A DNA stretch of 64,000 bases from Candidatus Freyarchaeum deiterrae (GTDB lineage: Archaea > Asgardarchaeota > Jordiarchaeia > Jordiarchaeales > Jordiarchaeaceae). The notes under the pieces are model-generated. The model saw only the letters and a program-made list of their open reading frames with translations, made no database searches and was not told the DNA's origin. The position numbers and the translations under genes are program-made. The stretch covers positions 3,200,001 through 3,264,000 of the forward strand of contig CP147778.1 of assembly GCA_037305845.1 (NCBI GenBank), in the 5' to 3' direction. Shown piece by piece: positions 1 through 64,000 of this stretch. Every line of letters starts with the position of its first letter. The first letter of the stretch is position 1.

Positions 1-1016
1 CACCGTTCAAACCCCTCTTCAATGAGAGTGACGTTGATAAATGCTCTAAAATGCTACAAGGAGTCGACTACGACCGTGTGGTAAAACTCGACAACGGAGT
101 AGAGGTAGCTTTCAAGGATGCGGGTCATATCCTCGGCTCAGCCATAATAGAAATCTGGGCTGAAGGATTAAAAACAGTTTACAGCGGAGACCTCGGAAGA
201 CCGGGAATGCCCATTCTACGCGACCCTTCAACCATAGACTCCGCCGACTACCTCATACTCGAGTCAACATACGGTTCACAAAAACACCCACCATACCCAC
301 CAACAATAGACCAGATTAAGCATATTATCCTTGAGGTTTACCGAAGGGGAAGCAAACTCCTAATTCCCGCATTCTCCATAGGGAAAACACAAACAATAAT
401 TTACATTCTCAACCAGCTTGTGGAAAACAATCAAATCCCTACAATCCCAGTCTACGTAGACTCCCCCCTAGCTATTGACGCCACAGAAATCTTCAGCAAA
501 CACCCCGAATGCTACGACGCCGAATTCAAAGCCCTCCTCAAATCCGGAGACGACCCACTAGTCTTCAGAGGACTAAAATACGTAAGAGGAGAAGAAGAAT
601 CCTATGATATTTCACACAGGAGAGAACCAAGCATCATTATAGCAGCTTCAGGAATGTGCAACGGCGGAAGAATAAAACACCACCTAGAGCGGCACATATC
701 CGACCCCTACTCCACTTTACTTTTCGTAGGATACCAAGCCAGTGGAACCCTGGGCAGAGAGCTCATTGAGGGTAGAAAAACTGTGGCGATATATGGGAAG
801 AGTCATCCCGTAAAAATTAGAGTGGAATCCCTCCAAGGGTTAAGCGCCCACGCCGACAAAACAGATCTCCTAACCTGGTTCAAAAAAATAAAGGGACTCA
901 AAGAAGTGTTTCTAGTCCACGGAGACTACGAGGAGTCCTCTGCATTAGCAAAGGACATTAGCACAAAAAATCGGGTAAGGGTACCCCAACCGGGTGAAAT
1001 GGTAAAACTTTCCTAA
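1..1016 (+). CDS. MBL-fold beta-CASP metallo-hydrolase/ribonuclease (COG1236-like), 5'-truncated by the window edge
   Basis: Motifs AGHILGS, SGDLG, ESTYG, SGM..GG, SAHAD, VHG; frame open back to position 3. Confidence 0.9.
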   Translation, partial: PFKPLFNESDVDKCSKMLQGVDYDRVVKLDNGVEVAFKDAGHILGSAIIEIWAEGLKTVYSGDLGRPGMPILRDPSTIDSADYLILESTYGSQKHPPYPPTIDQIKHIILEVYRRGSKLLIPAFSIGKTQTIIYILNQLVENNQIPTIPVYVDSPLAIDATEIFSKHPECYDAEFKALLKSGDDPLVFRGLKYVRGEEESYDISHRREPSIIIAASGMCNGGRIKHHLERHISDPYSTLLFVGYQASGTLGRELIEGRKTVAIYGKSHPVKIRVESLQGLSAHADKTDLLTWFKKIKGLKEVFLVHGDYEESSALAKDISTKNRVRVPQPGEMVKLS

Positions 1017-1582
1017 ACTCTCCTTTTTCTCAGGCATCCCACCAAGCAGATTTCCAAAGTACTAAACTGTCAGACATCCAAAGGTCTATTAAAGAATTCA
1101 GCTATTTAAATAGTAGTAGGCGAGATTTACTTATCTAAAAAGAGGGGCTAGTTTCATTTCACCGTTTTGATTTGAATAATAAGAGAGGTTCGCTCAGAGA
1201 GCTGAATCAAATGATCGTATTAGATTGTCCAATCAGAGAATAATGAGCAACACAGTCCCTTCATCCACTAAAAAGAGGAAGGGTTCCCTTGAGCGAATTA
1301 TAAAACTATATGGACTTTTCTGACCAAGCATATATATATTTAGTACAGAAATCCAGAACCGCAACTCACTCCAACAGCTCTTCTCCTATCTTGTTTAAAA
1401 GTAGCAAGAGCAACTTAAGATCGTCGGGCTTGAATTGAGGGGGTATGACCAGCATTCCTTCTCACATGTACCCAGTTGGAAGGTGAAAACACCAGCAATT
1501 CTCTCCCAACACAAAATTTATTAGAACAGTAGAAAATACATAAAAAACAAAGTAAAAATATGGCACAATTGAATATTTATCT

Positions 1583-1830
1583 CTTAAAAAGGGCGTTGAA
1601 CAACAAACAACCGTTACCGAAACCAACGGAACGGAACGAACGAGGAGAGAAAGGAGGAATAATAAACTGAACCAGACACTCCCACTCTTTCTCAGGTTCA
1701 CAGACGCATAGATGAGGAGCAGAAGAAAGGGAAGAGGGAAACAATGACTCCAAAACATACTAACTAACTAATGGTATTGGAGCCTTGCCCTCTGTAGAAA
1801 CTTAATTGTTTCTCCTACTAAAAAATAATC
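1583..1830 (+). promoter_or_regulatory. Conserved promoter/structured 5' leader of surface-protein gene, copy 1
   Basis: CTTAAAAAGGGCGTTGAA block, GGGAAACAATGACTCCA...TGGAGCCTTGCCC hairpin and AGAAAC-ttaatt-GTTTCT hairpin; homologous to 22497-22705. Confidence 0.7.
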
Positions 1831-1844
1831 AAATGAAAATATGA

Positions 1845-4526
1845 GTGAAAACAATGAAAAGCATCAAGGTAAATAAGAAAGCCTTAAAGATAGCAGCAGT
1901 CTTAGCAGCAGTTCTCCTCACAGCAACAATCCTCACCGCAGTAACCACAACCACAATCCAAAGCCAGAACCAAAACACGTATCCGCTCATCAACTTATAC
2001 CTTCAGGGAGTCCCCCAAAGCCCTAACAACGCCATCATTCTACCAAAGATGGACCTGGACCACACCCAAACATTGAACGGGAGTGTCTACACCCAAACGA
2101 TGAACGTAACTAAGAGCAACATAGTCATAAATGGAAACGGGTCCACCATACAGGGCCCCGGAACTGGATCCGGGTACGGCTTCAACTTAACAGGCGTAAG
2201 CAACGTAACCATCTTTAACGTCACAGTCAAAGGATGGCAATACGGCTTCTACCTATACCAAAGCTCGAACAACACTCTTACAAGTAACAACGCAAACAAC
2301 AACAACGACGGCGGTTTCTACCTGTCCGTTAGCTCGAACAACAATTTTACAAATAACACCGCGAACAACAACAACTTCGGCTTCTGGATAAATTCCAGTT
2401 CGAACAACAATTTTACAAATAACACCGCAAACAACAACGCCGCCTACGGCTTCAAACTATGGTTCAGCTCTTACAATACTCTTTCGGGTAACACCGCAAA
2501 CAATAACACCAACTTGAACGGCTTCGAAGTGTACGAAGGCTCGAACAACAATTTTACGAGTAACACCGCGAACAACAACAACTGGGACGGCTTCGAAGTG
2601 TACGAAGGCTCGAACAACAATTTTACGAGTAACACCGCGAACAACAACAACTGGGACGGCTTCTACCTGTCCGGCAGCTCGAACAACACTTTTACGGGTA
2701 ACACTGCCACCAACAACACTAGAGACGGCTTCTTCCTATTCTCCAGCTACATAGGCTATAGCTCGAACAACAATCTTACGAATAACACAGCAACCAACAA
2801 CGGCTACTACGGCTTCTACCTAAACTCCAGCTCGAACAACAATCTTTCGGGTAACACCGCCACAAACAACAGCTGGTACGGCTTTTATTTGAATACTTAT
2901 TCTAACGGTAATAACCTTCTGGGTAACACTGCTTTAAACTGTACGACTGGAGGATACTACTGGACTGTTGACTGTATCAATAATGATTTTATGGGTAGCG
3001 TGGAGGCGTACTATCTTCGTGTGAACGTCGCCAATGCTCTGGGCTCCCCTATTTCTGGCGCGGACGTTAATGTTGTGACTGATGGAACAAGTGTGTATCG
3101 CTCGTCTTACTTTGGTGGTACAAACAGCACAACCGACTCTAACGGTGTTACCCCCTGGATTGCAGTCGCCTACAGGACATTCATAACAAGCGATACCATG
3201 ATTACGAACACCACACAGGCTACCGTGTACTATCATGGGCTCATCGCAGGAAGCAACCCTAGGGTAGTAAACATGTCCACATCACACGTGGAAACCTTCT
3301 TCTTGGACACCACAGCGCCCACGGTGAGCATCACCTCACCCACCAATGGTGCGATGCTTAACACTGGCAGTGTCACAGTCACGTGGACTGTTAGCGCCCC
3401 CTCGATAGTAGATCACTACGCGGTCAGAATCGACGGACTCAGCTGGACCAATGTGAGTACGAGCACCAGCCACAATTTCAGCGGTCTCTCAGATAGCTCT
3501 CACACCGTTGATGTTAGGGTCTTTGACCTTACTGGTAACAACGCCACCGCCTCAGTGTCCTTCACCGTGGACACCACTCCGCCTATAGTGAGTATAACCT
3601 CACCCACCAATGGTAAGCTGTTTAACACTAGCGGTGTCACGGTCAATTGGACTGGCAGCGACGCCCTCTCGGGCATAGCCTACTTTGAGGTCAGAATTGA
3701 CGGCGGTACTTGGCTCAATGTATCAGCGAGTCTCAGCTACACTTTCACCAGTGTCTCAAGCGGTACCCACTCCGTGGATGTCAGGGCCTTCGACCTGGCG
3801 GGTAACAACGCCACCGCCTCAGTGTCCTTCACCGTGGACACCGCCGCGCCCACAGTGACTATCACCTCACCCAACAATGGTGCGATGCTTAACACTGGCA
3901 GTGTCACAGTCACTTGGACTGTTAGCGTCCCCTCGATAGTAGATCACTACGCGGTCAGAATCGACGGACTCAGCTGGACTAATGTGAGTACGAGCACCAG
4001 CCACAATTTCAGCGGTTTCTCAGACGGCTCCCACACCGTGTATGTCAGGGTCTTCGACCTGGCGGGTAACAACGCCACCGCCTCAGCGACCTTCACAGTA
4101 GACACTACTCCGCCTACGGTGACCATAACCTCTCCCAGCAATAGTACGCTGTTTAATACTAGTAGTGTTACGGTGAACTGGACTGGCAGCGACACCGGCG
4201 GTACGGGTATAAGCTACTGCGATGTCAGAATTGACAACGGCTCCTGGAGCAACATGGGAACGAGTACCAGCTACACGTTCAGCGGCTTGTTTGACGGTCT
4301 TCACACCGTTGATGTTAGGGCCTGGGACAATGCTGGTAACAGCGCCACCACATCAGTGAACTTCACCGTGGCTTCGGGGCAACCGGCACCATCTCTGATA
4401 CTGCTGTCGTTGGCTGGAACGCAGGGAGGAGGCACCAGTCCGCTGGTTTATGCTGCTTTGGGTGTCGTGGGTGTGGTTGTAGTGGCTGCTGGTTTGGTCC
4501 ACTTCTTCCGCAGAGTGAAAGCTTAA
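1845..4526 (+). CDS. Membrane-anchored surface protein: signal peptide, parallel beta-helix (NosD/PbH1-like) repeats, four Ig-like domains, C-terminal TM plus basic tail
   Basis: Basic-hydrophobic N-terminus; about 10 GFxLxxSSNNNxTxNTAxNN repeats; four DTTxPTVxITSP...HTVDVRxxDxAGN units; C-terminus GVVGVVVVAAGLVHFFRRVKA. Confidence 0.9.
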   Translation: MKTMKSIKVNKKALKIAAVLAAVLLTATILTAVTTTTIQSQNQNTYPLINLYLQGVPQSPNNAIILPKMDLDHTQTLNGSVYTQTMNVTKSNIVINGNGSTIQGPGTGSGYGFNLTGVSNVTIFNVTVKGWQYGFYLYQSSNNTLTSNNANNNNDGGFYLSVSSNNNFTNNTANNNNFGFWINSSSNNNFTNNTANNNAAYGFKLWFSSYNTLSGNTANNNTNLNGFEVYEGSNNNFTSNTANNNNWDGFEVYEGSNNNFTSNTANNNNWDGFYLSGSSNNTFTGNTATNNTRDGFFLFSSYIGYSSNNNLTNNTATNNGYYGFYLNSSSNNNLSGNTATNNSWYGFYLNTYSNGNNLLGNTALNCTTGGYYWTVDCINNDFMGSVEAYYLRVNVANALGSPISGADVNVVTDGTSVYRSSYFGGTNSTTDSNGVTPWIAVAYRTFITSDTMITNTTQATVYYHGLIAGSNPRVVNMSTSHVETFFLDTTAPTVSITSPTNGAMLNTGSVTVTWTVSAPSIVDHYAVRIDGLSWTNVSTSTSHNFSGLSDSSHTVDVRVFDLTGNNATASVSFTVDTTPPIVSITSPTNGKLFNTSGVTVNWTGSDALSGIAYFEVRIDGGTWLNVSASLSYTFTSVSSGTHSVDVRAFDLAGNNATASVSFTVDTAAPTVTITSPNNGAMLNTGSVTVTWTVSVPSIVDHYAVRIDGLSWTNVSTSTSHNFSGFSDGSHTVYVRVFDLAGNNATASATFTVDTTPPTVTITSPSNSTLFNTSSVTVNWTGSDTGGTGISYCDVRIDNGSWSNMGTSTSYTFSGLFDGLHTVDVRAWDNAGNSATTSVNFTVASGQPAPSLILLSLAGTQGGGTSPLVYAALGVVGVVVVAAGLVHFFRRVKA
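2518..2663 (+). repeat. Perfect 69-bp tandem duplication of one beta-helix coil
   Basis: Identical units start at 2518 and 2587, with a partial third at 2656. Confidence 0.95.
3331..4370 (+). repeat. Ig-like domain repeats in an A-B-A'-B' pattern; A and A' nearly identical in DNA (offset 531 bp)
   Basis: Block starting tcacctcaccca at 3331 recurs at 3862 with few substitutions. Confidence 0.9.
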
Positions 4527-4592
4527 AATGGGGTCTGGAGGGCTCTCGGCCGATTGTTCGGCGGTCTTGCCTCGGCTCCTCCTTTTTTGTTT
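4527..4592 (+). terminator. GC-rich 3' element plus T-tract, conserved after both surface-protein genes
   Basis: AAAATGGGG.CTGGA.G.CTCTC...TTGTTCGG...CTTGC...CTCC-T-run; homologous to 25063-25130. Confidence 0.6.
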
Positions 4593-4754
4593 ATGTATTG
4601 GTGTCGAAAGCAGCACTAGGAAAAATAAGTATAAGGTCTATGTGTGGGTTACTCTTTTGTTTCGGCTTTCAGGTTTTCTTTTTGTTTGATATTACCAAAA
4701 CATTTTATTAGGTGTATTAAATATAATAACCAAAACTCGTTTCTGGTGGGAATT

Positions 4755-5267
4755 ATGGACGTTTTGAAAGCTATAGAGGATAGACGGAGTATAAGAGATT
4801 ATGTTGAGAAAATTCCGAGTGAGGAAGTCGTATACTCCATAATCGAGTCGGGTAGACTAGCTCCCTCGGCTGGAAACAGGCAGCCTCTTAGGTTTGTTGT
4901 TGTCTGGGACAGGGAAAAAATTATAAAAATAGCTAATGTTTCGATGAACTTTCTGAAAAAAGTAGGGGTAATAATGGTAGGAGTGGCGGATCCCAAACTG
5001 TCTCCCAAATGGTACCCAGTGGATCTTGGAATAGCTTTTGAACACATGGTTCTGGCAGCTCAGGCTCAGGGACTGGGAACCTGCTGGATAGGTGCCTTCG
5101 ACGAAGAATCGGTCAAAAAAATTTTGGAAATACCTAAGGATGTAACTATAGTGGCTTTGCTGGGAGTAGGATATCCCAGATTAAAACCCAATCCAACGTC
5201 GAGGAAAAAGATGGAGGAAATAGCCTGCCGAGACCAATGGAACAATCCCTACACTAAAAAATATTAG
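4755..5267 (+). CDS. Nitroreductase family protein
   Basis: RRSIRDY, APSAGNRQP, GLGTCWIG; start moved to ATG 4755 behind a GGTGGG SD-like site. Confidence 0.9.
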   Translation: MDVLKAIEDRRSIRDYVEKIPSEEVVYSIIESGRLAPSAGNRQPLRFVVVWDREKIIKIANVSMNFLKKVGVIMVGVADPKLSPKWYPVDLGIAFEHMVLAAQAQGLGTCWIGAFDEESVKKILEIPKDVTIVALLGVGYPRLKPNPTSRKKMEEIACRDQWNNPYTKKY

Positions 5268-5642
5268 AAAATTCAGCTATCGAAGCCACCATATTTCATG
5301 TTTTTTATTCTAAAATACTTTAAACGGGTGTTGTTTCCAAATTATATGTTTCAAGGCTTGAAAGAGGCGAATGTATAGTAAAATTTTTATTAGAGAAAAT
5401 AATAGTACGAAATCCAGAATAAGAATTAAAGATTTTTTTTGAAGTATTTACATATGAAAAAATGTATAATTTAGCAATATTAAAAGGTCTAAGAAACAGT
5501 TAAAAAAATATTATAAATAATGTAGAGAGACTCTCCAGCAATAATAGTGATTTGACTAGCTTTACGGAGTGAATTCGCGGGAGGATATTTGGTTTATCGG
5601 CTCTCTATTCCGAACTTCGTGTAACCGGAGAAGTGGTGTGAA

Positions 5643-6386
5643 ATGCCGCGTGAAAGAAAATGGTATGATTTAATGTCTGCGAAGTGGCTGCTTTGCGATT
5701 TTCACATTCATACAAAGATGAGCGATGGCAGTCTACTTTTAGAGGAAGTCGTGGATCTTTATGGACAAAAAGGATTCGATGTCATAAGTATCACTGACCA
5801 CATTTTGGACAAGGACTCATTCGAAGAATTGCAAAAGAAAAAACTACCAAAAGTCTCAATAACAAGAGAAGAGTTTCCGAACTATTTACGGCTCTTATGG
5901 AAAGAGGCTAAAAGGGCGTGGAAGGAATACAGAATGCTACTTATCCCCGCAGTAGAAATAACAAACAATCTAAAAGAGTTCCATATCCTCGCCATTGACG
6001 TAAAGGAATACATCGAACCGGAATTACCCGTGGAGAAAATAGTTGAAGAGATTCACAGACAGGAAGCCATAGCTGTGGCCTGCCACCCACAACGTAAGGA
6101 AACAGATCAGGGCCAGCCCTATATTCACCTCTGGAAAAACCATGAAAAATATGCAAACCTCTTTGATGCCTGGGAAGTAGCTAACCGTGATGACCTTTTC
6201 AACTTTGTCAGCCTACAGAAATACAATTACATGGCAAACTCGGATTTCCACGACCGAGAGCATATTCACTCCTGGAAGACCCTAATAAGAGCTGAGAAAA
6301 ACACTGAAGCAGTAAAAGCCGCAATCCGGGAGAATAAAGAAATAGCCATCTACCTGTTTAGAAAAAACAAGCAAATCAAAGAGTAA
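5643..6386 (+). CDS. PHP-domain phosphoesterase
   Basis: DFHIHT..SDG, ITDH, CHP, NSDFH. Confidence 0.88.
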   Translation: MPRERKWYDLMSAKWLLCDFHIHTKMSDGSLLLEEVVDLYGQKGFDVISITDHILDKDSFEELQKKKLPKVSITREEFPNYLRLLWKEAKRAWKEYRMLLIPAVEITNNLKEFHILAIDVKEYIEPELPVEKIVEEIHRQEAIAVACHPQRKETDQGQPYIHLWKNHEKYANLFDAWEVANRDDLFNFVSLQKYNYMANSDFHDREHIHSWKTLIRAEKNTEAVKAAIRENKEIAIYLFRKNKQIKE

Positions 6387-6525
6387 AATCCTAATAAGAG
6401 AAAACTGGTAATCCTAGTGTCCCTCCCCAAATTATGACTCACATCTGAAACCTTTATGTAGAGTATCTCGGGCTCTTTCTGGTTGGTTTTGATTCCTTTA
6501 ACTCTTTCATAACGATAATAATTTT

Positions 6526-7236
6526 TTAGTCCATCCATACGGTGCTCTCCTCTGGGTCAGGTCGGGGTGTAGCCGGTGGTATCTTCAACGGATACCCGAT
6601 TAAACAGCCGTTTAATCCGAATTTTCCCGGTTGAATGCCTAAAATTTTGCAAAATTCGCCATTATTAGACAGTTGTTCGGTGGCAGATATCAGTTCAAAT
6701 CCAAGTCCCAGAGCGGTGGCCTTGAGCCACATGTTCTCTAAACAGTGAGCAATTGACCACTGCTCTACTGGCATTGGTCCTTTTTCCTCTGCAACTATAA
6801 TGAAGTAGGGGGCTTCTCCTAAATTTGGAATCCCATTTTCGCTCCTTGCTTTCAGAAGTTTAATGAGCGCCTGTGATGTTTTTTCAATTTGTGGATTTTT
6901 TTCTACCATTTCTTTGACGGCCGTGTAGGCTCTCTTAACTTGATTGTTCATAAGAGTTACAATTTCTTTCCGGGCTTTTCCACCTTTTTTAATCACAAAA
7001 AATCGTCGGAAATCACTCTCAGGATCTACCACGAGTGGGGCAAATGGTGCTAACATTCCAGCACGGATTATACTCTTAATATCTTCTTCCGGCGGGACTT
7101 CTGGTTTAAAAGATCTGACAGAACGTCTTGATTCAATTACCTCGTCAATCATCCTATTGCATTCCTCATTAAAACCATATTCTGACACTTTTTCACCCCT
7201 TAAAAAACTGTATTGATAAAATAGACTACAGTTCAT
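6526..7236 (-). CDS. Nitroreductase family protein (true start probably near 7188)
   Basis: RRSVRSF, ENMWLKATALGLG, IGYP. Confidence 0.85.
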   Translation of the reverse strand: MNCSLFYQYSFLRGEKVSEYGFNEECNRMIDEVIESRRSVRSFKPEVPPEEDIKSIIRAGMLAPFAPLVVDPESDFRRFFVIKKGGKARKEIVTLMNNQVKRAYTAVKEMVEKNPQIEKTSQALIKLLKARSENGIPNLGEAPYFIIVAEEKGPMPVEQWSIAHCLENMWLKATALGLGFELISATEQLSNNGEFCKILGIQPGKFGLNGCLIGYPLKIPPATPRPDPEESTVWMD

Positions 7237-7481
7237 ATATTTTTTTGGCTTTAGTGGGCATTCGTAAGGGCTTCTCTTTTTTAGCTTGGAAGACTTGAGA
7301 TTTGTTTGTTTGTCTTTTTTTATACATTAAAATTTTAAGTAGTTTTTTATTTATTTAATAAAAATTATACCAGAATTTAGAATAGGAAGGATATGGGTCA
7401 ATTCTTCGAAAAAGTTTTTTATATTAAGCCAGCTAATCTGGCACAATATGGAGGCTAAATATTATTGGAGGAGTTGGCAAA

Positions 7482-7820
7482 ATGAGTGAAGTCGATTTAT
7501 CTGAGTTTAAAATGTTGGAGAAGGCACCCTACGAAGAACCGAATCCTCGAACATTGACAGAGATTTACATTAGCAAAGCAAAATTGGTGGAAAAAGACTA
7601 CGGGAAAATATTCACCACAAGGTACATAGAATTCGCACTTCAATTCTTGGCTGAAAAAATCGGTATAGAACCGCCGCAAAATATAGAAACTTTGGACCAG
7701 TTGACAGAATATTTAATCTCAAAGATCGACGTGTACCCCAAACCCTACTGCGCAGTTGTGTACTCCCAGTTCAAGGTGGATCATGAGGCTCTGCAGATTC
7801 TTAAAAGAAGCATATTCTGA
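7482..7820 (+). pseudogene. C-terminally truncated paralogue of the 12081/13173 V4R/MetOD-like family
   Basis: YGKIF...ALQF...EPPQNIETLDQLTEYL...YPKPYCAVVY aligns with YGPIY...ALEF...EPPENVRGLEEVTNYI...YPRGHCSLVY; the Cys-rich C-terminal half is missing. Confidence 0.65.
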
Positions 7821-7823
7821 GCG

Positions 7824-7859
7824 AAGGATTCCCAAACTAACTAGTACAAAATTTTGGAG
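7824..7859 (+). repeat. Orphan partial copy of the surface-protein leader motif
   Basis: AAGGATTCCCAAACTAACTAGTA matches AAGGACTCCAAAACTAACTAGTA at 22624 (21/23) and is also followed by TGGAG. Confidence 0.6.
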
Positions 7860-8023
7860 TACTCCTTTTTCATTAATAGTACTCCTCATTTTTTTAGAGA
7901 CCACAAGTACTGGTTAAATTTATCGTTTCTATCTTTTTTATTTTGAAAATAAAGTTTGAAAAATCGGTTTAGAAAAATAAATTGTTTAGGCGTTTTGGAA
8001 AATAACTCTGATATCATGTCCTC

Positions 8024-9289
8024 TTATTTTCTGTAGACTCCATATTTTTTGGTTACTTCAGTCATTGCTTTGACGTTTTCTAGTTTTGCTTCGTCCGGTA
8101 TTCCGGATACCGCTCCTTCCATTATGAAACCTCCGCCTTCGCCTACGATGTTGATGAGTTTCTTACAGTATTCCTCCATTTGCGCTGGAGTACCGGCAAC
8201 AAATAGTGATGCAGGTATGTTTCCTTTAAGGCAGATTCTATCTCCGATTTCCTCCTTTGCCTTAAAAATGTCAGTTCTATCCAGCCAGGCTATAGTTTTT
8301 CCTTTAGGTAACTCCTTCAAGTATTCCAGACGTGGTCCATAGTCACCCTCGAAGAAGGGCATGGGCTGCAGTCCAGCATTAACCAGGTCGAGTAGTATCT
8401 TTTTGAGGCTGGGCCAATAGAATTCTTCAAACTGTTTATTAGACATGAATCCCGCAGCGCCACGATGAAGAGGAATGAATATTCTTTTATTACTAGTAAA
8501 TTGAGTCTGAAATTTCACGCTTTCCGTTTGGTAGGGCTCTAACAAATCTATCAGGTGCTTTAGGTCTTCAGGGTTTCTATACATGTCGAGCATTGTACCC
8601 CGCATTCCTCTCAAGAATTCTGAAACCAAGTCGAAGGGCGCTTGAGTAATAGCAGCAAGCTGCATAGGATAACCCAGATTTTTCATCTCGGCTTCATAAC
8701 CAAAACTTACACCTAACCATTGCATAGTAGCTTGGCTCGCTGTTTTCATATCTTCCATAAACTGAACAAATGGAGGTTGAGCCATCAGCATGGGGATCGT
8801 AAACATTGAATTATAGCTTACAAATGAATTGCTTTCGGGAAGTGTCTGGAAAGCTTCAAAGATTCCGAAAGTCCGCGGGAGCCACTTTTTGTTTATAAAC
8901 TTGTCAGTATTTTCGAAGAATTCTTTGTATTCTTCAGCCTTCATGTATTCACCTTCAACAAATTGGAAGGGTAAATTGTCTGGAAGATCTATTCCAGGAG
9001 CCCTGAGTATTTTAGCCTTCATTGCCTTTAACGCTGGTCCCGAAAAAATAGGTAACATCGAGGGAGCTATATCCCAATCGAATTCCAAAACTGTTTCCTT
9101 GTAAGCAGCCGCGGTCCTAGCATGGTCAAACATTGCCTCCTTATTACTCATACCTTTGTAACGAGTAGGCCAAAAGTGTGTAAAGGGTGCAAGGGGAACT
9201 CTGTCTGGCTCCTTCAAGGCTACAGCGTCGTTCCACCGCTGTTCCCTCTCCTTATATAATTCCTCTACGTTTTTCGGCATTTTAAACAC
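8024..9289 (-). CDS. Uroporphyrinogen-decarboxylase-fold (MtaA/CmuA-like) corrinoid methyltransferase
   Basis: EPDRVP, LRGMRGTMLDMYR, PLHRG, FEEFYWP, GNIP, GGGFI; directly downstream of a corrinoid protein gene. Confidence 0.85.
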   Translation of the reverse strand: MFKMPKNVEELYKEREQRWNDAVALKEPDRVPLAPFTHFWPTRYKGMSNKEAMFDHARTAAAYKETVLEFDWDIAPSMLPIFSGPALKAMKAKILRAPGIDLPDNLPFQFVEGEYMKAEEYKEFFENTDKFINKKWLPRTFGIFEAFQTLPESNSFVSYNSMFTIPMLMAQPPFVQFMEDMKTASQATMQWLGVSFGYEAEMKNLGYPMQLAAITQAPFDLVSEFLRGMRGTMLDMYRNPEDLKHLIDLLEPYQTESVKFQTQFTSNKRIFIPLHRGAAGFMSNKQFEEFYWPSLKKILLDLVNAGLQPMPFFEGDYGPRLEYLKELPKGKTIAWLDRTDIFKAKEEIGDRICLKGNIPASLFVAGTPAQMEEYCKKLINIVGEGGGFIMEGAVSGIPDEAKLENVKAMTEVTKKYGVYRK

Positions 9290-9911
9290 CCACCCATTTC
9301 TTGGCTATTGCCACCGCCTCCATGGCGTCTTTTCCGTAGGCGTCGGCATCTACATATTTTCTTATGGTTTCATCCATCTGGCCTCCGCCGATTATTATCT
9401 TCGCCTTGTCTCTCAGTCCAGCTTTCTTGATTTCATTTATGGTTTCCTTCATGGAATCATAAGCCAGAGTTAAGAATCCGCTCAGAGCCACGATTTTCGT
9501 TTTGGTTTCCTTGATTTTCTCTACGAACTTTTCTTTGGGAACATCGACCCCGAGGTCGACGACCTCAAAGCCATTTGCCTCCAGCATGAATTTCACGATA
9601 TCCTTGCCTATGTCGTGTATGTCTCCGGCTACAGTTCCCAGAACAATTTTTCCTATACTCTTGACCTTAGCACCATCCTTGAGTTTCGGTTTTATGATTT
9701 CGGTTATCTGTCTCAGGATTTCACCCGACATAATTAAATCCGGGAGGAAGAACTCTTTGTCCTCAAACTTTTTCCCCACCATCGTCATTGCGGTTCTGAC
9801 TTGATCCAATATTTTCAGGGGATCTTCTCCAGCTTTAACCTTTTTCTGAACCAGCTCCACAGCTTCCTTCTCATTGAGGTCCAGGATTAAATCCGCCAAC
9901 TCCTTAGGCAA
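9282..9911 (-). CDS. Corrinoid (B12-binding) methyl-carrier protein, MtaC/MetH-like
   Basis: GDIHDIGK (DxHxxG), SGFLT, IGGG; helical cap domain; TTG start at 9911 behind GGAGG. Confidence 0.92.
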   Translation of the reverse strand: MPKELADLILDLNEKEAVELVQKKVKAGEDPLKILDQVRTAMTMVGKKFEDKEFFLPDLIMSGEILRQITEIIKPKLKDGAKVKSIGKIVLGTVAGDIHDIGKDIVKFMLEANGFEVVDLGVDVPKEKFVEKIKETKTKIVALSGFLTLAYDSMKETINEIKKAGLRDKAKIIIGGGQMDETIRKYVDADAYGKDAMEAVAIAKKWVGV

Positions 9912-10190
9912 AACAATTCCTCCATTAACATGTATTCCCAAAAATTCTTATCATGCAATTGAAGTTTTCTAACTAAAATGAGGATTCTCCTTTATATACT
10001 TTATTTTAATATTTTTTTACAAAAATTCGAACTTATCGTATTTTTCTAAAATCGGAAGGGTTATCATTCTTCGGAAGGATTTTATCTGCAAATTTTCGAA
10101 ATTTCAAACTAATTCTTTTTGTTTCATTAGTCCACATAATTCGAATTTGTAAACTAAAAAAGAGATTAAAGAAAAATATTATAATGGGTC

Positions 10191-11816
10191 TTAGCCCATG
10201 AGGATGTCCTTGTACTGTTCTTTGAGAGCCTTCTTGTTGAATTTGCCGACACTAGTTTTGGGAAGGCTGTCTACGAAAACTACCTTATCAGGGAGCCACC
10301 AGTCGGGAATCCTATCCGACTTACTTTTCAGAAAGTCGATGATGTCCTTCTCGGTAACTTTGCCCTTTTGGTCTGGTTTGGGTACAATTAGGATCAGTGG
10401 TCTTTCTTCCCACTTCTGGTGTTTAACACCAATGACACAAGCTTCCATGACCGCCGGATGCTGACTGGTAACATTCTCAAGTGTCAATGTGGAAATCCAC
10501 TCGCCACCGCTCTTTATAACGTCCTTGGTCCGGTCTCTAATCAGGATGTATCCTTCCCCATCGATTGTTGCGATGTCTCCGGTGTGCATCCATCCGCCCT
10601 CCCACAGGTCTCTTGTCTTGTCCTTGTCCTTGTAGTATTCTGTTGTGAGCCAAGGGGCTCTTACTACGATTTCTCCCATTGTTTTGCCGTCTCTTGGAAT
10701 GTTTTCCATGTTTTCGTTAACTACTCTGATTCTTGTTAGGGGTACTGGTAATCCGGTTGTAATCCATCTGCTTATTTTTTCTTCTTTGGGCAGATTCGCG
10801 TCCCAGCTTCTGAGGTATGCCTGTGTGAGTGTTGGGTAGCTTTCTGTTAGTCCGTATGCGGCGAATATTCTCATTCCGTAGTTCCATCCCTGTTCTGCTA
10901 GACCTCTGGGTAGTGCTGAGCCGCCGATGAAGCATTTGAATCCATTTAGTTGAGGTATTGCTTCCTTAAAGTTGGGGGCCCACATCATCAGTATTAGTAG
11001 TGTGGGTATGAATGCTGACACTGTGCATTTTTCCTTTACCACCAAGTTAACCAGCATGACCGGGTCGTATTTGCCTGGGAATACTTGTTTCAATCCGAAC
11101 ATCGCGGCAGAGTAGGGTAGCCCCCAGGCGTGTACATGGAATAGTGGGGTTATATTCAGCAGTACGTCGTTGGTCCCAATTCCCCAGAACTGTCCCGAGC
11201 ATGCAGATTGCACTAAAGTGTGCAGAACGCCTTGTCTGTGTGTGAAGACGCATCCTTTGGGTAGGCCGGTGGTTCCTGTGGTGTAACACATTGTTGCCGG
11301 GGTATTTTCGTCTAGGTCGGGATACTCGTAGTCTGCTGATGCGGATTCGTGCAGCTCGTTATAGTTTTGTACGTTTTTGATTTTGGTGGTTGGGATTTCT
11401 TTGGTGTCGTTTATCATTATGTAATGTTTTACGCTTTTCAATTTGGGTGCTATGGCCTCTATTAGAGGTTGGAAGTCTTGGTTGAAGATGAGCACTTTGT
11501 CTTGTGCGTGGTTTACTACGTATTGAGCTTCCTCTACAGAGAGTCGGGGATTACCCTCATGCAGAATTGCTCCCATACAGGGAACACTAAAGTAGAGGTC
11601 GAAGAACTGATAAGTGTTCCAGTCGAAGCATACCACTTTATCCCCCTGCTTTACTCCTAGTTCCTCCAACATGTTTGAGGATTTTTTAACCCTGTTGTAC
11701 ATCTCTTTGTGAGTGTACCTATAAGTGTCTCTATACACGATTTCAGTCTTCGGAAATACTTCTACACAGTGTTCTAAAACGTATTTGAATATTAGAGGAA
11801 AATTATACGCCATCAA
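10191..11816 (-). CDS. Medium/long-chain fatty acid--CoA ligase (AlkK/FadD-like)
   Basis: YTTGTTGLPKG, YGLTE, HTGD, DRTKDVIKSGGEWIS, LPKTSVGK. Confidence 0.93.
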   Translation of the reverse strand: MMAYNFPLIFKYVLEHCVEVFPKTEIVYRDTYRYTHKEMYNRVKKSSNMLEELGVKQGDKVVCFDWNTYQFFDLYFSVPCMGAILHEGNPRLSVEEAQYVVNHAQDKVLIFNQDFQPLIEAIAPKLKSVKHYIMINDTKEIPTTKIKNVQNYNELHESASADYEYPDLDENTPATMCYTTGTTGLPKGCVFTHRQGVLHTLVQSACSGQFWGIGTNDVLLNITPLFHVHAWGLPYSAAMFGLKQVFPGKYDPVMLVNLVVKEKCTVSAFIPTLLILMMWAPNFKEAIPQLNGFKCFIGGSALPRGLAEQGWNYGMRIFAAYGLTESYPTLTQAYLRSWDANLPKEEKISRWITTGLPVPLTRIRVVNENMENIPRDGKTMGEIVVRAPWLTTEYYKDKDKTRDLWEGGWMHTGDIATIDGEGYILIRDRTKDVIKSGGEWISTLTLENVTSQHPAVMEACVIGVKHQKWEERPLILIVPKPDQKGKVTEKDIIDFLKSKSDRIPDWWLPDKVVFVDSLPKTSVGKFNKKALKEQYKDILMG

Positions 11817-12080
11817 AACACTCCCTTTCTTATTTTCCTCTCGTTTAAATTTTTATTACTGTAAAACACATAACTAATATATTAAATTGCCTATACATGA
11901 TAACTAATTACAATTAACAAAATGAATTTGCTCATTTTTATTTTTTATGAGCCACAAGATAGTGCACACGCATTTTTTCCAGTACAGGTAATCTCTACGA
12001 AACCCAAGCTGACTTTGAATCTAATCTGGAACTTTGATAATAGAAAAACAGGAAGATACGGAACAGAGACGCATCTACGT

Positions 12081-12848
12081 TTAGACCTCCCATATTCTCC
12101 CTCTGCAATCAGGCTCATCGAATTGGTCTAGCGCGTAGTCGAAGTGTTTTCTTGTGATGATTTCTGTAACCGCGTTGCCGAGCATTAGAATTATGCACTG
12201 CAAACCCCCGACCATACGTGATATACCCTCATCCACGAAAGCCAAGCAAGTCTCCTTGTACACACAATTAGAGACTACCGCATTCACTTCATTTTTTCCC
12301 TCCACTCTAATATAACGAACTCGTTGAACCTGTCCTGCTTTAATAGTAGACAACGCCTTAGCTGCGACTGCATCCTTAAGTTTGGCATCATAAGCCTTAT
12401 TTGCTTCCAATACATCTTCGGTGGCTCCAATTAAACTATTTAGCAGGCCAGCAGCCTCGAGCATGTTTCTTATACCGCCATAAGCGGCTCTTCTAGAGCC
12501 TGACGACCCGGCGTAGCCCTGAAGCTTGCTCTCCGCTTTGCCGATGCCGTAGACTAGGGAGCAGTGTCCTCTGGGGTACCGGTTCAGATTAGCCACTATG
12601 TAGTTTGTTACTTCCTCCAATCCTCGGACATTTTCTGGCGGCTCCTCTTTCAGCATCCTCGATTCGAACTCCAGTGCGTGCTCCGAGACCATCCGCGTGT
12701 AGATGGGGCCGTAAATCTTCGCGGTCTCCAAAATAGATCCTTTAGTCAGATATATATACGCTAGGCTTTCGAGCTCTCCCTCTATGATACATTCATTTTT
12801 AGAATTAATCATACTTTCAGATTTAGGCAAATTTTCAGGTTTAGACAT
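12081..12848 (-). CDS. Uncharacterised protein with a C-terminal four-Cys V4R/MetOD-like domain
   Basis: NCVYKETC...GGLQC...PDCRGRI; paralogue of 13173-13910. Confidence 0.55.
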   Translation of the reverse strand: MSKPENLPKSESMINSKNECIIEGELESLAYIYLTKGSILETAKIYGPIYTRMVSEHALEFESRMLKEEPPENVRGLEEVTNYIVANLNRYPRGHCSLVYGIGKAESKLQGYAGSSGSRRAAYGGIRNMLEAAGLLNSLIGATEDVLEANKAYDAKLKDAVAAKALSTIKAGQVQRVRYIRVEGKNEVNAVVSNCVYKETCLAFVDEGISRMVGGLQCIILMLGNAVTEIITRKHFDYALDQFDEPDCRGRIWEV

Positions 12849-13172
12849 GGGAATATACCTCAGATATTTAAATTATTATATTTCCTCATAATTGAGGTTC
12901 CGGACACAGAGAATATGATATGATTGAGTATAAACCGTTTTTTTAATTCATATGAGTCGCACGCCTGAGTATATCCTATTTACAATTTTGTCATTGTGGT
13001 CATTTATTATTAGAGTATTATATTTTAAAAAGGTTTACTCATTAAAAATAGCTTCAAAAAATTTTTCTAAAATGTGCCTAGTCCAGAAAAACAAAAAAAT
13101 CTTTGTCTCCTTTTCGTGGAGAAAATTTAAAGGGGAAAAACAGAAAGAAATGAGAGACGGACCTATATATGC

Positions 13173-13910
13173 TTAGACTTCGAATATTTTACCTCTGCAA
13201 TCAGGCTCATTGAATCCGTCCAGTTTGTAGTCGAAGATTTTTTTCGTGATAATCTCCACACCGGCGTTGATGAGCATTAGAGATACGCATTCCCAACCTC
13301 CGACCAAACGTGATAATTTCTCTTTTACGAGAGATATGCAGGCTTCCTTGTACGGGCAACCATGAACAACCAGAGTTAATTGATTGTTCTCTCCCCTAGT
13401 AAAGCGCATAGGGATAACTATTTTAGTTACATCAAATATTAAAGTCGACCTTTTGCAGGATTCGAATGCATCTTCAGTGGTCCCATCATATTTTTTTAAC
13501 ATACCTGTGATCTCAAGTATGGATTTCATAGAACTATAGGCGGCTCTCTTGGCTCCAGGTCCACTGAAACCTTGGAGCTTGCTCTCCGCTTTGAAGATGC
13601 CATAGATTAGGGAGCAGTGCCCTCTGGGATACCGGTTCAGATTTTTTATGATGTAGTCGTTTACTGCCTCCAGTCCCTGGATATCTTCGGATGGCTTCTC
13701 TTTAAGCATCCTCGACTCAAAATCCAGTGCGTATAAGGAGGCCATACGTTTGAAGATGGGACCGTAAAACTTTACAGCTGCCTCGACTGCAATTTTTGTG
13801 AAAATTATACCTGTCTTACTATCGAACTCACCTACTACGGTGATTTCATTTTTATTGCTTTCCGACAAAAATATACACCTGCAGTATACTAAGTTATACA
13901 TTCTCTGCAT
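13173..13910 (-). CDS. Uncharacterised protein with a C-terminal four-Cys V4R/MetOD-like domain (start possibly TTG near 13868)
   Basis: GCPYKEAC...GGWEC...PDCRGKI; shares NLNRYPRGHCSL.YGI.KAESKLQG with 12081. Confidence 0.55.
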   Translation of the reverse strand: MQRMYNLVYCRCIFLSESNKNEITVVGEFDSKTGIIFTKIAVEAAVKFYGPIFKRMASLYALDFESRMLKEKPSEDIQGLEAVNDYIIKNLNRYPRGHCSLIYGIFKAESKLQGFSGPGAKRAAYSSMKSILEITGMLKKYDGTTEDAFESCKRSTLIFDVTKIVIPMRFTRGENNQLTLVVHGCPYKEACISLVKEKLSRLVGGWECVSLMLINAGVEIITKKIFDYKLDGFNEPDCRGKIFEV

Positions 13911-14202
13911 TGGGTTGTTGGATATGATTTTTTAATCTTATCTAATATTATATTCTATTTTGACAAATTTAAATTTTAGTATCTGAAAAATTACAAATTA
14001 ATTGATTCTTTGCGAAATTTTACTATATCTTAGGTAGGGTTAGAGTTGAATTTACCTGAAAAACGTGTACAGAACTAGTCTATTATAATAAAAGGGTAGA
14101 GGAAGTAGCTGCAAATCGAGAGAAATTTATTTGGTTTTATTTAGGATGTCGAATCGTAAAATGATTCATTCTTTTAAACCTGCTCTTTTCTCTGTTTCAT
14201 AG

Positions 14203-14775
14203 TTACTTAAAGTCTCCTTTAATCCAGTTAGGAGGTATCTGCTCATTTTCGTTCTCTAAAATACGCAATGCTTTGGCAACTTTTGTTCTGATTGCAATGC
14301 TTTTATCATTTTGAAAAGTCTTTATCCTGCTACTAATTTCTCCCTTTTTTTTCATGTTTTTTCTGCCAATAATAGTGAGACTGACTATTGCCCAGCTTTT
14401 CACAAAAACGCTATCTTCTTTCAAAAGACGGAACAAAGCTGAAACAACTGTGTCAGTTTCTTTTTCTGAGAACGTCATATTTCCAAATATCATAGCGAGG
14501 TGCCATTTAACCATAGGAACCGTATCTGTATCCGCCAGTTCGATGAATCGAGAAGTGAGTCCTTGCAACAATTCTGGTTTTGTTCGGGAAATTCTTTCTA
14601 AAGCATGGACTGTTCTCGCGCGTATCACATCATCAGACTCACTCAACCCCTCAACTAACTTATCCAGTAGCAGCGGATTCCTGATTACTTCATCTGCCAC
14701 TTCATCGCCCCTGCCGTCTGAGCGAAGGTCACCACCAGTCAGCTTTTCCAAGAGTTCATTCATCGTATCCCTCAA
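14203..14775 (-). CDS. HEAT-repeat protein
   Basis: Repeated helical L..D...(I/V)(R/K)..A..AL units. Confidence 0.75.
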   Translation of the reverse strand: MRDTMNELLEKLTGGDLRSDGRGDEVADEVIRNPLLLDKLVEGLSESDDVIRARTVHALERISRTKPELLQGLTSRFIELADTDTVPMVKWHLAMIFGNMTFSEKETDTVVSALFRLLKEDSVFVKSWAIVSLTIIGRKNMKKKGEISSRIKTFQNDKSIAIRTKVAKALRILENENEQIPPNWIKGDFK

Positions 14776-14933
14776 ATATTGACATTGCTTAAAGTCGAAT
14801 AAATATAATCCTCTTTTTCGCCGGAATTCGTTCTCTTAATATTTTATACTCGATACTCATATTTAATGTCTGGCACTTTAAAAAGCCTTAATTAATCTTC
14901 TAAACATATTAGAGGTTTGAGGAGGTGTTTTTT

Positions 14934-15455
14934 TTGAAAATTCTGGTAACTTACTTCACTATGAGTGGTAATACTGAAAAGATTGCCAAAGCTATTTATG
15001 AGGAGGCTTCAAAAAAACATGAGACGGATTTGAAGAAGATAAATGAAGTAAACGCAGCCGCCTTTAACCAGTATGACTTCATTTTTGTTGGAACCCCTGC
15101 TCATGCTGGTGATTTAGCAGCTCCCGTTAAGGAAATCATGAATTCACTACCCAAATCACCCAAGTATAAGCTCGCCGGATTCATTACCCACATGTCCGAA
15201 ATTTGGCAAAAACAAGGACACGATTCAGTTAGAGTTGCCTTCGAAAAAATATGCAAAGAAAAAGGAATCAACTACAGGGGAACTTATAATTGCCAGGGTA
15301 ACCCTGATCCTAATGTTGCAAAAATGGTAAAAGAGGCTCGAAAAATTCCTGACGACGAGTTTAACAAATACATGGAAGAAGCGAAAAAACATCCGAGTCT
15401 CGAAGATGAGCAAAACGCTAAGAAATTTGCCAAAAAGGTACTATCTCAGAAATAA
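14934..15455 (+). CDS. Flavodoxin-like protein
   Basis: YFTMSGNTEKIA FMN loop, GTP; TTG start 14934 behind GAGGAGG. Confidence 0.9.
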   Translation: MKILVTYFTMSGNTEKIAKAIYEEASKKHETDLKKINEVNAAAFNQYDFIFVGTPAHAGDLAAPVKEIMNSLPKSPKYKLAGFITHMSEIWQKQGHDSVRVAFEKICKEKGINYRGTYNCQGNPDPNVAKMVKEARKIPDDEFNKYMEEAKKHPSLEDEQNAKKFAKKVLSQK

Positions 15456-15552
15456 TTCTTTTTTTTGAATTTTTTTTGTGTAGAATTACTCTGTAAATTT
15501 AAAAAGAATTGAGATTGTTAGATGAAATGCTTGGGATTGTTATGCTAAGTAA

Positions 15553-16629
15553 TTAGCAGTACTTTTCTCTGTGTTTGGGAGGAAACTCGTCGAATATTTT
15601 CTGCGCTTTATCTGGGGGGAGGACGAGTATGTCACCGTTTTCACGCTGGAGTACGCATCCGGAATTTGTAAGGATGCGATAGTTTTCACGTGTATCCTCA
15701 GGATTGCCCCAACAAATGCTTTGGCACATTCCGCAGGTGGCCCGAATATTTACTCCCGGCGCCGCTTGGTTTTCAAAACCCCCAGGGCCATCTGTTCTCT
15801 CCGGCCATTCTTTATACTGCGAAATCGCGCGTACTAATACGGAGGCGAGTTCTTTATCGTCTTCCGGAATATTGAAACGGCCCGGAGACCAAGTGGACCA
15901 TTTGCCGCTCTTGTTTAAACCCGTGAAACCTCCACACACGAATTGGCATCGCATAATGTTTCTACGCATACTGTATGAAAAGATGACACCACCCATAGTG
16001 ACGGAGGTTTCTTTTTCTCTATCAAACATTCCCGCAGTGCAGGCTGATACACATAACTTGCACTTATTGCAGAAGGATTCTTCAGGAGGGAGCGGATCAG
16101 TTGGTTCAAGTTCCGCGGCGGTGACCACTGTGCCGAGTTCAAGGGTAGTACCATAATTTTTAATTCCAACATTACCTGACCAGCCGAATGATCCCACGCC
16201 CGAACGTACAGCGATATAGCGATGGGAGAGAATCGGAGGCATTGTGAGAAACCAGCCGTGCACCTCTTTACGATAATTATTGTTTGATAACACCCTTTTC
16301 GATGCAAATCCCTTATCCTCTAGCCATTTTGCAAGTTCTTTAGAAATCTGAGATGATTTTTCTTCGAGTGCAAACACTTCGCTTTCGTGTCCTATGAAGT
16401 CTTTTTTACTTAAAAAGTCACGGATTTTTTTACGATCAAGTGGTAGAGCATAGCTGATTGCCGACTGCGCTTCAGGTAGAACATAGGTGAGGTTCACACT
16501 TGGAGGTCCGCCAGCTAGCGTAGCGAGAGTAGCAAAACCTACTCTTATTGCACCCCGCTCATACAAGAACTTTTCAATCTGCCTGTTAAGATTTGTTACA
16601 GTTTTCGTGGTCATAATACTCCAATCCAA
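15553..16629 (-). CDS. Epoxyqueuosine reductase / reductive dehalogenase-like B12 and 4Fe-4S protein
   Basis: SHRYIAVRSGVGSFGWSG, CNKCKLCVSAC, CQFVC, CGMCQSIC. Confidence 0.75.
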   Translation of the reverse strand: MDWSIMTTKTVTNLNRQIEKFLYERGAIRVGFATLATLAGGPPSVNLTYVLPEAQSAISYALPLDRKKIRDFLSKKDFIGHESEVFALEEKSSQISKELAKWLEDKGFASKRVLSNNNYRKEVHGWFLTMPPILSHRYIAVRSGVGSFGWSGNVGIKNYGTTLELGTVVTAAELEPTDPLPPEESFCNKCKLCVSACTAGMFDREKETSVTMGGVIFSYSMRRNIMRCQFVCGGFTGLNKSGKWSTWSPGRFNIPEDDKELASVLVRAISQYKEWPERTDGPGGFENQAAPGVNIRATCGMCQSICWGNPEDTRENYRILTNSGCVLQRENGDILVLPPDKAQKIFDEFPPKHREKYC

Positions 16630-17027
16630 AACATATTAATTACCAGATTCGACAGCTTCCTAGCGGTCCTATAAGCAATAAATTTTGATTTATTATTCCA
16701 GTCGTTTCACAGCACTTTAAGTTATTCATCCTGTTCCCTTTTATAAATAAAAGAGTTGAAACTTTGCTAAACAATTGGGTTTTCAAAGGAAAAACGGACG
16801 GAGTATATTCTCGTACGTTTATTGTTGATGAGGCTCAACTTATGGATGAGGCTTTCCAAAAAGGGAATGTAAAAGTTATTTTTACTCTATGCAGTGGAGA
16901 CTATCCAATTTACAATTACTGCGAGGTACACCGGCGTAGTAACTTAATACACATATTAATGTCTAGTACCCTAAAAAAACCTTTAATTAATACTCTAAAC
17001 ATATTACTGCTTTGAGGAGGTTTTAGT

Positions 17028-17555
17028 TTGAAAATTCTAATCACTTACTACAGTCTAACTGGTAACACGGAGAAGATTGCTAAAGTTATTTATGACGAGA
17101 TTTCAAAAAAACACAGAACCGACATTAAAAAAATAGAGCAAATTACTCCAGATACTTTGTACAAGTATGATCTAGTTTTTTTGGGCACCCCCTGTTACAA
17201 TGGCGATTTAGCGGGTCCCGTTAAAAAAAATTTAAACTCTCTTCATAACTCTCCAAAATTTAAGCTTGCGGGATTCTTTACTCACTATTCACCACTTTGG
17301 TCCAAAGAGGAGTGCGATAAATGCGGAGCTTCCCTCCAAAATATAAGCAAACAAAAACAAATCGATTACAAGGGAACCTTCGATTCTCAAGGTTTCCCAA
17401 CATTTTCACCCGAGTATGCAGAAAAAATAAAACAGACTAGAAAAATGAGCGAGGAGGAATTCGAAAAAATCGTAGAGGAAGCCAGAAAACATCCAAGTCC
17501 CGAGGACGAGGAAAAGGCTAGAGAATTCGCCCAAATTGTATTAACCAAAAAATAA
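17028..17555 (+). CDS. Flavodoxin-like protein (paralogue of 14934)
   Basis: YYSLTGNTEKIA, GTP, HPSPEDEEKA; upstream region also homologous. Confidence 0.9.
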   Translation: MKILITYYSLTGNTEKIAKVIYDEISKKHRTDIKKIEQITPDTLYKYDLVFLGTPCYNGDLAGPVKKNLNSLHNSPKFKLAGFFTHYSPLWSKEECDKCGASLQNISKQKQIDYKGTFDSQGFPTFSPEYAEKIKQTRKMSEEEFEKIVEEARKHPSPEDEEKAREFAQIVLTKK

Positions 17556-17784
17556 CAATTTTCTCACTCTGACGATTTGTAGAAAAAATTTTTGGAAAAA
17601 AGAGAAAAATTGCGCGAAGCCAATTAAGAATCAAATTCGGTGTTTAATCTGTTTATTACTCTATTCTAAATCTTCTTTTTTTAGAGTCTATCCTATTAGG
17701 CAGTAAAGTTTGTTAAAGGTGTCAAAGCTTTTTTCCAGATATTTCACGTAAGTGTCAAAGTTCTACTTTGCTCATGATTAATTT

Positions 17785-20142
17785 TCAAAATTCGGTGCGA
17801 GAGATTATCTCGTCTTGAACTCGAGGGTCTAGGTCAACGAATGCTGCTGAAAATCCAGCTACTCTCACCAACAGGTCCTTATATTTCTCGGGATTTTTTT
17901 TAGCTGCAAGGAGAGTTTCTTTGCCCACGAAATTAAACTGTACGTGCATCCCTCCCAAGCTGAAGAAACCCTTGAGGAGAGCGGAGAAGTTTTTAGGCCC
18001 CTCTTTTCCTCTGAAGTAGCCTGGACTAAACTCCAAATTCAAGGCTACACCGTTTGGTGAGAGCTTGTAATCTATCTTTGATGCTGATTTGAGAACCGCT
18101 GTCGGACCCGAGTTCGCCATCCCTTGGGAGGGAGAGATTCCGACCGATAGGGACTCTCCGGCTTTTCTGCCATTCGGGAGTGTTCCTGTTAGCATTCCAA
18201 ATGGGACGTGAGTGGTTGCGGAATAGATGCCAGTCCAGAAATCGCCCCCCCGGTAATTTTTATAATCTTTTATTACATCAGACCACATTTCTACACACCA
18301 TCGCGCATACTCATCGGCTTCGCCGTCGTTCCCATACTTGGGGGCTTTACTCAGCAATTGTCTAAGATTGTCCTGATCCTTGAAATCATTGGCCAAGGCT
18401 TCAAGTAGGGTTTCCATGCTTATTTTCTTCTCTTTAAACACCAGCTTATCTATTGCTGCCAGTGAATCCGCAACCGTAGCAACTCCTACGATTTGAATTC
18501 CGGAAGAGTTGTAAACCGCCCCTCCCTGGGTTACGTCATTTCCACTCTCTAGGCAGCCTTCGGTTAAAGATGAGATAAAAGGATTCGGCCTCTGCTCTGC
18601 GAGGATTTTATCCATAAGGTTTATGCCTTCGACGAACTTTGAAGCGAGGAAATTAACCTGCTCTCTAAAACTCTCCATCAAGTCTTCCATAGTTTCAAAT
18701 TCCCTAGGATTCCTAGTTTCCACTCCAATCCTTATGTTGTTCTTCATCCCTCGGTTCAAAGCCAACTCCAAGGCAAACGCGAGATTAAACAAACCAGCAT
18801 CTCCGCTCGTAAAACTCTTGCCAGGAATCCCGACTTCGACGCAGCCGTTTACCGCATAGTTTAAAGCGTCTTCTCTCTGGATACCTCTTTTCATTAGTGC
18901 TGGAATAGTGATGCCATCGTTGATAAAGTATAGATTAGTCTCTCCACTGACAACCATCTCAGAAACTCTTTCAAGAAATTCTGGAGGAGTGTTTTCATGA
19001 ATTCTAACCCCCAAATTAGGCTGTATGTGACTCCTCTTCCTAGCCTCCAGAGCCAGATATGAAACCTCATTTGTCACATCTTCGCCTTTCTCATCCAATC
19101 CCCCAACAATCACATTCGTGTAAACCGGTAGGCCTCCGAAGAACTGTGTGGTCAGACTATTCCAGAGTGGGATGACCGAGCTTAGCTTCAGAAAGAAGCA
19201 TTCGAGGAGACTCTGAGCGCCCTCTTTAGAGATTTTATCTTTTTCGACATCCGATTTGTAGAAGGGGTAAAGAAGTCTATCTATCCTCCCTACCGAAATG
19301 GAAGCCTCATAATCCTCTATTTGAGCAGCTATTTGGGTGAAGTAAATCGCTTGCAAAGCTTCTTGGAAGGATTCAGCCGGTTTCGCGGGCACCCTTCTGC
19401 ATGTTTTGGCAATATTCTCAAGTTCCTTCCTCCTCCCCGGATCTTTCTCGCTCAACGATAGGGTTTCAGCTTTTTCCGCATAGCGATTTGCGAAATCTAT
19501 CACCGCTTGGCAAGAAATTTTCGCTGCTGCATAAAAATCTCCCTTATCAGGATCACTTTCGGCGAGATACTTATACGCTTCTTTTATGATTCCCTCTAAT
19601 CCATTTTTGAGGACCTTCTCGTAGTTTAAGACTATGTGACCGAATCCCGCTAACTCGGGTATAACAAAAGCCTGACCAGTAAAGTGAATATCTATTAAAT
19701 CCTTTGGCCAGGTTACGAGAGTAATGTTAAGAATGTTCTTGTCGCTCCAGTAGGGAAAAACTTCTTTTCTTAGCTTCTCCACATCCTCCGGTTTTACCAG
19801 AAAAGGATTGGGAACTCGTTTATCCAATTGGTCGAGTTCTCCGTCGAGCCACCCGCCAATAGTCTCAGGATAAATCCCAGCGCCAAGTTCTCTGCTGGTA
19901 ATACTGCCAACTATAAGTTCATCACTCCAAATGTTAACCGGTAGATTAGAAAGTATTTTACGGAGAGCCTTTGCGCGTCTAATAATTACCGGCTCACCTT
20001 CGGTTTCCTTATAACTCTCAGTTATTAATCTAGCTCTTTCGATGCAAACCTCTTTGGGAAGTGATAGCAGTCTGGTTTTCAATTTTTTCGAACGAGATAC
20101 CCCTATACTCTGTGCCTTTTCTTTGGTTTTAAGAGCTTTCAT
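17785..20142 (-). CDS. Glycyl radical enzyme (PFL2/eliminase-like)
   Basis: Cys loop NGCVE, Gly loop LLVRVAGFS, CIERARLITESY; start moved to ATG 20142. Confidence 0.92.
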   Translation of the reverse strand: MKALKTKEKAQSIGVSRSKKLKTRLLSLPKEVCIERARLITESYKETEGEPVIIRRAKALRKILSNLPVNIWSDELIVGSITSRELGAGIYPETIGGWLDGELDQLDKRVPNPFLVKPEDVEKLRKEVFPYWSDKNILNITLVTWPKDLIDIHFTGQAFVIPELAGFGHIVLNYEKVLKNGLEGIIKEAYKYLAESDPDKGDFYAAAKISCQAVIDFANRYAEKAETLSLSEKDPGRRKELENIAKTCRRVPAKPAESFQEALQAIYFTQIAAQIEDYEASISVGRIDRLLYPFYKSDVEKDKISKEGAQSLLECFFLKLSSVIPLWNSLTTQFFGGLPVYTNVIVGGLDEKGEDVTNEVSYLALEARKRSHIQPNLGVRIHENTPPEFLERVSEMVVSGETNLYFINDGITIPALMKRGIQREDALNYAVNGCVEVGIPGKSFTSGDAGLFNLAFALELALNRGMKNNIRIGVETRNPREFETMEDLMESFREQVNFLASKFVEGINLMDKILAEQRPNPFISSLTEGCLESGNDVTQGGAVYNSSGIQIVGVATVADSLAAIDKLVFKEKKISMETLLEALANDFKDQDNLRQLLSKAPKYGNDGEADEYARWCVEMWSDVIKDYKNYRGGDFWTGIYSATTHVPFGMLTGTLPNGRKAGESLSVGISPSQGMANSGPTAVLKSASKIDYKLSPNGVALNLEFSPGYFRGKEGPKNFSALLKGFFSLGGMHVQFNFVGKETLLAAKKNPEKYKDLLVRVAGFSAAFVDLDPRVQDEIISRTEF

Positions 20143-20378
20143 AACCTTTTCTTTCTTTTTATGACATTTAAGAATTGTTGTTCTTGGAAGATGTTTCAAA
20201 AAAGTGGCACATATGTTAAGGAAAAAAATCTTAAAGGTATATATTAAAGCAAAAAGGGTTACCCACAAAATTTATAGTAAATTCAAAGTAATCTTCTTAT
20301 ATCCGTCTTTGATTGAAAATAAATTTATTTGCCTCAGATAATGATTTGCTCACAGGATAAGTTTAGGGTTGCATACTC

Positions 20379-22019
20379 ATGACCAAAATAGAATCCCCAA
20401 AAAAGGAAGCTCAAGAAGAAGAAGAAGAGAAGAGACCGGAGAAGTTCACCACTTTATCCGACATTGAAGTTAAAATGTTTTACACACCAGATGATATTCA
20501 AACCAAATACCAAAAAGATTTAGGATTCCCCGGAGAATTCCCTTTCGTCCGCGGAGTATACCCCACCATGTACCGGGGTCGCCTATGGACTATGAGGATG
20601 TTTTCCGGATACGGCACCGCTTTCGACACCAATAAACGATTCAAGTATCTTTTAGGACAAGGTGAAACCGGTTTAAGCGTCGCCTTCGATTTTCCCACGC
20701 TCTACGGTTATGATTCAGATAATGCGCTTTGCAGGGGTGAAGTCGGAAAGTGCGGGGTAGCCATCTCCTCCCTACAAGACATGGAAGCACTTTTTGATGG
20801 GATTCCTCTCGATAAGGTCAGCACCTCCATGACCATTAACGGTCCCGCAGCCATTATATGGGCGTTCTACATTGCGGCGGCTGAAAATCAGGGTGTCCCA
20901 AGAAAAGAATTGAGGGGAACAATCCAGAACGACATACTAAAAGAATACATCGCACAAAACTCCTACATCTTTCCACCAGAACCCTCAATGAGGCTTATTC
21001 TCGACACCTTTGAATTCGGAACCGACGAGCTTCCCAACTGGAACACCATAAGCATAAGCGGCTACCACATAAGAGAAGCGGGATCCACCGCGGTTCAGGA
21101 ACTCGCCTTCACATTAGCGGATGGACTCGCCTACGTGGACGCCGCCGTCGAGAGGGGACTGAACATAGACTCTTTTGCACCCCGACTGTCATTCTTCTTT
21201 AATGCTCACAACTACTTTTTCGAGGAAATCGCCAAGTACCGAGCGGCGAGGAGAATCTGGGCTAAAGAGATGAAGAAACGAAACGCGGTTAACCCCCGCT
21301 CCATGATGCTACGATTCCACACCCAGACCGCCGGCGTCTCTCTAACAGCCCAGCAACCATTAAACAATGCAGTCAGAGTCGCCATACAAGCCCTAGCAGC
21401 GGTTTTTGGGGGCACCCAATCACTGCACACTAACTCTTATGACGAAGCACTAGCCCTCCCCACGGAAGAAGCAGCTATGGTGGCTCTAAGAACCCAACAA
21501 ATAATCGCCCACGAAACCGGAGCCGCGGAAACAATAGACCCACTAGCCGGCTCATACCATGTGGAATGGCTAACCGACAAAATGGAAGAGGAAACCTACA
21601 AGTACTTTGACCAGATAGAGAAGATAGGCGGAGTAATCACGGGAATCAAAAAAGGATTCTTCCAGAATGAAATCGCCAAAGCCTCCTACAAGTACCAGAA
21701 GGAAGTAGAACAGGGGAAACGAAAAATAGTGGGAGTGAACTGCTACAAAACAGACCAAGACAACGAGGTAACTTGTCCAGTGCTCATAGTTGACCCCGAG
21801 GTCGAAAGAGTGCAACATGAGCGGCTCAACAAACTGAGAAAAACCCGAGACAACTCCAAAGTACAGAAAGCATTAAAAGAGCTTGAGAAACAAGCCAAAA
21901 CCGAAACCAACCTCATGCCCTACATCATAGACTGCGCACACGCATACGCAACCCTAGGAGAAATAAGAGAAACCCTAGTCAGCGTTTTCGGCGAATACGA
22001 ACCAAAGGATTGGTTCTAG
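20379..22019 (+). CDS. AdoCbl-dependent acyl-CoA mutase large subunit, isobutyryl-CoA mutase-like signature
   Basis: [49 protein letters not shown]. Confidence 0.9.
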
Positions 22020-22496
22020 CCATAAAAAGAATTCGTTAAGAATTCGGAGATAAACGACTTTTATCCTTCACTTTTGAGACTTAGGCGGATAAGCTGCAAA
22101 CCGCCACTGAAACAGGAGAAGAGTTCCGGAATGCGTTCTCAGTAGAAAAGGCATCAGTATGCATACAAACAAACACGCCTAAATTTAGGAAGGATTTTCA
22201 TCACTCATTTTTATTAAAAAACTTGATCAATGCTAGTCCACTATGCAAAAAAGCATAACAATCCCAAAGCCAAGCCGCCCATATACTGGCTTCATACGTA
22301 TCAAAAAGAAGTACTGCACTAGGTAGAGGGCAGTGTTCAACCGCTATGCTTGAATTAAGGGGTAATTTAACCAAATAGTTTTTTCAACGCAGCCAGTTAA
22401 AACGATTAAAATACGAGTACTTTTCCAATAACAACATTTATAAGAATCAAAAAACATAGATAAAAAACCCCCTAACCATCCGCCTAAAAGATATCC

Positions 22497-22705
22497 CTTA
22501 AAAAAGGGCGTTGAATGGCTACCGAACTTTACCGATTCTAAGAGAGCAAGCTTGGGAGAAAAAACTAAAATAGAAAATTTTCCCTTTTCGCGGTACACAG
22601 AAAAGAAGTAAAAAGAGGGAAACAAGGACTCCAAAACTAACTAGTAGTAGTAGTGGAGCCTTGCCCTACGTAGAAACTTTACTGTTTCTATAACAAAAAA
22701 ATTAA
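22497..22705 (+). promoter_or_regulatory. Conserved promoter/structured 5' leader of surface-protein gene, copy 2
   Basis: AGGG/CCCT, CAAGG/CCTTG and CTCCA/TGGAG stems plus a TAGAAAC/GTTTCTA hairpin. Confidence 0.7.
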
Positions 22706-22719
22706 CCATTAAAAAATGA

Positions 22720-25062
22720 GTGAAAATCATGAGAAAAATCAGAGCAAATAAGAAAGCCCTAAAGATAGCAGCAGTCTTAGCAGCAGTACTCCTAACAGCA
22801 ACAATCATCACAGCGGCCACAACAATACAAAACCAAAACCAAAACCAAAACACTTATCCACTCATCAACGCATACCTGCAAGGAGCCCCCCAGAACTCTC
22901 TCACCCCCATTACCGAAAAGGACACCCTCCAATCTCTCTACATATGGTATAACTACAATTTTACGGCTGACATCAACAATGATTCACAGATAATTGTGAA
23001 TGGGTCAAACATAGTGATAAACGGAAACGGCTACTCCTTAATAGGATCCGGATCTGGGTACGGTTTCAACTTAACTGGCGTAAGCAACGTAACCATCTTT
23101 AACGTCACAGTCACAGGGTGGTATTACGGCTTCGACCTAGAAAGCAGCTCGAACAACAATCTTTACAATAACACCGCAAACAACAACACCAACGCCGGCT
23201 TCTACCTGTACACTAGCTCTTACAATACTCTTTCCAGTAACATTGCAAACAACACCACCAACGGCGACGGCTTCTACCTACTCGTCAGCTCAAATAACAA
23301 TACTCTTTCGAGTAACAACGCAACCAACAACGCCCTAGCCGGCTTCGACCTGTACAATAGCTTTTATAATACTTTTTCGGGTAACACTGCATATAACAAC
23401 ACCTACGAAGGCTTCGACCTAGTCTCCAGCTCTTACAATACTCTTTCGGGTAACAACGCGAACAACACCGGCATCGGCTTCTGGCTGTTCGATAGTTCGA
23501 ACAACAATAATCTTTCGGGTAACACCGCAAACAACAACCACTACAACGGCTTCGACCTAGTCACCAGCTCTAACAACAATACTCTCACAAGTAACAATGC
23601 AAATAACAACACCGAAGACTTCTACCTATCCTCCAGCTCTAACAACACTCTTACGGGTAACACAGCAAGCAACAGCAGGGACGTAGGCTTCGACCTGTAC
23701 AATAGCTCAGACAATACTCTTACTGGTAACACCGCAACCAACAACACCTACAACGGCTTCCTCCTAGAATCCAGTTCGAACAACAATACTCTTACTGGTA
23801 ACAACACCGCAACCAACAACGGCAACAACGGCTTCTACCTGTCCAATAGCCATAACAATACTCTTTCTGGTAACACGGCAACCAACAACACCTACTACGG
23901 CTTCATCCTACAATCCAGCTCGAACAACAATAATCTTACTGGTAACACCGCAACCAACAACACCTACAACGGCTTCTACCTACTCTCCAGCTCAAACAAC
24001 ACTCTTACGGGTAACACAGCAAGCAACAGCGGCCAGGCTGGCTTCGCCTTATCCTCCAGCTCAGACAATACTCTTTCTGGTAACACGGCAAACAACAGCC
24101 ACAACGAAGGTTTCCTCCTAGAATCCAGCTCGAACAACAACAACCTTACAAGTAACACCGCTATAAACAGCAACGGCATCGGCTTCCATTTGATTGGAGA
24201 TTCTACTGGCAATAACATCCTAGTTTGCACCGCTTTAAACAGCAGCACAATTGCAGCATACTACTGGGGCACCTGTATAAATAATAATTTTACGGGCAGT
24301 GTAGAGGCGAACTACCTGCGCGTGAACGTCACCGATGTTCTGGGCTACCCCATCCCGGGTGCGGATGTTAATGTTACGACCGATGTAACAGGTGTGTATC
24401 TTACGTCACACTTTGGTGGTACAGACCCCACAACCGGCTCTAATGGTGTAACCTCCTGGATTGCTGTCGCCTACCGAATATTCACAACAAACGATACAAT
24501 GACTACGAACACCACCACTGCTACCGTGTACTATCAGGGGTTCCCCATCTCAGGAAGCCCTAAGACAGTTAACATGTATCAGTCGCATGTGGAAACATTC
24601 CAAGTGACTGACACTGCTGATCCGACTGTCGCAATCACTTTCCCAACTTCTGGTGGTACTGTTTATACTGGTGTTGTCTGGATTAATGGAACCTTCAACG
24701 GCACAGGAAGTAATGTCATTAGTATCACCATCAGCATTACCCTTAACGGCACCAGCTTCACACTGGTTGGGCCCTCAGGACCCCCGTACGGCGTTACGGG
24801 CACCTACAGCTTCAGTGCCACAATCCCACAAGCTGGAGAGTTCGACGTAAATGTCACGGTTCAAGACGGAGCTACACGCACAGCAATGGCCACAAGTCAC
24901 ATCGTGGTGCAGGAACAACCTTCGCTGCTTCCCGCCCTCTCGCTGTTAGCTGGAACGCAGGGTGGCACCAGTCCGCTGGTCCCCGCTGCTATCATAGGTG
25001 TCGTGGGCGTGGTTGTAGTAGCTGGTGGTTTGATCTACTACTTCCGAAGAGTGAAAGCGTGA
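22720..25062 (+). CDS. Membrane-anchored surface protein with about 16 beta-helix repeats and one Ig-like domain (paralogue of 1845)
   Basis: Near-identical signal peptide NKKALKIAAVLAAVLLTAT; GFxLxxSS repeats; AGTQGGTSPLV-TM-FRRVKA tail. Confidence 0.9.
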   Translation: MKIMRKIRANKKALKIAAVLAAVLLTATIITAATTIQNQNQNQNTYPLINAYLQGAPQNSLTPITEKDTLQSLYIWYNYNFTADINNDSQIIVNGSNIVINGNGYSLIGSGSGYGFNLTGVSNVTIFNVTVTGWYYGFDLESSSNNNLYNNTANNNTNAGFYLYTSSYNTLSSNIANNTTNGDGFYLLVSSNNNTLSSNNATNNALAGFDLYNSFYNTFSGNTAYNNTYEGFDLVSSSYNTLSGNNANNTGIGFWLFDSSNNNNLSGNTANNNHYNGFDLVTSSNNNTLTSNNANNNTEDFYLSSSSNNTLTGNTASNSRDVGFDLYNSSDNTLTGNTATNNTYNGFLLESSSNNNTLTGNNTATNNGNNGFYLSNSHNNTLSGNTATNNTYYGFILQSSSNNNNLTGNTATNNTYNGFYLLSSSNNTLTGNTASNSGQAGFALSSSSDNTLSGNTANNSHNEGFLLESSSNNNNLTSNTAINSNGIGFHLIGDSTGNNILVCTALNSSTIAAYYWGTCINNNFTGSVEANYLRVNVTDVLGYPIPGADVNVTTDVTGVYLTSHFGGTDPTTGSNGVTSWIAVAYRIFTTNDTMTTNTTTATVYYQGFPISGSPKTVNMYQSHVETFQVTDTADPTVAITFPTSGGTVYTGVVWINGTFNGTGSNVISITISITLNGTSFTLVGPSGPPYGVTGTYSFSATIPQAGEFDVNVTVQDGATRTAMATSHIVVQEQPSLLPALSLLAGTQGGTSPLVPAAIIGVVGVVVVAGGLIYYFRRVKA

Positions 25063-25130
25063 AAAAATGGGGGCTGGAAGACTCTCCTCAATTTGTTCGG
25101 GAGCCTTGCTCTTCCCCTCCCTTTTTTATT
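25063..25130 (+). terminator. Conserved GC-rich 3' element plus T-tract
   Basis: Homologous to 4527-4592. Confidence 0.6.
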
Positions 25131-25241
25131 TAAACACTGGCGTAATGAACAGCATCAGAAAAATCAAATTATATGATTTTTGTAAGTTAAGATTTTGTTT
25201 CGATTTTTCCGTTTTATCGGTGTCCTGACATCTAGATTGTT

Positions 25242-26168
25242 TCACTTTTTCGCGGTAAATTTTTTTAAACGCCCTATTTCTTTTTTACCCTGTTTAAAAC
25301 CGGCTTTTGCCACAGCTCCACCTCGAGCAAAGTCCATGGGGTTGAAACCCATCTCTTTGGTAGAAGAGGCATCCGGCACGATGAGCATCGCCTTTCCATC
25401 GCCTTGTTCAATAGCGGCAATCTCTCGTTGTGTAGGAACCTTAAACAAGTCTGGCATCAAGGCTCCTAAAGGAGCTATGATAAGAACGAGGTTGAAGCCT
25501 TTCGCAATGTCGGCATTCGTGCTCGAACGAACACCGCCGTCCATGTAACGGTGACCATTAATCTGGATAGGAGTCACTAAAAGTGGAACGGCAGTACTTG
25601 CCGCAATTGCGTAAAGAATATTTATATTGGAATGTTTGTCCCAAACCGCGAGCGTGCCTTCCTGCGCGTCGGTAGCGATGCAAACGAATCGCTCGGGCCA
25701 GCTTTCTTCCGCTCGAACGAGAGACGAAAAATTAGCTATATGTTGTTCTTCCGGCATGGCATGAGCCTCAAGCGCCATCTTGCCGACTTTCGCTAATAAT
25801 TCTCTAGGTACATCGCCCTCCAATGACGCTTTGAGTAAATCTTCGAACCATTGAAACTGTTCAATCGGTGGAAGACTGTTTTCGGGCTGAACGGGATGCT
25901 GTTTTGCATAAGATTCCGCCCTAGCGATTTGACCTTGGAACAGTGCCGCTGGTGTGCGTCCGAGAGCAAGCTGTGAGCCGATGATTGCACCCGCGGAAGT
26001 CCCTATAAATCGGTCGGCTCTAGTAATTATGGCTGCATCTTCTTCGGCCAGACCAGCAATTAACCCGGCCTCCCATGCAACCCCAACCGGGCCGCCGCCC
26101 CCAAGGACTATAGCGAAGCTCATACCATTTTTTCCAACCTTTTTTGAAAGCTTTGGTTTTTCGTCCAA
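25242..26168 (-). CDS. Patatin-like phospholipase
   Basis: GGGGPVG, GTSAG, DGG. Confidence 0.92.
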   Translation of the reverse strand: MDEKPKLSKKVGKNGMSFAIVLGGGGPVGVAWEAGLIAGLAEEDAAIITRADRFIGTSAGAIIGSQLALGRTPAALFQGQIARAESYAKQHPVQPENSLPPIEQFQWFEDLLKASLEGDVPRELLAKVGKMALEAHAMPEEQHIANFSSLVRAEESWPERFVCIATDAQEGTLAVWDKHSNINILYAIAASTAVPLLVTPIQINGHRYMDGGVRSSTNADIAKGFNLVLIIAPLGALMPDLFKVPTQREIAAIEQGDGKAMLIVPDASSTKEMGFNPMDFARGGAVAKAGFKQGKKEIGRLKKFTAKK

Positions 26169-26534
26169 TTTTTGCCCTCCTTCTTTATTCTTAAATTCAA
26201 TACTTATGACTCTTGCTCCACTAAGAATTTATCTAGATAATAAATTTTCTAATAAACTTATCCAGAAAGTATTCGGGGGGATTTGGATTATGGACGCATT
26301 TACAGCCAACATTATTCTCGAGACAATAAAACTGGTTAGTACACAATTAAAGTTAAGTTCCTTATTCTCCTATCCGTCTTAATCCTTAACCTTGATAGTA
26401 TGTGGTGTGTGTTTTTTTGATTGTTTATTTTTTGGTTTAAATATGATTGTTGTGGGCTGTTGTTTTTTGTGGGTTAAATTTATTTATTAGTACTCTTTGC
26501 GCACAGTTGCCATAAAATGGTGGAGGATGTGATT

Positions 26535-27059
26535 ATGGAAAGTATTACAAAAAATTATAAAGCAAAAATTACGGCAGAATCTGGAAAACCAGAGATAATA
26601 ATTACAAGGGATTTTGATGCACCCCGAGAGCTCGTTTTTAAAGCATTCACGGATCCAAAAATTTACATAAAGTGGTTTGGTCCACGCCAACTGACAACGA
26701 CTCTGGAGACATTTGAACCGAGAAATGGTGGAAGCTGGAGATATATTCAAAAAGATCAAAACGGCAATGAGTATGCGTTTCACGGAGTGTTTCATGAAGT
26801 TCTCAAGCCTTCGAGAATTATTGAAACCTATGAATTTGAAGGCTTACCGGAAACGGGGCATGTCTGTCTCCGAACGGCGAGATTTGAAGAGATACCTGAC
26901 GGTAAGACCAAGATGACCGCTCAATTGGTCTTCCAATCAGTTGCCGATCGCGACGGGATGATGCAGACTGGTATACATGAAGGCGTGAACGAGTCATTTG
27001 ATCGTCTCGAAGAGCTGTTGGAAAAGCTGCAAAAGAAGCGCTCACGCTCTTATACATAA
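26535..27059 (+). CDS. SRPBCC/AHSA1-like ligand-binding protein, copy 1
   Basis: [19 protein letters not shown]...WFGP, GGSWRY; ATG 26535 behind GGAGG. Confidence 0.9.
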
Positions 27060-27382
27060 GTTTGATGATGGACGCAACATCTTAGCCGCTCTTCTTCTTC
27101 CCTTTTTAATAATTATTTTTACTCTTTTAAAGTTTATATTTTGGAAACTATGCTTCTTTTACGAAGTAGTTTAAGTTATTGTTTTGCTAAAAAATTTAAA
27201 GCATTCGATGATTAATTTCAGTGGAAGATAAAAATACTTATCCGGTTTAATGTATGTGTGTGATTTTTTTGATTTTTTAATTTTTCATTTTTCTATCTTA
27301 ATATGATTATTGTTTTTGGGGAGATTAAATTTATATGTCAGTACTCATTACCAACCGTTGCATTAGTGGTGGAGGAGTGATT

Positions 27383-27910
27383 ATGGAAAGTATTACAAAA
27401 AGTTATAGAGCAAGAATTACGGCAGAACCTGGAAAACCGGAGGTTGTAATAACAAGGGAGTTCAATGCGCCCCGAGAGCTTGTTTTTAAATCGTTCACGG
27501 ATCCAAAGATTTATACACAGTTTGCTGCTCCACGTCGATTCAAGATGATTCTTGAGAAATTTGAACCGAGAAATGGTGGAAGCTATCGATTTATTCTAAA
27601 AGATCTAGACGGCAATAAGTTTGCAAATCATGGAGTGTACCATGAAGTTCTTGAACCTTCGCTAATGATTAATACCTTTGAATCTGAAGGTTTACCGGAA
27701 AAAGGGCATGTTAGTCTCGAAACATCGAGGTTCGAAGAGATGCCTGATGGTAAGACTAAGCTAACAATTCAATTGGTTTTCCAATCGGTGGCAGATCGCG
27801 ATGGGTATGTGCAGTCTGGTGTGGAAGAGAGCGCGAGTGAAACATTTGATCGTCTCGACGAGCTTTTGGAAAAGATGTCACAAAAAAAGCGTCCACGTTC
27901 TCAGAGGTAA
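27383..27910 (+). CDS. SRPBCC/AHSA1-like protein, copy 2
   Basis: Close paralogue of copy 1; ATG 27383 behind GGAGG. Confidence 0.9.
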   Translation: MESITKSYRARITAEPGKPEVVITREFNAPRELVFKSFTDPKIYTQFAAPRRFKMILEKFEPRNGGSYRFILKDLDGNKFANHGVYHEVLEPSLMINTFESEGLPEKGHVSLETSRFEEMPDGKTKLTIQLVFQSVADRDGYVQSGVEESASETFDRLDELLEKMSQKKRPRSQR

Positions 27911-28061
27911 GTTAGTTTTTTGAAAACTATGTTCCCCTTATAAAATAACAGTTGCCGAATTTTTCTAGAAATTGAAGCCTTCAATGGTAAATTTGTGTAA
28001 ATGATAAACCTGCTCAATTAATGTTAGATTTTACTACCTGCTCTTGTTGTCAAGCTTCCTT

Positions 28062-28445
28062 TCATTTGAGAAGTGCTTCTATGTCTTCCTTTGTAAGCGT
28101 GTTCCGCTCTTCTTGGTCTTTCCAGAGTTTTCTATAAGTGTAGAAGTACTCGTACAGGTCTGGGATATCTTTTGCATATACTACGACATGATTTTTAATC
28201 ACTCGGATCTTCAGATACATCGGTAGAGATTCAAATATCTTAACATCATACGGTTCCCTGACCTGCCTTAAAATGATTCTGAAAAGAGCTTCACGGTCGG
28301 CCTCTGGGGCAACTACGCAGATGTCCACATCGCTCCTAGGAGTGGCTTCGCCGGAAGCTTGAGAGCCGTAAAGAAGCACGGCTATAACATCAGGACGCTC
28401 AGTTAGGAAGCCTAAATCCCGCTTAATTCTGTCAATTATATCCAC
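28062..28445 (-). CDS. mntA: Minimal nucleotidyltransferase (MNT) antitoxin
   Basis: YGSQASGEATPRSDVD (GSx10DxD); overlaps the HEPN gene. Confidence 0.9.
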   Translation of the reverse strand: MDIIDRIKRDLGFLTERPDVIAVLLYGSQASGEATPRSDVDICVVAPEADREALFRIILRQVREPYDVKIFESLPMYLKIRVIKNHVVVYAKDIPDLYEYFYTYRKLWKDQEERNTLTKEDIEALLK

Positions 28446-28915
28446 TTTTTCACAACTCCTACGAACTCTTCCACGGGACCTATGAGTTTCAGTATCTCAT
28501 TGTAAGCTTCGGAGTCGTTAAGTTTATTGTATCTATGGATTACCCAATTGCGTAGGCCGTTTGCCTCACTTAAAATATCTCTCATCTTTTCAGATATTAC
28601 TTTTTCTTCTCTTAACTTTTCCAAATTTGTATAGTCGTCCTCGGGGGGAATTCCACGGTCTTTAATTAGCATAGCTGCCAAATCCATGCAGGTTTCTACT
28701 ACTTCTTGAAAAGCCTTAAACACAGCGAAGCGGGTCTTCTTGTCTCCTAGAAACTCTTCAAGATTTGTTTCTGCTGTCCACTCTTTAACGGATTTTATGT
28801 TTTCTTGAATGGATAGAATTTTTCTAAGGTAGCTCTCTTTCCTTTCCTTCATTTCCACCATAGGTTTTCTTAGTATTTTTGCCTTTTCTGCTTTACCATA
28901 GTCCCAAAGACACAC
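28436..28915 (-). CDS. hepT: HEPN/DUF86 RNase toxin (true start probably near 28860)
   Basis: RNWVIHRY (Rx4HxY). Confidence 0.9.
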   Translation of the reverse strand: MCLWDYGKAEKAKILRKPMVEMKERKESYLRKILSIQENIKSVKEWTAETNLEEFLGDKKTRFAVFKAFQEVVETCMDLAAMLIKDRGIPPEDDYTNLEKLREEKVISEKMRDILSEANGLRNWVIHRYNKLNDSEAYNEILKLIGPVEEFVGVVKKWI

Positions 28916-29273
28916 AATTTTTTAGTATCTAAGAAACAAATGAAGTGAGACATTCTAACTGGTAAAAAAGGGGTTGCAGAATGAGGGAGGAAATAATTTT
29001 CACAATTCTAAAAGAGCTAGAAAGAACTTGGTTTAGTTTTTTGCTTCTAGTAAGTCTAATTAATGATTGCATAGATGAGGCGGATTTAAGCTTCAAGTTC
29101 TTCAGCCAATACAGGAGAACGCCAAATCAACATGACTGAAAATAAGGAAGTAATCAATAAATGAAAAAGCACAATTTGGTTTAAACATGGTTGTGGATTG
29201 TTGTTTTTTGGTGGGTTAGGCTTATTTATCAGTACTCCTTGCGAATTGTTGCAATAATGGTGGAGGTGTGATT

Positions 29274-29798
29274 ATGGAAAGTATGACTAAAAGTAGTAAA
29301 ACAAGATTCACAGCAGAACCTGGAAAACTGGATGTCGTAATTACAAGGGATTTTGATGCACCCCGAGAGCTTGTTTTTAAAGCATTCAAAGATCCAAAGC
29401 TTTATGTGCAGTGGCTTGGTCCACGTCGATTCAAAATGATTCTCGAGAAATTTGAACCAAGAAATGGTGGAAGCTATCGATATATCCATAAAGATAAGGA
29501 CGGTAACGAGTATGCGTTTCACGGAGTGTACCATGAAGTTCTCGAACCTTCGCTAATGATTGACACCTGGGAATTTGAAGGCTTACCGGAAAAAGGGCAT
29601 GTCAGCCTCCAAACTGCGGGGTTCGAAGAGATACCTGGCGGTAAGACCAAGCTAACAATTCAAGCGGTTTTCCTATCAGTTGCAGATCGCGATGGGAATG
29701 TGCAGTCTGGTATGGAAGAAGGCATAAATGAGGGATTTGATCGTCTCGATGAGCTGTTGGAAAAGATTCAAAAAAAGCGCGTACGCTCTCAGAGGTAA
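29274..29798 (+). CDS. SRPBCC/AHSA1-like protein, copy 3
   Basis: Paralogue of copies 1 and 2 with a homologous promoter. Confidence 0.9.
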
Positions 29799-29803
29799 GT
29801 TTA

Positions 29804-29932
29804 GCGACTACCCCAACTCCGTTACCGGCCGCTGGAAGCGGCCTGGGGCTTTATTAAATTGGCGAAAGCTACCTATTAGGAACTAAGCGTGGCAAAACCA
29901 TTAGGCTTCCATTGACTATATCCCTAATGGCG
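29804..29932. other. GC-rich multi-hairpin intergenic element (possible IS200/IS605-end or structured RNA relic)
   Basis: CCCCA..GGCCGC-tggaa-GCGGCC-TGGGG; GC-GAAA-GC; CCATTAGG...CCTAATGG. Confidence 0.4.
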
Positions 29933-30046
29933 CAGCGAAGAAGAAAGATTCTTCACTACAACCTTCTTTTCTATTCCGCAAATATTTTTTAACCATTTTA
30001 ATTATATATTTTTAATTAACATATAACTCCATGAGCTGGAAATTTA

Positions 30047-30460
30047 ATGGCGGTAGAAAAAAGTATAGAAAAAATAGTTTCTAGATTCTTCATTCTACCC
30101 CGAAAGTTCTATCCCACGAACCTGTATCTTCTTCTAATTACAGATAGAAGAATGATTCTCCTATCAAAAGCTAGAGCCTTTATAAAAAAGCAATCATCCC
30201 ATCCCCTCATGACTAAAAATGTCTTTAACAGCGAAGAACTCAATGAAATAATTAAAACAAGAGAAAAAAGCTACCAGATTGGTTACGAGGAGTTGTTAGA
30301 AATAGAGGTAAACACCTCACCTTTCAAGGAGGAGACATTCGGCTACTTTCTAAAAATTGCAACAAAGAAAAAGGAAACCAAGTGGGACCTACGCCTCGAA
30401 GACCTCGAAAATTTCAGAAAAACAATGCAAAAACTAAAAGTAAAATACGTGGAAAAATAA
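30047..30460 (+). CDS. Hypothetical protein, possible PH-like fold
   Basis: YLLLITDRRMILL strand pattern and a C-terminal helix. Confidence 0.5.
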   Translation: MAVEKSIEKIVSRFFILPRKFYPTNLYLLLITDRRMILLSKARAFIKKQSSHPLMTKNVFNSEELNEIIKTREKSYQIGYEELLEIEVNTSPFKEETFGYFLKIATKKKETKWDLRLEDLENFRKTMQKLKVKYVEK

Positions 30461-30485
30461 ACACAATTAACCTATCGTACTCTTT

Positions 30486-31403
30486 TCAGTAGTGAGGGGC
30501 TTCTGGGTGAACCTTTTTTATGTAATCTGGTTTGAAGACGTCTTTTTCTTCTAGCGCTTTTTTGAGATATCCCAGTTTTTTGAGGACGGGTACGAAGGCC
30601 ATGGTTGACTCCATGTACTCTCGTGAGAGCATAGCACAGTATTTTGGAGAAACAGCGTACATTTTTTTCACGAAATCTACGCTCACTCCCTTCATCTCCT
30701 TTGAAACTAGTTTAGCCGCCTGTTTGGGATTTTCTCGAATTAGAGCGCAGGCCTTTTTGTGCATTTTTAGAAATTCCATGATCACCTGTGCTTCGTCTTC
30801 TAATTCTTTCCTTACGAGTATGCCGTAGCTGGGATTGTTGGGCCAGAGTCTATTCGGTGGCATTACCAGTTTCACATCGAGTCGCTGAGAAGCGGCGACG
30901 AATAGAGCGGGGGTTCCAACAGCGGCTTGTATCTCGCCGTTTTCGAGGGCTTCTGGAAGGAGCTCCGCCCATTCATAGTTCTCCACAGTGGCACCAGTTA
31001 AATCCAGTTTCTCAAGCAGGTCACGTATGATAACGTCGTGGATTGATCCTCTTGTTGGTGTGCCTATTTTCTTATCCTGAAACTGTTCCAAGACCTTTCG
31101 GGCTTCTTTCAGTTCTTCAAGCGATTTATAATCCTCAGTGGCTAGCATGACCGTGCCCTCGACGTGTCCTCCTGCCACGCAGATAATGGGGACGCCTCGG
31201 TCTATGGCTATCATTGCTGGAGGTAGACCTATGTAGCCGATGTCAATATCTCTGTCACCAAATGCTTTAGTCATAGCGGGTCCAGTGGGATACAGTCTCC
31301 AATCCACAATCCGCTTTAATTGCTCCTCAAGCCAGCCTCCACTCTTTAGAACATAGGACGTGTGATACATTGTGGGCAGGTAACCTACTCTCAGCTCCTT
31401 CAA
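30486..31403 (-). CDS. SsuA/TauA/THI5-like substrate-binding-fold protein with no signal peptide
   Basis: GP...AF....IDIGYIGLPPA, IGTPTRGSIHD. Confidence 0.8.
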   Translation of the reverse strand: MKELRVGYLPTMYHTSYVLKSGGWLEEQLKRIVDWRLYPTGPAMTKAFGDRDIDIGYIGLPPAMIAIDRGVPIICVAGGHVEGTVMLATEDYKSLEELKEARKVLEQFQDKKIGTPTRGSIHDVIIRDLLEKLDLTGATVENYEWAELLPEALENGEIQAAVGTPALFVAASQRLDVKLVMPPNRLWPNNPSYGILVRKELEDEAQVIMEFLKMHKKACALIRENPKQAAKLVSKEMKGVSVDFVKKMYAVSPKYCAMLSREYMESTMAFVPVLKKLGYLKKALEEKDVFKPDYIKKVHPEAPHY

Positions 31404-31407
31404 TCAT

Positions 31408-31674
31408 CTAACCTCCGGCTATTGGTACAAATATACTAACTGTGTCTCCATCATTTATTTTTCCCTGTGGATTGTTTGCTTCTTTTCCGTTCAGCATTAC
31501 TCTGACATACTCTCTTAGAGATCCTTTCTCGTCTATTACTACTTCTCTGAATCTTTCCCCGTACTTCTGGCAGAGATAATCTATAAGTAACTGGATGGTT
31601 TCCTTTTTTTCGGTTTCTATGGTTCCCTCTCCAACTATATCGCGGAGCATGGTTAGAAATTTCACTTTTATCAT
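31408..31674 (-). CDS. MoaD/ThiS/SAMP ubiquitin-like sulfur carrier
   Basis: 88 aa, DGDTVSIFVPIAGG with a C-terminal diglycine. Confidence 0.93.
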   Translation of the reverse strand: MIKVKFLTMLRDIVGEGTIETEKKETIQLLIDYLCQKYGERFREVVIDEKGSLREYVRVMLNGKEANNPQGKINDGDTVSIFVPIAGG

Positions 31675-32052
31675 TTATATTCCCTCAAGTCAATCTCCGA
31701 CATTAGAAATTCCATTTTAAATTCATAGTATAAACTTAAGGGAGAGCGGCGTCAAAAATATTTCCACGAGAAAATTATGGATTGAAAAAATGAGGAGTTT
31801 ATTTTAAGCTTATATTTTTGCGAATTTCTTCACGATTTTCCATGCTTCACTCATTATTCTCTCAATGACTTCTTGGCAGATTAGGAGTATGTGTATTGTA
31901 TTAAATTTATTAATTTTGAGTTCCGGCTTGAAGCATTTACCAAGTTTCTCTATATACCTTTTAGAGGATTATTGAAAACAAATATATAACAGGTTTGCTA
32001 AATCTTTTTTTAGGGCAATTCTGAATTTTTTTCGACCCAGAAGGGAAATTGC

Positions 32053-33624
32053 ATGAACGCCTTGCGAATTAGTGCCACGGGGATGCCAGTTTTGGACTCG
32101 CTTTTAGGTGGGGGATTCTTATCAAATTCAGTTGTTACCATATCTCACCAACCTAGTGTTGCTAACTACTGGGAGTTAGTTTACCGCATGGCGATTAGTA
32201 ATTTTGATAGTGATTTTTATTCTATTCTAGTTACTTTTCGCTTTTCAATAGAGGAATACCTGAATCGAGTAAAATTTTCGGCACAAAATGACCCAAATTT
32301 TGCAGCAATAGTCGAAAACGGTTTATCTGGAATATTCAGCGTTATCGACTGTTTCAACGTATCTGAGGGTGAAGAGGATTCGCGAAAGGGTAATGTCTAC
32401 TATGTCTCTAATCCTTTTAATGCGAATAATCTTCTGTCGGTGATGTCTAATGTTAGAGAAAGAGTTCCTGAAGGCAAGCATGTATTATGGATTTTTTTCG
32501 ATCTAACCGATATGAACATCGGCTTACCTGAGGATGAAGTTGTAAAGTTCTGCAGAAGAGCTTTCCGCTATCACAAGCAGCGTGGAGATCAAGCACTCTA
32601 TTTTCTTAATGAGAAAGCTCAATCGAACACGTTTTTTGCTAAGATTTACCAGTTATCAGATGTTTTCATCAAGCTCATCGCTGAAGAAACCTCATGGGGA
32701 CTGACTAGTGCTGTTCAAGTTATAAAGAGTGTTTTTCCCTTCCAGTCCAAGAAGGTCTTTTATGATATAGATGAGAACGGGAAGCTTCAATTCTTAAAAA
32801 ATAAACCAGAAAATAAACCAAAAAAGCCAACCAGTAATAATATTTTAAGTGGAAAGGCTGGTGGGGAAGATTTGAGATTATTCAGAACTGGAATACCTAG
32901 TTTCGATTCCTTGCTAGGTGGCGGAATGTTCTTGAACTCAATAATAGTTGGTTCTCATCAGTACGGTGTCAGAATTCTCGAACCCTCACTCCAACTTTTC
33001 CGAGACAAATTTGGTGAAAAAACACACGTAATACAGGTCAACTATCATTACTCACCAGATGAATACGAGATTCGCTCCAAAATTTTGAGGCAGAAAGCTG
33101 AGATCCATGAACTCCCCGCAAAAAGCTTTTCAACAGGTAAACTAAGCGTTATTGACTGCTTCAATATAAAAAATAACGAAACCGAAAAGGACAATGAGAA
33201 AAGTAATAATAATATTTACCCTCTTTCCAATCCTTTCAACACGGATAAACTCCTATCAATAATGACAAGGGTTAGAAGCAGTATTCCAGAGGACATGTCC
33301 GCTTTTTGGATATTTACAGACCTGACCGACATGAGTATCGGTGTCTCAGAGGATGAGGTACTAAAGTTTTGCAGAAGGGCTTTCCGATACCACAAGTGGT
33401 GCGGAGACATGGCAATTTACACATTAAACGAACAGGCGCATACCGAAAGATTCCTTGCGAAGCTCTATCAGCTTTCGGATGTTTTCATCAAGTTTATTGG
33501 AGAAGATACACGTGAGGGCATAGATACAAGCATTCAGATCTTAAAGAGTTCTTTTAACTTCAACTCGAAAAAGGCCAAATACCTATTAGATGAGAAAGGT
33601 AATATGCAATTCGCCGAAGATTGA
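32053..33624 (+). CDS. Tandem two-domain KaiC/RAD55-like protein, catalytically degenerate (copy 1)
   Basis: TGMPVLDSLLGGG and TGIPSFDSLLGGG open the two domains; Walker A replaced by HQPSVANY/HQYGVRIL; LSDVFIK strands. Confidence 0.8.
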   Translation: MNALRISATGMPVLDSLLGGGFLSNSVVTISHQPSVANYWELVYRMAISNFDSDFYSILVTFRFSIEEYLNRVKFSAQNDPNFAAIVENGLSGIFSVIDCFNVSEGEEDSRKGNVYYVSNPFNANNLLSVMSNVRERVPEGKHVLWIFFDLTDMNIGLPEDEVVKFCRRAFRYHKQRGDQALYFLNEKAQSNTFFAKIYQLSDVFIKLIAEETSWGLTSAVQVIKSVFPFQSKKVFYDIDENGKLQFLKNKPENKPKKPTSNNILSGKAGGEDLRLFRTGIPSFDSLLGGGMFLNSIIVGSHQYGVRILEPSLQLFRDKFGEKTHVIQVNYHYSPDEYEIRSKILRQKAEIHELPAKSFSTGKLSVIDCFNIKNNETEKDNEKSNNNIYPLSNPFNTDKLLSIMTRVRSSIPEDMSAFWIFTDLTDMSIGVSEDEVLKFCRRAFRYHKWCGDMAIYTLNEQAHTERFLAKLYQLSDVFIKFIGEDTREGIDTSIQILKSSFNFNSKKAKYLLDEKGNMQFAED

Positions 33625-33852
33625 TAAAAGGAATCTAAAAAACTAACACTTTTCTAAACTCATAGTAAGTTCTCATAATTGTATAAATTCTCAAAACAGG
33701 ACTACATATAGTATCACTGTGTTGAGCAAATAACCTCGAATAACTAAGAGCATTGCCGATTTTTTGAGAAAACAATAATTTATATTAGACTTATTACTTA
33801 AATATAATTGATGATATGCTATTGAATTTTTGGTATTTTGGTGGGAAAGTTT

Positions 33853-35442
33853 ATGGAAGAATTGAATGTTATTAAGACAGGGATGCCCTTTCTGGATGAG
33901 CTCTTGGGTGGGGGCCTTCTGGGTCCAGTTATCGTCGTTTTCAAACAGCCAGGTGCTAAATTTTGGGAGCTGGTCCATCGCATATTGTACAATAATTATA
34001 ATGATAAATTTTACATGATTACAGTCACTTTTCACTCATCTATGCAAGAATACGAAACGCGAGTAAAATATGCGATGAAAGACCCTGAATCTTTTAAAGA
34101 AATCATGAAAATCTATTCGACTGATAACTCGAGTATTATCGATTGTTTCAGCATACATGATGAAGAAACTGATTCAGAAAAAGGCAATGTTTGCTATGTT
34201 TCCAATCCTTTTAACATGGATAATCTTTTGACTGCGATGTCTACTGTTAGAGAGAATGTACCCAGAGACAAGAGAGTCTACTGGAACTTTCCCAATATCA
34301 CAAATATGAGTATAGGGGCTTCTGAGGATGACCTTTTAAAGTTCTGCAGAAGGGCTTTCCGCTATCACAAGCAGCAGGGAGACCAGGCAATCTACGTATT
34401 TAATGAGAGGGCACATACGAGCATATTTTTTGGCAAGTTGTACCAGTTATCAGATGTTTTCATCAAGCTTATCTCTGATGAAAGATTATGGGGGATTGAA
34501 AACAGTATCCAAGCAATAAAGAACGTTTGGACAGCCCGAGCGACGAAGAAAGCCTTTTATGATGTAAAAGAAAACATGGAGATTCAATTTAGACAAAATA
34601 AACTGGAGAGTAAACCACAAATACCTCCTACAGGCAGCCTTTCCAAGATTAAATCTTTTGAAAGTGGCGATGATAAAGAATACTTGAAAATTATTCGAAC
34701 GGGTATACCCCAGTTGGACGCGTTATTTGGAGGCGGAATATTCTCGAATTCGAAAATCGTTGCTGCGTATCAACCAGGGGCCATATTTGCTGAACCAATT
34801 GAGTATATTGCGTTTACAGCCCAAAACCAGTTGGGTGAAAAAACCCACATAATTTCTATTGATTATTCCCTTTCAATTCAGCAATTCTTAACATATTTTA
34901 AAATTATGGGGCAGAGGATCGGGATTCCCCCTAGTTCTCTAGATAACTTTCTCAATAATCATACTATTATCGACTGTCTTAACGTAGAGGAAGATAAAAC
35001 TGATAATCGGAAAAATAATATTTACTCCGTTTCTAATCCTTTTGATGTGGAGAGACTTTTGTCTTTAATGGCAAATATTAGAACCGCTATACCAGAGGAT
35101 GAACGGGTTTTTTGGGGTTTCTATACTCTAACAGATATGAGCATCGGTGTTCCTGAAGATGAATTGATAAAGTTCTGCAGAAGGGCTTTCCGCTACCATA
35201 AATGGTGCGGCGACATGGCACTCTACATTCTTAACGAGCAGGCGCATTCAGAAAGATTTCTTGCAAGACTCTATCAGCTGTCGGATGTTTGCATCAAGTT
35301 TTCTGCGGAGTACGCGGGTGACGATGTAAATACTCTCGTTCAGGTCTTGAGGAGCCCTCTTAACTATAACCTAGCAAAAGTTAAACTCCTATTAGATGAG
35401 AAAGGACAAATGCAATTCGTTCAAGATTCACAAGGAGTTTAA
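33853..35442 (+). CDS. Tandem two-domain degenerate KaiC-like protein (copy 2)
   Basis: TGMPFLDELLGGG / TGIPQLDALFGGG; QPGAKF and QPGAIF in place of GxPGxGKT; ATG 33853. Confidence 0.8.
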   Translation: MEELNVIKTGMPFLDELLGGGLLGPVIVVFKQPGAKFWELVHRILYNNYNDKFYMITVTFHSSMQEYETRVKYAMKDPESFKEIMKIYSTDNSSIIDCFSIHDEETDSEKGNVCYVSNPFNMDNLLTAMSTVRENVPRDKRVYWNFPNITNMSIGASEDDLLKFCRRAFRYHKQQGDQAIYVFNERAHTSIFFGKLYQLSDVFIKLISDERLWGIENSIQAIKNVWTARATKKAFYDVKENMEIQFRQNKLESKPQIPPTGSLSKIKSFESGDDKEYLKIIRTGIPQLDALFGGGIFSNSKIVAAYQPGAIFAEPIEYIAFTAQNQLGEKTHIISIDYSLSIQQFLTYFKIMGQRIGIPPSSLDNFLNNHTIIDCLNVEEDKTDNRKNNIYSVSNPFDVERLLSLMANIRTAIPEDERVFWGFYTLTDMSIGVPEDELIKFCRRAFRYHKWCGDMALYILNEQAHSERFLARLYQLSDVCIKFSAEYAGDDVNTLVQVLRSPLNYNLAKVKLLLDEKGQMQFVQDSQGV

Positions 35443-35644
35443 AAAACTAATTTTTCGCTAAACTTCTATAAGGTCTTCATAATCTTATAAGTTCTAGTTC
35501 TCCAAAGTGGGCTTTGCACAGTGTAGCTAAGTTTAGAGAATAACCTATAATAGCTAAAACTAGATTTTTTTTAAAGAACACATAAGTTATATATTACTTA
35601 TATCAAGTAGTTGTATTGTATAATATACATATTCAATTTTTGAT

Positions 35645-37219
35645 ATGGGTGGGAAAAGTGTGGAAGAATTGAAAATCACTAAAACAGGAATACCCTTTCT
35701 AGATTCACTCCTAGGTGGAGGCCTCTTAGGTTATATTGTTACCATTTCCCAACAACCCGGTGTTAAATTTTGGGAGCTAATCCACCGTATACTATACAAT
35801 AATTATAATGAAAAATTTTACCTGATTCTCGCCACTTTTCACCTTTCTCTGCAAGAATACCAAGACCGGGTGAAATATTCGACGAGTAACCCCAAATCTT
35901 TAGAAGAAATAAATAAAATCCTTTCAACTGGCAAACTAAGTGTTATCGATTGTTTCGGTATACATGATGAGGAAACCAATTCGGAGAAAGATAGCATTCA
36001 CTATGTTTCTAATCCCTTCAACGTGGATAATCTCCTTTCCATAATGTCTGATGTTAGAGAGAAAATCCCCGAAGATAAGCAAGTATATTGGTACTTTCCC
36101 GATATTACAAACATGAGCATAGGAACCCCTGAAGAGGACTTGGTGAAGTTCTGCAGAAGAGCCTTCCGCTACCATAAGCAGCAGGGGGACCTGGCAATCT
36201 ATATACTGAATGAGAAGGCTCACTCGGAAGAATTTTTTGCAAAGCTGTACCAGTTGTCGGACGTTTTCATCAAACTTGTCGCTAAAGAAAACAAGTGGGG
36301 ACTTGAAAACGTTGTTCAAGTAATCAAGGGACCTTTCCAAATCCAATCAAAGAAAGCCTTTTACGATGTAAAAGAAAACCTAGAGATTCAGTTCAGAAAA
36401 AATGAACTGAAAAGTGTACCACAAACTTTACTCCCTAATAGTCTTTCTGAAATTAGACCTTCAGAAGGTGCCAGGCATAAAGTAGACTCTGAACTTATCA
36501 GAACTAAAATACCAATACTGGATTCTTTGTTAGGAGGTGGAATACCTCCCAATTCGATAGTTGTTTCTTCGTATCATCAGGGAGTCATGATTGTAGAACC
36601 TGTTATGTATATGCTCCAAGATCAGCTCGGCGAAAAAAACCACGTAATCATAATTAATTATCCTTTCTCAATTCAGCAATTCGCCACCTATTTAAAAATC
36701 ATGGAGAAAAGATTTCTTCAAACTTTTCCTTCGAAAAGCTTTTTGCATGATAACCTTACTATTATTGACTGTCTTAACGTACAGCAACATCAAACTGATA
36801 CTCCGAAGAATAATGTTTACACCGTCTCTAACCCCTTCGATGTGGACAAACTTTTATCCGCAATGACAGATGTTAGAAACAGCATCCCTGAGAATAGGAA
36901 AGTTTTTTGGGCTTTCTATAGTCTAACGGAAATGAGCATCGGCGTTCATGAAGATGAGCTGATTAAGTTTTGCAGAAGAGCTTTCCGCTACCATAAATGG
37001 TGCGGGGATCAAGCGCTCTACATTCTTAACGAACAGGCTCACTCCGAAATATTCCTTTCAAAACTCTACCAGCTGTCTGATGTGTTCATCAAGTTTATCG
37101 CGGAGGATACCCGTAAAGGGATAGATACTTTCATTCAGATCTTAAAAAGTCCTCTTAAATATGACCAAGCAAAAGTTAAATTTCTACTAGATAGAAAAGG
37201 AAGACTGCCATCTGGTTAA
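35645..37219 (+). CDS. Tandem two-domain degenerate KaiC-like protein (copy 3)
   Basis: TGIPFLDSLLGGG / TKIPILDSLLGGG; QPGVKF and HQGVMI; KFCRRAFRYHK twice. Confidence 0.8.
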   Translation: MGGKSVEELKITKTGIPFLDSLLGGGLLGYIVTISQQPGVKFWELIHRILYNNYNEKFYLILATFHLSLQEYQDRVKYSTSNPKSLEEINKILSTGKLSVIDCFGIHDEETNSEKDSIHYVSNPFNVDNLLSIMSDVREKIPEDKQVYWYFPDITNMSIGTPEEDLVKFCRRAFRYHKQQGDLAIYILNEKAHSEEFFAKLYQLSDVFIKLVAKENKWGLENVVQVIKGPFQIQSKKAFYDVKENLEIQFRKNELKSVPQTLLPNSLSEIRPSEGARHKVDSELIRTKIPILDSLLGGGIPPNSIVVSSYHQGVMIVEPVMYMLQDQLGEKNHVIIINYPFSIQQFATYLKIMEKRFLQTFPSKSFLHDNLTIIDCLNVQQHQTDTPKNNVYTVSNPFDVDKLLSAMTDVRNSIPENRKVFWAFYSLTEMSIGVHEDELIKFCRRAFRYHKWCGDQALYILNEQAHSEIFLSKLYQLSDVFIKFIAEDTRKGIDTFIQILKSPLKYDQAKVKFLLDRKGRLPSG

Positions 37220-37335
37220 TACCCGCGCGGGTGACTTTTAGAGATTTAGGTGTCCTTTTTTTAGAGTTCTAACAAAACAAAAAATTAATTAGTTTATGGT
37301 TCTATCTTATTCTGAGTCTTTGGTGGTGTTATGTA

Positions 37336-38256
37336 ATGCTTACTTTTGAGAGTGTACAGAAGATTTTCGATATAGGTAAAGTCAAAATTGGTGGCCAGCC
37401 TGGAGCGTTGCCTACGGTTTTGATTGGTTCAATATTTTATGATAGGCACAAGATAGTTAGCGACCCCATGGAAGGCGTCTTCGATAGGGGTAAAGCGGAA
37501 GAGCTGATAAAGAGACAAGAGGAAATGTCAGACAAGACCGGGAACCCTCACATGGTGGATATTGTGGGTTCGAGCGGAACCGCCATCGTGAAGTACATTG
37601 AATTCGTGGCGGGAGTTACAGATGCTCCCTTTTTTGTAGACAGCACTGCAACTGATGTAAAAATGGAGGGGTTAAAATACTCCGCCGAGGTGGGGTTGCT
37701 AGACCGAGCCGTTTATAATTCGATAACCTACCACGTCTCCGACCAAGAGGTCGAGGAGCTCAAAAGCATCGGAGTGAAGTCAGCGATTCTACTCGGCTAC
37801 AATCCTCGAAATGTAAAACCCGAGGGAAGAATCGAACTCCTGAAAGGCGACGAAAATAAAAAGGGTCTCTTGCAATACGCTGAGGATGCAGGAATCCAAA
37901 ACGTCTTGGTTGACACCGCGGTACTGGATGTTCCAAGCATCGGGATAGCCGCAGAGGCGGTTAAACAGGTGAAAAAAGAATTCGGACTGCCAAGCGGCGG
38001 AGGACCATTGAACGCAGTTCTGGAGTGGAAAAGAGTAACCGAACTGGGAGAAAACGCCAAAAAAGTCTGCGCCGCAACTGCGGTCACAGCAATGATACAC
38101 GCCGGAGCAAACTGGGTCTTATACGGACCGATATATAATTCGGATGTCGTGTTCCCTGCAGTAGCGATGGTGGACGCCACAATAGCATACACGAACTCCA
38201 GGATGCGGGTAATCAGCATCATGACTAAGAATCATCCACTGTACAAAATATTCTAA
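37336..38256 (+). CDS. mtrH: Tetrahydromethanopterin S-methyltransferase subunit H-like protein (stand-alone)
   Basis: IGGQPG.LPTVLIGSIFY..HKIV, YNSI, LYGPI, HPLYKIF. Confidence 0.9.
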   Translation: MLTFESVQKIFDIGKVKIGGQPGALPTVLIGSIFYDRHKIVSDPMEGVFDRGKAEELIKRQEEMSDKTGNPHMVDIVGSSGTAIVKYIEFVAGVTDAPFFVDSTATDVKMEGLKYSAEVGLLDRAVYNSITYHVSDQEVEELKSIGVKSAILLGYNPRNVKPEGRIELLKGDENKKGLLQYAEDAGIQNVLVDTAVLDVPSIGIAAEAVKQVKKEFGLPSGGGPLNAVLEWKRVTELGENAKKVCAATAVTAMIHAGANWVLYGPIYNSDVVFPAVAMVDATIAYTNSRMRVISIMTKNHPLYKIF

Positions 38257-38503
38257 TTGTACTCACTTATTTGTTATACCCCATAAATGCCTTGCAGTAG
38301 ATTCAGGTTAAGCGAATGTGATTGGAACGGGTTCAAAAATCTTTTTCATTTTATTATTTTCGAATTGAAATAAATTTTTAAACTTTGAAAATTTTTAAAT
38401 GAGAATTATGTGAGTATTTATTAAGCTCTTAGAAGGTTACCCGTTTTGGAGGGATTGAACCTTTAAAATTTATAGAGGCAATGTGTTTTAGGAGGCAATA
38501 CAC

Positions 38504-39097
38504 ATGAGTTTTTGGAAGTCGGCCTATTCTTCCTCTCCTCCTCCATGGGATATTGGACGCCCCCAGCCAGCATTCGTGGAATTGGTGAGCAGTGGAGAGA
38601 TTAGACCGGGAAGGGTTTTGGATGTGGGGTGCGGAACGGGGAATAACGCTATCTTTCTTGTAAAAAGCGGCTACGCTGTCGTAGGCGTTGACATAGTCCC
38701 AGAAGCAATTCAAATCGCGAGAAACAGAGCCACCGAGCAGAATGCCAAAGTTGACTTTCTGGTTAGCATCGCACTAGAGTTGCATTCGCACTTCAAGGAA
38801 GAGGAATTTGATGACGTTATAGATTCTGGGTTCTTTCACACATTATCAGATGAGGAGAGACAGACATTCTCCAGTCAGATAAACCGAGTGCTACGCAGAG
38901 GTGCAAACTACTTCATGCTATGCTTCTCCGATAAGGAACGCGGAGATTGGGGACCTAGAAGAGTAAGCAAGAATGAAATTAAGCAGACGTTCTCACCAAT
39001 ATTCAGGATTAATTACATAAAAGAGACACGATTCGGTACGAGGTGGAGTGACAAAGGGGCTAAAGCTTACATTACGTCAGCAACAAAAGTCAGCTAA
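38504..39097 (+). CDS. Class I SAM-dependent methyltransferase (TPMT-like)
   Basis: PPWDIGRPQP, VLDVGCGTG, DSGFFH. Confidence 0.9.
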   Translation: MSFWKSAYSSSPPPWDIGRPQPAFVELVSSGEIRPGRVLDVGCGTGNNAIFLVKSGYAVVGVDIVPEAIQIARNRATEQNAKVDFLVSIALELHSHFKEEEFDDVIDSGFFHTLSDEERQTFSSQINRVLRRGANYFMLCFSDKERGDWGPRRVSKNEIKQTFSPIFRINYIKETRFGTRWSDKGAKAYITSATKVS

Positions 39098-39209
39098 GAA
39101 TCAACCTGCAAAGGAAAATACTCACTTTATTATTACAACTAGAATATTTTTAAGAAGCAAGGAAAATGCTAAAATCACCAGGAAAATATCTGTTTTTGGG
39201 GGCTACATT

Positions 39210-40139
39210 TTGAGAAAGGCTACCGAGAGAAAAAGCTTCGTTATTAGAGTTAAAGAACCCTTCAATTTTAATCTCACCATTAAGAAACCTGCGGGATGGA
39301 GTTGGATAAGCCCGTATGAAGTTATGGAACAGAACAAGTTCTGGAGCACGTTAAGACTGAGAAAAGGAAAACTTTTGGGAGTAAAACTCAATCAACGAAA
39401 AAAAGGAATAGAAGCCATAATCTACTCGGAAGAAGAAGTCACAGAGGAACAGGCAAACGAAACATTAAACATTTTCAAAATCGGACTAGGCGCAGATATT
39501 GATTTGAACGAATTTTATGGAATTGCGAAAAAAGACAGCGTATTAAAACACGTAATCCCCGACCTCTACGGAATGAAGCCGTACTTCGCGAGCTCTGTTT
39601 TTGAAAAGGCACTACTAGCAATTTGTCTTCAGATGGCTCCCATAAAGAGAAGCAACGAAATGCTGGACTGTATAACCGATAACTATGGAGAGAACCTAAC
39701 CTTCGATGGCAAAAACCTGAAACACTGGCCCTCAACAAGCAGACTGAGAAGGGTAAGCGAAAAGGAACTGAAAGAAAAATGCAAACTGGGGTACAGGGCA
39801 AAATTCATAAACGAACTCTCCAAGGTTGAACATATACCAGATATAACGGAACTCTGGGGAAAAACCACGGAAGAGGCTATAAAGGAATTAACCGACCTTC
39901 CGGGAATAGGAAAATACTCGGCTGGAGTGATACTATCAAAAAACACTTTCCCAATTGACGTTTGGAGCAGCAGCATCTTCCACAAATTGTTTTTCCGAAA
40001 AGCCCCAGACAAACCACGCGACGTAATAGAAAAAGTAATCGAAGAAGCTGAAAAAAGATACAAGAAATGGAAGTGGGAAGCCTTCGCTTATGTATTGAAC
40101 GATCTTCCCAAACTGGAGCCAATTATAAAGAACATCTAA
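39210..40139 (+). CDS. HhH-GPD DNA glycosylase (AlkA/Ogg-like)
   Basis: LGYRAK, LPGIGKYSA...FPIDVW; start moved to TTG 39210. Confidence 0.85.
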   Translation: MRKATERKSFVIRVKEPFNFNLTIKKPAGWSWISPYEVMEQNKFWSTLRLRKGKLLGVKLNQRKKGIEAIIYSEEEVTEEQANETLNIFKIGLGADIDLNEFYGIAKKDSVLKHVIPDLYGMKPYFASSVFEKALLAICLQMAPIKRSNEMLDCITDNYGENLTFDGKNLKHWPSTSRLRRVSEKELKEKCKLGYRAKFINELSKVEHIPDITELWGKTTEEAIKELTDLPGIGKYSAGVILSKNTFPIDVWSSSIFHKLFFRKAPDKPRDVIEKVIEEAEKRYKKWKWEAFAYVLNDLPKLEPIIKNI

Positions 40140-40180
40140 AACACACACATCGTTTCTATTATTTTATCCACCGATGGACT

Positions 40181-41332
40181 TTAATGCAACATTTGACTAA
40201 AACCGCCATCAACTACAATTACTTGTCCTGTTATGTAGCTTGCATCCGACGACGCTAGAAAGCTTGCGGCAGCAGCTATATCCTCTGGTTTACCCCACCT
40301 TTGCAAAGGAATACTTTTTAAAAGATCCGGATAAGACTGAATGACTGCTTTTGACATGGGTGTTTCCATTATTCCAGGTGCTATCGCGTTCACAGTGATT
40401 CTTCTTCCTGCCAAAGCTATCTCCGCCATCAGCGACCTGGTTAGCCCTATTATCGCGGCTTTCGCCGCACTGTAGTGAGTTACGAATGGTCCTCCAGCAA
40501 TTCCATCTATAGAAGAAATGTTGATGATTCTTCCATCTTCCTTCATGCTTTTGAGAACTGCCCTACAGAACAAGAACGCTCCTTCAACATGGACCCGGAA
40601 CATATTCCGCCATTTTTCTAATGTTATATTTGATATGTCGGCCATGTCCAATATTCCCGCGTCATTCACAAGTATATCTACACTTCCAAAGTTTTTTTCC
40701 GTATCCGTGACTGCTCTATTCACTTGCTCTTCATCTCTTACGTCGCACTCAATTGCTATTGCTCTTCCTCCCAAGTCTTTAATTTCTTTTGCCACCTTTT
40801 TAGCATCTCCAAGGTTAAGGTCGACCACAGAAGCCTTCGCTCCCTCTAATGCGAAGCGACGAACAATCTCTCGTCCAATGCCCGAAGCAGCCCCCGTCAC
40901 CAAGGCAATCTTACCCACCAATCCTTCTTTGATAGCTACAGTCTCCGAAAAATAATTACTTGTGTAGAAGTTTCCGTTCCTCTTGAGGAGTTTGGATTCG
41001 CAGACCTCTGCGTCTGACTCTATCTGGCTGTGTGGTTTGGCTACCCATTCGCTGCTCTTCCTGCTCTTAACTGGAATCTTTGCCCAGTACTCGGCTATTT
41101 TCGTGCTCAGCCGTTTAGCATTGAGAAGGCCTTTTCTCATTGAAGGAGGATATTCTCTGATGGGCTTGATTCTCTGGTAATGGCGTTTGGCCTGTTGCTC
41201 GTTGGTTGAATGGAGCTCTGCGTTTTCGCCGTTTAGGGAGCGCTGAAGGTTCTCATATTCCCGTTCAAGAAATCTTTTATTAACTCCACTAAAATGTAGT
41301 GTTTTGGTTCGTATCATTTTCTCAACTTTCAT
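40181..41332 (-). CDS. Chimeric ORF: N-terminal archaeal TnpB-like fragment fused in frame to an SDR (FabG-like) oxidoreductase
   Basis: SDR: TGAASGIG, NDAG, YSAAK in 40181-40933; N-terminus LEREYENLQ...QQAKR...YWAKIPV...ESKLLKRNGNFY resembles a TnpB REC/WED region. Confidence 0.75.
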   Translation of the reverse strand: MKVEKMIRTKTLHFSGVNKRFLEREYENLQRSLNGENAELHSTNEQQAKRHYQRIKPIREYPPSMRKGLLNAKRLSTKIAEYWAKIPVKSRKSSEWVAKPHSQIESDAEVCESKLLKRNGNFYTSNYFSETVAIKEGLVGKIALVTGAASGIGREIVRRFALEGAKASVVDLNLGDAKKVAKEIKDLGGRAIAIECDVRDEEQVNRAVTDTEKNFGSVDILVNDAGILDMADISNITLEKWRNMFRVHVEGAFLFCRAVLKSMKEDGRIINISSIDGIAGGPFVTHYSAAKAAIIGLTRSLMAEIALAGRRITVNAIAPGIMETPMSKAVIQSYPDLLKSIPLQRWGKPEDIAAAASFLASSDASYITGQVIVVDGGFSQMLH

Positions 41333-41400
41333 GTTTCAGACCCAAACTCAAATACTTGAAAATCTTATTTAAACACATCACAATTTTCTCCGCGTTTTCT
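40964..41400 (-). mobile_element. tnpB: Relic 5' part of a tnpB-type element with its TATA box (TTTAAATA, 41373-41366)
   Basis: Protein similarity by eye; no RuvC region remains. Confidence 0.6.
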
Positions 41401-41407
41401 TTCGTTT

Positions 41408-41539
41408 AGCAAGGATGAAATTAAGCAGACATTGCCGCCAATGTTCGGCATCAATTACGTACGAGAGACACATTTCGGGACAGGGTTGAATGGTGAATAA
41501 TCAAAAGCTTACATTACGTCAGCAACCAAGGTCAGCTAA
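41408..41539 (+). pseudogene. 3' fragment of a duplicate of the 38504 methyltransferase with an in-frame stop
   Basis: Translates SKDEIKQTLPPMFGINYVRETHFGTGLNGE*SKAYITSATKVS* versus SKNEIKQTFSPIFRINYIKETRFGTRWSDKGAKAYITSATKVS*; homology continues about 70 bp past the stop. Confidence 0.9.
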
Positions 41540-41732
41540 GCCTAGCCTGCAAGGTTTGACATTCGGTATATTATTACAAATCGGATTTTTAAGGAAAAAG
41601 GAAAGTTCTTAAATCAATTATCTTATTTAAGAAACAAGGAGGGAGCCAAACGTGGGGTAAAAAATAAGGGTTGAGATTAACGGTCGGCTTTTTTTTATTT
41701 TTAAGTTCGTTCGTCTAAATACACTCTTAAGA

Positions 41733-42500
41733 TTACAACATTCTATACAACGGTAAACTTACAACGTTAATTAGGCTTAGTCCTCCATCTACGACGATTA
41801 CCTGCCCCGTTATGTAGCTCGCCCCTGGTGACGCTAGGAAAGCTGCGACCTCTGCCACGTCTTCTGGTTTACCCCACCTTTTAGCAGGTATGTCCTGTTT
41901 TGGCACAGATGCCTCATAGGATTGTGTCATAGGTGTAAGTATTACTCCAGGTGCGATTGCATTCACGGTAATTCCTCTAGAAGCCACCTCTATTGCTAGC
42001 GATTTCGTGAATCCAACTATTGCGGCCTTTGCTGAACTGTAACTGGTCAAGAGCACATCGCCCGTGATTCCTGATATTGAGGAGATGTTGATAATTCTTC
42101 CACCCTCTTTCATATTTTTTAGGGCGGCTCTGGAGCATAAGAATGTGCCTTCAACATGAACTTTGAACATATCCCGCCATTTCTTTAATGTTATGTCCGA
42201 AAGCTTACCCATATCAAATATCCCCGCATCATTAACAAGCACATCAACACTTCCAAGATTCCTCTCAGTCTCCTCAATCGCCCTAGTTACTTGGTCTTCG
42301 TCTCCTACGTCACACTGAACCGCAATAGCCTTTCCACCCAAGTCTTTAATTTCCTCTACCACCTTTTTAGCATCTCCAAGGTTAAGGTCAACCACTGAAA
42401 CCTTCGCTCCCTCTAATGCGAAGCGATGAATAATCCCACGTCCAATACCCGAAGCCGCCCCGGTAACCAGGGCAATCTTACCAAGCAAATTTCCTTTCAT
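41733..42500 (-). CDS. SDR family oxidoreductase (FabG-like), paralogue of 40181
   Basis: TGAASGIG, YSSAK, ITGQVIVVDGG. Confidence 0.93.
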   Translation of the reverse strand: MKGNLLGKIALVTGAASGIGRGIIHRFALEGAKVSVVDLNLGDAKKVVEEIKDLGGKAIAVQCDVGDEDQVTRAIEETERNLGSVDVLVNDAGIFDMGKLSDITLKKWRDMFKVHVEGTFLCSRAALKNMKEGGRIINISSISGITGDVLLTSYSSAKAAIVGFTKSLAIEVASRGITVNAIAPGVILTPMTQSYEASVPKQDIPAKRWGKPEDVAEVAAFLASPGASYITGQVIVVDGGLSLINVVSLPLYRML

Positions 42501-42747
42501 AGTACGACCTCTAAAAATGATACAAACTACAAGAATATCTACTATTTTAAGAATTTTAAAACCACGTTATATATTTACAGAACCAAATGATAAGCATTTT
42601 TCAATAGTGTTCTTTTGAACTAAAAATGGGAAATATGGGAAGTCTTCCTTTAAGAAAAAAATTATAACTAATAGAAAAAATGAGGGTCAATTTGGGAGAA
42701 TTAGAGGCTTACCTTGTTTATTATTGTGTGGTGGACTGAGTGATGGT

Positions 42748-43149
42748 TTATTCTTGATCTAGATGCTCGTGGATGAAGGAGACTATGTCTTTGATTAGGG
42801 TGCCTGGTCCGTAAACGTTTGCTGCACCGATTTTCTTTAGCTCAGGGAAGTCCACTTCTGGAATTGCTCCGCCGACTAGTATCATGAATTTGTTTTTTAC
42901 TCCTTTTTCCTGCAGTAATTCTACCAGAGTTTGTGTGTAAGCGAGGTGTGCTCCTGAGTGTATGCTCATTCCAATAATGTCAACATCTTCTTCTATAGCG
43001 GTCTTTACTATTTGGTCTATCGTCTGAAAGCCGCCGAACACAACCTCCATTCCCGCGTCTCTTAATCCCAGAGATACAGTTACAGCTCCTCTCCAGTGTC
43101 CATCCACGCCGGGTTTCGACATTAAAAACTTTATCTTCTTATTAGGCAA
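42748..43149 (-). CDS. Acyl-CoA mutase small (B12-binding) subunit
   Basis: KPGVDGHWRGA, SIHSGAH, VGGAIP, YGPGT. Confidence 0.92.
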   Translation of the reverse strand: MPNKKIKFLMSKPGVDGHWRGAVTVSLGLRDAGMEVVFGGFQTIDQIVKTAIEEDVDIIGMSIHSGAHLAYTQTLVELLQEKGVKNKFMILVGGAIPEVDFPELKKIGAANVYGPGTLIKDIVSFIHEHLDQE

Positions 43150-43161
43150 GACTAGTACCTC

Positions 43162-44859
43162 TCAAGTCATAATTGGGGGGTTCCATATACCCCATATCTC
43201 CCGGTATACGTTACAGATTTCACCTATGGTAGCGCCCTCTTTGGTAGCTTCCATAACTGCTGGTAACACATTCTCCTCTTTTTCGCAAACCCTACGCAGG
43301 CGGTCTAGAATTTCTTCCACTTTCTTATTGTCCCTTCTAGCCTTTAATTTCTTGATACGCTCTTTTTCTATGTCAGCCGCTCTTGGGTTAGTCCTAAACA
43401 CTTCTTCGCATGCTTCTGCTCCCCTTGCGTAGAGATTAACGCCTATTACCTTCTCTTTTCCTTCCTCGACGTCTTTCTGACGCTTATGGAAGGCGTTTCT
43501 CATCTCTGTAAACAGCCATCCGCTCTCCAGTCCACCCACTATGCCTCCGTGGGATTCTATATTTTCAAGATATTTCCAAACCCTTTCCTCTACCTCATCA
43601 GTCAACCATTCCACGTAATACGAGCCCGCGAGGGGATCGACGGTATTGGTGACTCTGGTTTCTTCCGCTATTACCTGCTGAGTTCTTAAGGCGAGCAGCA
43701 CGGCTTCTTGGCTTGGGAGACATATCGCCTCATCGTAAGAGTTTGTGTGCATGGACTGGCAGCCACCCAGCGCGGCTTCTAGAGCTTGAATTGCGGTTCT
43801 TACTATGTTTACCGTGGGCTGCTGAGCGGTTAATGAACTTCCAGCGGTTTGAATATGAAACCTAAACTGATACGAGTCCTTGTCTTTCGCCTCGTATTTA
43901 TCTCTCATAAGTTTGTACCAGATTCTCCTCGCCGCCCGGAACTTGGCGACTTCCTCAAAAAAGTCCTTATGTGCCCCAAGATGGAACGCGAGTCGACCCA
44001 CAAACTCGTCAATATTCCAACCTCTACTAATTACGTCATCGATGTGTGCCATAGCGTTCGCGAAACCGATACCCAGTTCCTGAACGGCGTCAATGCCGCC
44101 CTCCCGGTAATTATAAGTAGTGAAGTTTATGGGGTGCCATTTGGGGACATTCTGTTGAGCCGCCGTGTATTCGATTAAATCGCAAGCCAATCTGAGCAGA
44201 TGGTGCGGCGCAACGCTTTCATACGGTACAAAACCGAGACTCATAGTACAGATGTCATTCTGACAGGTCCCTATCACATTATTAAGGCCTATGCCTTTAT
44301 TCTTCGCCATGTTAAAATACATAGCACACACGGGAGCGGATGTGAGCGGCTCAACAACCAAAGCCACACTTATCTTATCTATGGGTAACCCCTCAGTGAG
44401 CGCGTACATGCTATCAATACAGTAAAGCGGCACACCGCTTGTTCCCACCTCTGCTATAGCTCTTGAATCATCCGGGTCCAATCCGTTAAAGGTCAAGCCG
44501 TCAACCGCAGCACTAAACCCTGTCTCTCCCTCATTATATAATAATTTCCACCTTTCATTTGTTTCCTCGGGTGTACCGTATCCCGAGAAGAGTCGCATGG
44601 TCCAAAGGCGGCCGCGATACATGTTTGGATAAACGCCTCTTACATAAGGAGGCTCACCAGGGAATCCTACGTCCCTCAAATAATCATGATTCTTTACATC
44701 CACGGGCGTGTACAGGTCCTTTATCGGAATTCCCGAGAAGGTTGTAAACTCTACATCTCGCTCCTTAATCTTTTCTACCCGCTTTTGCCATGCCTTTTTA
44801 CGTTCTTCAATTTCTTTTATAGCATCTTCATCAAACATAGCACCACATCCTCTAACCAA
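43162..44859 (-). CDS. AdoCbl-dependent acyl-CoA mutase large subunit with an atypical active site (start probably 44838)
   Basis: [48 protein letters not shown]. Confidence 0.9.
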   Translation of the reverse strand: MVRGCGAMFDEDAIKEIEERKKAWQKRVEKIKERDVEFTTFSGIPIKDLYTPVDVKNHDYLRDVGFPGEPPYVRGVYPNMYRGRLWTMRLFSGYGTPEETNERWKLLYNEGETGFSAAVDGLTFNGLDPDDSRAIAEVGTSGVPLYCIDSMYALTEGLPIDKISVALVVEPLTSAPVCAMYFNMAKNKGIGLNNVIGTCQNDICTMSLGFVPYESVAPHHLLRLACDLIEYTAAQQNVPKWHPINFTTYNYREGGIDAVQELGIGFANAMAHIDDVISRGWNIDEFVGRLAFHLGAHKDFFEEVAKFRAARRIWYKLMRDKYEAKDKDSYQFRFHIQTAGSSLTAQQPTVNIVRTAIQALEAALGGCQSMHTNSYDEAICLPSQEAVLLALRTQQVIAEETRVTNTVDPLAGSYYVEWLTDEVEERVWKYLENIESHGGIVGGLESGWLFTEMRNAFHKRQKDVEEGKEKVIGVNLYARGAEACEEVFRTNPRAADIEKERIKKLKARRDNKKVEEILDRLRRVCEKEENVLPAVMEATKEGATIGEICNVYREIWGIWNPPIMT

Positions 44860-45167
44860 TTAAAATAACATGACTTCCTAAATAATCTTGTTATCCTCTT
44901 ACTTCATTTTTAAAATCTATTATATACGTGGGTTGGCATCTGAAACTATAAGTTACACCTCACGAAAGTGTGAATCACGCTTTATAATTTTTTTGTGCAA
45001 CTTTTCTTAGGCATAACCATACCTTTGCGATGCCAAACCTAGGGGCGGCTCTCTCAAGGCTTTACAAAATATGCGAAATAAAACATTCTCCTAGGAGGCT
45101 TCGAAATCGCGATTTTTTGTATGTTCTAGTTGTTGATCAAAAAAATTGGAGAATAAGTTGGGTTTGT

Positions 45168-45623
45168 TTATTTCACGAAAGCTTCTATTACGTCCAAGGG
45201 AGAAACTGTTCCTGTTACTTCACCTTTTCCTCCGACTACAAGCAGGTGAAGTTCTCCGCCAGCAACCATTATTCGAATAGTGTTTTCGAGTGTATCATCT
45301 TCGCCAACCATAAGACAAGGGTGAACTCCATTCAGTTGGCACGCGCTCATAAAATCTTTGGAAGTTTTACTCATCATAGCTTTATCTAGTTTAATATCTT
45401 GGACATCTCCAGGTCGCTTCTGTAATTCTGGGAAAGCGTAATTCTTGAACATGTAGAATAGATCCATTTCAGTAACTATACCTTCAACTTTGCCTTTGTT
45501 ACGTACCACCAGAACTTCTGTTTCCTCTTTCGCCATTAAATCGGCTACTTTTTTCATATCTGTTCCCAACTCTACGAAAACAGCCTTTTTCATGAATGCC
45601 GTTACCTTCTTATTTAAGTCCAT
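45168..45623 (-). CDS. CBS-pair protein
   Basis: V..FM...V...., VEGIVTEMDL, LLVV....VTGTVSPLDV. Confidence 0.85.
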   Translation of the reverse strand: MDLNKKVTAFMKKAVFVELGTDMKKVADLMAKEETEVLVVRNKGKVEGIVTEMDLFYMFKNYAFPELQKRPGDVQDIKLDKAMMSKTSKDFMSACQLNGVHPCLMVGEDDTLENTIRIMVAGGELHLLVVGGKGEVTGTVSPLDVIEAFVK

Positions 45624-45922
45624 TTCTAGTCTAACCTCCTCTGCTGAAATTATAAAAACTAGAAAAGTTCGTGTTATTTAAAGCTACCCGTTTATCATCC
45701 TACCCGAAAGTATTAAATTAGATTGAGGATACTACCCCAATTTTCATAATTAAAAGAAGCGTTAAAAACCATCACTAAGTTAAGGGCTAAGCCTAATTTC
45801 AAAAATTTTAAGACATTCTATAATTTTTAAAAAAATAGAGGAGGAGGAATGACGGAGTCGATTTTAGCTTTCATCCTAGTCCCTTTGTGCGATTTGGTGA
45901 CTGCTTTTTCAGCGCACCTTAT

Positions 45923-46198
45923 TCAGCGTATCCACATAGCTTCTTCATTCCTTTTGACCGCTTCCGCTCTAACAATCTCGGGTTCGAAAGTAGTCCAGAC
46001 CTCTTCATTATCCTCATCTTTATCAAAACTAATCTGGACCGTCTCCTTCGATATCATAATAGGGGTGTGGCTCCAGACAACGAGGTCTCCATCGGTACTA
46101 TCACTTAAAATCCCTGGATTGTCACGTGACAATAATGCCAAAAGTCTTTCTTTATCCGTCAGAGCCTTGAAGCGGACAATTATTAGGTCCGATGCCAT
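45923..46198 (-). CDS. Hypothetical protein
   Basis: ORF with ATG 46198 behind GAGGTGG; no recognisable motif. Confidence 0.6.
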   Translation of the reverse strand: MASDLIIVRFKALTDKERLLALLSRDNPGILSDSTDGDLVVWSHTPIMISKETVQISFDKDEDNEEVWTTFEPEIVRAEAVKRNEEAMWIR

Positions 46199-46280
46199 TT
46201 TTTCTTTCCACCTCAACTTGCTTGAACAAACATTACTTCAATATTATTTTTGATTATCGTGATTATTATTTTTAGAAAAC

Positions 46281-46402
46281 CAGTGTCGCTTCATCGCCAA
46301 CACAAAAACTGGGAGAGGGGATAATACACATGGGGGAGGAGGGCGTTTTTTTTTGGGAGGAGGGGGAAGATACAATACCTCAAGTGTTGGCTCAGCACTG
46401 TT
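46281..46402 (-). ncRNA. Candidate K-turn RNA (sRNA or 5' leader) with a C/U-rich loop
   Basis: Minus strand CAGU-GCU-GA-GCCAACAC ... GUGUUGGC-GAU-GA-AGC-gac-ACUG; BRE/TATA about 23 nt upstream. Confidence 0.6.
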
Positions 46403-46424
46403 GTATTCTATGTTTCCAACCACC

Positions 46425-46439
46425 TATTTAAGTTTTTCT
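46425..46439 (-). promoter_or_regulatory. BRE-TATA promoter AGAAAAACTTAAATA
   Basis: Purine-rich BRE followed by TTAAATA, placing the start near 46402. Confidence 0.6.
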
Positions 46440-47119
46440 AGTAAAATTGAGAAAACCGCAATTAAAATAAAACTTTTTGCCTCTTAAATATATAAAAAAT
46501 GAAAAGTTCGCAATATTGAATTCCTCAGATTAGCTTTTAACAGAAGATCATCAGTTTCGGATTAATCCAATTCAGAATGGTGCAGAACACACGTACACAG
46601 TTGGATAAAATACTTGAAATTACCAAACAACTCTCTCCTCTCTATCATGATTGAACTCTTTTTTGAGTTGATGTGTCATCTGGATGTTATTCCAGAGGTC
46701 AAGTCGGATGATTTCAAGGGTAAGACGAAATTGTGACTATCCTTTTCTATTTTTGGTTTCATTTTCAGGGTATTATTTCTGTTTTTTACCATTATTTTCT
46801 GTATTTTTTATCATCTTCATGTATTTTTGGCTCTATAGTATTGTTTTTAGGCAGAATAATGACGTTTTTAGTCCGAAATTAGGAAATGATTCTTTATTCT
46901 TTTAGGGCACTTTATTGTCAAATTTGAGAATATTTTCTCTTATTTTTGAAGTCTTGATTGGATTAGGATTATTTTTCTTGAATATTTCCTTTTTTGATAA
47001 TTTTTAGATTGATATATACCTTTTTCAGTCCAAAAATTGATATTTCAGTACGAAAATAGGAAAGCTTTTTATAGCAGTATTGGTAAAATAGTTGTTAAAA
47101 CTCAAAGGGGTAAATCGAA

Positions 47120-47605
47120 ATGGAAGTAATCGAAGAGATGGAACAGGTAGAGATAAGCTCCATGGACGAGTTAGATTACGAGGATACCACCAGATTCATG
47201 TTAGAACTATGCGAACTTGCGGGTTCCAAGTTTGATGAAGAACGGTGGGAGAATGCCTTTACGAGGCGTATCACGAATCCTGAAAGATACGGAGGCTTCA
47301 TAGCCAGAAGAGGAGATAAACCTCTAGGAATGCTTTTCGCAGAGGCCAAAGGAGAAATAGGATATATAACCAATCTTTATGTAGTTCCAGAGGAAAGGCA
47401 CACTGAAATCGTGGGTCCGATGAGAGTTCCAAAAAGAGGCCAACCTCTCGCGGAAAGAATGGTAGGAACCGCATTTAACTTTCTAAGAAAGCACGGCTGC
47501 AAAGAAGTGCTCATAAACATGAGAAAGGGTGTAAAACCCGCAGAAATAACATACAGCAGACTCGGATTAGAAGAAAAATTTACCGTTCTATCTAAAAAAT
47601 TGTAA
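47120..47605 (+). CDS. GNAT acetyltransferase
   Basis: IGYITNLYVVPEER...G..L, A...Y.RLGL. Confidence 0.85.
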   Translation: MEVIEEMEQVEISSMDELDYEDTTRFMLELCELAGSKFDEERWENAFTRRITNPERYGGFIARRGDKPLGMLFAEAKGEIGYITNLYVVPEERHTEIVGPMRVPKRGQPLAERMVGTAFNFLRKHGCKEVLINMRKGVKPAEITYSRLGLEEKFTVLSKKL

Positions 47606-47858
47606 ACGTAGATTCGTCCGGCAAATTACTTGCCCTAAAATCTACTTCTATTTACTTATTTTCAAGTTTTTCAAAATATCAAAAAATAATTTAAACCATC
47701 ATAAAAGTTTCCGAACTTACAATTAGCAGATGACCCGAAAAAATCCTCTTCCAACAAAGCAATATACCGGATTCACAAGAGATTCCTCCGCTTAACAATT
47801 TAACAGGTCATACATTGGTTCTCATATAAAAGGAAAAACTTCCATGAAAAATACGAGT

Positions 47859-47990
47859 TATGGGGTGCTAGGGTGAGTCTGACATACTCCCCACCTTGAA
47901 AGGTTGGGGGTTCTACACTTCTACTGCTATTGTTATTGTTGTTAGAAGTGTGGGGCGTGTCACCGCCCGGTTAACGGCTTCCGCACCTTT
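47859..47990 (-). ncRNA. Predicted TnpB omega/reRNA 3' region with flanking guide ACTCACCCTAGCACCCCATA
   Basis: GGGCG-GTGACA-CGCCC hairpin in the tnpB 3' end plus the right-end hairpin; in TnpB systems the guide is the flank after the right end; 5' boundary uncertain. Confidence 0.6.
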
Positions 47991-49294
47991 TTCTTTTTCT
48001 TTTTGTTGGTGAGCAAGCCCTATGTTTATGCAGCCTACGGCGTCTCGGTGTGCTTCCAGTCCGCAGTCCCGGCACCTGAACATTCTTTTGCTTCTAACGA
48101 TTCTTTTTGAGCCGCATCTCGGGCATTCTGATGATGTTCCTCTCTCATCGACTCTCGTTATTTTTATCCCGTACTCCTCTGCTACTTCTTCTATCCTCCG
48201 GACCATGTATCCTACAGACCAGAAGTTGTGAATCATAGAGTTGCTTCTCCTTGAGAAGTTGGCGCTGCTTCTTATGTCTCTCAGGTCTCCGCAGACTATC
48301 TCCGAGACTCCCCTGTTCCAGCACTTTTCAACGAAGTCCCTTACCATCAGGTTGACACTGTTTCTGAATCTTCTCCTCCGCTTCCGGTAATAGGATTTTA
48401 ACAGCTTTGAGGTTGACCGATTGTTTACATCTTTCAGGATTGACTGGTGTTCCGCTATTCTGTGTGTCCAGTACCACCAGTCCGAGAGCATGGAATTCGC
48501 CCGGTAGCCGAAGACTTCCCCCTCTATATTCGCCATTATGGGGACTTTCACTCCCAGATTCACATACGCCTCCTTTTTTTCTCCTATTGACTGCTGCTGG
48601 TGTAGAGGAGGTTTAATCTCTACTGGCATGTAGGCGTACCATTTCTCTGAGAGTTCGTCACAGTTTATTTCGAGTCTGCCCTGTTTACCGCCTTTCCACC
48701 GGTTCCTGCCCCTCCACTCCGTTTTTAGTCCAAAAGGAAGTTTGAGAGTTTTTCCTTCCAAGTGGTAGCTGTCGCATCTCACAAGGATTTTTAGGGGTCT
48801 TTTCCCGGTTTCTCGATCCTTCCAGTACCTGGGGGGTTTGGGTTTCTTCTCCACCTTTCCCTTTTTCCACTTCTTGAGGAGTGCCCAGTACGATTTCCAG
48901 GCTTCGTTGTTCTTTTGGGTAATCTGCTGGGCGGTGGCGGAGCCAACCAACCCCTTGTACTTGTGGTATTGTTCGTCGGTGTTCCAGTCGAATCTGCCTG
49001 AGAAGAATGATTGTCTGCGTTTATGGTTTATCTCGTTGTACATTTTGGAGCAGTTGTCGGCTAAATTATGCAGTCTCTGCTTCTGCTCCTTTGCTGGAAC
49101 CAGCCGGAAGGTGTTAGTCCTCCTCAAATGCGTAGCTCCCACTCCTTCATAACGAGTTCTTTGCGGGTAGGCTTCAAACCCCAGTTTATCCGCATACCCT
49201 TTTTCACTCCCCCTTTTTTCCTCTTTTTCGGTATTTAAACTCCACGCAATTCTTCCCCGCCCTAAAGAGACTGAGGCTTTCTTGCTAATCCTCT
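47879..49294 (-). mobile_element. IS200/IS605-family (IS1341-type, tnpB only) element with both ends
   Basis: Left end: TTAC target, then AAAG guide plus hairpin (49247-49285). Right end: GAAC guide, hairpin CCCCAACC-TTTCAA-GGTGGGG, TCAG terminus. Confidence 0.85.
47913..49127 (-). CDS. tnpB: TnpB RNA-guided nuclease homologue with RuvC-I Asp replaced by Asn
   Basis: RTNTFRL N-terminus, AYVNLG, IVCGDL, VDERGTS, CPRC..CRDC zinc finger, HRDAVGCINI. Confidence 0.92.
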   Translation of the reverse strand: MRRTNTFRLVPAKEQKQRLHNLADNCSKMYNEINHKRRQSFFSGRFDWNTDEQYHKYKGLVGSATAQQITQKNNEAWKSYWALLKKWKKGKVEKKPKPPRYWKDRETGKRPLKILVRCDSYHLEGKTLKLPFGLKTEWRGRNRWKGGKQGRLEINCDELSEKWYAYMPVEIKPPLHQQQSIGEKKEAYVNLGVKVPIMANIEGEVFGYRANSMLSDWWYWTHRIAEHQSILKDVNNRSTSKLLKSYYRKRRRRFRNSVNLMVRDFVEKCWNRGVSEIVCGDLRDIRSSANFSRRSNSMIHNFWSVGYMVRRIEEVAEEYGIKITRVDERGTSSECPRCGSKRIVRSKRMFRCRDCGLEAHRDAVGCINIGLAHQQKEKEKGAEAVNRAVTRPTLLTTITIAVEV

Positions 49295-49315
49295 GTAAAA
49301 ATTATTTTAGACGGT

Positions 49316-49582
49316 TTGAAAATACTTCTACACGAGTTGGATGTTGAGGATTTTGATCACCTAGATGATGAGTTAGATAGTTGTCTGGAGGAATGCAGAG
49401 AGAGAGTACGCGACCCATCGGTTTCGCGAGAGCTCATAGTTGAGAATATAAAAATATTGCAGGAAATATCCATCGCTATCGAAGGATATCAAGCTGGGGT
49501 AATAAGTTCAGAAAGGTTACAGGAAATCAAAACAAACCTACTGAAAAATAAAAACGCCATATATGTCGAATATCTAAAATAA
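49316..49582 (+). pseudogene. Small helical hypothetical gene separated from its start codon and RBS by the IS
   Basis: Removing the IS joins GTG AGT (47873-47878) in frame to GTA AAA ATT ATT TTA GAC GGT TTG (49295 onward). Confidence 0.7.
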
Positions 49583-49609
49583 ATTTGAAATTTTGGGTGT
49601 GTTCAACTT

Positions 49610-51052
49610 CTAATAGATTTTTTCCGTCAATTTGTAGAGTTCTTGTGCTTTGTTCTGTAATAGTGAATAATTCTTAATATTGGGGTGGTATACCTCTCTT
49701 TCTTTTGCTAATCTTCTTGAAAACTCCTTTATGGAGTATTCTTTACTTAAGCCAGCTACTGCCGCTAGGATTGCTGATCCAATGGCTGGTTCGTCTGTTT
49801 CGACGGTTTTTACTATTCTGCCTGTTGCGTCCGCGATTATTTGACATTGTATTTTGCTTTTGGATCCGCCGCCGCATAATGTTATTTCGTTAATCTTCTG
49901 CTTTGTTATTTCGGAAATTATTTCCAGCAGTCTGTTCAGAGTTATGGCGTTACTCTCCATGAATGAACGAAATATATGTGCAGGGGTGAAGTTTTTCTTG
50001 GTTATTCCTATAAGGAAGCCTCTCACATTGGGATTGTGGTCGGGTATTCTGCTGCCCATCCACTCGGATTGTGCTATTAAACCATCGCAGCCTGTTGGAA
50101 CATTCTCGGCTTCTTTATCCAAAATTTGGATTGCCTTGTTTACCAGTGAGCATAGAGCGTCTAGGGGCAGGGTTCCGGCGTTCGTGGCACCACCTACAAG
50201 GAAGCTTTTCTGAATATATGGCTTATAGTAAATTCTACCCTTCTTGTCGGGGGTTACCTTATTAACCACTCCATGAACTACGAGCGAGGTTCCAATGTTT
50301 ACGTTCACCTCACCAACTTCCACAGTTCCTGTGGCAATATCACCGGCTGAGGAGTCGGTAACCCCATTAACCACTGGTATGCCCTCTGGTATTCCCGTAG
50401 CTCCGCTCGCCTCGGGAGTTACCTGACCAACTATTTCGCCTATCGGGGCTACGGTTGGGAGATAATCTTTGTTGAAGCCGAGTTCCTCCAAGATTTTTGA
50501 GTGAAAATCACATGTATCCGGATCGATGTGAGTCTTGCTCGCAATGTTGGGGCTGGTCACTATTATGTCACATAGCTTCATTGTTAAAAAGTCGTTCTCG
50601 TGAAGAAATTTGAAAACTTTATCCGCGATTTCATGCTTCTTCAGTAACCAGAGGCATTTGGGAAGTGCGAGTGAAGCGTCGAGAGGTAAAATTTCTTGAA
50701 ACTCTCCACACGTAGCACTTTGGCTAAGAATCTCGTTAACCTCCTCCTGAGCCCTCTGGTCATTATACATCAATGCTGCGTGTAAAGGTTCCCGCTCCTC
50801 ATTTATCGGAATTATGGTGGAACTCGTAGCATCCACACAAACCGCGGCGACTGATTTTATGTCCTTAATATTACTGAGAAGAGAACACAACTTCTCCCAT
50901 ACTTCCAATACATCCCTTTCACAATACAGGGGTTGAGGCTGTTTCATCATGCAGGAAATTTCACTCGATACGAAATCAACAAGTTCTCCTCTTCCGTCTA
51001 TAATAGACGCTTTTATCCTCGCACTCCCTATATCTATCCCAAGGAATTTCAT
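49610..51052 (-). CDS. FGGY-family carbohydrate kinase (xylulokinase-like)
   Basis: LGIDIGS, ALMYNDQRA, GVTDS, NIGTS, GGGSKS. Confidence 0.9.
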   Translation of the reverse strand: MKFLGIDIGSARIKASIIDGRGELVDFVSSEISCMMKQPQPLYCERDVLEVWEKLCSLLSNIKDIKSVAAVCVDATSSTIIPINEEREPLHAALMYNDQRAQEEVNEILSQSATCGEFQEILPLDASLALPKCLWLLKKHEIADKVFKFLHENDFLTMKLCDIIVTSPNIASKTHIDPDTCDFHSKILEELGFNKDYLPTVAPIGEIVGQVTPEASGATGIPEGIPVVNGVTDSSAGDIATGTVEVGEVNVNIGTSLVVHGVVNKVTPDKKGRIYYKPYIQKSFLVGGATNAGTLPLDALCSLVNKAIQILDKEAENVPTGCDGLIAQSEWMGSRIPDHNPNVRGFLIGITKKNFTPAHIFRSFMESNAITLNRLLEIISEITKQKINEITLCGGGSKSKIQCQIIADATGRIVKTVETDEPAIGSAILAAVAGLSKEYSIKEFSRRLAKEREVYHPNIKNYSLLQNKAQELYKLTEKIY

Positions 51053-51319
51053 TTTTGGAATTCTCCACCTTTTATAATTTAACAGAAATATGAAGTATTA
51101 ATAAAGTGCATTATGTCATACACTCATATTCAAACTTTGAATACCTCAAATTCGATCATTTTCAGTATTAGTTCTTTATTCTATCAAAGTGAAATAAACT
51201 TGTTTCCATTGTAATTTCTTAATAAGTTTTTAAAGCCTGGAAAAGCCAAAAAAACTTTGGCGTAGAAAATATATATTGAACTTTGCTTATTTACTACTCA
51301 TATTAACTTTATTTTCGGG

Positions 51320-52510
51320 GTGGGTACTATTTCAAAGCTTTCTAATGATATCCAGTCACTTCTGATTGAATTATTCAAAACCACTTTGAATATAGCCCAT
51401 GCTCATGCCAGTGAAGATGTTTTAGGCGAAGCCATCAAAAATTTGAAAGGATACAGTTTACGTGACTTCGGTAGCCTTATTTCTAACACCAACCAATCGG
51501 TATCTACTTTTGTTTCCTTCTTCGAGGACTACATTAAAGCTATAAAAGAGTCATTTGACTTTCTGAGCGAGTTGCTGAAAATCCTAGGGGTAAAAAATAT
51601 TGGGGGCGTGTTCCTAAGAAAAGTTGATTTAAGGTCAACGGTCAAGCCATCGGAAATTGATATAGACCTTTTAAAATTTCAGTTGAAAACAGCCTTGGAG
51701 TACCTGTTCCCAAAGGTGTTAGAACTAGCATCCTCCGTTTTCGAAAAATCCAAAAAGCTTCCTGATTCAGCAAAGTCTATTGAATCTGAAGTAATTGAAA
51801 ATTTTAAAAATTCATTTGAAAATACCAACAAACAGGGGTTGGACTTCACAAGAGCGCTTTACTCGACATCTGAACTAATATTCAAGGAAGAAGACCCATC
51901 AAGGTGTGTAAATCTTCTCATTCAAATCATTGAGAGTGCTATCGATCTAGCTCAAAAATTATGGCAATCGACCAAATTCACACCCCTCTTTACAAAAGAT
52001 TGGATTAAATACGATATGAACGAAATAACCGAAACCGCTGAGAAATTCTCGGAAATAAAAATGAAAATAGACATACTAACAAAATGCAGAGAAAAAACCT
52101 ATGAACACGAAATGAACGTTTTCATGATAATTTTGAGAGCACTCTGGGGTAGTGAAGAAATAGTAATTGAAAAGGTAGGTAGAATCATGCAAACTCTTTT
52201 GCAAGAGAGAAATCAAGCCGTGGATGCCGGTGAACTCCTACCCCCCAAAATTCCTGTCAAGGATCTATCATTCACATTAGCACTAGCACGCAGCGAATTT
52301 GAGCTATCAAAAAATGCGTCAGAGAGAGTAAAAGAAAATATGGAAGCCTTGCTTCAGGCAGGAGAATGGCTCAAAAGCCCAATAATGCACCACATACATG
52401 AAACCATGACCAAAAGAATGGAAATTAAAGACAAATATGACGAAAAGATTCTAGAAATTCTTCTCGAATTACAAACTCTTACAGGAAAAGAGGAACCAGA
52501 AAAGACATAA
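51320..52510 (+). CDS. Hypothetical alpha-helical protein
   Basis: 396-aa ORF with host-like composition; no motif recognised. Confidence 0.7.
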   Translation: MGTISKLSNDIQSLLIELFKTTLNIAHAHASEDVLGEAIKNLKGYSLRDFGSLISNTNQSVSTFVSFFEDYIKAIKESFDFLSELLKILGVKNIGGVFLRKVDLRSTVKPSEIDIDLLKFQLKTALEYLFPKVLELASSVFEKSKKLPDSAKSIESEVIENFKNSFENTNKQGLDFTRALYSTSELIFKEEDPSRCVNLLIQIIESAIDLAQKLWQSTKFTPLFTKDWIKYDMNEITETAEKFSEIKMKIDILTKCREKTYEHEMNVFMIILRALWGSEEIVIEKVGRIMQTLLQERNQAVDAGELLPPKIPVKDLSFTLALARSEFELSKNASERVKENMEALLQAGEWLKSPIMHHIHETMTKRMEIKDKYDEKILEILLELQTLTGKEEPEKT

Positions 52511-52616
52511 TCTCTCTCTTAAGATAAAATACTTTTCAAACACACTACCGAGTTTTGGGATCCTAATCAAAATTTATAACAGTTCGTAAAACCAAAAAAG
52601 GAAAGCAGATTTTACC

Positions 52617-53699
52617 TTATGGAATGATCTCGCAGCAATTGTTGATTTCTGGATAATCAAATTCCTTCAAAGAAACCACTTCTTTCTTAATGAGTTCCAC
52701 TATTTTGGGTTTAACTTCTTCGAGTTCTCGGATTAGATGTTTAACTGTTTCGCACACTTTTGCGAATCCTTCTTCCCCCCAGTGCTTTTTCATGTTTGCA
52801 TACAGACAACGTCCTCCACAAACCCAGTAAACCTCACACTCTGGACAGGGAGCTCCCACCCTCATGCTGTTCCACAGTTCTAGGGGATGTGAGTTCCAGA
52901 TATCTCCAACAACGAACTCCGGGTCAGGGGATATAGGGCAAACCGTAATTTTGCCAGAGGGGTGTATGGCGAAGAAGTCAATTCCTGAACCGCACCAGAG
53001 GGAACTTTTCTCTCCCGTGAGAAGTGTTCTCATGACGGGTATAAATGGTACGATTCCCTGAACTTTTCTGTTTGTCTGCATCTCTTCGTACCAGTTTTTC
53101 ACAAGTTTTGATATTCCGGGATTATAGGAGTTGCTAATCCAGTCGTCGAAGTTTTGCCATTCTCCTTCTTTGCTCCAAATAACGTCGAGCTGCCAGTGAA
53201 CATGGTCAAAAGTGGGATTTTCTAATTTCAACAGGTGGGTTACGTCCTCATAAACATCCGAATTCTCGGATATGACCATTCTCGCAATTATGTCTCCTTG
53301 GTAACCTCTGTCTCTCACCAGTTTAACGCTGTCAAGGACTCTTCTGTAAACTCCTTCCCCCCGATAGTGATCCGTAGTGTCTTCTCTTCCATCGATGGAA
53401 GTTACTATGGAGTGAAATCTTTTGAGATAATCTACTCCAACTCCTTCAAGAAAACAGCCATTAGTTTGGAGGATATAATATCTCGCTGGTATGGTGTCCA
53501 TTATTCTCTCCATGAGGGGTATTCTTAGTAAGGGTTCCCCCCCATAAAAAGCAATAACGGGTTCTGAGTCCTTCTCCATAAATTTAAGCAAATCTTCCAG
53601 ATTGTATTGAATCTCTGGGTCGCTGTAAGATTCTTCGGAGCCTCCGCAGTAGATACAGTTGAGATTGCAGCGTCTGGTGAGCAGCACATGATAGTACAT
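52617..53699 (-). CDS. Radical SAM/SPASM protein (AF0577/TIGR04084-like)
   Basis: CNLNCIYC, FYGGEPLL, C-terminal Cys cluster CPEC...CGGRC, ends EIIP. Confidence 0.88.
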   Translation of the reverse strand: MYYHVLLTRRCNLNCIYCGGSEESYSDPEIQYNLEDLLKFMEKDSEPVIAFYGGEPLLRIPLMERIMDTIPARYYILQTNGCFLEGVGVDYLKRFHSIVTSIDGREDTTDHYRGEGVYRRVLDSVKLVRDRGYQGDIIARMVISENSDVYEDVTHLLKLENPTFDHVHWQLDVIWSKEGEWQNFDDWISNSYNPGISKLVKNWYEEMQTNRKVQGIVPFIPVMRTLLTGEKSSLWCGSGIDFFAIHPSGKITVCPISPDPEFVVGDIWNSHPLELWNSMRVGAPCPECEVYWVCGGRCLYANMKKHWGEEGFAKVCETVKHLIRELEEVKPKIVELIKKEVVSLKEFDYPEINNCCEIIP

Positions 53700-53819
53700 G
53701 GATTTATCACTACACTACAATATTCAATCCAGATTAAGCTGAATTAACGAAGTACAATACACAATACATTTGAAAAGTTTTTCTGAATTGCTCAATTCTC
53801 TATTCTAGTACCTGTTAAA

Positions 53820-54590
53820 TTATTCTTTCGGAGCCAATTTTTTGAGCATAGATTTGGCGTTATCGAGCATTGCATGGTCATTATTGAAGAAAACGAATAC
53901 CCTTCTTGGTTTAACCTCCAAAATATTCCGCTTCACTTCTTCCAATTCATTATCAGTGTAACGGTGAGAATACCATTCGGTTCTTCCATGCATCCTTAAA
54001 TAAATCACGCCCCTCATGTGGAAAATATCTCTAGGCATTTCCGGCGCGTCAACTGAGACTAGAGTAATCCCCAGATTTTCGGCCCAAGCACTCCACTTGG
54101 AGTCAAACCATTCTTTGTTTCTGGGTTCTAGAGCGAATCTTTCTCCTAGCTCCGCCTCTGAAATAAATTTTTCAAGATTCTCCACTGTTTTGTTTCTAGG
54201 GACCGAGGATGGTGGAAGCTGGAAGAGGTAAAAGTCGATACTCCTGTCGAGAGGCTGGAATAAATCCCGGAACTTTCTCCAAGTACTGAGGGCTCTCTCG
54301 CTGAATCGGAAAATATGTGTAATATACCGGTTAACCTTAATCGCCCACCTAAAGCGTTCTGGGGTTTTACGAACCCAGCTCGCCACCATGTTCCGAAAGG
54401 GGAATCGGTAATAGCTTGCGTTCAGTTCCACACAGCTAAGGCCCGAGTTAGCCAAATACCAGTCAAGTGAGCCTCCTTTATTCCAAGTATACATCCAGCC
54501 GCTGGTTCCCACATAAAACTCATTGTCCATATCTCTTCCCATCCATTGGCTGTGGATTAAAAATTTAGTGAACTTTTCAAGTTGATTCAA
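53820..54590 (-). CDS. DUF72 family protein (start probably near 54528-54545)
   Basis: VGTSGW, VELNASYYR, LFQLPPS, EPRN, YLRMHGR, FFNND. Confidence 0.92.
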   Translation of the reverse strand: MNQLEKFTKFLIHSQWMGRDMDNEFYVGTSGWMYTWNKGGSLDWYLANSGLSCVELNASYYRFPFRNMVASWVRKTPERFRWAIKVNRYITHIFRFSERALSTWRKFRDLFQPLDRSIDFYLFQLPPSSVPRNKTVENLEKFISEAELGERFALEPRNKEWFDSKWSAWAENLGITLVSVDAPEMPRDIFHMRGVIYLRMHGRTEWYSHRYTDNELEEVKRNILEVKPRRVFVFFNNDHAMLDNAKSMLKKLAPKE

Positions 54591-54713
54591 ATGGTAGATA
54601 GAGAATCCTATTAAATTCTCTTACCTTGAGGAAATTAGATTAAATCAAGCGTTACAAATTTAGAAAGAGTAAACCATAAAAGGTTAAAGATAAATTATCT
54701 TTAATGAGCGGAA

Positions 54714-55622
54714 ATGCAAATCGACGGTATAGTTATAATAGATTCAGTCAGCGGCGTGCCACTATTCTCAAAACTTGATACTATAGATAGTACGCTATTC
54801 TCCGGTTTTGTAACTGCCATACGCAATTTTTCCTCTGAACTCTCACTAGGAGGTTTATCTTCTTTCTCGACCGAAGAAAAAAACATTTTTCTAGCTGCTA
54901 GAAGGCGGGTTGTTACTGCTATTATTGCTTCTACGGATTTGGAGTTTCAAAAAGTCTATTCATTGGCGTATCAGATTGGTGCAGCGTTTGAAGATATGTA
55001 TGAATTAACAGAGTCGCCAGACCAGGATAAATTCAAAGGTTTTTCTACAAGGCTGGAAGGAATTCTTAAGGAAAAGGAAGTTCCCTTTCTTTTGGAGGCG
55101 GCAGAATTCGCTAAAAAGGAATTCGGAGGAGCGATATCCATTAGACCCGAATTAAAAGTTGAACATGGAAAAACAATGGTAATTGATTTAGTAGTTGATA
55201 GAGGAAAAAGGAACCCGGAAGGTGTACTTAATAGATTAGTCCAGAGAAGATGGAAAGCGTTTTCTGAGGATATTACCTTCGTCAAGGTCATTGATGGAAT
55301 TGCCGGTAGAGGAGAGGTAATGGACTTTATTGACTCTCTAAGGAGTGTTGGTGAAGAATCGGGAATGCACATCCGTAACCATAAGGATCGAGCTGCAGAA
55401 GAATTCCCATATTTTCCCGCTCGAGCAGCAGTTGTGGCCCGCGATTATTCTCCTACCGTATTCGAAGAGATGGAAAAGCTTCTAAGGGTTGAAGGAAAAG
55501 CATGCATCGCGGGTGATCAAATCACTCGGCAAGCAAGGGGAAAATATTTCCCTGATTCATCAAAGTGTTTCATTGAACTTTGGAAGTGGAAGGAAGGTTA
55601 TCCTGAAAGGGTGTTCTGTTAA
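54714..55622 (+). CDS. Longin-like domain fused to a restriction-endonuclease-like (PD-(D/E)xK-fold) domain
   Basis: N-terminus IIDSVSGVPLFS...LFSGFVTAIRNFSSEL...F...Y; C-terminus VIDLVV...TFVKV...GRGEVMDF...AAVVARDYS. Confidence 0.6.
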   Translation: MQIDGIVIIDSVSGVPLFSKLDTIDSTLFSGFVTAIRNFSSELSLGGLSSFSTEEKNIFLAARRRVVTAIIASTDLEFQKVYSLAYQIGAAFEDMYELTESPDQDKFKGFSTRLEGILKEKEVPFLLEAAEFAKKEFGGAISIRPELKVEHGKTMVIDLVVDRGKRNPEGVLNRLVQRRWKAFSEDITFVKVIDGIAGRGEVMDFIDSLRSVGEESGMHIRNHKDRAAEEFPYFPARAAVVARDYSPTVFEEMEKLLRVEGKACIAGDQITRQARGKYFPDSSKCFIELWKWKEGYPERVFC

Positions 55623-55705
55623 AAATTGAAAATGAATCTTATTTATCGTTAAAATTAGAAAAAGATTTTAAAAAATTAGAAAATGGGGAAGAAGATTCTT
55701 TTTTA

Positions 55706-56188
55706 TTAATATCTTCTGTTTCCTCTACTATATGAACTGTCTCTACCGCCGCCATAGGATCGGTTTCCACCGTATCCGCCGGATCCACCATAGCTTGGTC
55801 TGCTAAATCTCTGTTCCTGTTCGTAAACCTTGTCTGAGAGATTCTTTTCTTTGTTTACTTCCATGCTCCCTCCGTCTTCAGCTTCCTCAATGTTTCCGTA
55901 TTTACCGACGTTCAATCTCAGAGATCCCTTGAAAATGTTAGTATAACCGTTATTGAGTTTATAAACGCTACCGACTTTAACCTTGTCTATGTCATCGTTC
56001 CAGAGAGTTAATAGAATGCTTGCGGAACTGTCACCTACTGTTGCTTCGGTGACTCTGTTGGTGTCTCCGGTTTGTCTTGATGCAATCTCTCTTTCGTCAT
56101 TTATTGATTCGATTTTAAATTTTACATTTACACTTTTAAGACCTGGTCTTAAATTCTCAACAATAAAATCTTTCTGTTCAGTTGACAT
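55706..56188 (-). CDS. ssb: Single-OB-fold SSB with a Gly/Arg-rich tail
   Basis: VENLRPG..SVNV, VGDSSASILLTLWND, NGYTNIFKGSLRLNVGKYG. Confidence 0.92.
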   Translation of the reverse strand: MSTEQKDFIVENLRPGLKSVNVKFKIESINDEREIASRQTGDTNRVTEATVGDSSASILLTLWNDDIDKVKVGSVYKLNNGYTNIFKGSLRLNVGKYGNIEEAEDGGSMEVNKEKNLSDKVYEQEQRFSRPSYGGSGGYGGNRSYGGGRDSSYSRGNRRY

Positions 56189-56322
56189 CTCAAATCATCT
56201 TTTTTAACAAACTAAATTTTGTAGAAAAAAAGGGTCAAAAGCTGAAAAACCAGCTCTAATCAATTTTCTCTATGCTAAAAGCATATACAGCCCCCGCATA
56301 TAAACATTTTTGAAAATCCCTA

Positions 56323-57702
56323 TCAGATTATGGGAGTCAGCCGGATTCCTTCATCATGAGATGAGATGTTGTAGATTCCTGTCTTTGGCCGCATTCCGTA
56401 CATGATCAAGGAGTTGTACAAATGCTTGAACACAAATTGTGTTTCCGATAGGTGGCTGAAGGGGTCAACCTGGTTTATCCCACTTTTCGCAACGCCGATT
56501 AGGACAGCCTCCTCAGCGATCTTTTTGTCCAATGCTTCATCGATAAATCGGATCATACCATCATATCCGAATCGTACCTGTAGTGTGTCGAGGCCGATAA
56601 AGACTAGTGGCTCTTTATCAGTTTCTGATTTGGATAGGTCATCTTTTTGGAGGAAGACCTCAAGCTCCTTTGTTATGTCTTCTGTTTCCGGTTTGTATGT
56701 TAAATAGTTCTTGGACGATTTCTTAGATGGAGGAATGCCCATTGAAGGTATATCAAGTACTCCTCGATTGTTAAGAATTGCGTTGTGCTGGATCTGTCGG
56801 ATTATTTCCATGTATTGTCTACCGACGCCGTATTCAATCTCGAAGAGGTTGAAGCTACCTTTTAAGAACCCCCCTGTTATATCATCAAAATCTTTTATGC
56901 CTGAGGATACGTGTTCACTATCTATGTCCGGGACAGCCGCCCTCGGGGTCATATCCAAATTCTCGCGGTACGGTTCAAAGCATTGAAAACCATCCTTCAG
57001 AGTGAAGAGGGTACGTTTCTGTCTGAGCTCCGTGCCCCTCATCTTGATTATCTCCATCGCTCTTGCAGTTCTTACTTCTGTTTGTTCAGGATATGTATCA
57101 CTGTCTCTTGAAGGTTCATAAACGTCGATGTCTTTGAGTAGTATGACGCCATCAGCTACAAACTCCTCGATTCCCATTCCGATTTGCTTCTGGCCGCGGG
57201 GGACTTCGGATATGATAATGGTGGTGCATCCAGACTTTCTAACCATTTTTCCCAGAATCGTGTGAACAACGATTCGGACATTTATCTTGTTTTCAAAGGC
57301 TTGAGCCAGCGCGGAGTAACTGTCTATAACCAGCCGTTTAGCATCAAGTCTCTGAATTTCGTTCAAAATTGATTCCAATACACTGGTTATACCCTCTTCC
57401 TTCACTGTAATGTTGTCTAGGAAGCTGAATTTTTCAGACTTGATGTATTTTTCGTATTCACTACCCAGATGCTTGGTCATGTTATGCAGGAAGGTTTCCT
57501 CGCCCTCAGCAAAGGAAACATAGATCCCGGCTTCCCCCGACTGGATACCATTGCAGAGAAACTTAACACTGAAAGCTGTCTTCCCTGACCCGGGATTACC
57601 CGCCAGAAGAATCAAGCTTCCGCTGGGGAAACCGCCTTCAATCAGCTGGTCTAACCAAGTTATCCCTGTTGGGACCCGTTCTTCGCTCAAAAGTACATTC
57701 AC
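56323..57702 (-). CDS. KaiC/RAD55/GvpD-like ATPase (active N-domain, degenerate C-domain)
   Basis: GNPGSGKT, LVIDS, EEFVADG, KMRG; second domain SSGIKDFDDITGG without Walker A. Confidence 0.88.
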   Translation of the reverse strand: MNVLLSEERVPTGITWLDQLIEGGFPSGSLILLAGNPGSGKTAFSVKFLCNGIQSGEAGIYVSFAEGEETFLHNMTKHLGSEYEKYIKSEKFSFLDNITVKEEGITSVLESILNEIQRLDAKRLVIDSYSALAQAFENKINVRIVVHTILGKMVRKSGCTTIIISEVPRGQKQIGMGIEEFVADGVILLKDIDVYEPSRDSDTYPEQTEVRTARAMEIIKMRGTELRQKRTLFTLKDGFQCFEPYRENLDMTPRAAVPDIDSEHVSSGIKDFDDITGGFLKGSFNLFEIEYGVGRQYMEIIRQIQHNAILNNRGVLDIPSMGIPPSKKSSKNYLTYKPETEDITKELEVFLQKDDLSKSETDKEPLVFIGLDTLQVRFGYDGMIRFIDEALDKKIAEEAVLIGVAKSGINQVDPFSHLSETQFVFKHLYNSLIMYGMRPKTGIYNISSHDEGIRLTPII

Positions 57703-57927
57703 CTTCCAATAATAATAGCAAACATATTTTTAAATAGTTGAATATTACGAATTTATAATTTATTTTTTACATCAGCCAATAAATCGCAAACATCTTACAA
57801 TTTTTTACGCATTATGCATATATTTCCGTTTGAACAATTTTTTCTTTGCATAAGGTTTCTGGTGTAATGTTACTACCTCGGTTTAAAGGAATCTATTCAT
57901 GCAAGGATTCCTATTCCTGGATTGCGG

Positions 57928-58380
57928 TTAGGGCAGATAGCCCAGTTCCTTGGCTCTTGATTCGACGAACTCTGCGACCTTTTCTTCGCTGAACTTCTTC
58001 TTTTCTTCTTGCTTTTTCAGGAGTTCTCTTATTTTTCTTAGGAGGTCGTCAATGTCTTCTATGGGTTTCGTCACGAATCCATCGGCGCCCTTATTCACGG
58101 CTTCAATGGCGTTTTGCATCGTAGGAAAACCGGTAACTATTATTTTGACCATCGGGGGGAAGGTTTCTTTCATAGCGGTTAAGAGTTTTGTTCCCTCCAT
58201 GTCTGGAAGTCTAATGTCTATTAATGCGAGATTATAGAAATTTGCCTTGGTTTTCCTGATTGCTTCGTTTCCATCTTCTGCAGTTTCAACAATGTATCCT
58301 TCGTCTTCCAGTATGGTTTTCAGGACCATCCTTATGCTTTCATCATCGTCTATAACAAGGATTCTAGCAGTTTCACTCAT
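57928..58380 (-). CDS. Response regulator (receiver domain)
   Basis: ILVIDDD, LIDIRLP, VTG, TKP. Confidence 0.93.
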   Translation of the reverse strand: MSETARILVIDDDESIRMVLKTILEDEGYIVETAEDGNEAIRKTKANFYNLALIDIRLPDMEGTKLLTAMKETFPPMVKIIVTGFPTMQNAIEAVNKGADGFVTKPIEDIDDLLRKIRELLKKQEEKKKFSEEKVAEFVESRAKELGYLP

Positions 58381-61292
58381 ACTTTTCCACCTCTTTCATT
58401 TTTTTGGTTCATTGAAAGCGTGATAGTGAAGGTTGTACCCTTTCCCTCTTGGCTCTTAACAGAGATTGCGCCCCCATGCGCTTCCACTACACGTTTACAA
58501 ATGGACAAGCCTAGCCCTATTCCCTTCGCTTTGGTCGTGAAGAGAGGCTTGAACATTTTTTCAATATTTTCTTTTGGTATTCCTATTCCAGTATCAGTAA
58601 GAGATATTTCCATATTGCCATTTGCTTCCCCGCTTTTAATTGTGAGTTCGCCTCCTCTCGGCATAGCGTCAATTGCATTTTGGATGATGTTCATAAAGAC
58701 TCTATGCATTTTTTGCTCGTCAACCATTATCTTCGGCTGGTCAGTAGTGAAGTCTAATAATTTTATATATTCTGGAACATTGATGAGAGTTAGCGTGTCG
58801 TTTAAGAGTCGTTTTGGAGTAGTCTCAGTTAATTCAAGCTGTATCTCTTTCGAGTATTCCAAAAGCTCGGTTACAATTTTGTTTGAGTACTTTACATTTT
58901 TTTCGATAGTCTCCAATAACTCTATTAATCTTTCGTCCTTTAGGGGTGATAACTTCCTTTTCAGAATATATGAGACTCCTGAAATGCCTGTTAATGGATT
59001 ACGCAGATCATGCCCCACCATCGCTGCGAATTCCCCGATAGCGGCCAACCGCTCAGCTCTAATAAACCGATCCTGCGCTTCCATCAATTCTTTTGTTTTA
59101 TCCGCAACTAACTCCTCCAAGTGCTCCGAGTACTCTCTTAGTTTCTCTTCTGCCTCCCTCAACTGAGCAGTAATCATCGCCTTTCCGGCTGACATAGCTA
59201 CACTAGAGGCTGTGCTTTCCAGAAACTGAATCGTTTCCAGAGGCACCATATTTTCACTCTCATCGGCTAAATAAATAAACCCTATGATTCGGCTTACGAG
59301 CCTTATAGGAATCACAGATACAGACTCATAGCCAGAAAGACTGCAAATGGGATCCCGCTCTCCTTTTCTCTCACAAAACTCTGCCCGAAACTTGCTCATT
59401 CCATTGCTATAAAATGATCCGTTAACCGTGTAGAAAGAATTAGTATCATAATCACCCTCGGCCATGTTGACACACGTTACTTTTTCTTTTTTTATACATA
59501 GTTGGCTAATGTTATTATAGGATTCAGTGGTGAAGCCGGTGTACACTTCGTAATAATTGTTCCCTTGTGTATTCAGGATTCGGATGCCGACGCTGTTACA
59601 GCGGGTATAACTTTTAATGATTTCTACAGCTTCATCTAAGCCCATATCCATATTAGTTGAACGAACCAAAATCTTGAGGATAGAGGAATGTGCATTCTGT
59701 TGCTCTTCCATTCTCTTATGCTCGGTGATGTCATCAAACACTGTGAGAATGGTATTCTTGTCACTCATTATCAACGGGGACATAGTCAAATTAACATAAT
59801 GAGTTGTGTTGTCTTTATGTTTTAATTCCACCCCGAAGTCACGTATGAAACCATTATCTTGTAGCCGTTTCAAGAGCAGCTTACGTTCCTCAGGGTTCTT
59901 GTAGATTTTTGCTAGGTTGATCTGCTCTAATTCCGTTCCCCGGTAGCCGGTTATCTGGCACATGGCGTCATTGTAAGCTAAAGCCTGGCCATCCATAGTT
60001 GCCAGGCCGACACCCACTGGCAAGTTCTCGAAAAGGGTGCGATAACGGAGTTCCGATTCCTGCAGAGTCGTCTCCATCTGCTTACGTTCTGTAATATCTT
60101 GAATTTGAGTCAAATAACCTAAAAGCCTTTTTTCTTTCATTATGGGGGTAAGCGTAATATAAAAAAACGCGATTCCGGTTTTCGATGTTTCGTATGATTT
60201 CGTTTCCCTAATTTTGTCAAAATCATAGGGAGCCTCAGATTTTACCGTTTCGTCGTTGAGGATGCTCTTTTTCAAGTTAAGTGGTATATTGGGATCCTTT
60301 AGGAGTTTGAGCCCCTTTATTTTCTCGACATCAGACACGCCGAGTATGTTCAAGCATGCTTTGTTCGCGTTAATCAATCGGATATTGGAATCAAAAAGTA
60401 TAATTCCGATAGGTGATTCCTCAAATATATTTTTGAATTTCTCCTCACTCGCCTGCAGTGCGTCTTCAATCCGCTTGCGTTCGGTAATGTCTCTGAGTAT
60501 GCCTTCGACTGCAATGAGTTTTCCAGTCCCATCATAGACGGGAACGTTTATCTGTTCGGTTACTCTGAGGTTTCCCTCCCTGTTGAAGTACCTAAGCTCC
60601 AACAGCTGCGATTTACGATGCTCACTAAGATCTTCAAAGAACCTTTGGAGCTTGGAGAGATCTTCTGGATGCACAGATTTGTAGAAGAGGTCAGGATGAG
60701 TGTAAAGCTCCAAAGGCGTATAGCCGATAATCTCTTTCGAAGCTGGGTTCACATAATCAAACCCCCCATTCTCCACCGAGATCCTGTAGATCATGTCCTG
60801 CGCTTTTTCCGCAAATAGGGGAATTATCTCCGCAAATCCAGTTAGAGCTTCATTCTTCTTTCCACTGATGTCTCTCACTACATTGACCCAGCCTATTTGC
60901 TCCCTCTCCTCGTTCAACAGCCGGGACAATGTGTTTTCTGTAGCGAAGATTGTTCCATCCTTACGCTTCATATGATACTCGGGGAAGAATAAGGATAGTT
61001 TGTTCTCTTTCACCGTTTTGTATAGAAGAGATCGGAACTCTCTGTACTTTTCCAAGTTCACATGGAGAAAGGCGGCTTGCTTACCCAGCATCTCCAACTT
61101 TTCATAGCCGAACATAGCAGATGCCGTATCGTTGCATTCGAGTATGGTCTGGGGATCCCCGGCATCAAGGATGAAAACGGCATCAGTAAAACTGTTGAAG
61201 GCTATCTGTAGCAAGTCTGCAGGATAGCGAGACAATGTGCTTGAAAGGTTTTCATCCAATTTCAGTCTTTGCTCGGTTTTCTCTTTAGTCAT
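58377..61292 (-). CDS. Cytoplasmic multi-PAS/GAF sensor histidine kinase
   Basis: About four PAS domains (RDIS/RDITE/QDITE/DDITE), GAF, HDLRNPL, NAIDA, DTGIG, GIGLGL. Confidence 0.93.
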   Translation of the reverse strand: MTKEKTEQRLKLDENLSSTLSRYPADLLQIAFNSFTDAVFILDAGDPQTILECNDTASAMFGYEKLEMLGKQAAFLHVNLEKYREFRSLLYKTVKENKLSLFFPEYHMKRKDGTIFATENTLSRLLNEEREQIGWVNVVRDISGKKNEALTGFAEIIPLFAEKAQDMIYRISVENGGFDYVNPASKEIIGYTPLELYTHPDLFYKSVHPEDLSKLQRFFEDLSEHRKSQLLELRYFNREGNLRVTEQINVPVYDGTGKLIAVEGILRDITERKRIEDALQASEEKFKNIFEESPIGIILFDSNIRLINANKACLNILGVSDVEKIKGLKLLKDPNIPLNLKKSILNDETVKSEAPYDFDKIRETKSYETSKTGIAFFYITLTPIMKEKRLLGYLTQIQDITERKQMETTLQESELRYRTLFENLPVGVGLATMDGQALAYNDAMCQITGYRGTELEQINLAKIYKNPEERKLLLKRLQDNGFIRDFGVELKHKDNTTHYVNLTMSPLIMSDKNTILTVFDDITEHKRMEEQQNAHSSILKILVRSTNMDMGLDEAVEIIKSYTRCNSVGIRILNTQGNNYYEVYTGFTTESYNNISQLCIKKEKVTCVNMAEGDYDTNSFYTVNGSFYSNGMSKFRAEFCERKGERDPICSLSGYESVSVIPIRLVSRIIGFIYLADESENMVPLETIQFLESTASSVAMSAGKAMITAQLREAEEKLREYSEHLEELVADKTKELMEAQDRFIRAERLAAIGEFAAMVGHDLRNPLTGISGVSYILKRKLSPLKDERLIELLETIEKNVKYSNKIVTELLEYSKEIQLELTETTPKRLLNDTLTLINVPEYIKLLDFTTDQPKIMVDEQKMHRVFMNIIQNAIDAMPRGGELTIKSGEANGNMEISLTDTGIGIPKENIEKMFKPLFTTKAKGIGLGLSICKRVVEAHGGAISVKSQEGKGTTFTITLSMNQKNERGGKV

Positions 61293-61355
61293 TTTAGTTT
61301 TCCTTCAATTTCTTAAATGCATTCAAACTTCTGTCTTTGCCGGTATTGTTTTCCT

Positions 61356-61694
61356 TCAAGTTTGCCGTTTTCTCAATTCCTTTATGTAATCAAAAAAGTC
61401 GTAGTTTTTTTTCTCCTCAAAATTCAAATCAAACGTCGAGTACAAATTTTTTAGAATCATAAGCTCAACGATTTTGGAAGAAATCCCTATAAGATTCCGC
61501 AAAGCTTCTACAAAAACCTTAACTCTCTCGGGGTCTTCTTCCCACTTTGAAGGAACACTCTTCTTTGCATAAATAATAATAACATTAGCAGCCCCACCCC
61601 CTAGAACCTTTTTCAAAACACTGTCTATTGTTTGCAGAATTGCCTTTTCAAATTCCTCACCCTTTGAAAAATTGAGAGAGTCTTGGGATACCAT
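61356..61694 (-). CDS. Small DUF3227/NitrOD-like helical protein associated with archaeal signalling loci
   Basis: ID.VL..VLG..A..I...F..AL..LIG..SK.VE..IL..LY pattern; upstream of the kinase. Confidence 0.55.
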   Translation of the reverse strand: MVSQDSLNFSKGEEFEKAILQTIDSVLKKVLGGGAANVIIIYAKKSVPSKWEEDPERVKVFVEALRNLIGISSKIVELMILKNLYSTFDLNFEEKKNYDFFDYIKELRKRQT

Positions 61695-62550
61695 TATATA
61701 TACTTCCTAATCGCTTTCTTAAAGTAAATTGCAATATTACGTTCAAATATTGCTTTAATTTGCTTTCCCTATAGTCTATTTAGACTTTGAACGCTTTTAA
61801 ATCTTATCAGATTGCTGTTGTCCTGTTTCTTAATTATTTCTTTTTACTTTGAAAATAGTTTCATCCTCTATCCATTCGAGCTTATAGAAGTTTTAGCAAA
61901 GTTAAAAGCTTTAATCACCGAATGAATGCGCGGATTTTAAACATAAAAAAAGAAATAAGGCTACGTCTGTAAATCCGGCTTCAGCTCTCGAATGCGTGAA
62001 AGCCAATAATTAGACTGCGGCACGCCCTCGCTCCTTTGTACAGAATATAACCCTGCTGCTCAACAAGTTGAGAGTACTAATCCTTGATAATACGAATTCT
62101 TCAAAAAGCGCCTATTGGATTCAAAAACCGGTTAAAGTGATAATATTTAAATATGTAAAAACAAATAATTATTTGCCTTTTGGCTTGAATAAATCCAGGT
62201 GTGGGGAGAAAGCCCCTAATAAGGGTTCTAAAAAATAACCAAATTTTCAACCTCACACAAGACGGATTTTTAGGAATTCTCTACTTATTTCTAGAAAAAT
62301 AATCGAAGTGTGTACCCTAAAAAAATTTGTATTCTTTTCCTTCCATTAGCTCCAATTACTTGTTTCCAAACGCTAGTATTAGGGAATTTATTTTATATTT
62401 AATTGGAGACTAGAAACCTTAGATAGTTTTAAGCATTTATCTTGTCAGCTCCAAAAATTTTTTAATAATAGATTTTCACTATAACTGGTAATCTAAACGA
62501 ATTTTCAGAGTATTAGGATTTGTCATAGATAGCTGTTGGGAGGAATTTTC

Positions 62551-63093
62551 ATGATGCCGATTGGTCCATTGATGATAGAACATAGGCTGATTGAACGCAT
62601 GGTTAAGACGATAAAGGGAGAGCTTCGGAAAATAAGCGAAGAAAACGAAGTAAACGTAATTTTCATTGATACCGCAGTAGACTTTTTCAGAACATATGCC
62701 GATAGATGCCATCACGGCAAAGAAGAGGATATTCTCTTCAGAGATCTTGCTAAGAAACCGCTTTCCCCTGAGCGCAAAAAAACAATGCAAGAATTGGTGG
62801 AGGAACATATTCACGCGAGGAAGACCGTAGGCAGGCTGGTCGACGCCAAAGAAAAATACCTGCAACACGACAATAACGCCATTGAGGACATTGCAGCAAT
62901 AATGAGCGAGTTGTGTGAATTTTATCCGAAGCATATCGAAAAGGAAGATAAACACTTTTTCATCCCAGTTATGAAATATTTCAGTAAACAGGAACAGGAC
63001 GACATGCTTCAGGAATTCTGGGAGTTTGACAAGAACCTGATCCACGAAAAATACAAAACGGTAGTAGAAAAACTAGAAGGAAAAAAACAATAA
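62551..63093 (+). CDS. Hemerythrin-like (HHE) domain protein
   Basis: EHRLI, HHGKEEDILF, EEH, HIEKED. Confidence 0.9.
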   Translation: MMPIGPLMIEHRLIERMVKTIKGELRKISEENEVNVIFIDTAVDFFRTYADRCHHGKEEDILFRDLAKKPLSPERKKTMQELVEEHIHARKTVGRLVDAKEKYLQHDNNAIEDIAAIMSELCEFYPKHIEKEDKHFFIPVMKYFSKQEQDDMLQEFWEFDKNLIHEKYKTVVEKLEGKKQ

Positions 63094-63307
63094 GCATCAA
63101 AGAAGCACAAAATTCCTTTCTCTTCCTCGAAATTTTTCCGATTCCTGTTAAAAAGCACCGCAAACGTATTTGACCGGTCGAGTTCCCAATATGAGATTAT
63201 GAACTGACTTCGGACTCTGATAGTTTGTTTGTAATAAACTGGAAGATATGTTTAAATGTATAAAAAATTCAGTTTTTCGAAAACAACCTTTTTGTCGGTG
63301 AGGTAAA

Positions 63308-64000
63308 ATGAAGAAGGTTTTGGGAGAAGGATCACAACCCAAATTCTCAGTTAAAGTGGATAAGGATGTTTCTATTAAGATGCGAGACGGCGTCAAACTT
63401 GCGGCAGATGTATACCGACCGGATGCTGCTGGAAAATTTCCAGCGCTTCTCTCAGTGTCACCATACGATAAAGACATTCAGAATTTTTCCCAAGATTCAA
63501 AGGGCATAGAAAATTTGCGAAAGGACCCGGAAGGCTTTATGAAGCTTGCTTCTATCGAAGCCGGCAATAGTGAATATTTTGTGAAAAGAGGCTACGTGCA
63601 CGTGATCGCAAACGCGAGAGGCAGCTTCAAATCCGAGGGCGAGTATCAAGGCACATTTTCTACACAGGAGCAGAAGGACGGCTACGACCTCATAGAATGG
63701 ATCGCCCGCCAACCGTGGTGCAACAGAAAAGTTGGAATGGTGGGAGTATCCTACTACGCAATTATCCAGTATCTGATAGCTTCAATGAACAGACCACCAC
63801 CACACCTCAAAGCAATTTTTCCCCTAGACGGATTCACAGACCTCTACCGAGACCTAGCATACCACGGAGGAATCTGCAACACCGGATTTCCACTAGCATG
63901 GTTCAAGCCATTAAAAGGAAAAATCAAAACTAAACCCCAGGCACTAAAAATATTGGGAAATAAACTAAAGAAAGCTGTCCAAGAACTCTTAGAGAGCGAC
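63308..64000 (+). CDS. CocE/NonD (S15-like) serine hydrolase, 3'-truncated by the window edge; absent from the ORF track
   Basis: ATG 63308: MRDGVKLAADVYRP...PY.K, RGSFKSEG, DGYDLIEWIARQPW, GMVGVSY. Confidence 0.9.
   Translation, partial: MKKVLGEGSQPKFSVKVDKDVSIKMRDGVKLAADVYRPDAAGKFPALLSVSPYDKDIQNFSQDSKGIENLRKDPEGFMKLASIEAGNSEYFVKRGYVHVIANARGSFKSEGEYQGTFSTQEQKDGYDLIEWIARQPWCNRKVGMVGVSYYAIIQYLIASMNRPPPHLKAIFPLDGFTDLYRDLAYHGGICNTGFPLAWFKPLKGKIKTKPQALKILGNKLKKAVQELLESD

Follow-up and report, generated by a model that had tools for sequence, protein, structure and literature searches.

An uncatalogued small RNA gene family of Asgard archaea with predicted kink-turn-clamped ends and exposed CCUCC tracts

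The locus studied here raises the question of what is encoded by a short C-rich stretch of the minus strand, upstream of an orphan gene starting at 46198, in Candidatus Freyarchaeum deiterrae (the window, that is, the whole stretch of DNA analysed, is 64,000 nucleotides long). The preliminary description proposed a promoter-linked RNA with a kink-turn (K-turn) and repeated anti-Shine-Dalgarno-like tracts, either a small RNA pairing with Shine-Dalgarno (SD) sequences or a leader of that gene. The BRE/TATA element, the paired elements, the three-nucleotide bulge, the tandem GA and the C tracts are all present on the minus strand, where the sequence signals predict a stand-alone gene for an RNA of ~125 nt (~46402-46274; Table 1). 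The ends of the RNA were placed by the distance to the TATA box (5') and by the U tract (3'). The covariance models R1/R2 match the window copy at 46266-46403 (G000 3246266-3246403 in the closed genome; E ~1e-27 to 1e-31, 113-119 bits). The 5' half of the clamp reads CAGU-GCU-GA-GCCAACAC (46400-46384) and the 3' half GUGUUGGC-GAU-GA-AGC-gac-ACUG (46303-46281); together they enclose a loop of 84 nt that is poor in G and carries three C/U tracts, each containing CCUCC. The canonical (C) stem lies on the loop side and the non-canonical (NC) stem on the side of the termini, which is the standard strand arrangement of a kink-turn. The G-quadruplex propensity also reported for the plus strand is merely the complement of the C-rich RNA, and is misleading as a separate feature.

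Table 1. Positions of the predicted small RNA (window copy, A), its parts and its flanking features.
Feature	Coordinates	Strand	Basis or remark
Whole predicted small RNA, A copy	46274..46402	-	~125-129 nt; covariance models R1/R2
Conserved upstream box TTGCGGTTTTCTCAA, candidate regulator site	46447..46461	-	conserved before BRE/TATA
BRE/TATA promoter AGAAAAACTTAAATA	46439-46425	-	sequence and homologues
Outer helix, 5' strand CAGU	46397..46400	-	pairs with 46284-46281
Outer helix, 3' strand ACUG	46281..46284	-	pairs with 46400-46397
NC stem, 5' strand GCU (U46394 = position 3n)	46394..46396	-	pairs with AGC
NC stem, 3' strand AGC (A46290 = position 3b)	46288..46290	-	pairs with 46396-46394
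GA of non-bulged strand (G2n, A1n)	46392..46393	-	opposite GA 46292-46291
GA of bulged strand (G1b, A2b)	46291..46292	-	invariant in all homologues
C stem, 5' strand GCCAACAC	46384..46391	-	8-bp helix with 46303-46296
C stem, 3' strand GUGUUGGC	46296..46303	-	partner of 46391-46384
Three-nucleotide bulge GAU (L1-L3)	46293..46295	-	always 3 nt in homologues
C tract 1 CUUCCCCCUCCUCCC	46355..46369	-	CCCCUCCUCCCAA invariant across the class
C tract 2 CGCCCUCCUCCCCC, most conserved box	46332..46345	-	13-mer CGCCCUCCUCCCC
C tract 3 CCCCUCUCCC	46311..46320	-	conserved in genus g1 and families f13, f15 and f8
U-rich tract UUUUCU, putative archaeal terminator	46274..46279	-	U-rich run common in homologues
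Neighbouring 91-aa orphan ORF (MASDLII...), separate gene, not part of the RNA	45923..46198	-	protein conserved in 4 genomes of the genus

The comparison used 23 genomic homologues from seven GTDB families, all with GA/GA and a 3-nt bulge. A purine-rich BRE-like run with a TTTAWATA-type box is present in 23 of 23, ending ~20-30 nt before the outer (NC) stem. In most homologues a pyrimidine/U-rich run follows the clamp by no more than ~15 nt; this run is weak in family f20. These promoter and tail signals suggest that the RNA would be transcribed independently. The box TTTTGCGATTTTCTCAA precedes the BRE/TATA in the orthologous A loci, a related box stands before the second copy (B) described below, and family f2 has ATTCCTCAAAA in place of the A-locus box. 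Conservation of the promoter, the clamp, the tracts and the U-rich tail extends from the genus to other Asgard classes. To that extent the proposal has been borne out: an independent small RNA linked to a promoter, whose K-turn is canonical and whose anti-SD-like tracts are exposed. A protein-coding reading of the same strand (59-aa ORF, 46244-46423) was rejected, as the indels between orthologues are not multiples of three; one of them, of 4 nt in the A run, indicates that the RNA is non-coding.

The unconstrained minimum-free-energy fold recovers the clamp with a z-score of only -1.4. Energy alone is thus no proof of the structure, which comes instead from comparison. Over 22 distinct sequences, 97.9% of the cells are paired in the nine modelled clamp pairs; six of these pairs show changes on both sides, with double changes in 24 cells. 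None of 500 shuffles matched the observed percentage paired, double-change cell count or covariation score, and pairing dropped to 6-55% when the partner columns were slid as a control. The six modelled pairs of the C helix are paired in 98% of cells and four of them show both-side changes (five of six in a smaller, earlier alignment), while the three NC pairs are paired in 97% (22 distinct sequences), with double changes in two of the three. The outer CAGU/ACUG helix is weaker, being kept in 2-3 of four A-type orthologues with one compensatory change (C-G to U-A). The covariation of the clamp helices among homologues from seven GTDB families agrees with the geometry first described.

The details of the junction are equally constant. 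GA on both strands is invariant, and the bulge is 3 nt long, in the 23 genomic and 17 metagenomic homologues. The bulge reads GAU in 19 of the genomic copies, AAU in three (family f15) and GGU in one (family f6). All 22 distinct sequences have C:G at -1b:-1n, the usual form of natural K-turns (Huang, Ashraf and Lilley 2019, PMC6298567). With the C helix, the 3-nt bulge, the tandem G-A, the C:G pair and the NC helix all in place, the ends of the RNA are predicted to be clamped by a K-turn. Position 3b:3n is A:U in the window copy. According to the rules derived for Kt-7, a Watson-Crick 3b:3n pair blocks ion-induced folding, and L7Ae folds every K-turn analysed (PMC6298567). By analogy, the window clamp would need L7Ae, folding only with the protein. 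The closed genome that holds the window contains two genes of the L7Ae family (PF01248); that for L7Ae lies at G000 1474430-1474708. K-turns are the binding sites of L7Ae.

Next, we analysed how widely the RNA is distributed. The closed genome (3.58 Mb; G000) harbours the second copy, B, at G000 1068930-1069068. Relatives in the genus have one or both copies, and a sister family has one. A first covariance model, built from 13 copies, detects the RNA in each of the 11 genomes from the class (Jordarchaeia, of which Freyarchaeia is a synonym). A second model extends to other families and recovers the RNA in f6, f8, f13 (3/3, two closed genomes), f15 (3/4) and f20, with E-values of 1e-9 to 1e-19; sequences that were not in the seed reach 42-57 bits (E 1e-9 to 1e-14). 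Seventeen further copies are present in metagenomes. The covariance search returned no copy in the sampled genomes of families f3, f5, f7 and f12. Some matches were discarded: 11 bacterial pattern matches and 60 of 77 metagenome matches failed the covariance model and represent chance matches in GC-rich DNA, and three weak model matches (L070-L072, families f18, f17 and f9) were dropped because the K-turn is absent.

Rfam 15 contains no family for this RNA. A gathering-threshold scan of the whole window against Rfam 15 gave no match, and an E-value scan of 45800-46900 gave sub-threshold matches only. The literature searched contained no account of this RNA family and no Asgard regulatory RNA; a wetland-soil study has reported the first complete Freyarchaeia genome together with metatranscriptomes (bioRxiv 10.1101/2023.11.21.568159). 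We define the family provisionally by the clamp, the C/U box, its own BRE/TATA, the U-rich tail and recognition by the covariance model, and the window copy has all of these. Sequence comparison thus points to a real, uncatalogued small RNA gene family of Asgard archaea that spans several classes.

The loops of the copies contain 34-58% C and 4-20% G. The 84-nt loop cannot fold on itself, so that the tracts are predicted to be held single-stranded; their predicted unpaired probability is 0.65-0.87, in each copy above that of the remaining loop, and averages 0.87 for the window tracts. CCUCC is the core of the anti-SD of the 16S rRNA, the 3' tail of which is GGAUCACCUCCU. Ribosome-binding sites of the GGAGG type are common, as had been stated earlier. 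In a crude ORF set (3048 genes, no annotation), a 5-mer SD lies at -16 to -4 of the first start in 34% of the genes vs. 5% in the background, and hexamers that spell AGGAGGUGA show 10-15-fold enrichment upstream of starts. Watson-Crick complements of the tracts of at least 6, 7 and 8 nt occur at -20 to -3 in 562, 166 and 37 of the 3048 genes respectively (95, 28 and 6 genes with random 17-mers as a control), and in ribosome-binding-site windows the enrichment of 8-nt seeds is 3.8-fold. These counts make pairing of the tracts with the SD sequences of a subset of ribosome-binding sites feasible, but the enrichment is weak evidence, since some match to SD sequences is expected of any C-rich RNA. 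We favour, with moderate confidence, a K-turn-clamped trans-acting small RNA whose tracts would pair with ribosome-binding sites of the AGGAGG type.

The conservation of the tracts exceeds what this pairing requires. The box CGCCCUCCUCCCC is 13 nt long, and 19-21 nt in most families, and it is invariant across classes and in three scaffolds, far longer than the 5-6 nt that an SD contact needs. It occurs in the K-turn RNAs of several families and recurs in a K-turn-less, short-stem paralogue in family f15. In family f9, CGCCCUCCUCCCC lies in an RNA of ~150 nt closed by a covarying stem of 10-12 bp (75 of 135 genomes), and none of the family's usual neighbours adjoin this form (tblastn). A control with the 13-mer read backwards gave next to no matches. 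Genome-wide duplexes were sought by seeded scans. Of the 4456 seed sites (8 nt), only 86-187 are located at candidate start codons, and the strongest predicted duplexes involve intergenic G-rich elements, not ribosome-binding sites. In the closed genome no complement of at least 13 nt was found outside the small RNA genes, even when G-U pairs and one mismatch were allowed; among five other genomes, near matches to a long complement were limited to the small RNA genes and a second C/U-box RNA. The long invariant box, the lack of a complement of at least 13 nt and the G-rich partners of the best duplexes keep a protein partner, or pairing with G-rich RNA, as live rivals of SD pairing. A tentative and less probable alternative is therefore a conserved Asgard ribonucleoprotein rather than a generic anti-SD RNA: an L7Ae-framed RNA whose invariant 13-21-nt box (CUCGCCCUCCUCCCCUCUCCC) would be read by a dedicated protein or would pair with G-rich, quadruplex-prone RNAs.

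In its protein form, this alternative makes the RNA a decoy or scaffold. L7Ae would build the frame only, and the C/U box would be recognised by a sequence-specific single-strand RNA-binding protein, such as a KH-type poly-C binder or a factor whose usual ligand is the CCUCC tail of the 16S rRNA; the RNA would titrate or deliver this protein. We regard this as unlikely, although 13-21 invariant nucleotides, including a CG dinucleotide, recur in the K-turn-clamped RNAs, in the f15 paralogue with its short stem and in the f9 form with its long one, and although the absence of a long complement in the closed genome and the predicted single-strandedness of the tracts also suit a bound protein. There is no candidate protein with a link to the RNA, and the number and spacing of the tracts vary by family, which suits pairing modules equally well. 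The only conserved neighbour is a multi-pass membrane protein gene with a C-terminal zinc ribbon, located 115-190 nt upstream of the RNA in families f2, f8, f13, f15 and f20. This protein was considered as a partner and rejected: it has no RNA-related domain, and its gene was not found when sought in the closed genome holding the window. That absence indicates that the window (A) copy is a genus-level duplicate placed in another context; the B copy retains tRNA_bind, geranylgeranyl reductase and TrmB-like neighbours.

In its RNA form, the tracts would pair with putative transcripts of G-rich, quadruplex-prone intergenic elements instead of ribosome-binding sites, acting as an antisense, sponge or unfolding RNA. 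Apart from the RNA's own antisense, the best genome-wide duplexes are formed with ~20 intergenic G-rich elements, several of them alike and one cluster lying 4.3 kb from the B copy, and 36% of the top-100 sites are intergenic vs. ~18% of the genome. Against this, G-rich runs score well with any C-rich probe, and some of the elements lie next to a mobile restriction-modification island, perhaps as scars of integration. Pairing with these elements consequently appears doubtful, and quite improbable as the main role of the tracts.

The other function originally suggested was that of a leader. The mRNA of the orphan gene at 46198 would then begin with this structure, and its read-through or translation would be controlled by bound L7Ae or by pairing of the tracts. 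The same 91-aa ORF, which has no Pfam family match, does follow the RNA on the same strand by ~75 nt in four of the four A-type loci of the genus, the window included, and its own SD (GAGGUGG) could pair with a tract. However, the downstream genes vary by lineage, which makes a leader role unlikely: B copies and the copy of family f2 precede a TrmB-like gene, whereas in families f13 and f15 the RNA faces a convergent glutamyl-tRNA synthetase (GluRS) gene. Moreover, a U-rich tract follows the clamp, and a conserved AAAAAGAATATTA-like TATA-like box stands with the SD between the RNA and the ORF. Since the downstream genes fall into three unrelated settings, of which one is convergent, the leader reading was abandoned as very improbable.

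The weakest alternative, an atypical or permuted box C/D methylation guide, had drawn on CUGA-like and GAUGA-like strings, the K-turn and the circularity of many archaeal C/D RNAs, with which box order need not matter, but it is close to refuted. GAUGA is the GAU bulge followed by a presumably sheared GA (AAUGA or GGUGA in other families), which makes the analogy with C and D boxes misleading. The 5' string varies (CUGA, CCGA, AGA, GGA), and the order is reversed relative to standard guides, which have a C box (RUGAUGA) towards the 5' end and a D box (CUGA) towards the 3' end. Position 3b is A, G or C and never U, so that 3b:3n is never U:U, and there is no second (C'/D') box pair and no guide (10-12 nt complementary to rRNA or tRNA in a standard C/D RNA). 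Complementarity to rRNA is unremarkable, the highest-ranking seed in the 16S being 143rd and that in the 23S 335th of 4456, and no Rfam C/D model matches the RNA.

Several known systems resemble parts of this RNA. The internal C'/D' K-turn of archaeal box C/D sRNAs has the same strand order (GA strand 5', bulged strand 3') and is likewise an L7Ae site, as predicted here for the Asgard RNA; the latter lacks the C/D consensus, the U:U at 3b:3n, a guide and the terminal C/D pair, and its loop is 84 nt long vs. 3-9 nt. The K-turn operator in the l7ae 5'-UTR (Daume 2017; PMC6298567) shows an L7Ae-dependent fold and translational control, and the window copy shares its Watson-Crick 3b:3n. By contrast, that operator is cis-acting and conceals the ribosome-binding site of its own mRNA, whereas the Asgard K-turn closes a predicted free-standing RNA far from the l7ae gene and has the canonical C:G at -1b:-1n. 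Orphan L7Ae-binding sRNAs that are neither C/D nor H/ACA, yet have K-turns or K-loops, have been described in Pyrococcus abyssi (PMC3124441) and by L7Ae RIP-seq in Sulfolobus (PMC5539422). For the P. abyssi sRkB, sRkC and sRk52, gel shifts and footprinting demonstrated L7Ae binding, which mutation of the GA abolished (PMC3124441). Unlike the Asgard RNA, the Pyrococcus sRk RNAs are tied to OrfB repeats of the IS200/605 type, occur in Thermococcales only, lack C/U tracts and have no sequence in common with it. The Pyrococcus orphan sRNAs and the l7ae leader K-turn are the closest experimentally studied relatives in kind, and neither is homologous.

The tracts have a counterpart elsewhere. The cuckoo/alpha-r14 sRNAs of alphaproteobacteria (Rfam RF02344; CcsR, NfeR1) are independent sRNAs that carry 2-4 unpaired copies of the anti-SD-like motif CCUCCUCCC, for which occlusion of ribosome-binding sites has been proposed (PMC4615179). 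The identical nonamer is present in tracts 1 and 2 of the Asgard RNA. The cuckoo sRNAs are bacterial and Hfq-associated, have no K-turn and place each motif in its own hairpin loop, with stems that vary and only the motif conserved; in the Asgard RNA all tracts share one open loop. RF02344 scores 18.3 bits on the window RNA (gathering threshold 58.8; E = 0.72), below threshold. The resemblance is convergent and the Asgard RNA is not a member of that family. Among archaea, Methanosarcina mazei sRNA41 is described as masking ribosome-binding sites (Buddeweg et al. 2018, as related in PMC5867862); it comes from a different phylum and, likened here by that description, is a functional analogue only.

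In the SD-pairing reading, transcription would start ~25 nt past the BRE/TATA and stop at the U-rich tract. The first and last ~20 nt would then pair as the clamp (short NC stem, tandem G-A, 3-nt bulge and C stem of 6-8 bp), and L7Ae would bind and fix it, protecting both ends of the RNA. The exposed tracts would base-pair in trans with G-rich RNA, the likeliest partners being ribosome-binding sites of the AGGAGG type in a subset of mRNAs, whose translation initiation would be blocked or modulated. Genes with AGGAGG(A/G)G sites include those starting at G000 2349911 and 43942. As far as its sequence indicates, the RNA probably controls translation.

Hardly any Asgard regulatory RNAs are known to have been described, and the motif exposed here is the same as the one that evolved independently in the cuckoo sRNAs. 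If the RNA is instead framed by L7Ae for a dedicated protein or for G-rich RNAs, it would represent a class of regulatory ribonucleoprotein with no described counterpart, in the closest prokaryotic relatives of eukaryotes, and its logic would recall that of snoRNP-capped RNAs or of RNAs bound by poly-C-binding proteins. Should the RNA prove to mask ribosome-binding sites, it would count as a broadly conserved regulator of archaeal translation, and would add a new use of L7Ae and the K-turn, the clamping of the ends of a trans-acting RNA.

Four genomes of the genus keep a gene for a 91-aa orphan protein, each time directly downstream of the A copy, the sRNA gene in the window (coordinates of this and other features are in the table). 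The protein has the conserved pattern MASDLII..RF...LSRDNPG..SD.TDGDL.VWSH.PI.ISK, and the gene in the window matched no Pfam family. In five Asgard families, the gene immediately 5' of the sRNA is conserved and encodes a multi-pass membrane protein whose C-terminal part carries a zinc ribbon (CPxCG...NPxxCxxCG); upstream of it comes a gene for either a tRNA-binding-domain protein or a geranylgeranyl reductase. In the G010:C49 copy (L014), 18 withheld bases (N) coincide exactly with the 5' strand of the K-turn clamp, and for that reason this copy was excluded from the alignments.

Features of the sRNA surroundings and related elements (G000, closed genome containing the window; L-numbers, sequence pieces from G000 or relatives; B copy, second sRNA copy in G000)
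Feature	Location	Strand	Remark
91-aa orphan protein gene	window 45923-46198	-	directly 3' of A copy
Membrane/zinc-ribbon protein gene	L029:702-1346 (+); L038:1761-2270 (-); L068:834-1379 (+); others		
Intergenic hairpin stretch	L008:1400-1560 = G000 about 1064517-1064640	-	4.3 kb from B copy
G-rich elements	G000 3393498-3393554; 3391125-3391182; 3161464-3161501; 3304770-3304803; 3368723-3368760	-	
G-rich elements	G000 3559693-3559745; 3539160-3539223; 24997-25066; 19561-19611	+	
G-rich elements	L073		also listed
Second promoter-linked RNA, family f15	L155:1040-1130; L156:990-1080	-	
RNA of about 150 nt, family f9	L157-L160, L162-L164		genera g10 and g32
Conserved box TTTTGCGATTTTCTCAA	window 46447-46461	-	same place in L034, L035, L037, L027

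Among the predicted duplex partners of the sRNA C tracts, the strongest were G-rich, quadruplex-prone elements in intergenic DNA of G000. There are about 20 of these (examples outside the window), several of them similar to one another (GGGTAGAGGGTAGGGGTGGGAATGCAAGGGGAGG...). Two of them border a gene pair whose larger member looks, by eye only, like a DNA methyltransferase gene. Near the B copy, the hairpin stretch holds two perfect hairpins, CCCUCCUCCC-AAAGAA-GGGAGGAGGG and GCCCCCCCUCC-GCGG-AGGGGAGGGG, with GGAGGGAGAGAGGGAGAUAAGCAUG repeats on both sides.

The C/U box was also found in other RNAs. The second promoter-linked RNA of family f15 displays UUCCCUCCUCCCCUCUCCCCUC and is closed by a GGCUCG/CGAGCC stem, with no recognisable K-turn. 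In the RNA of family f9, a covarying 10-12-bp stem (variants GACUCCUGCC/GGCAGGAGUC, GCUCCCGA/UCGGGAGC and GACUCCUAUCAG/CUGAUAGGAGUC) encloses two inner hairpins together with an exact copy of the box CGCCCUCCUCCCC; this RNA is present in 75 of the 135 genomes and its neighbours differ.

A TrmB-like regulator gene lies downstream of the B copy. Within the genus, the sRNA genes share the conserved TTTTGCGATTTTCTCAA box immediately 5' of their BRE/TATA, and one genome has it twice. Family f2 has ATTCCTCAAAA at this position. The box may be a transcription-factor site.
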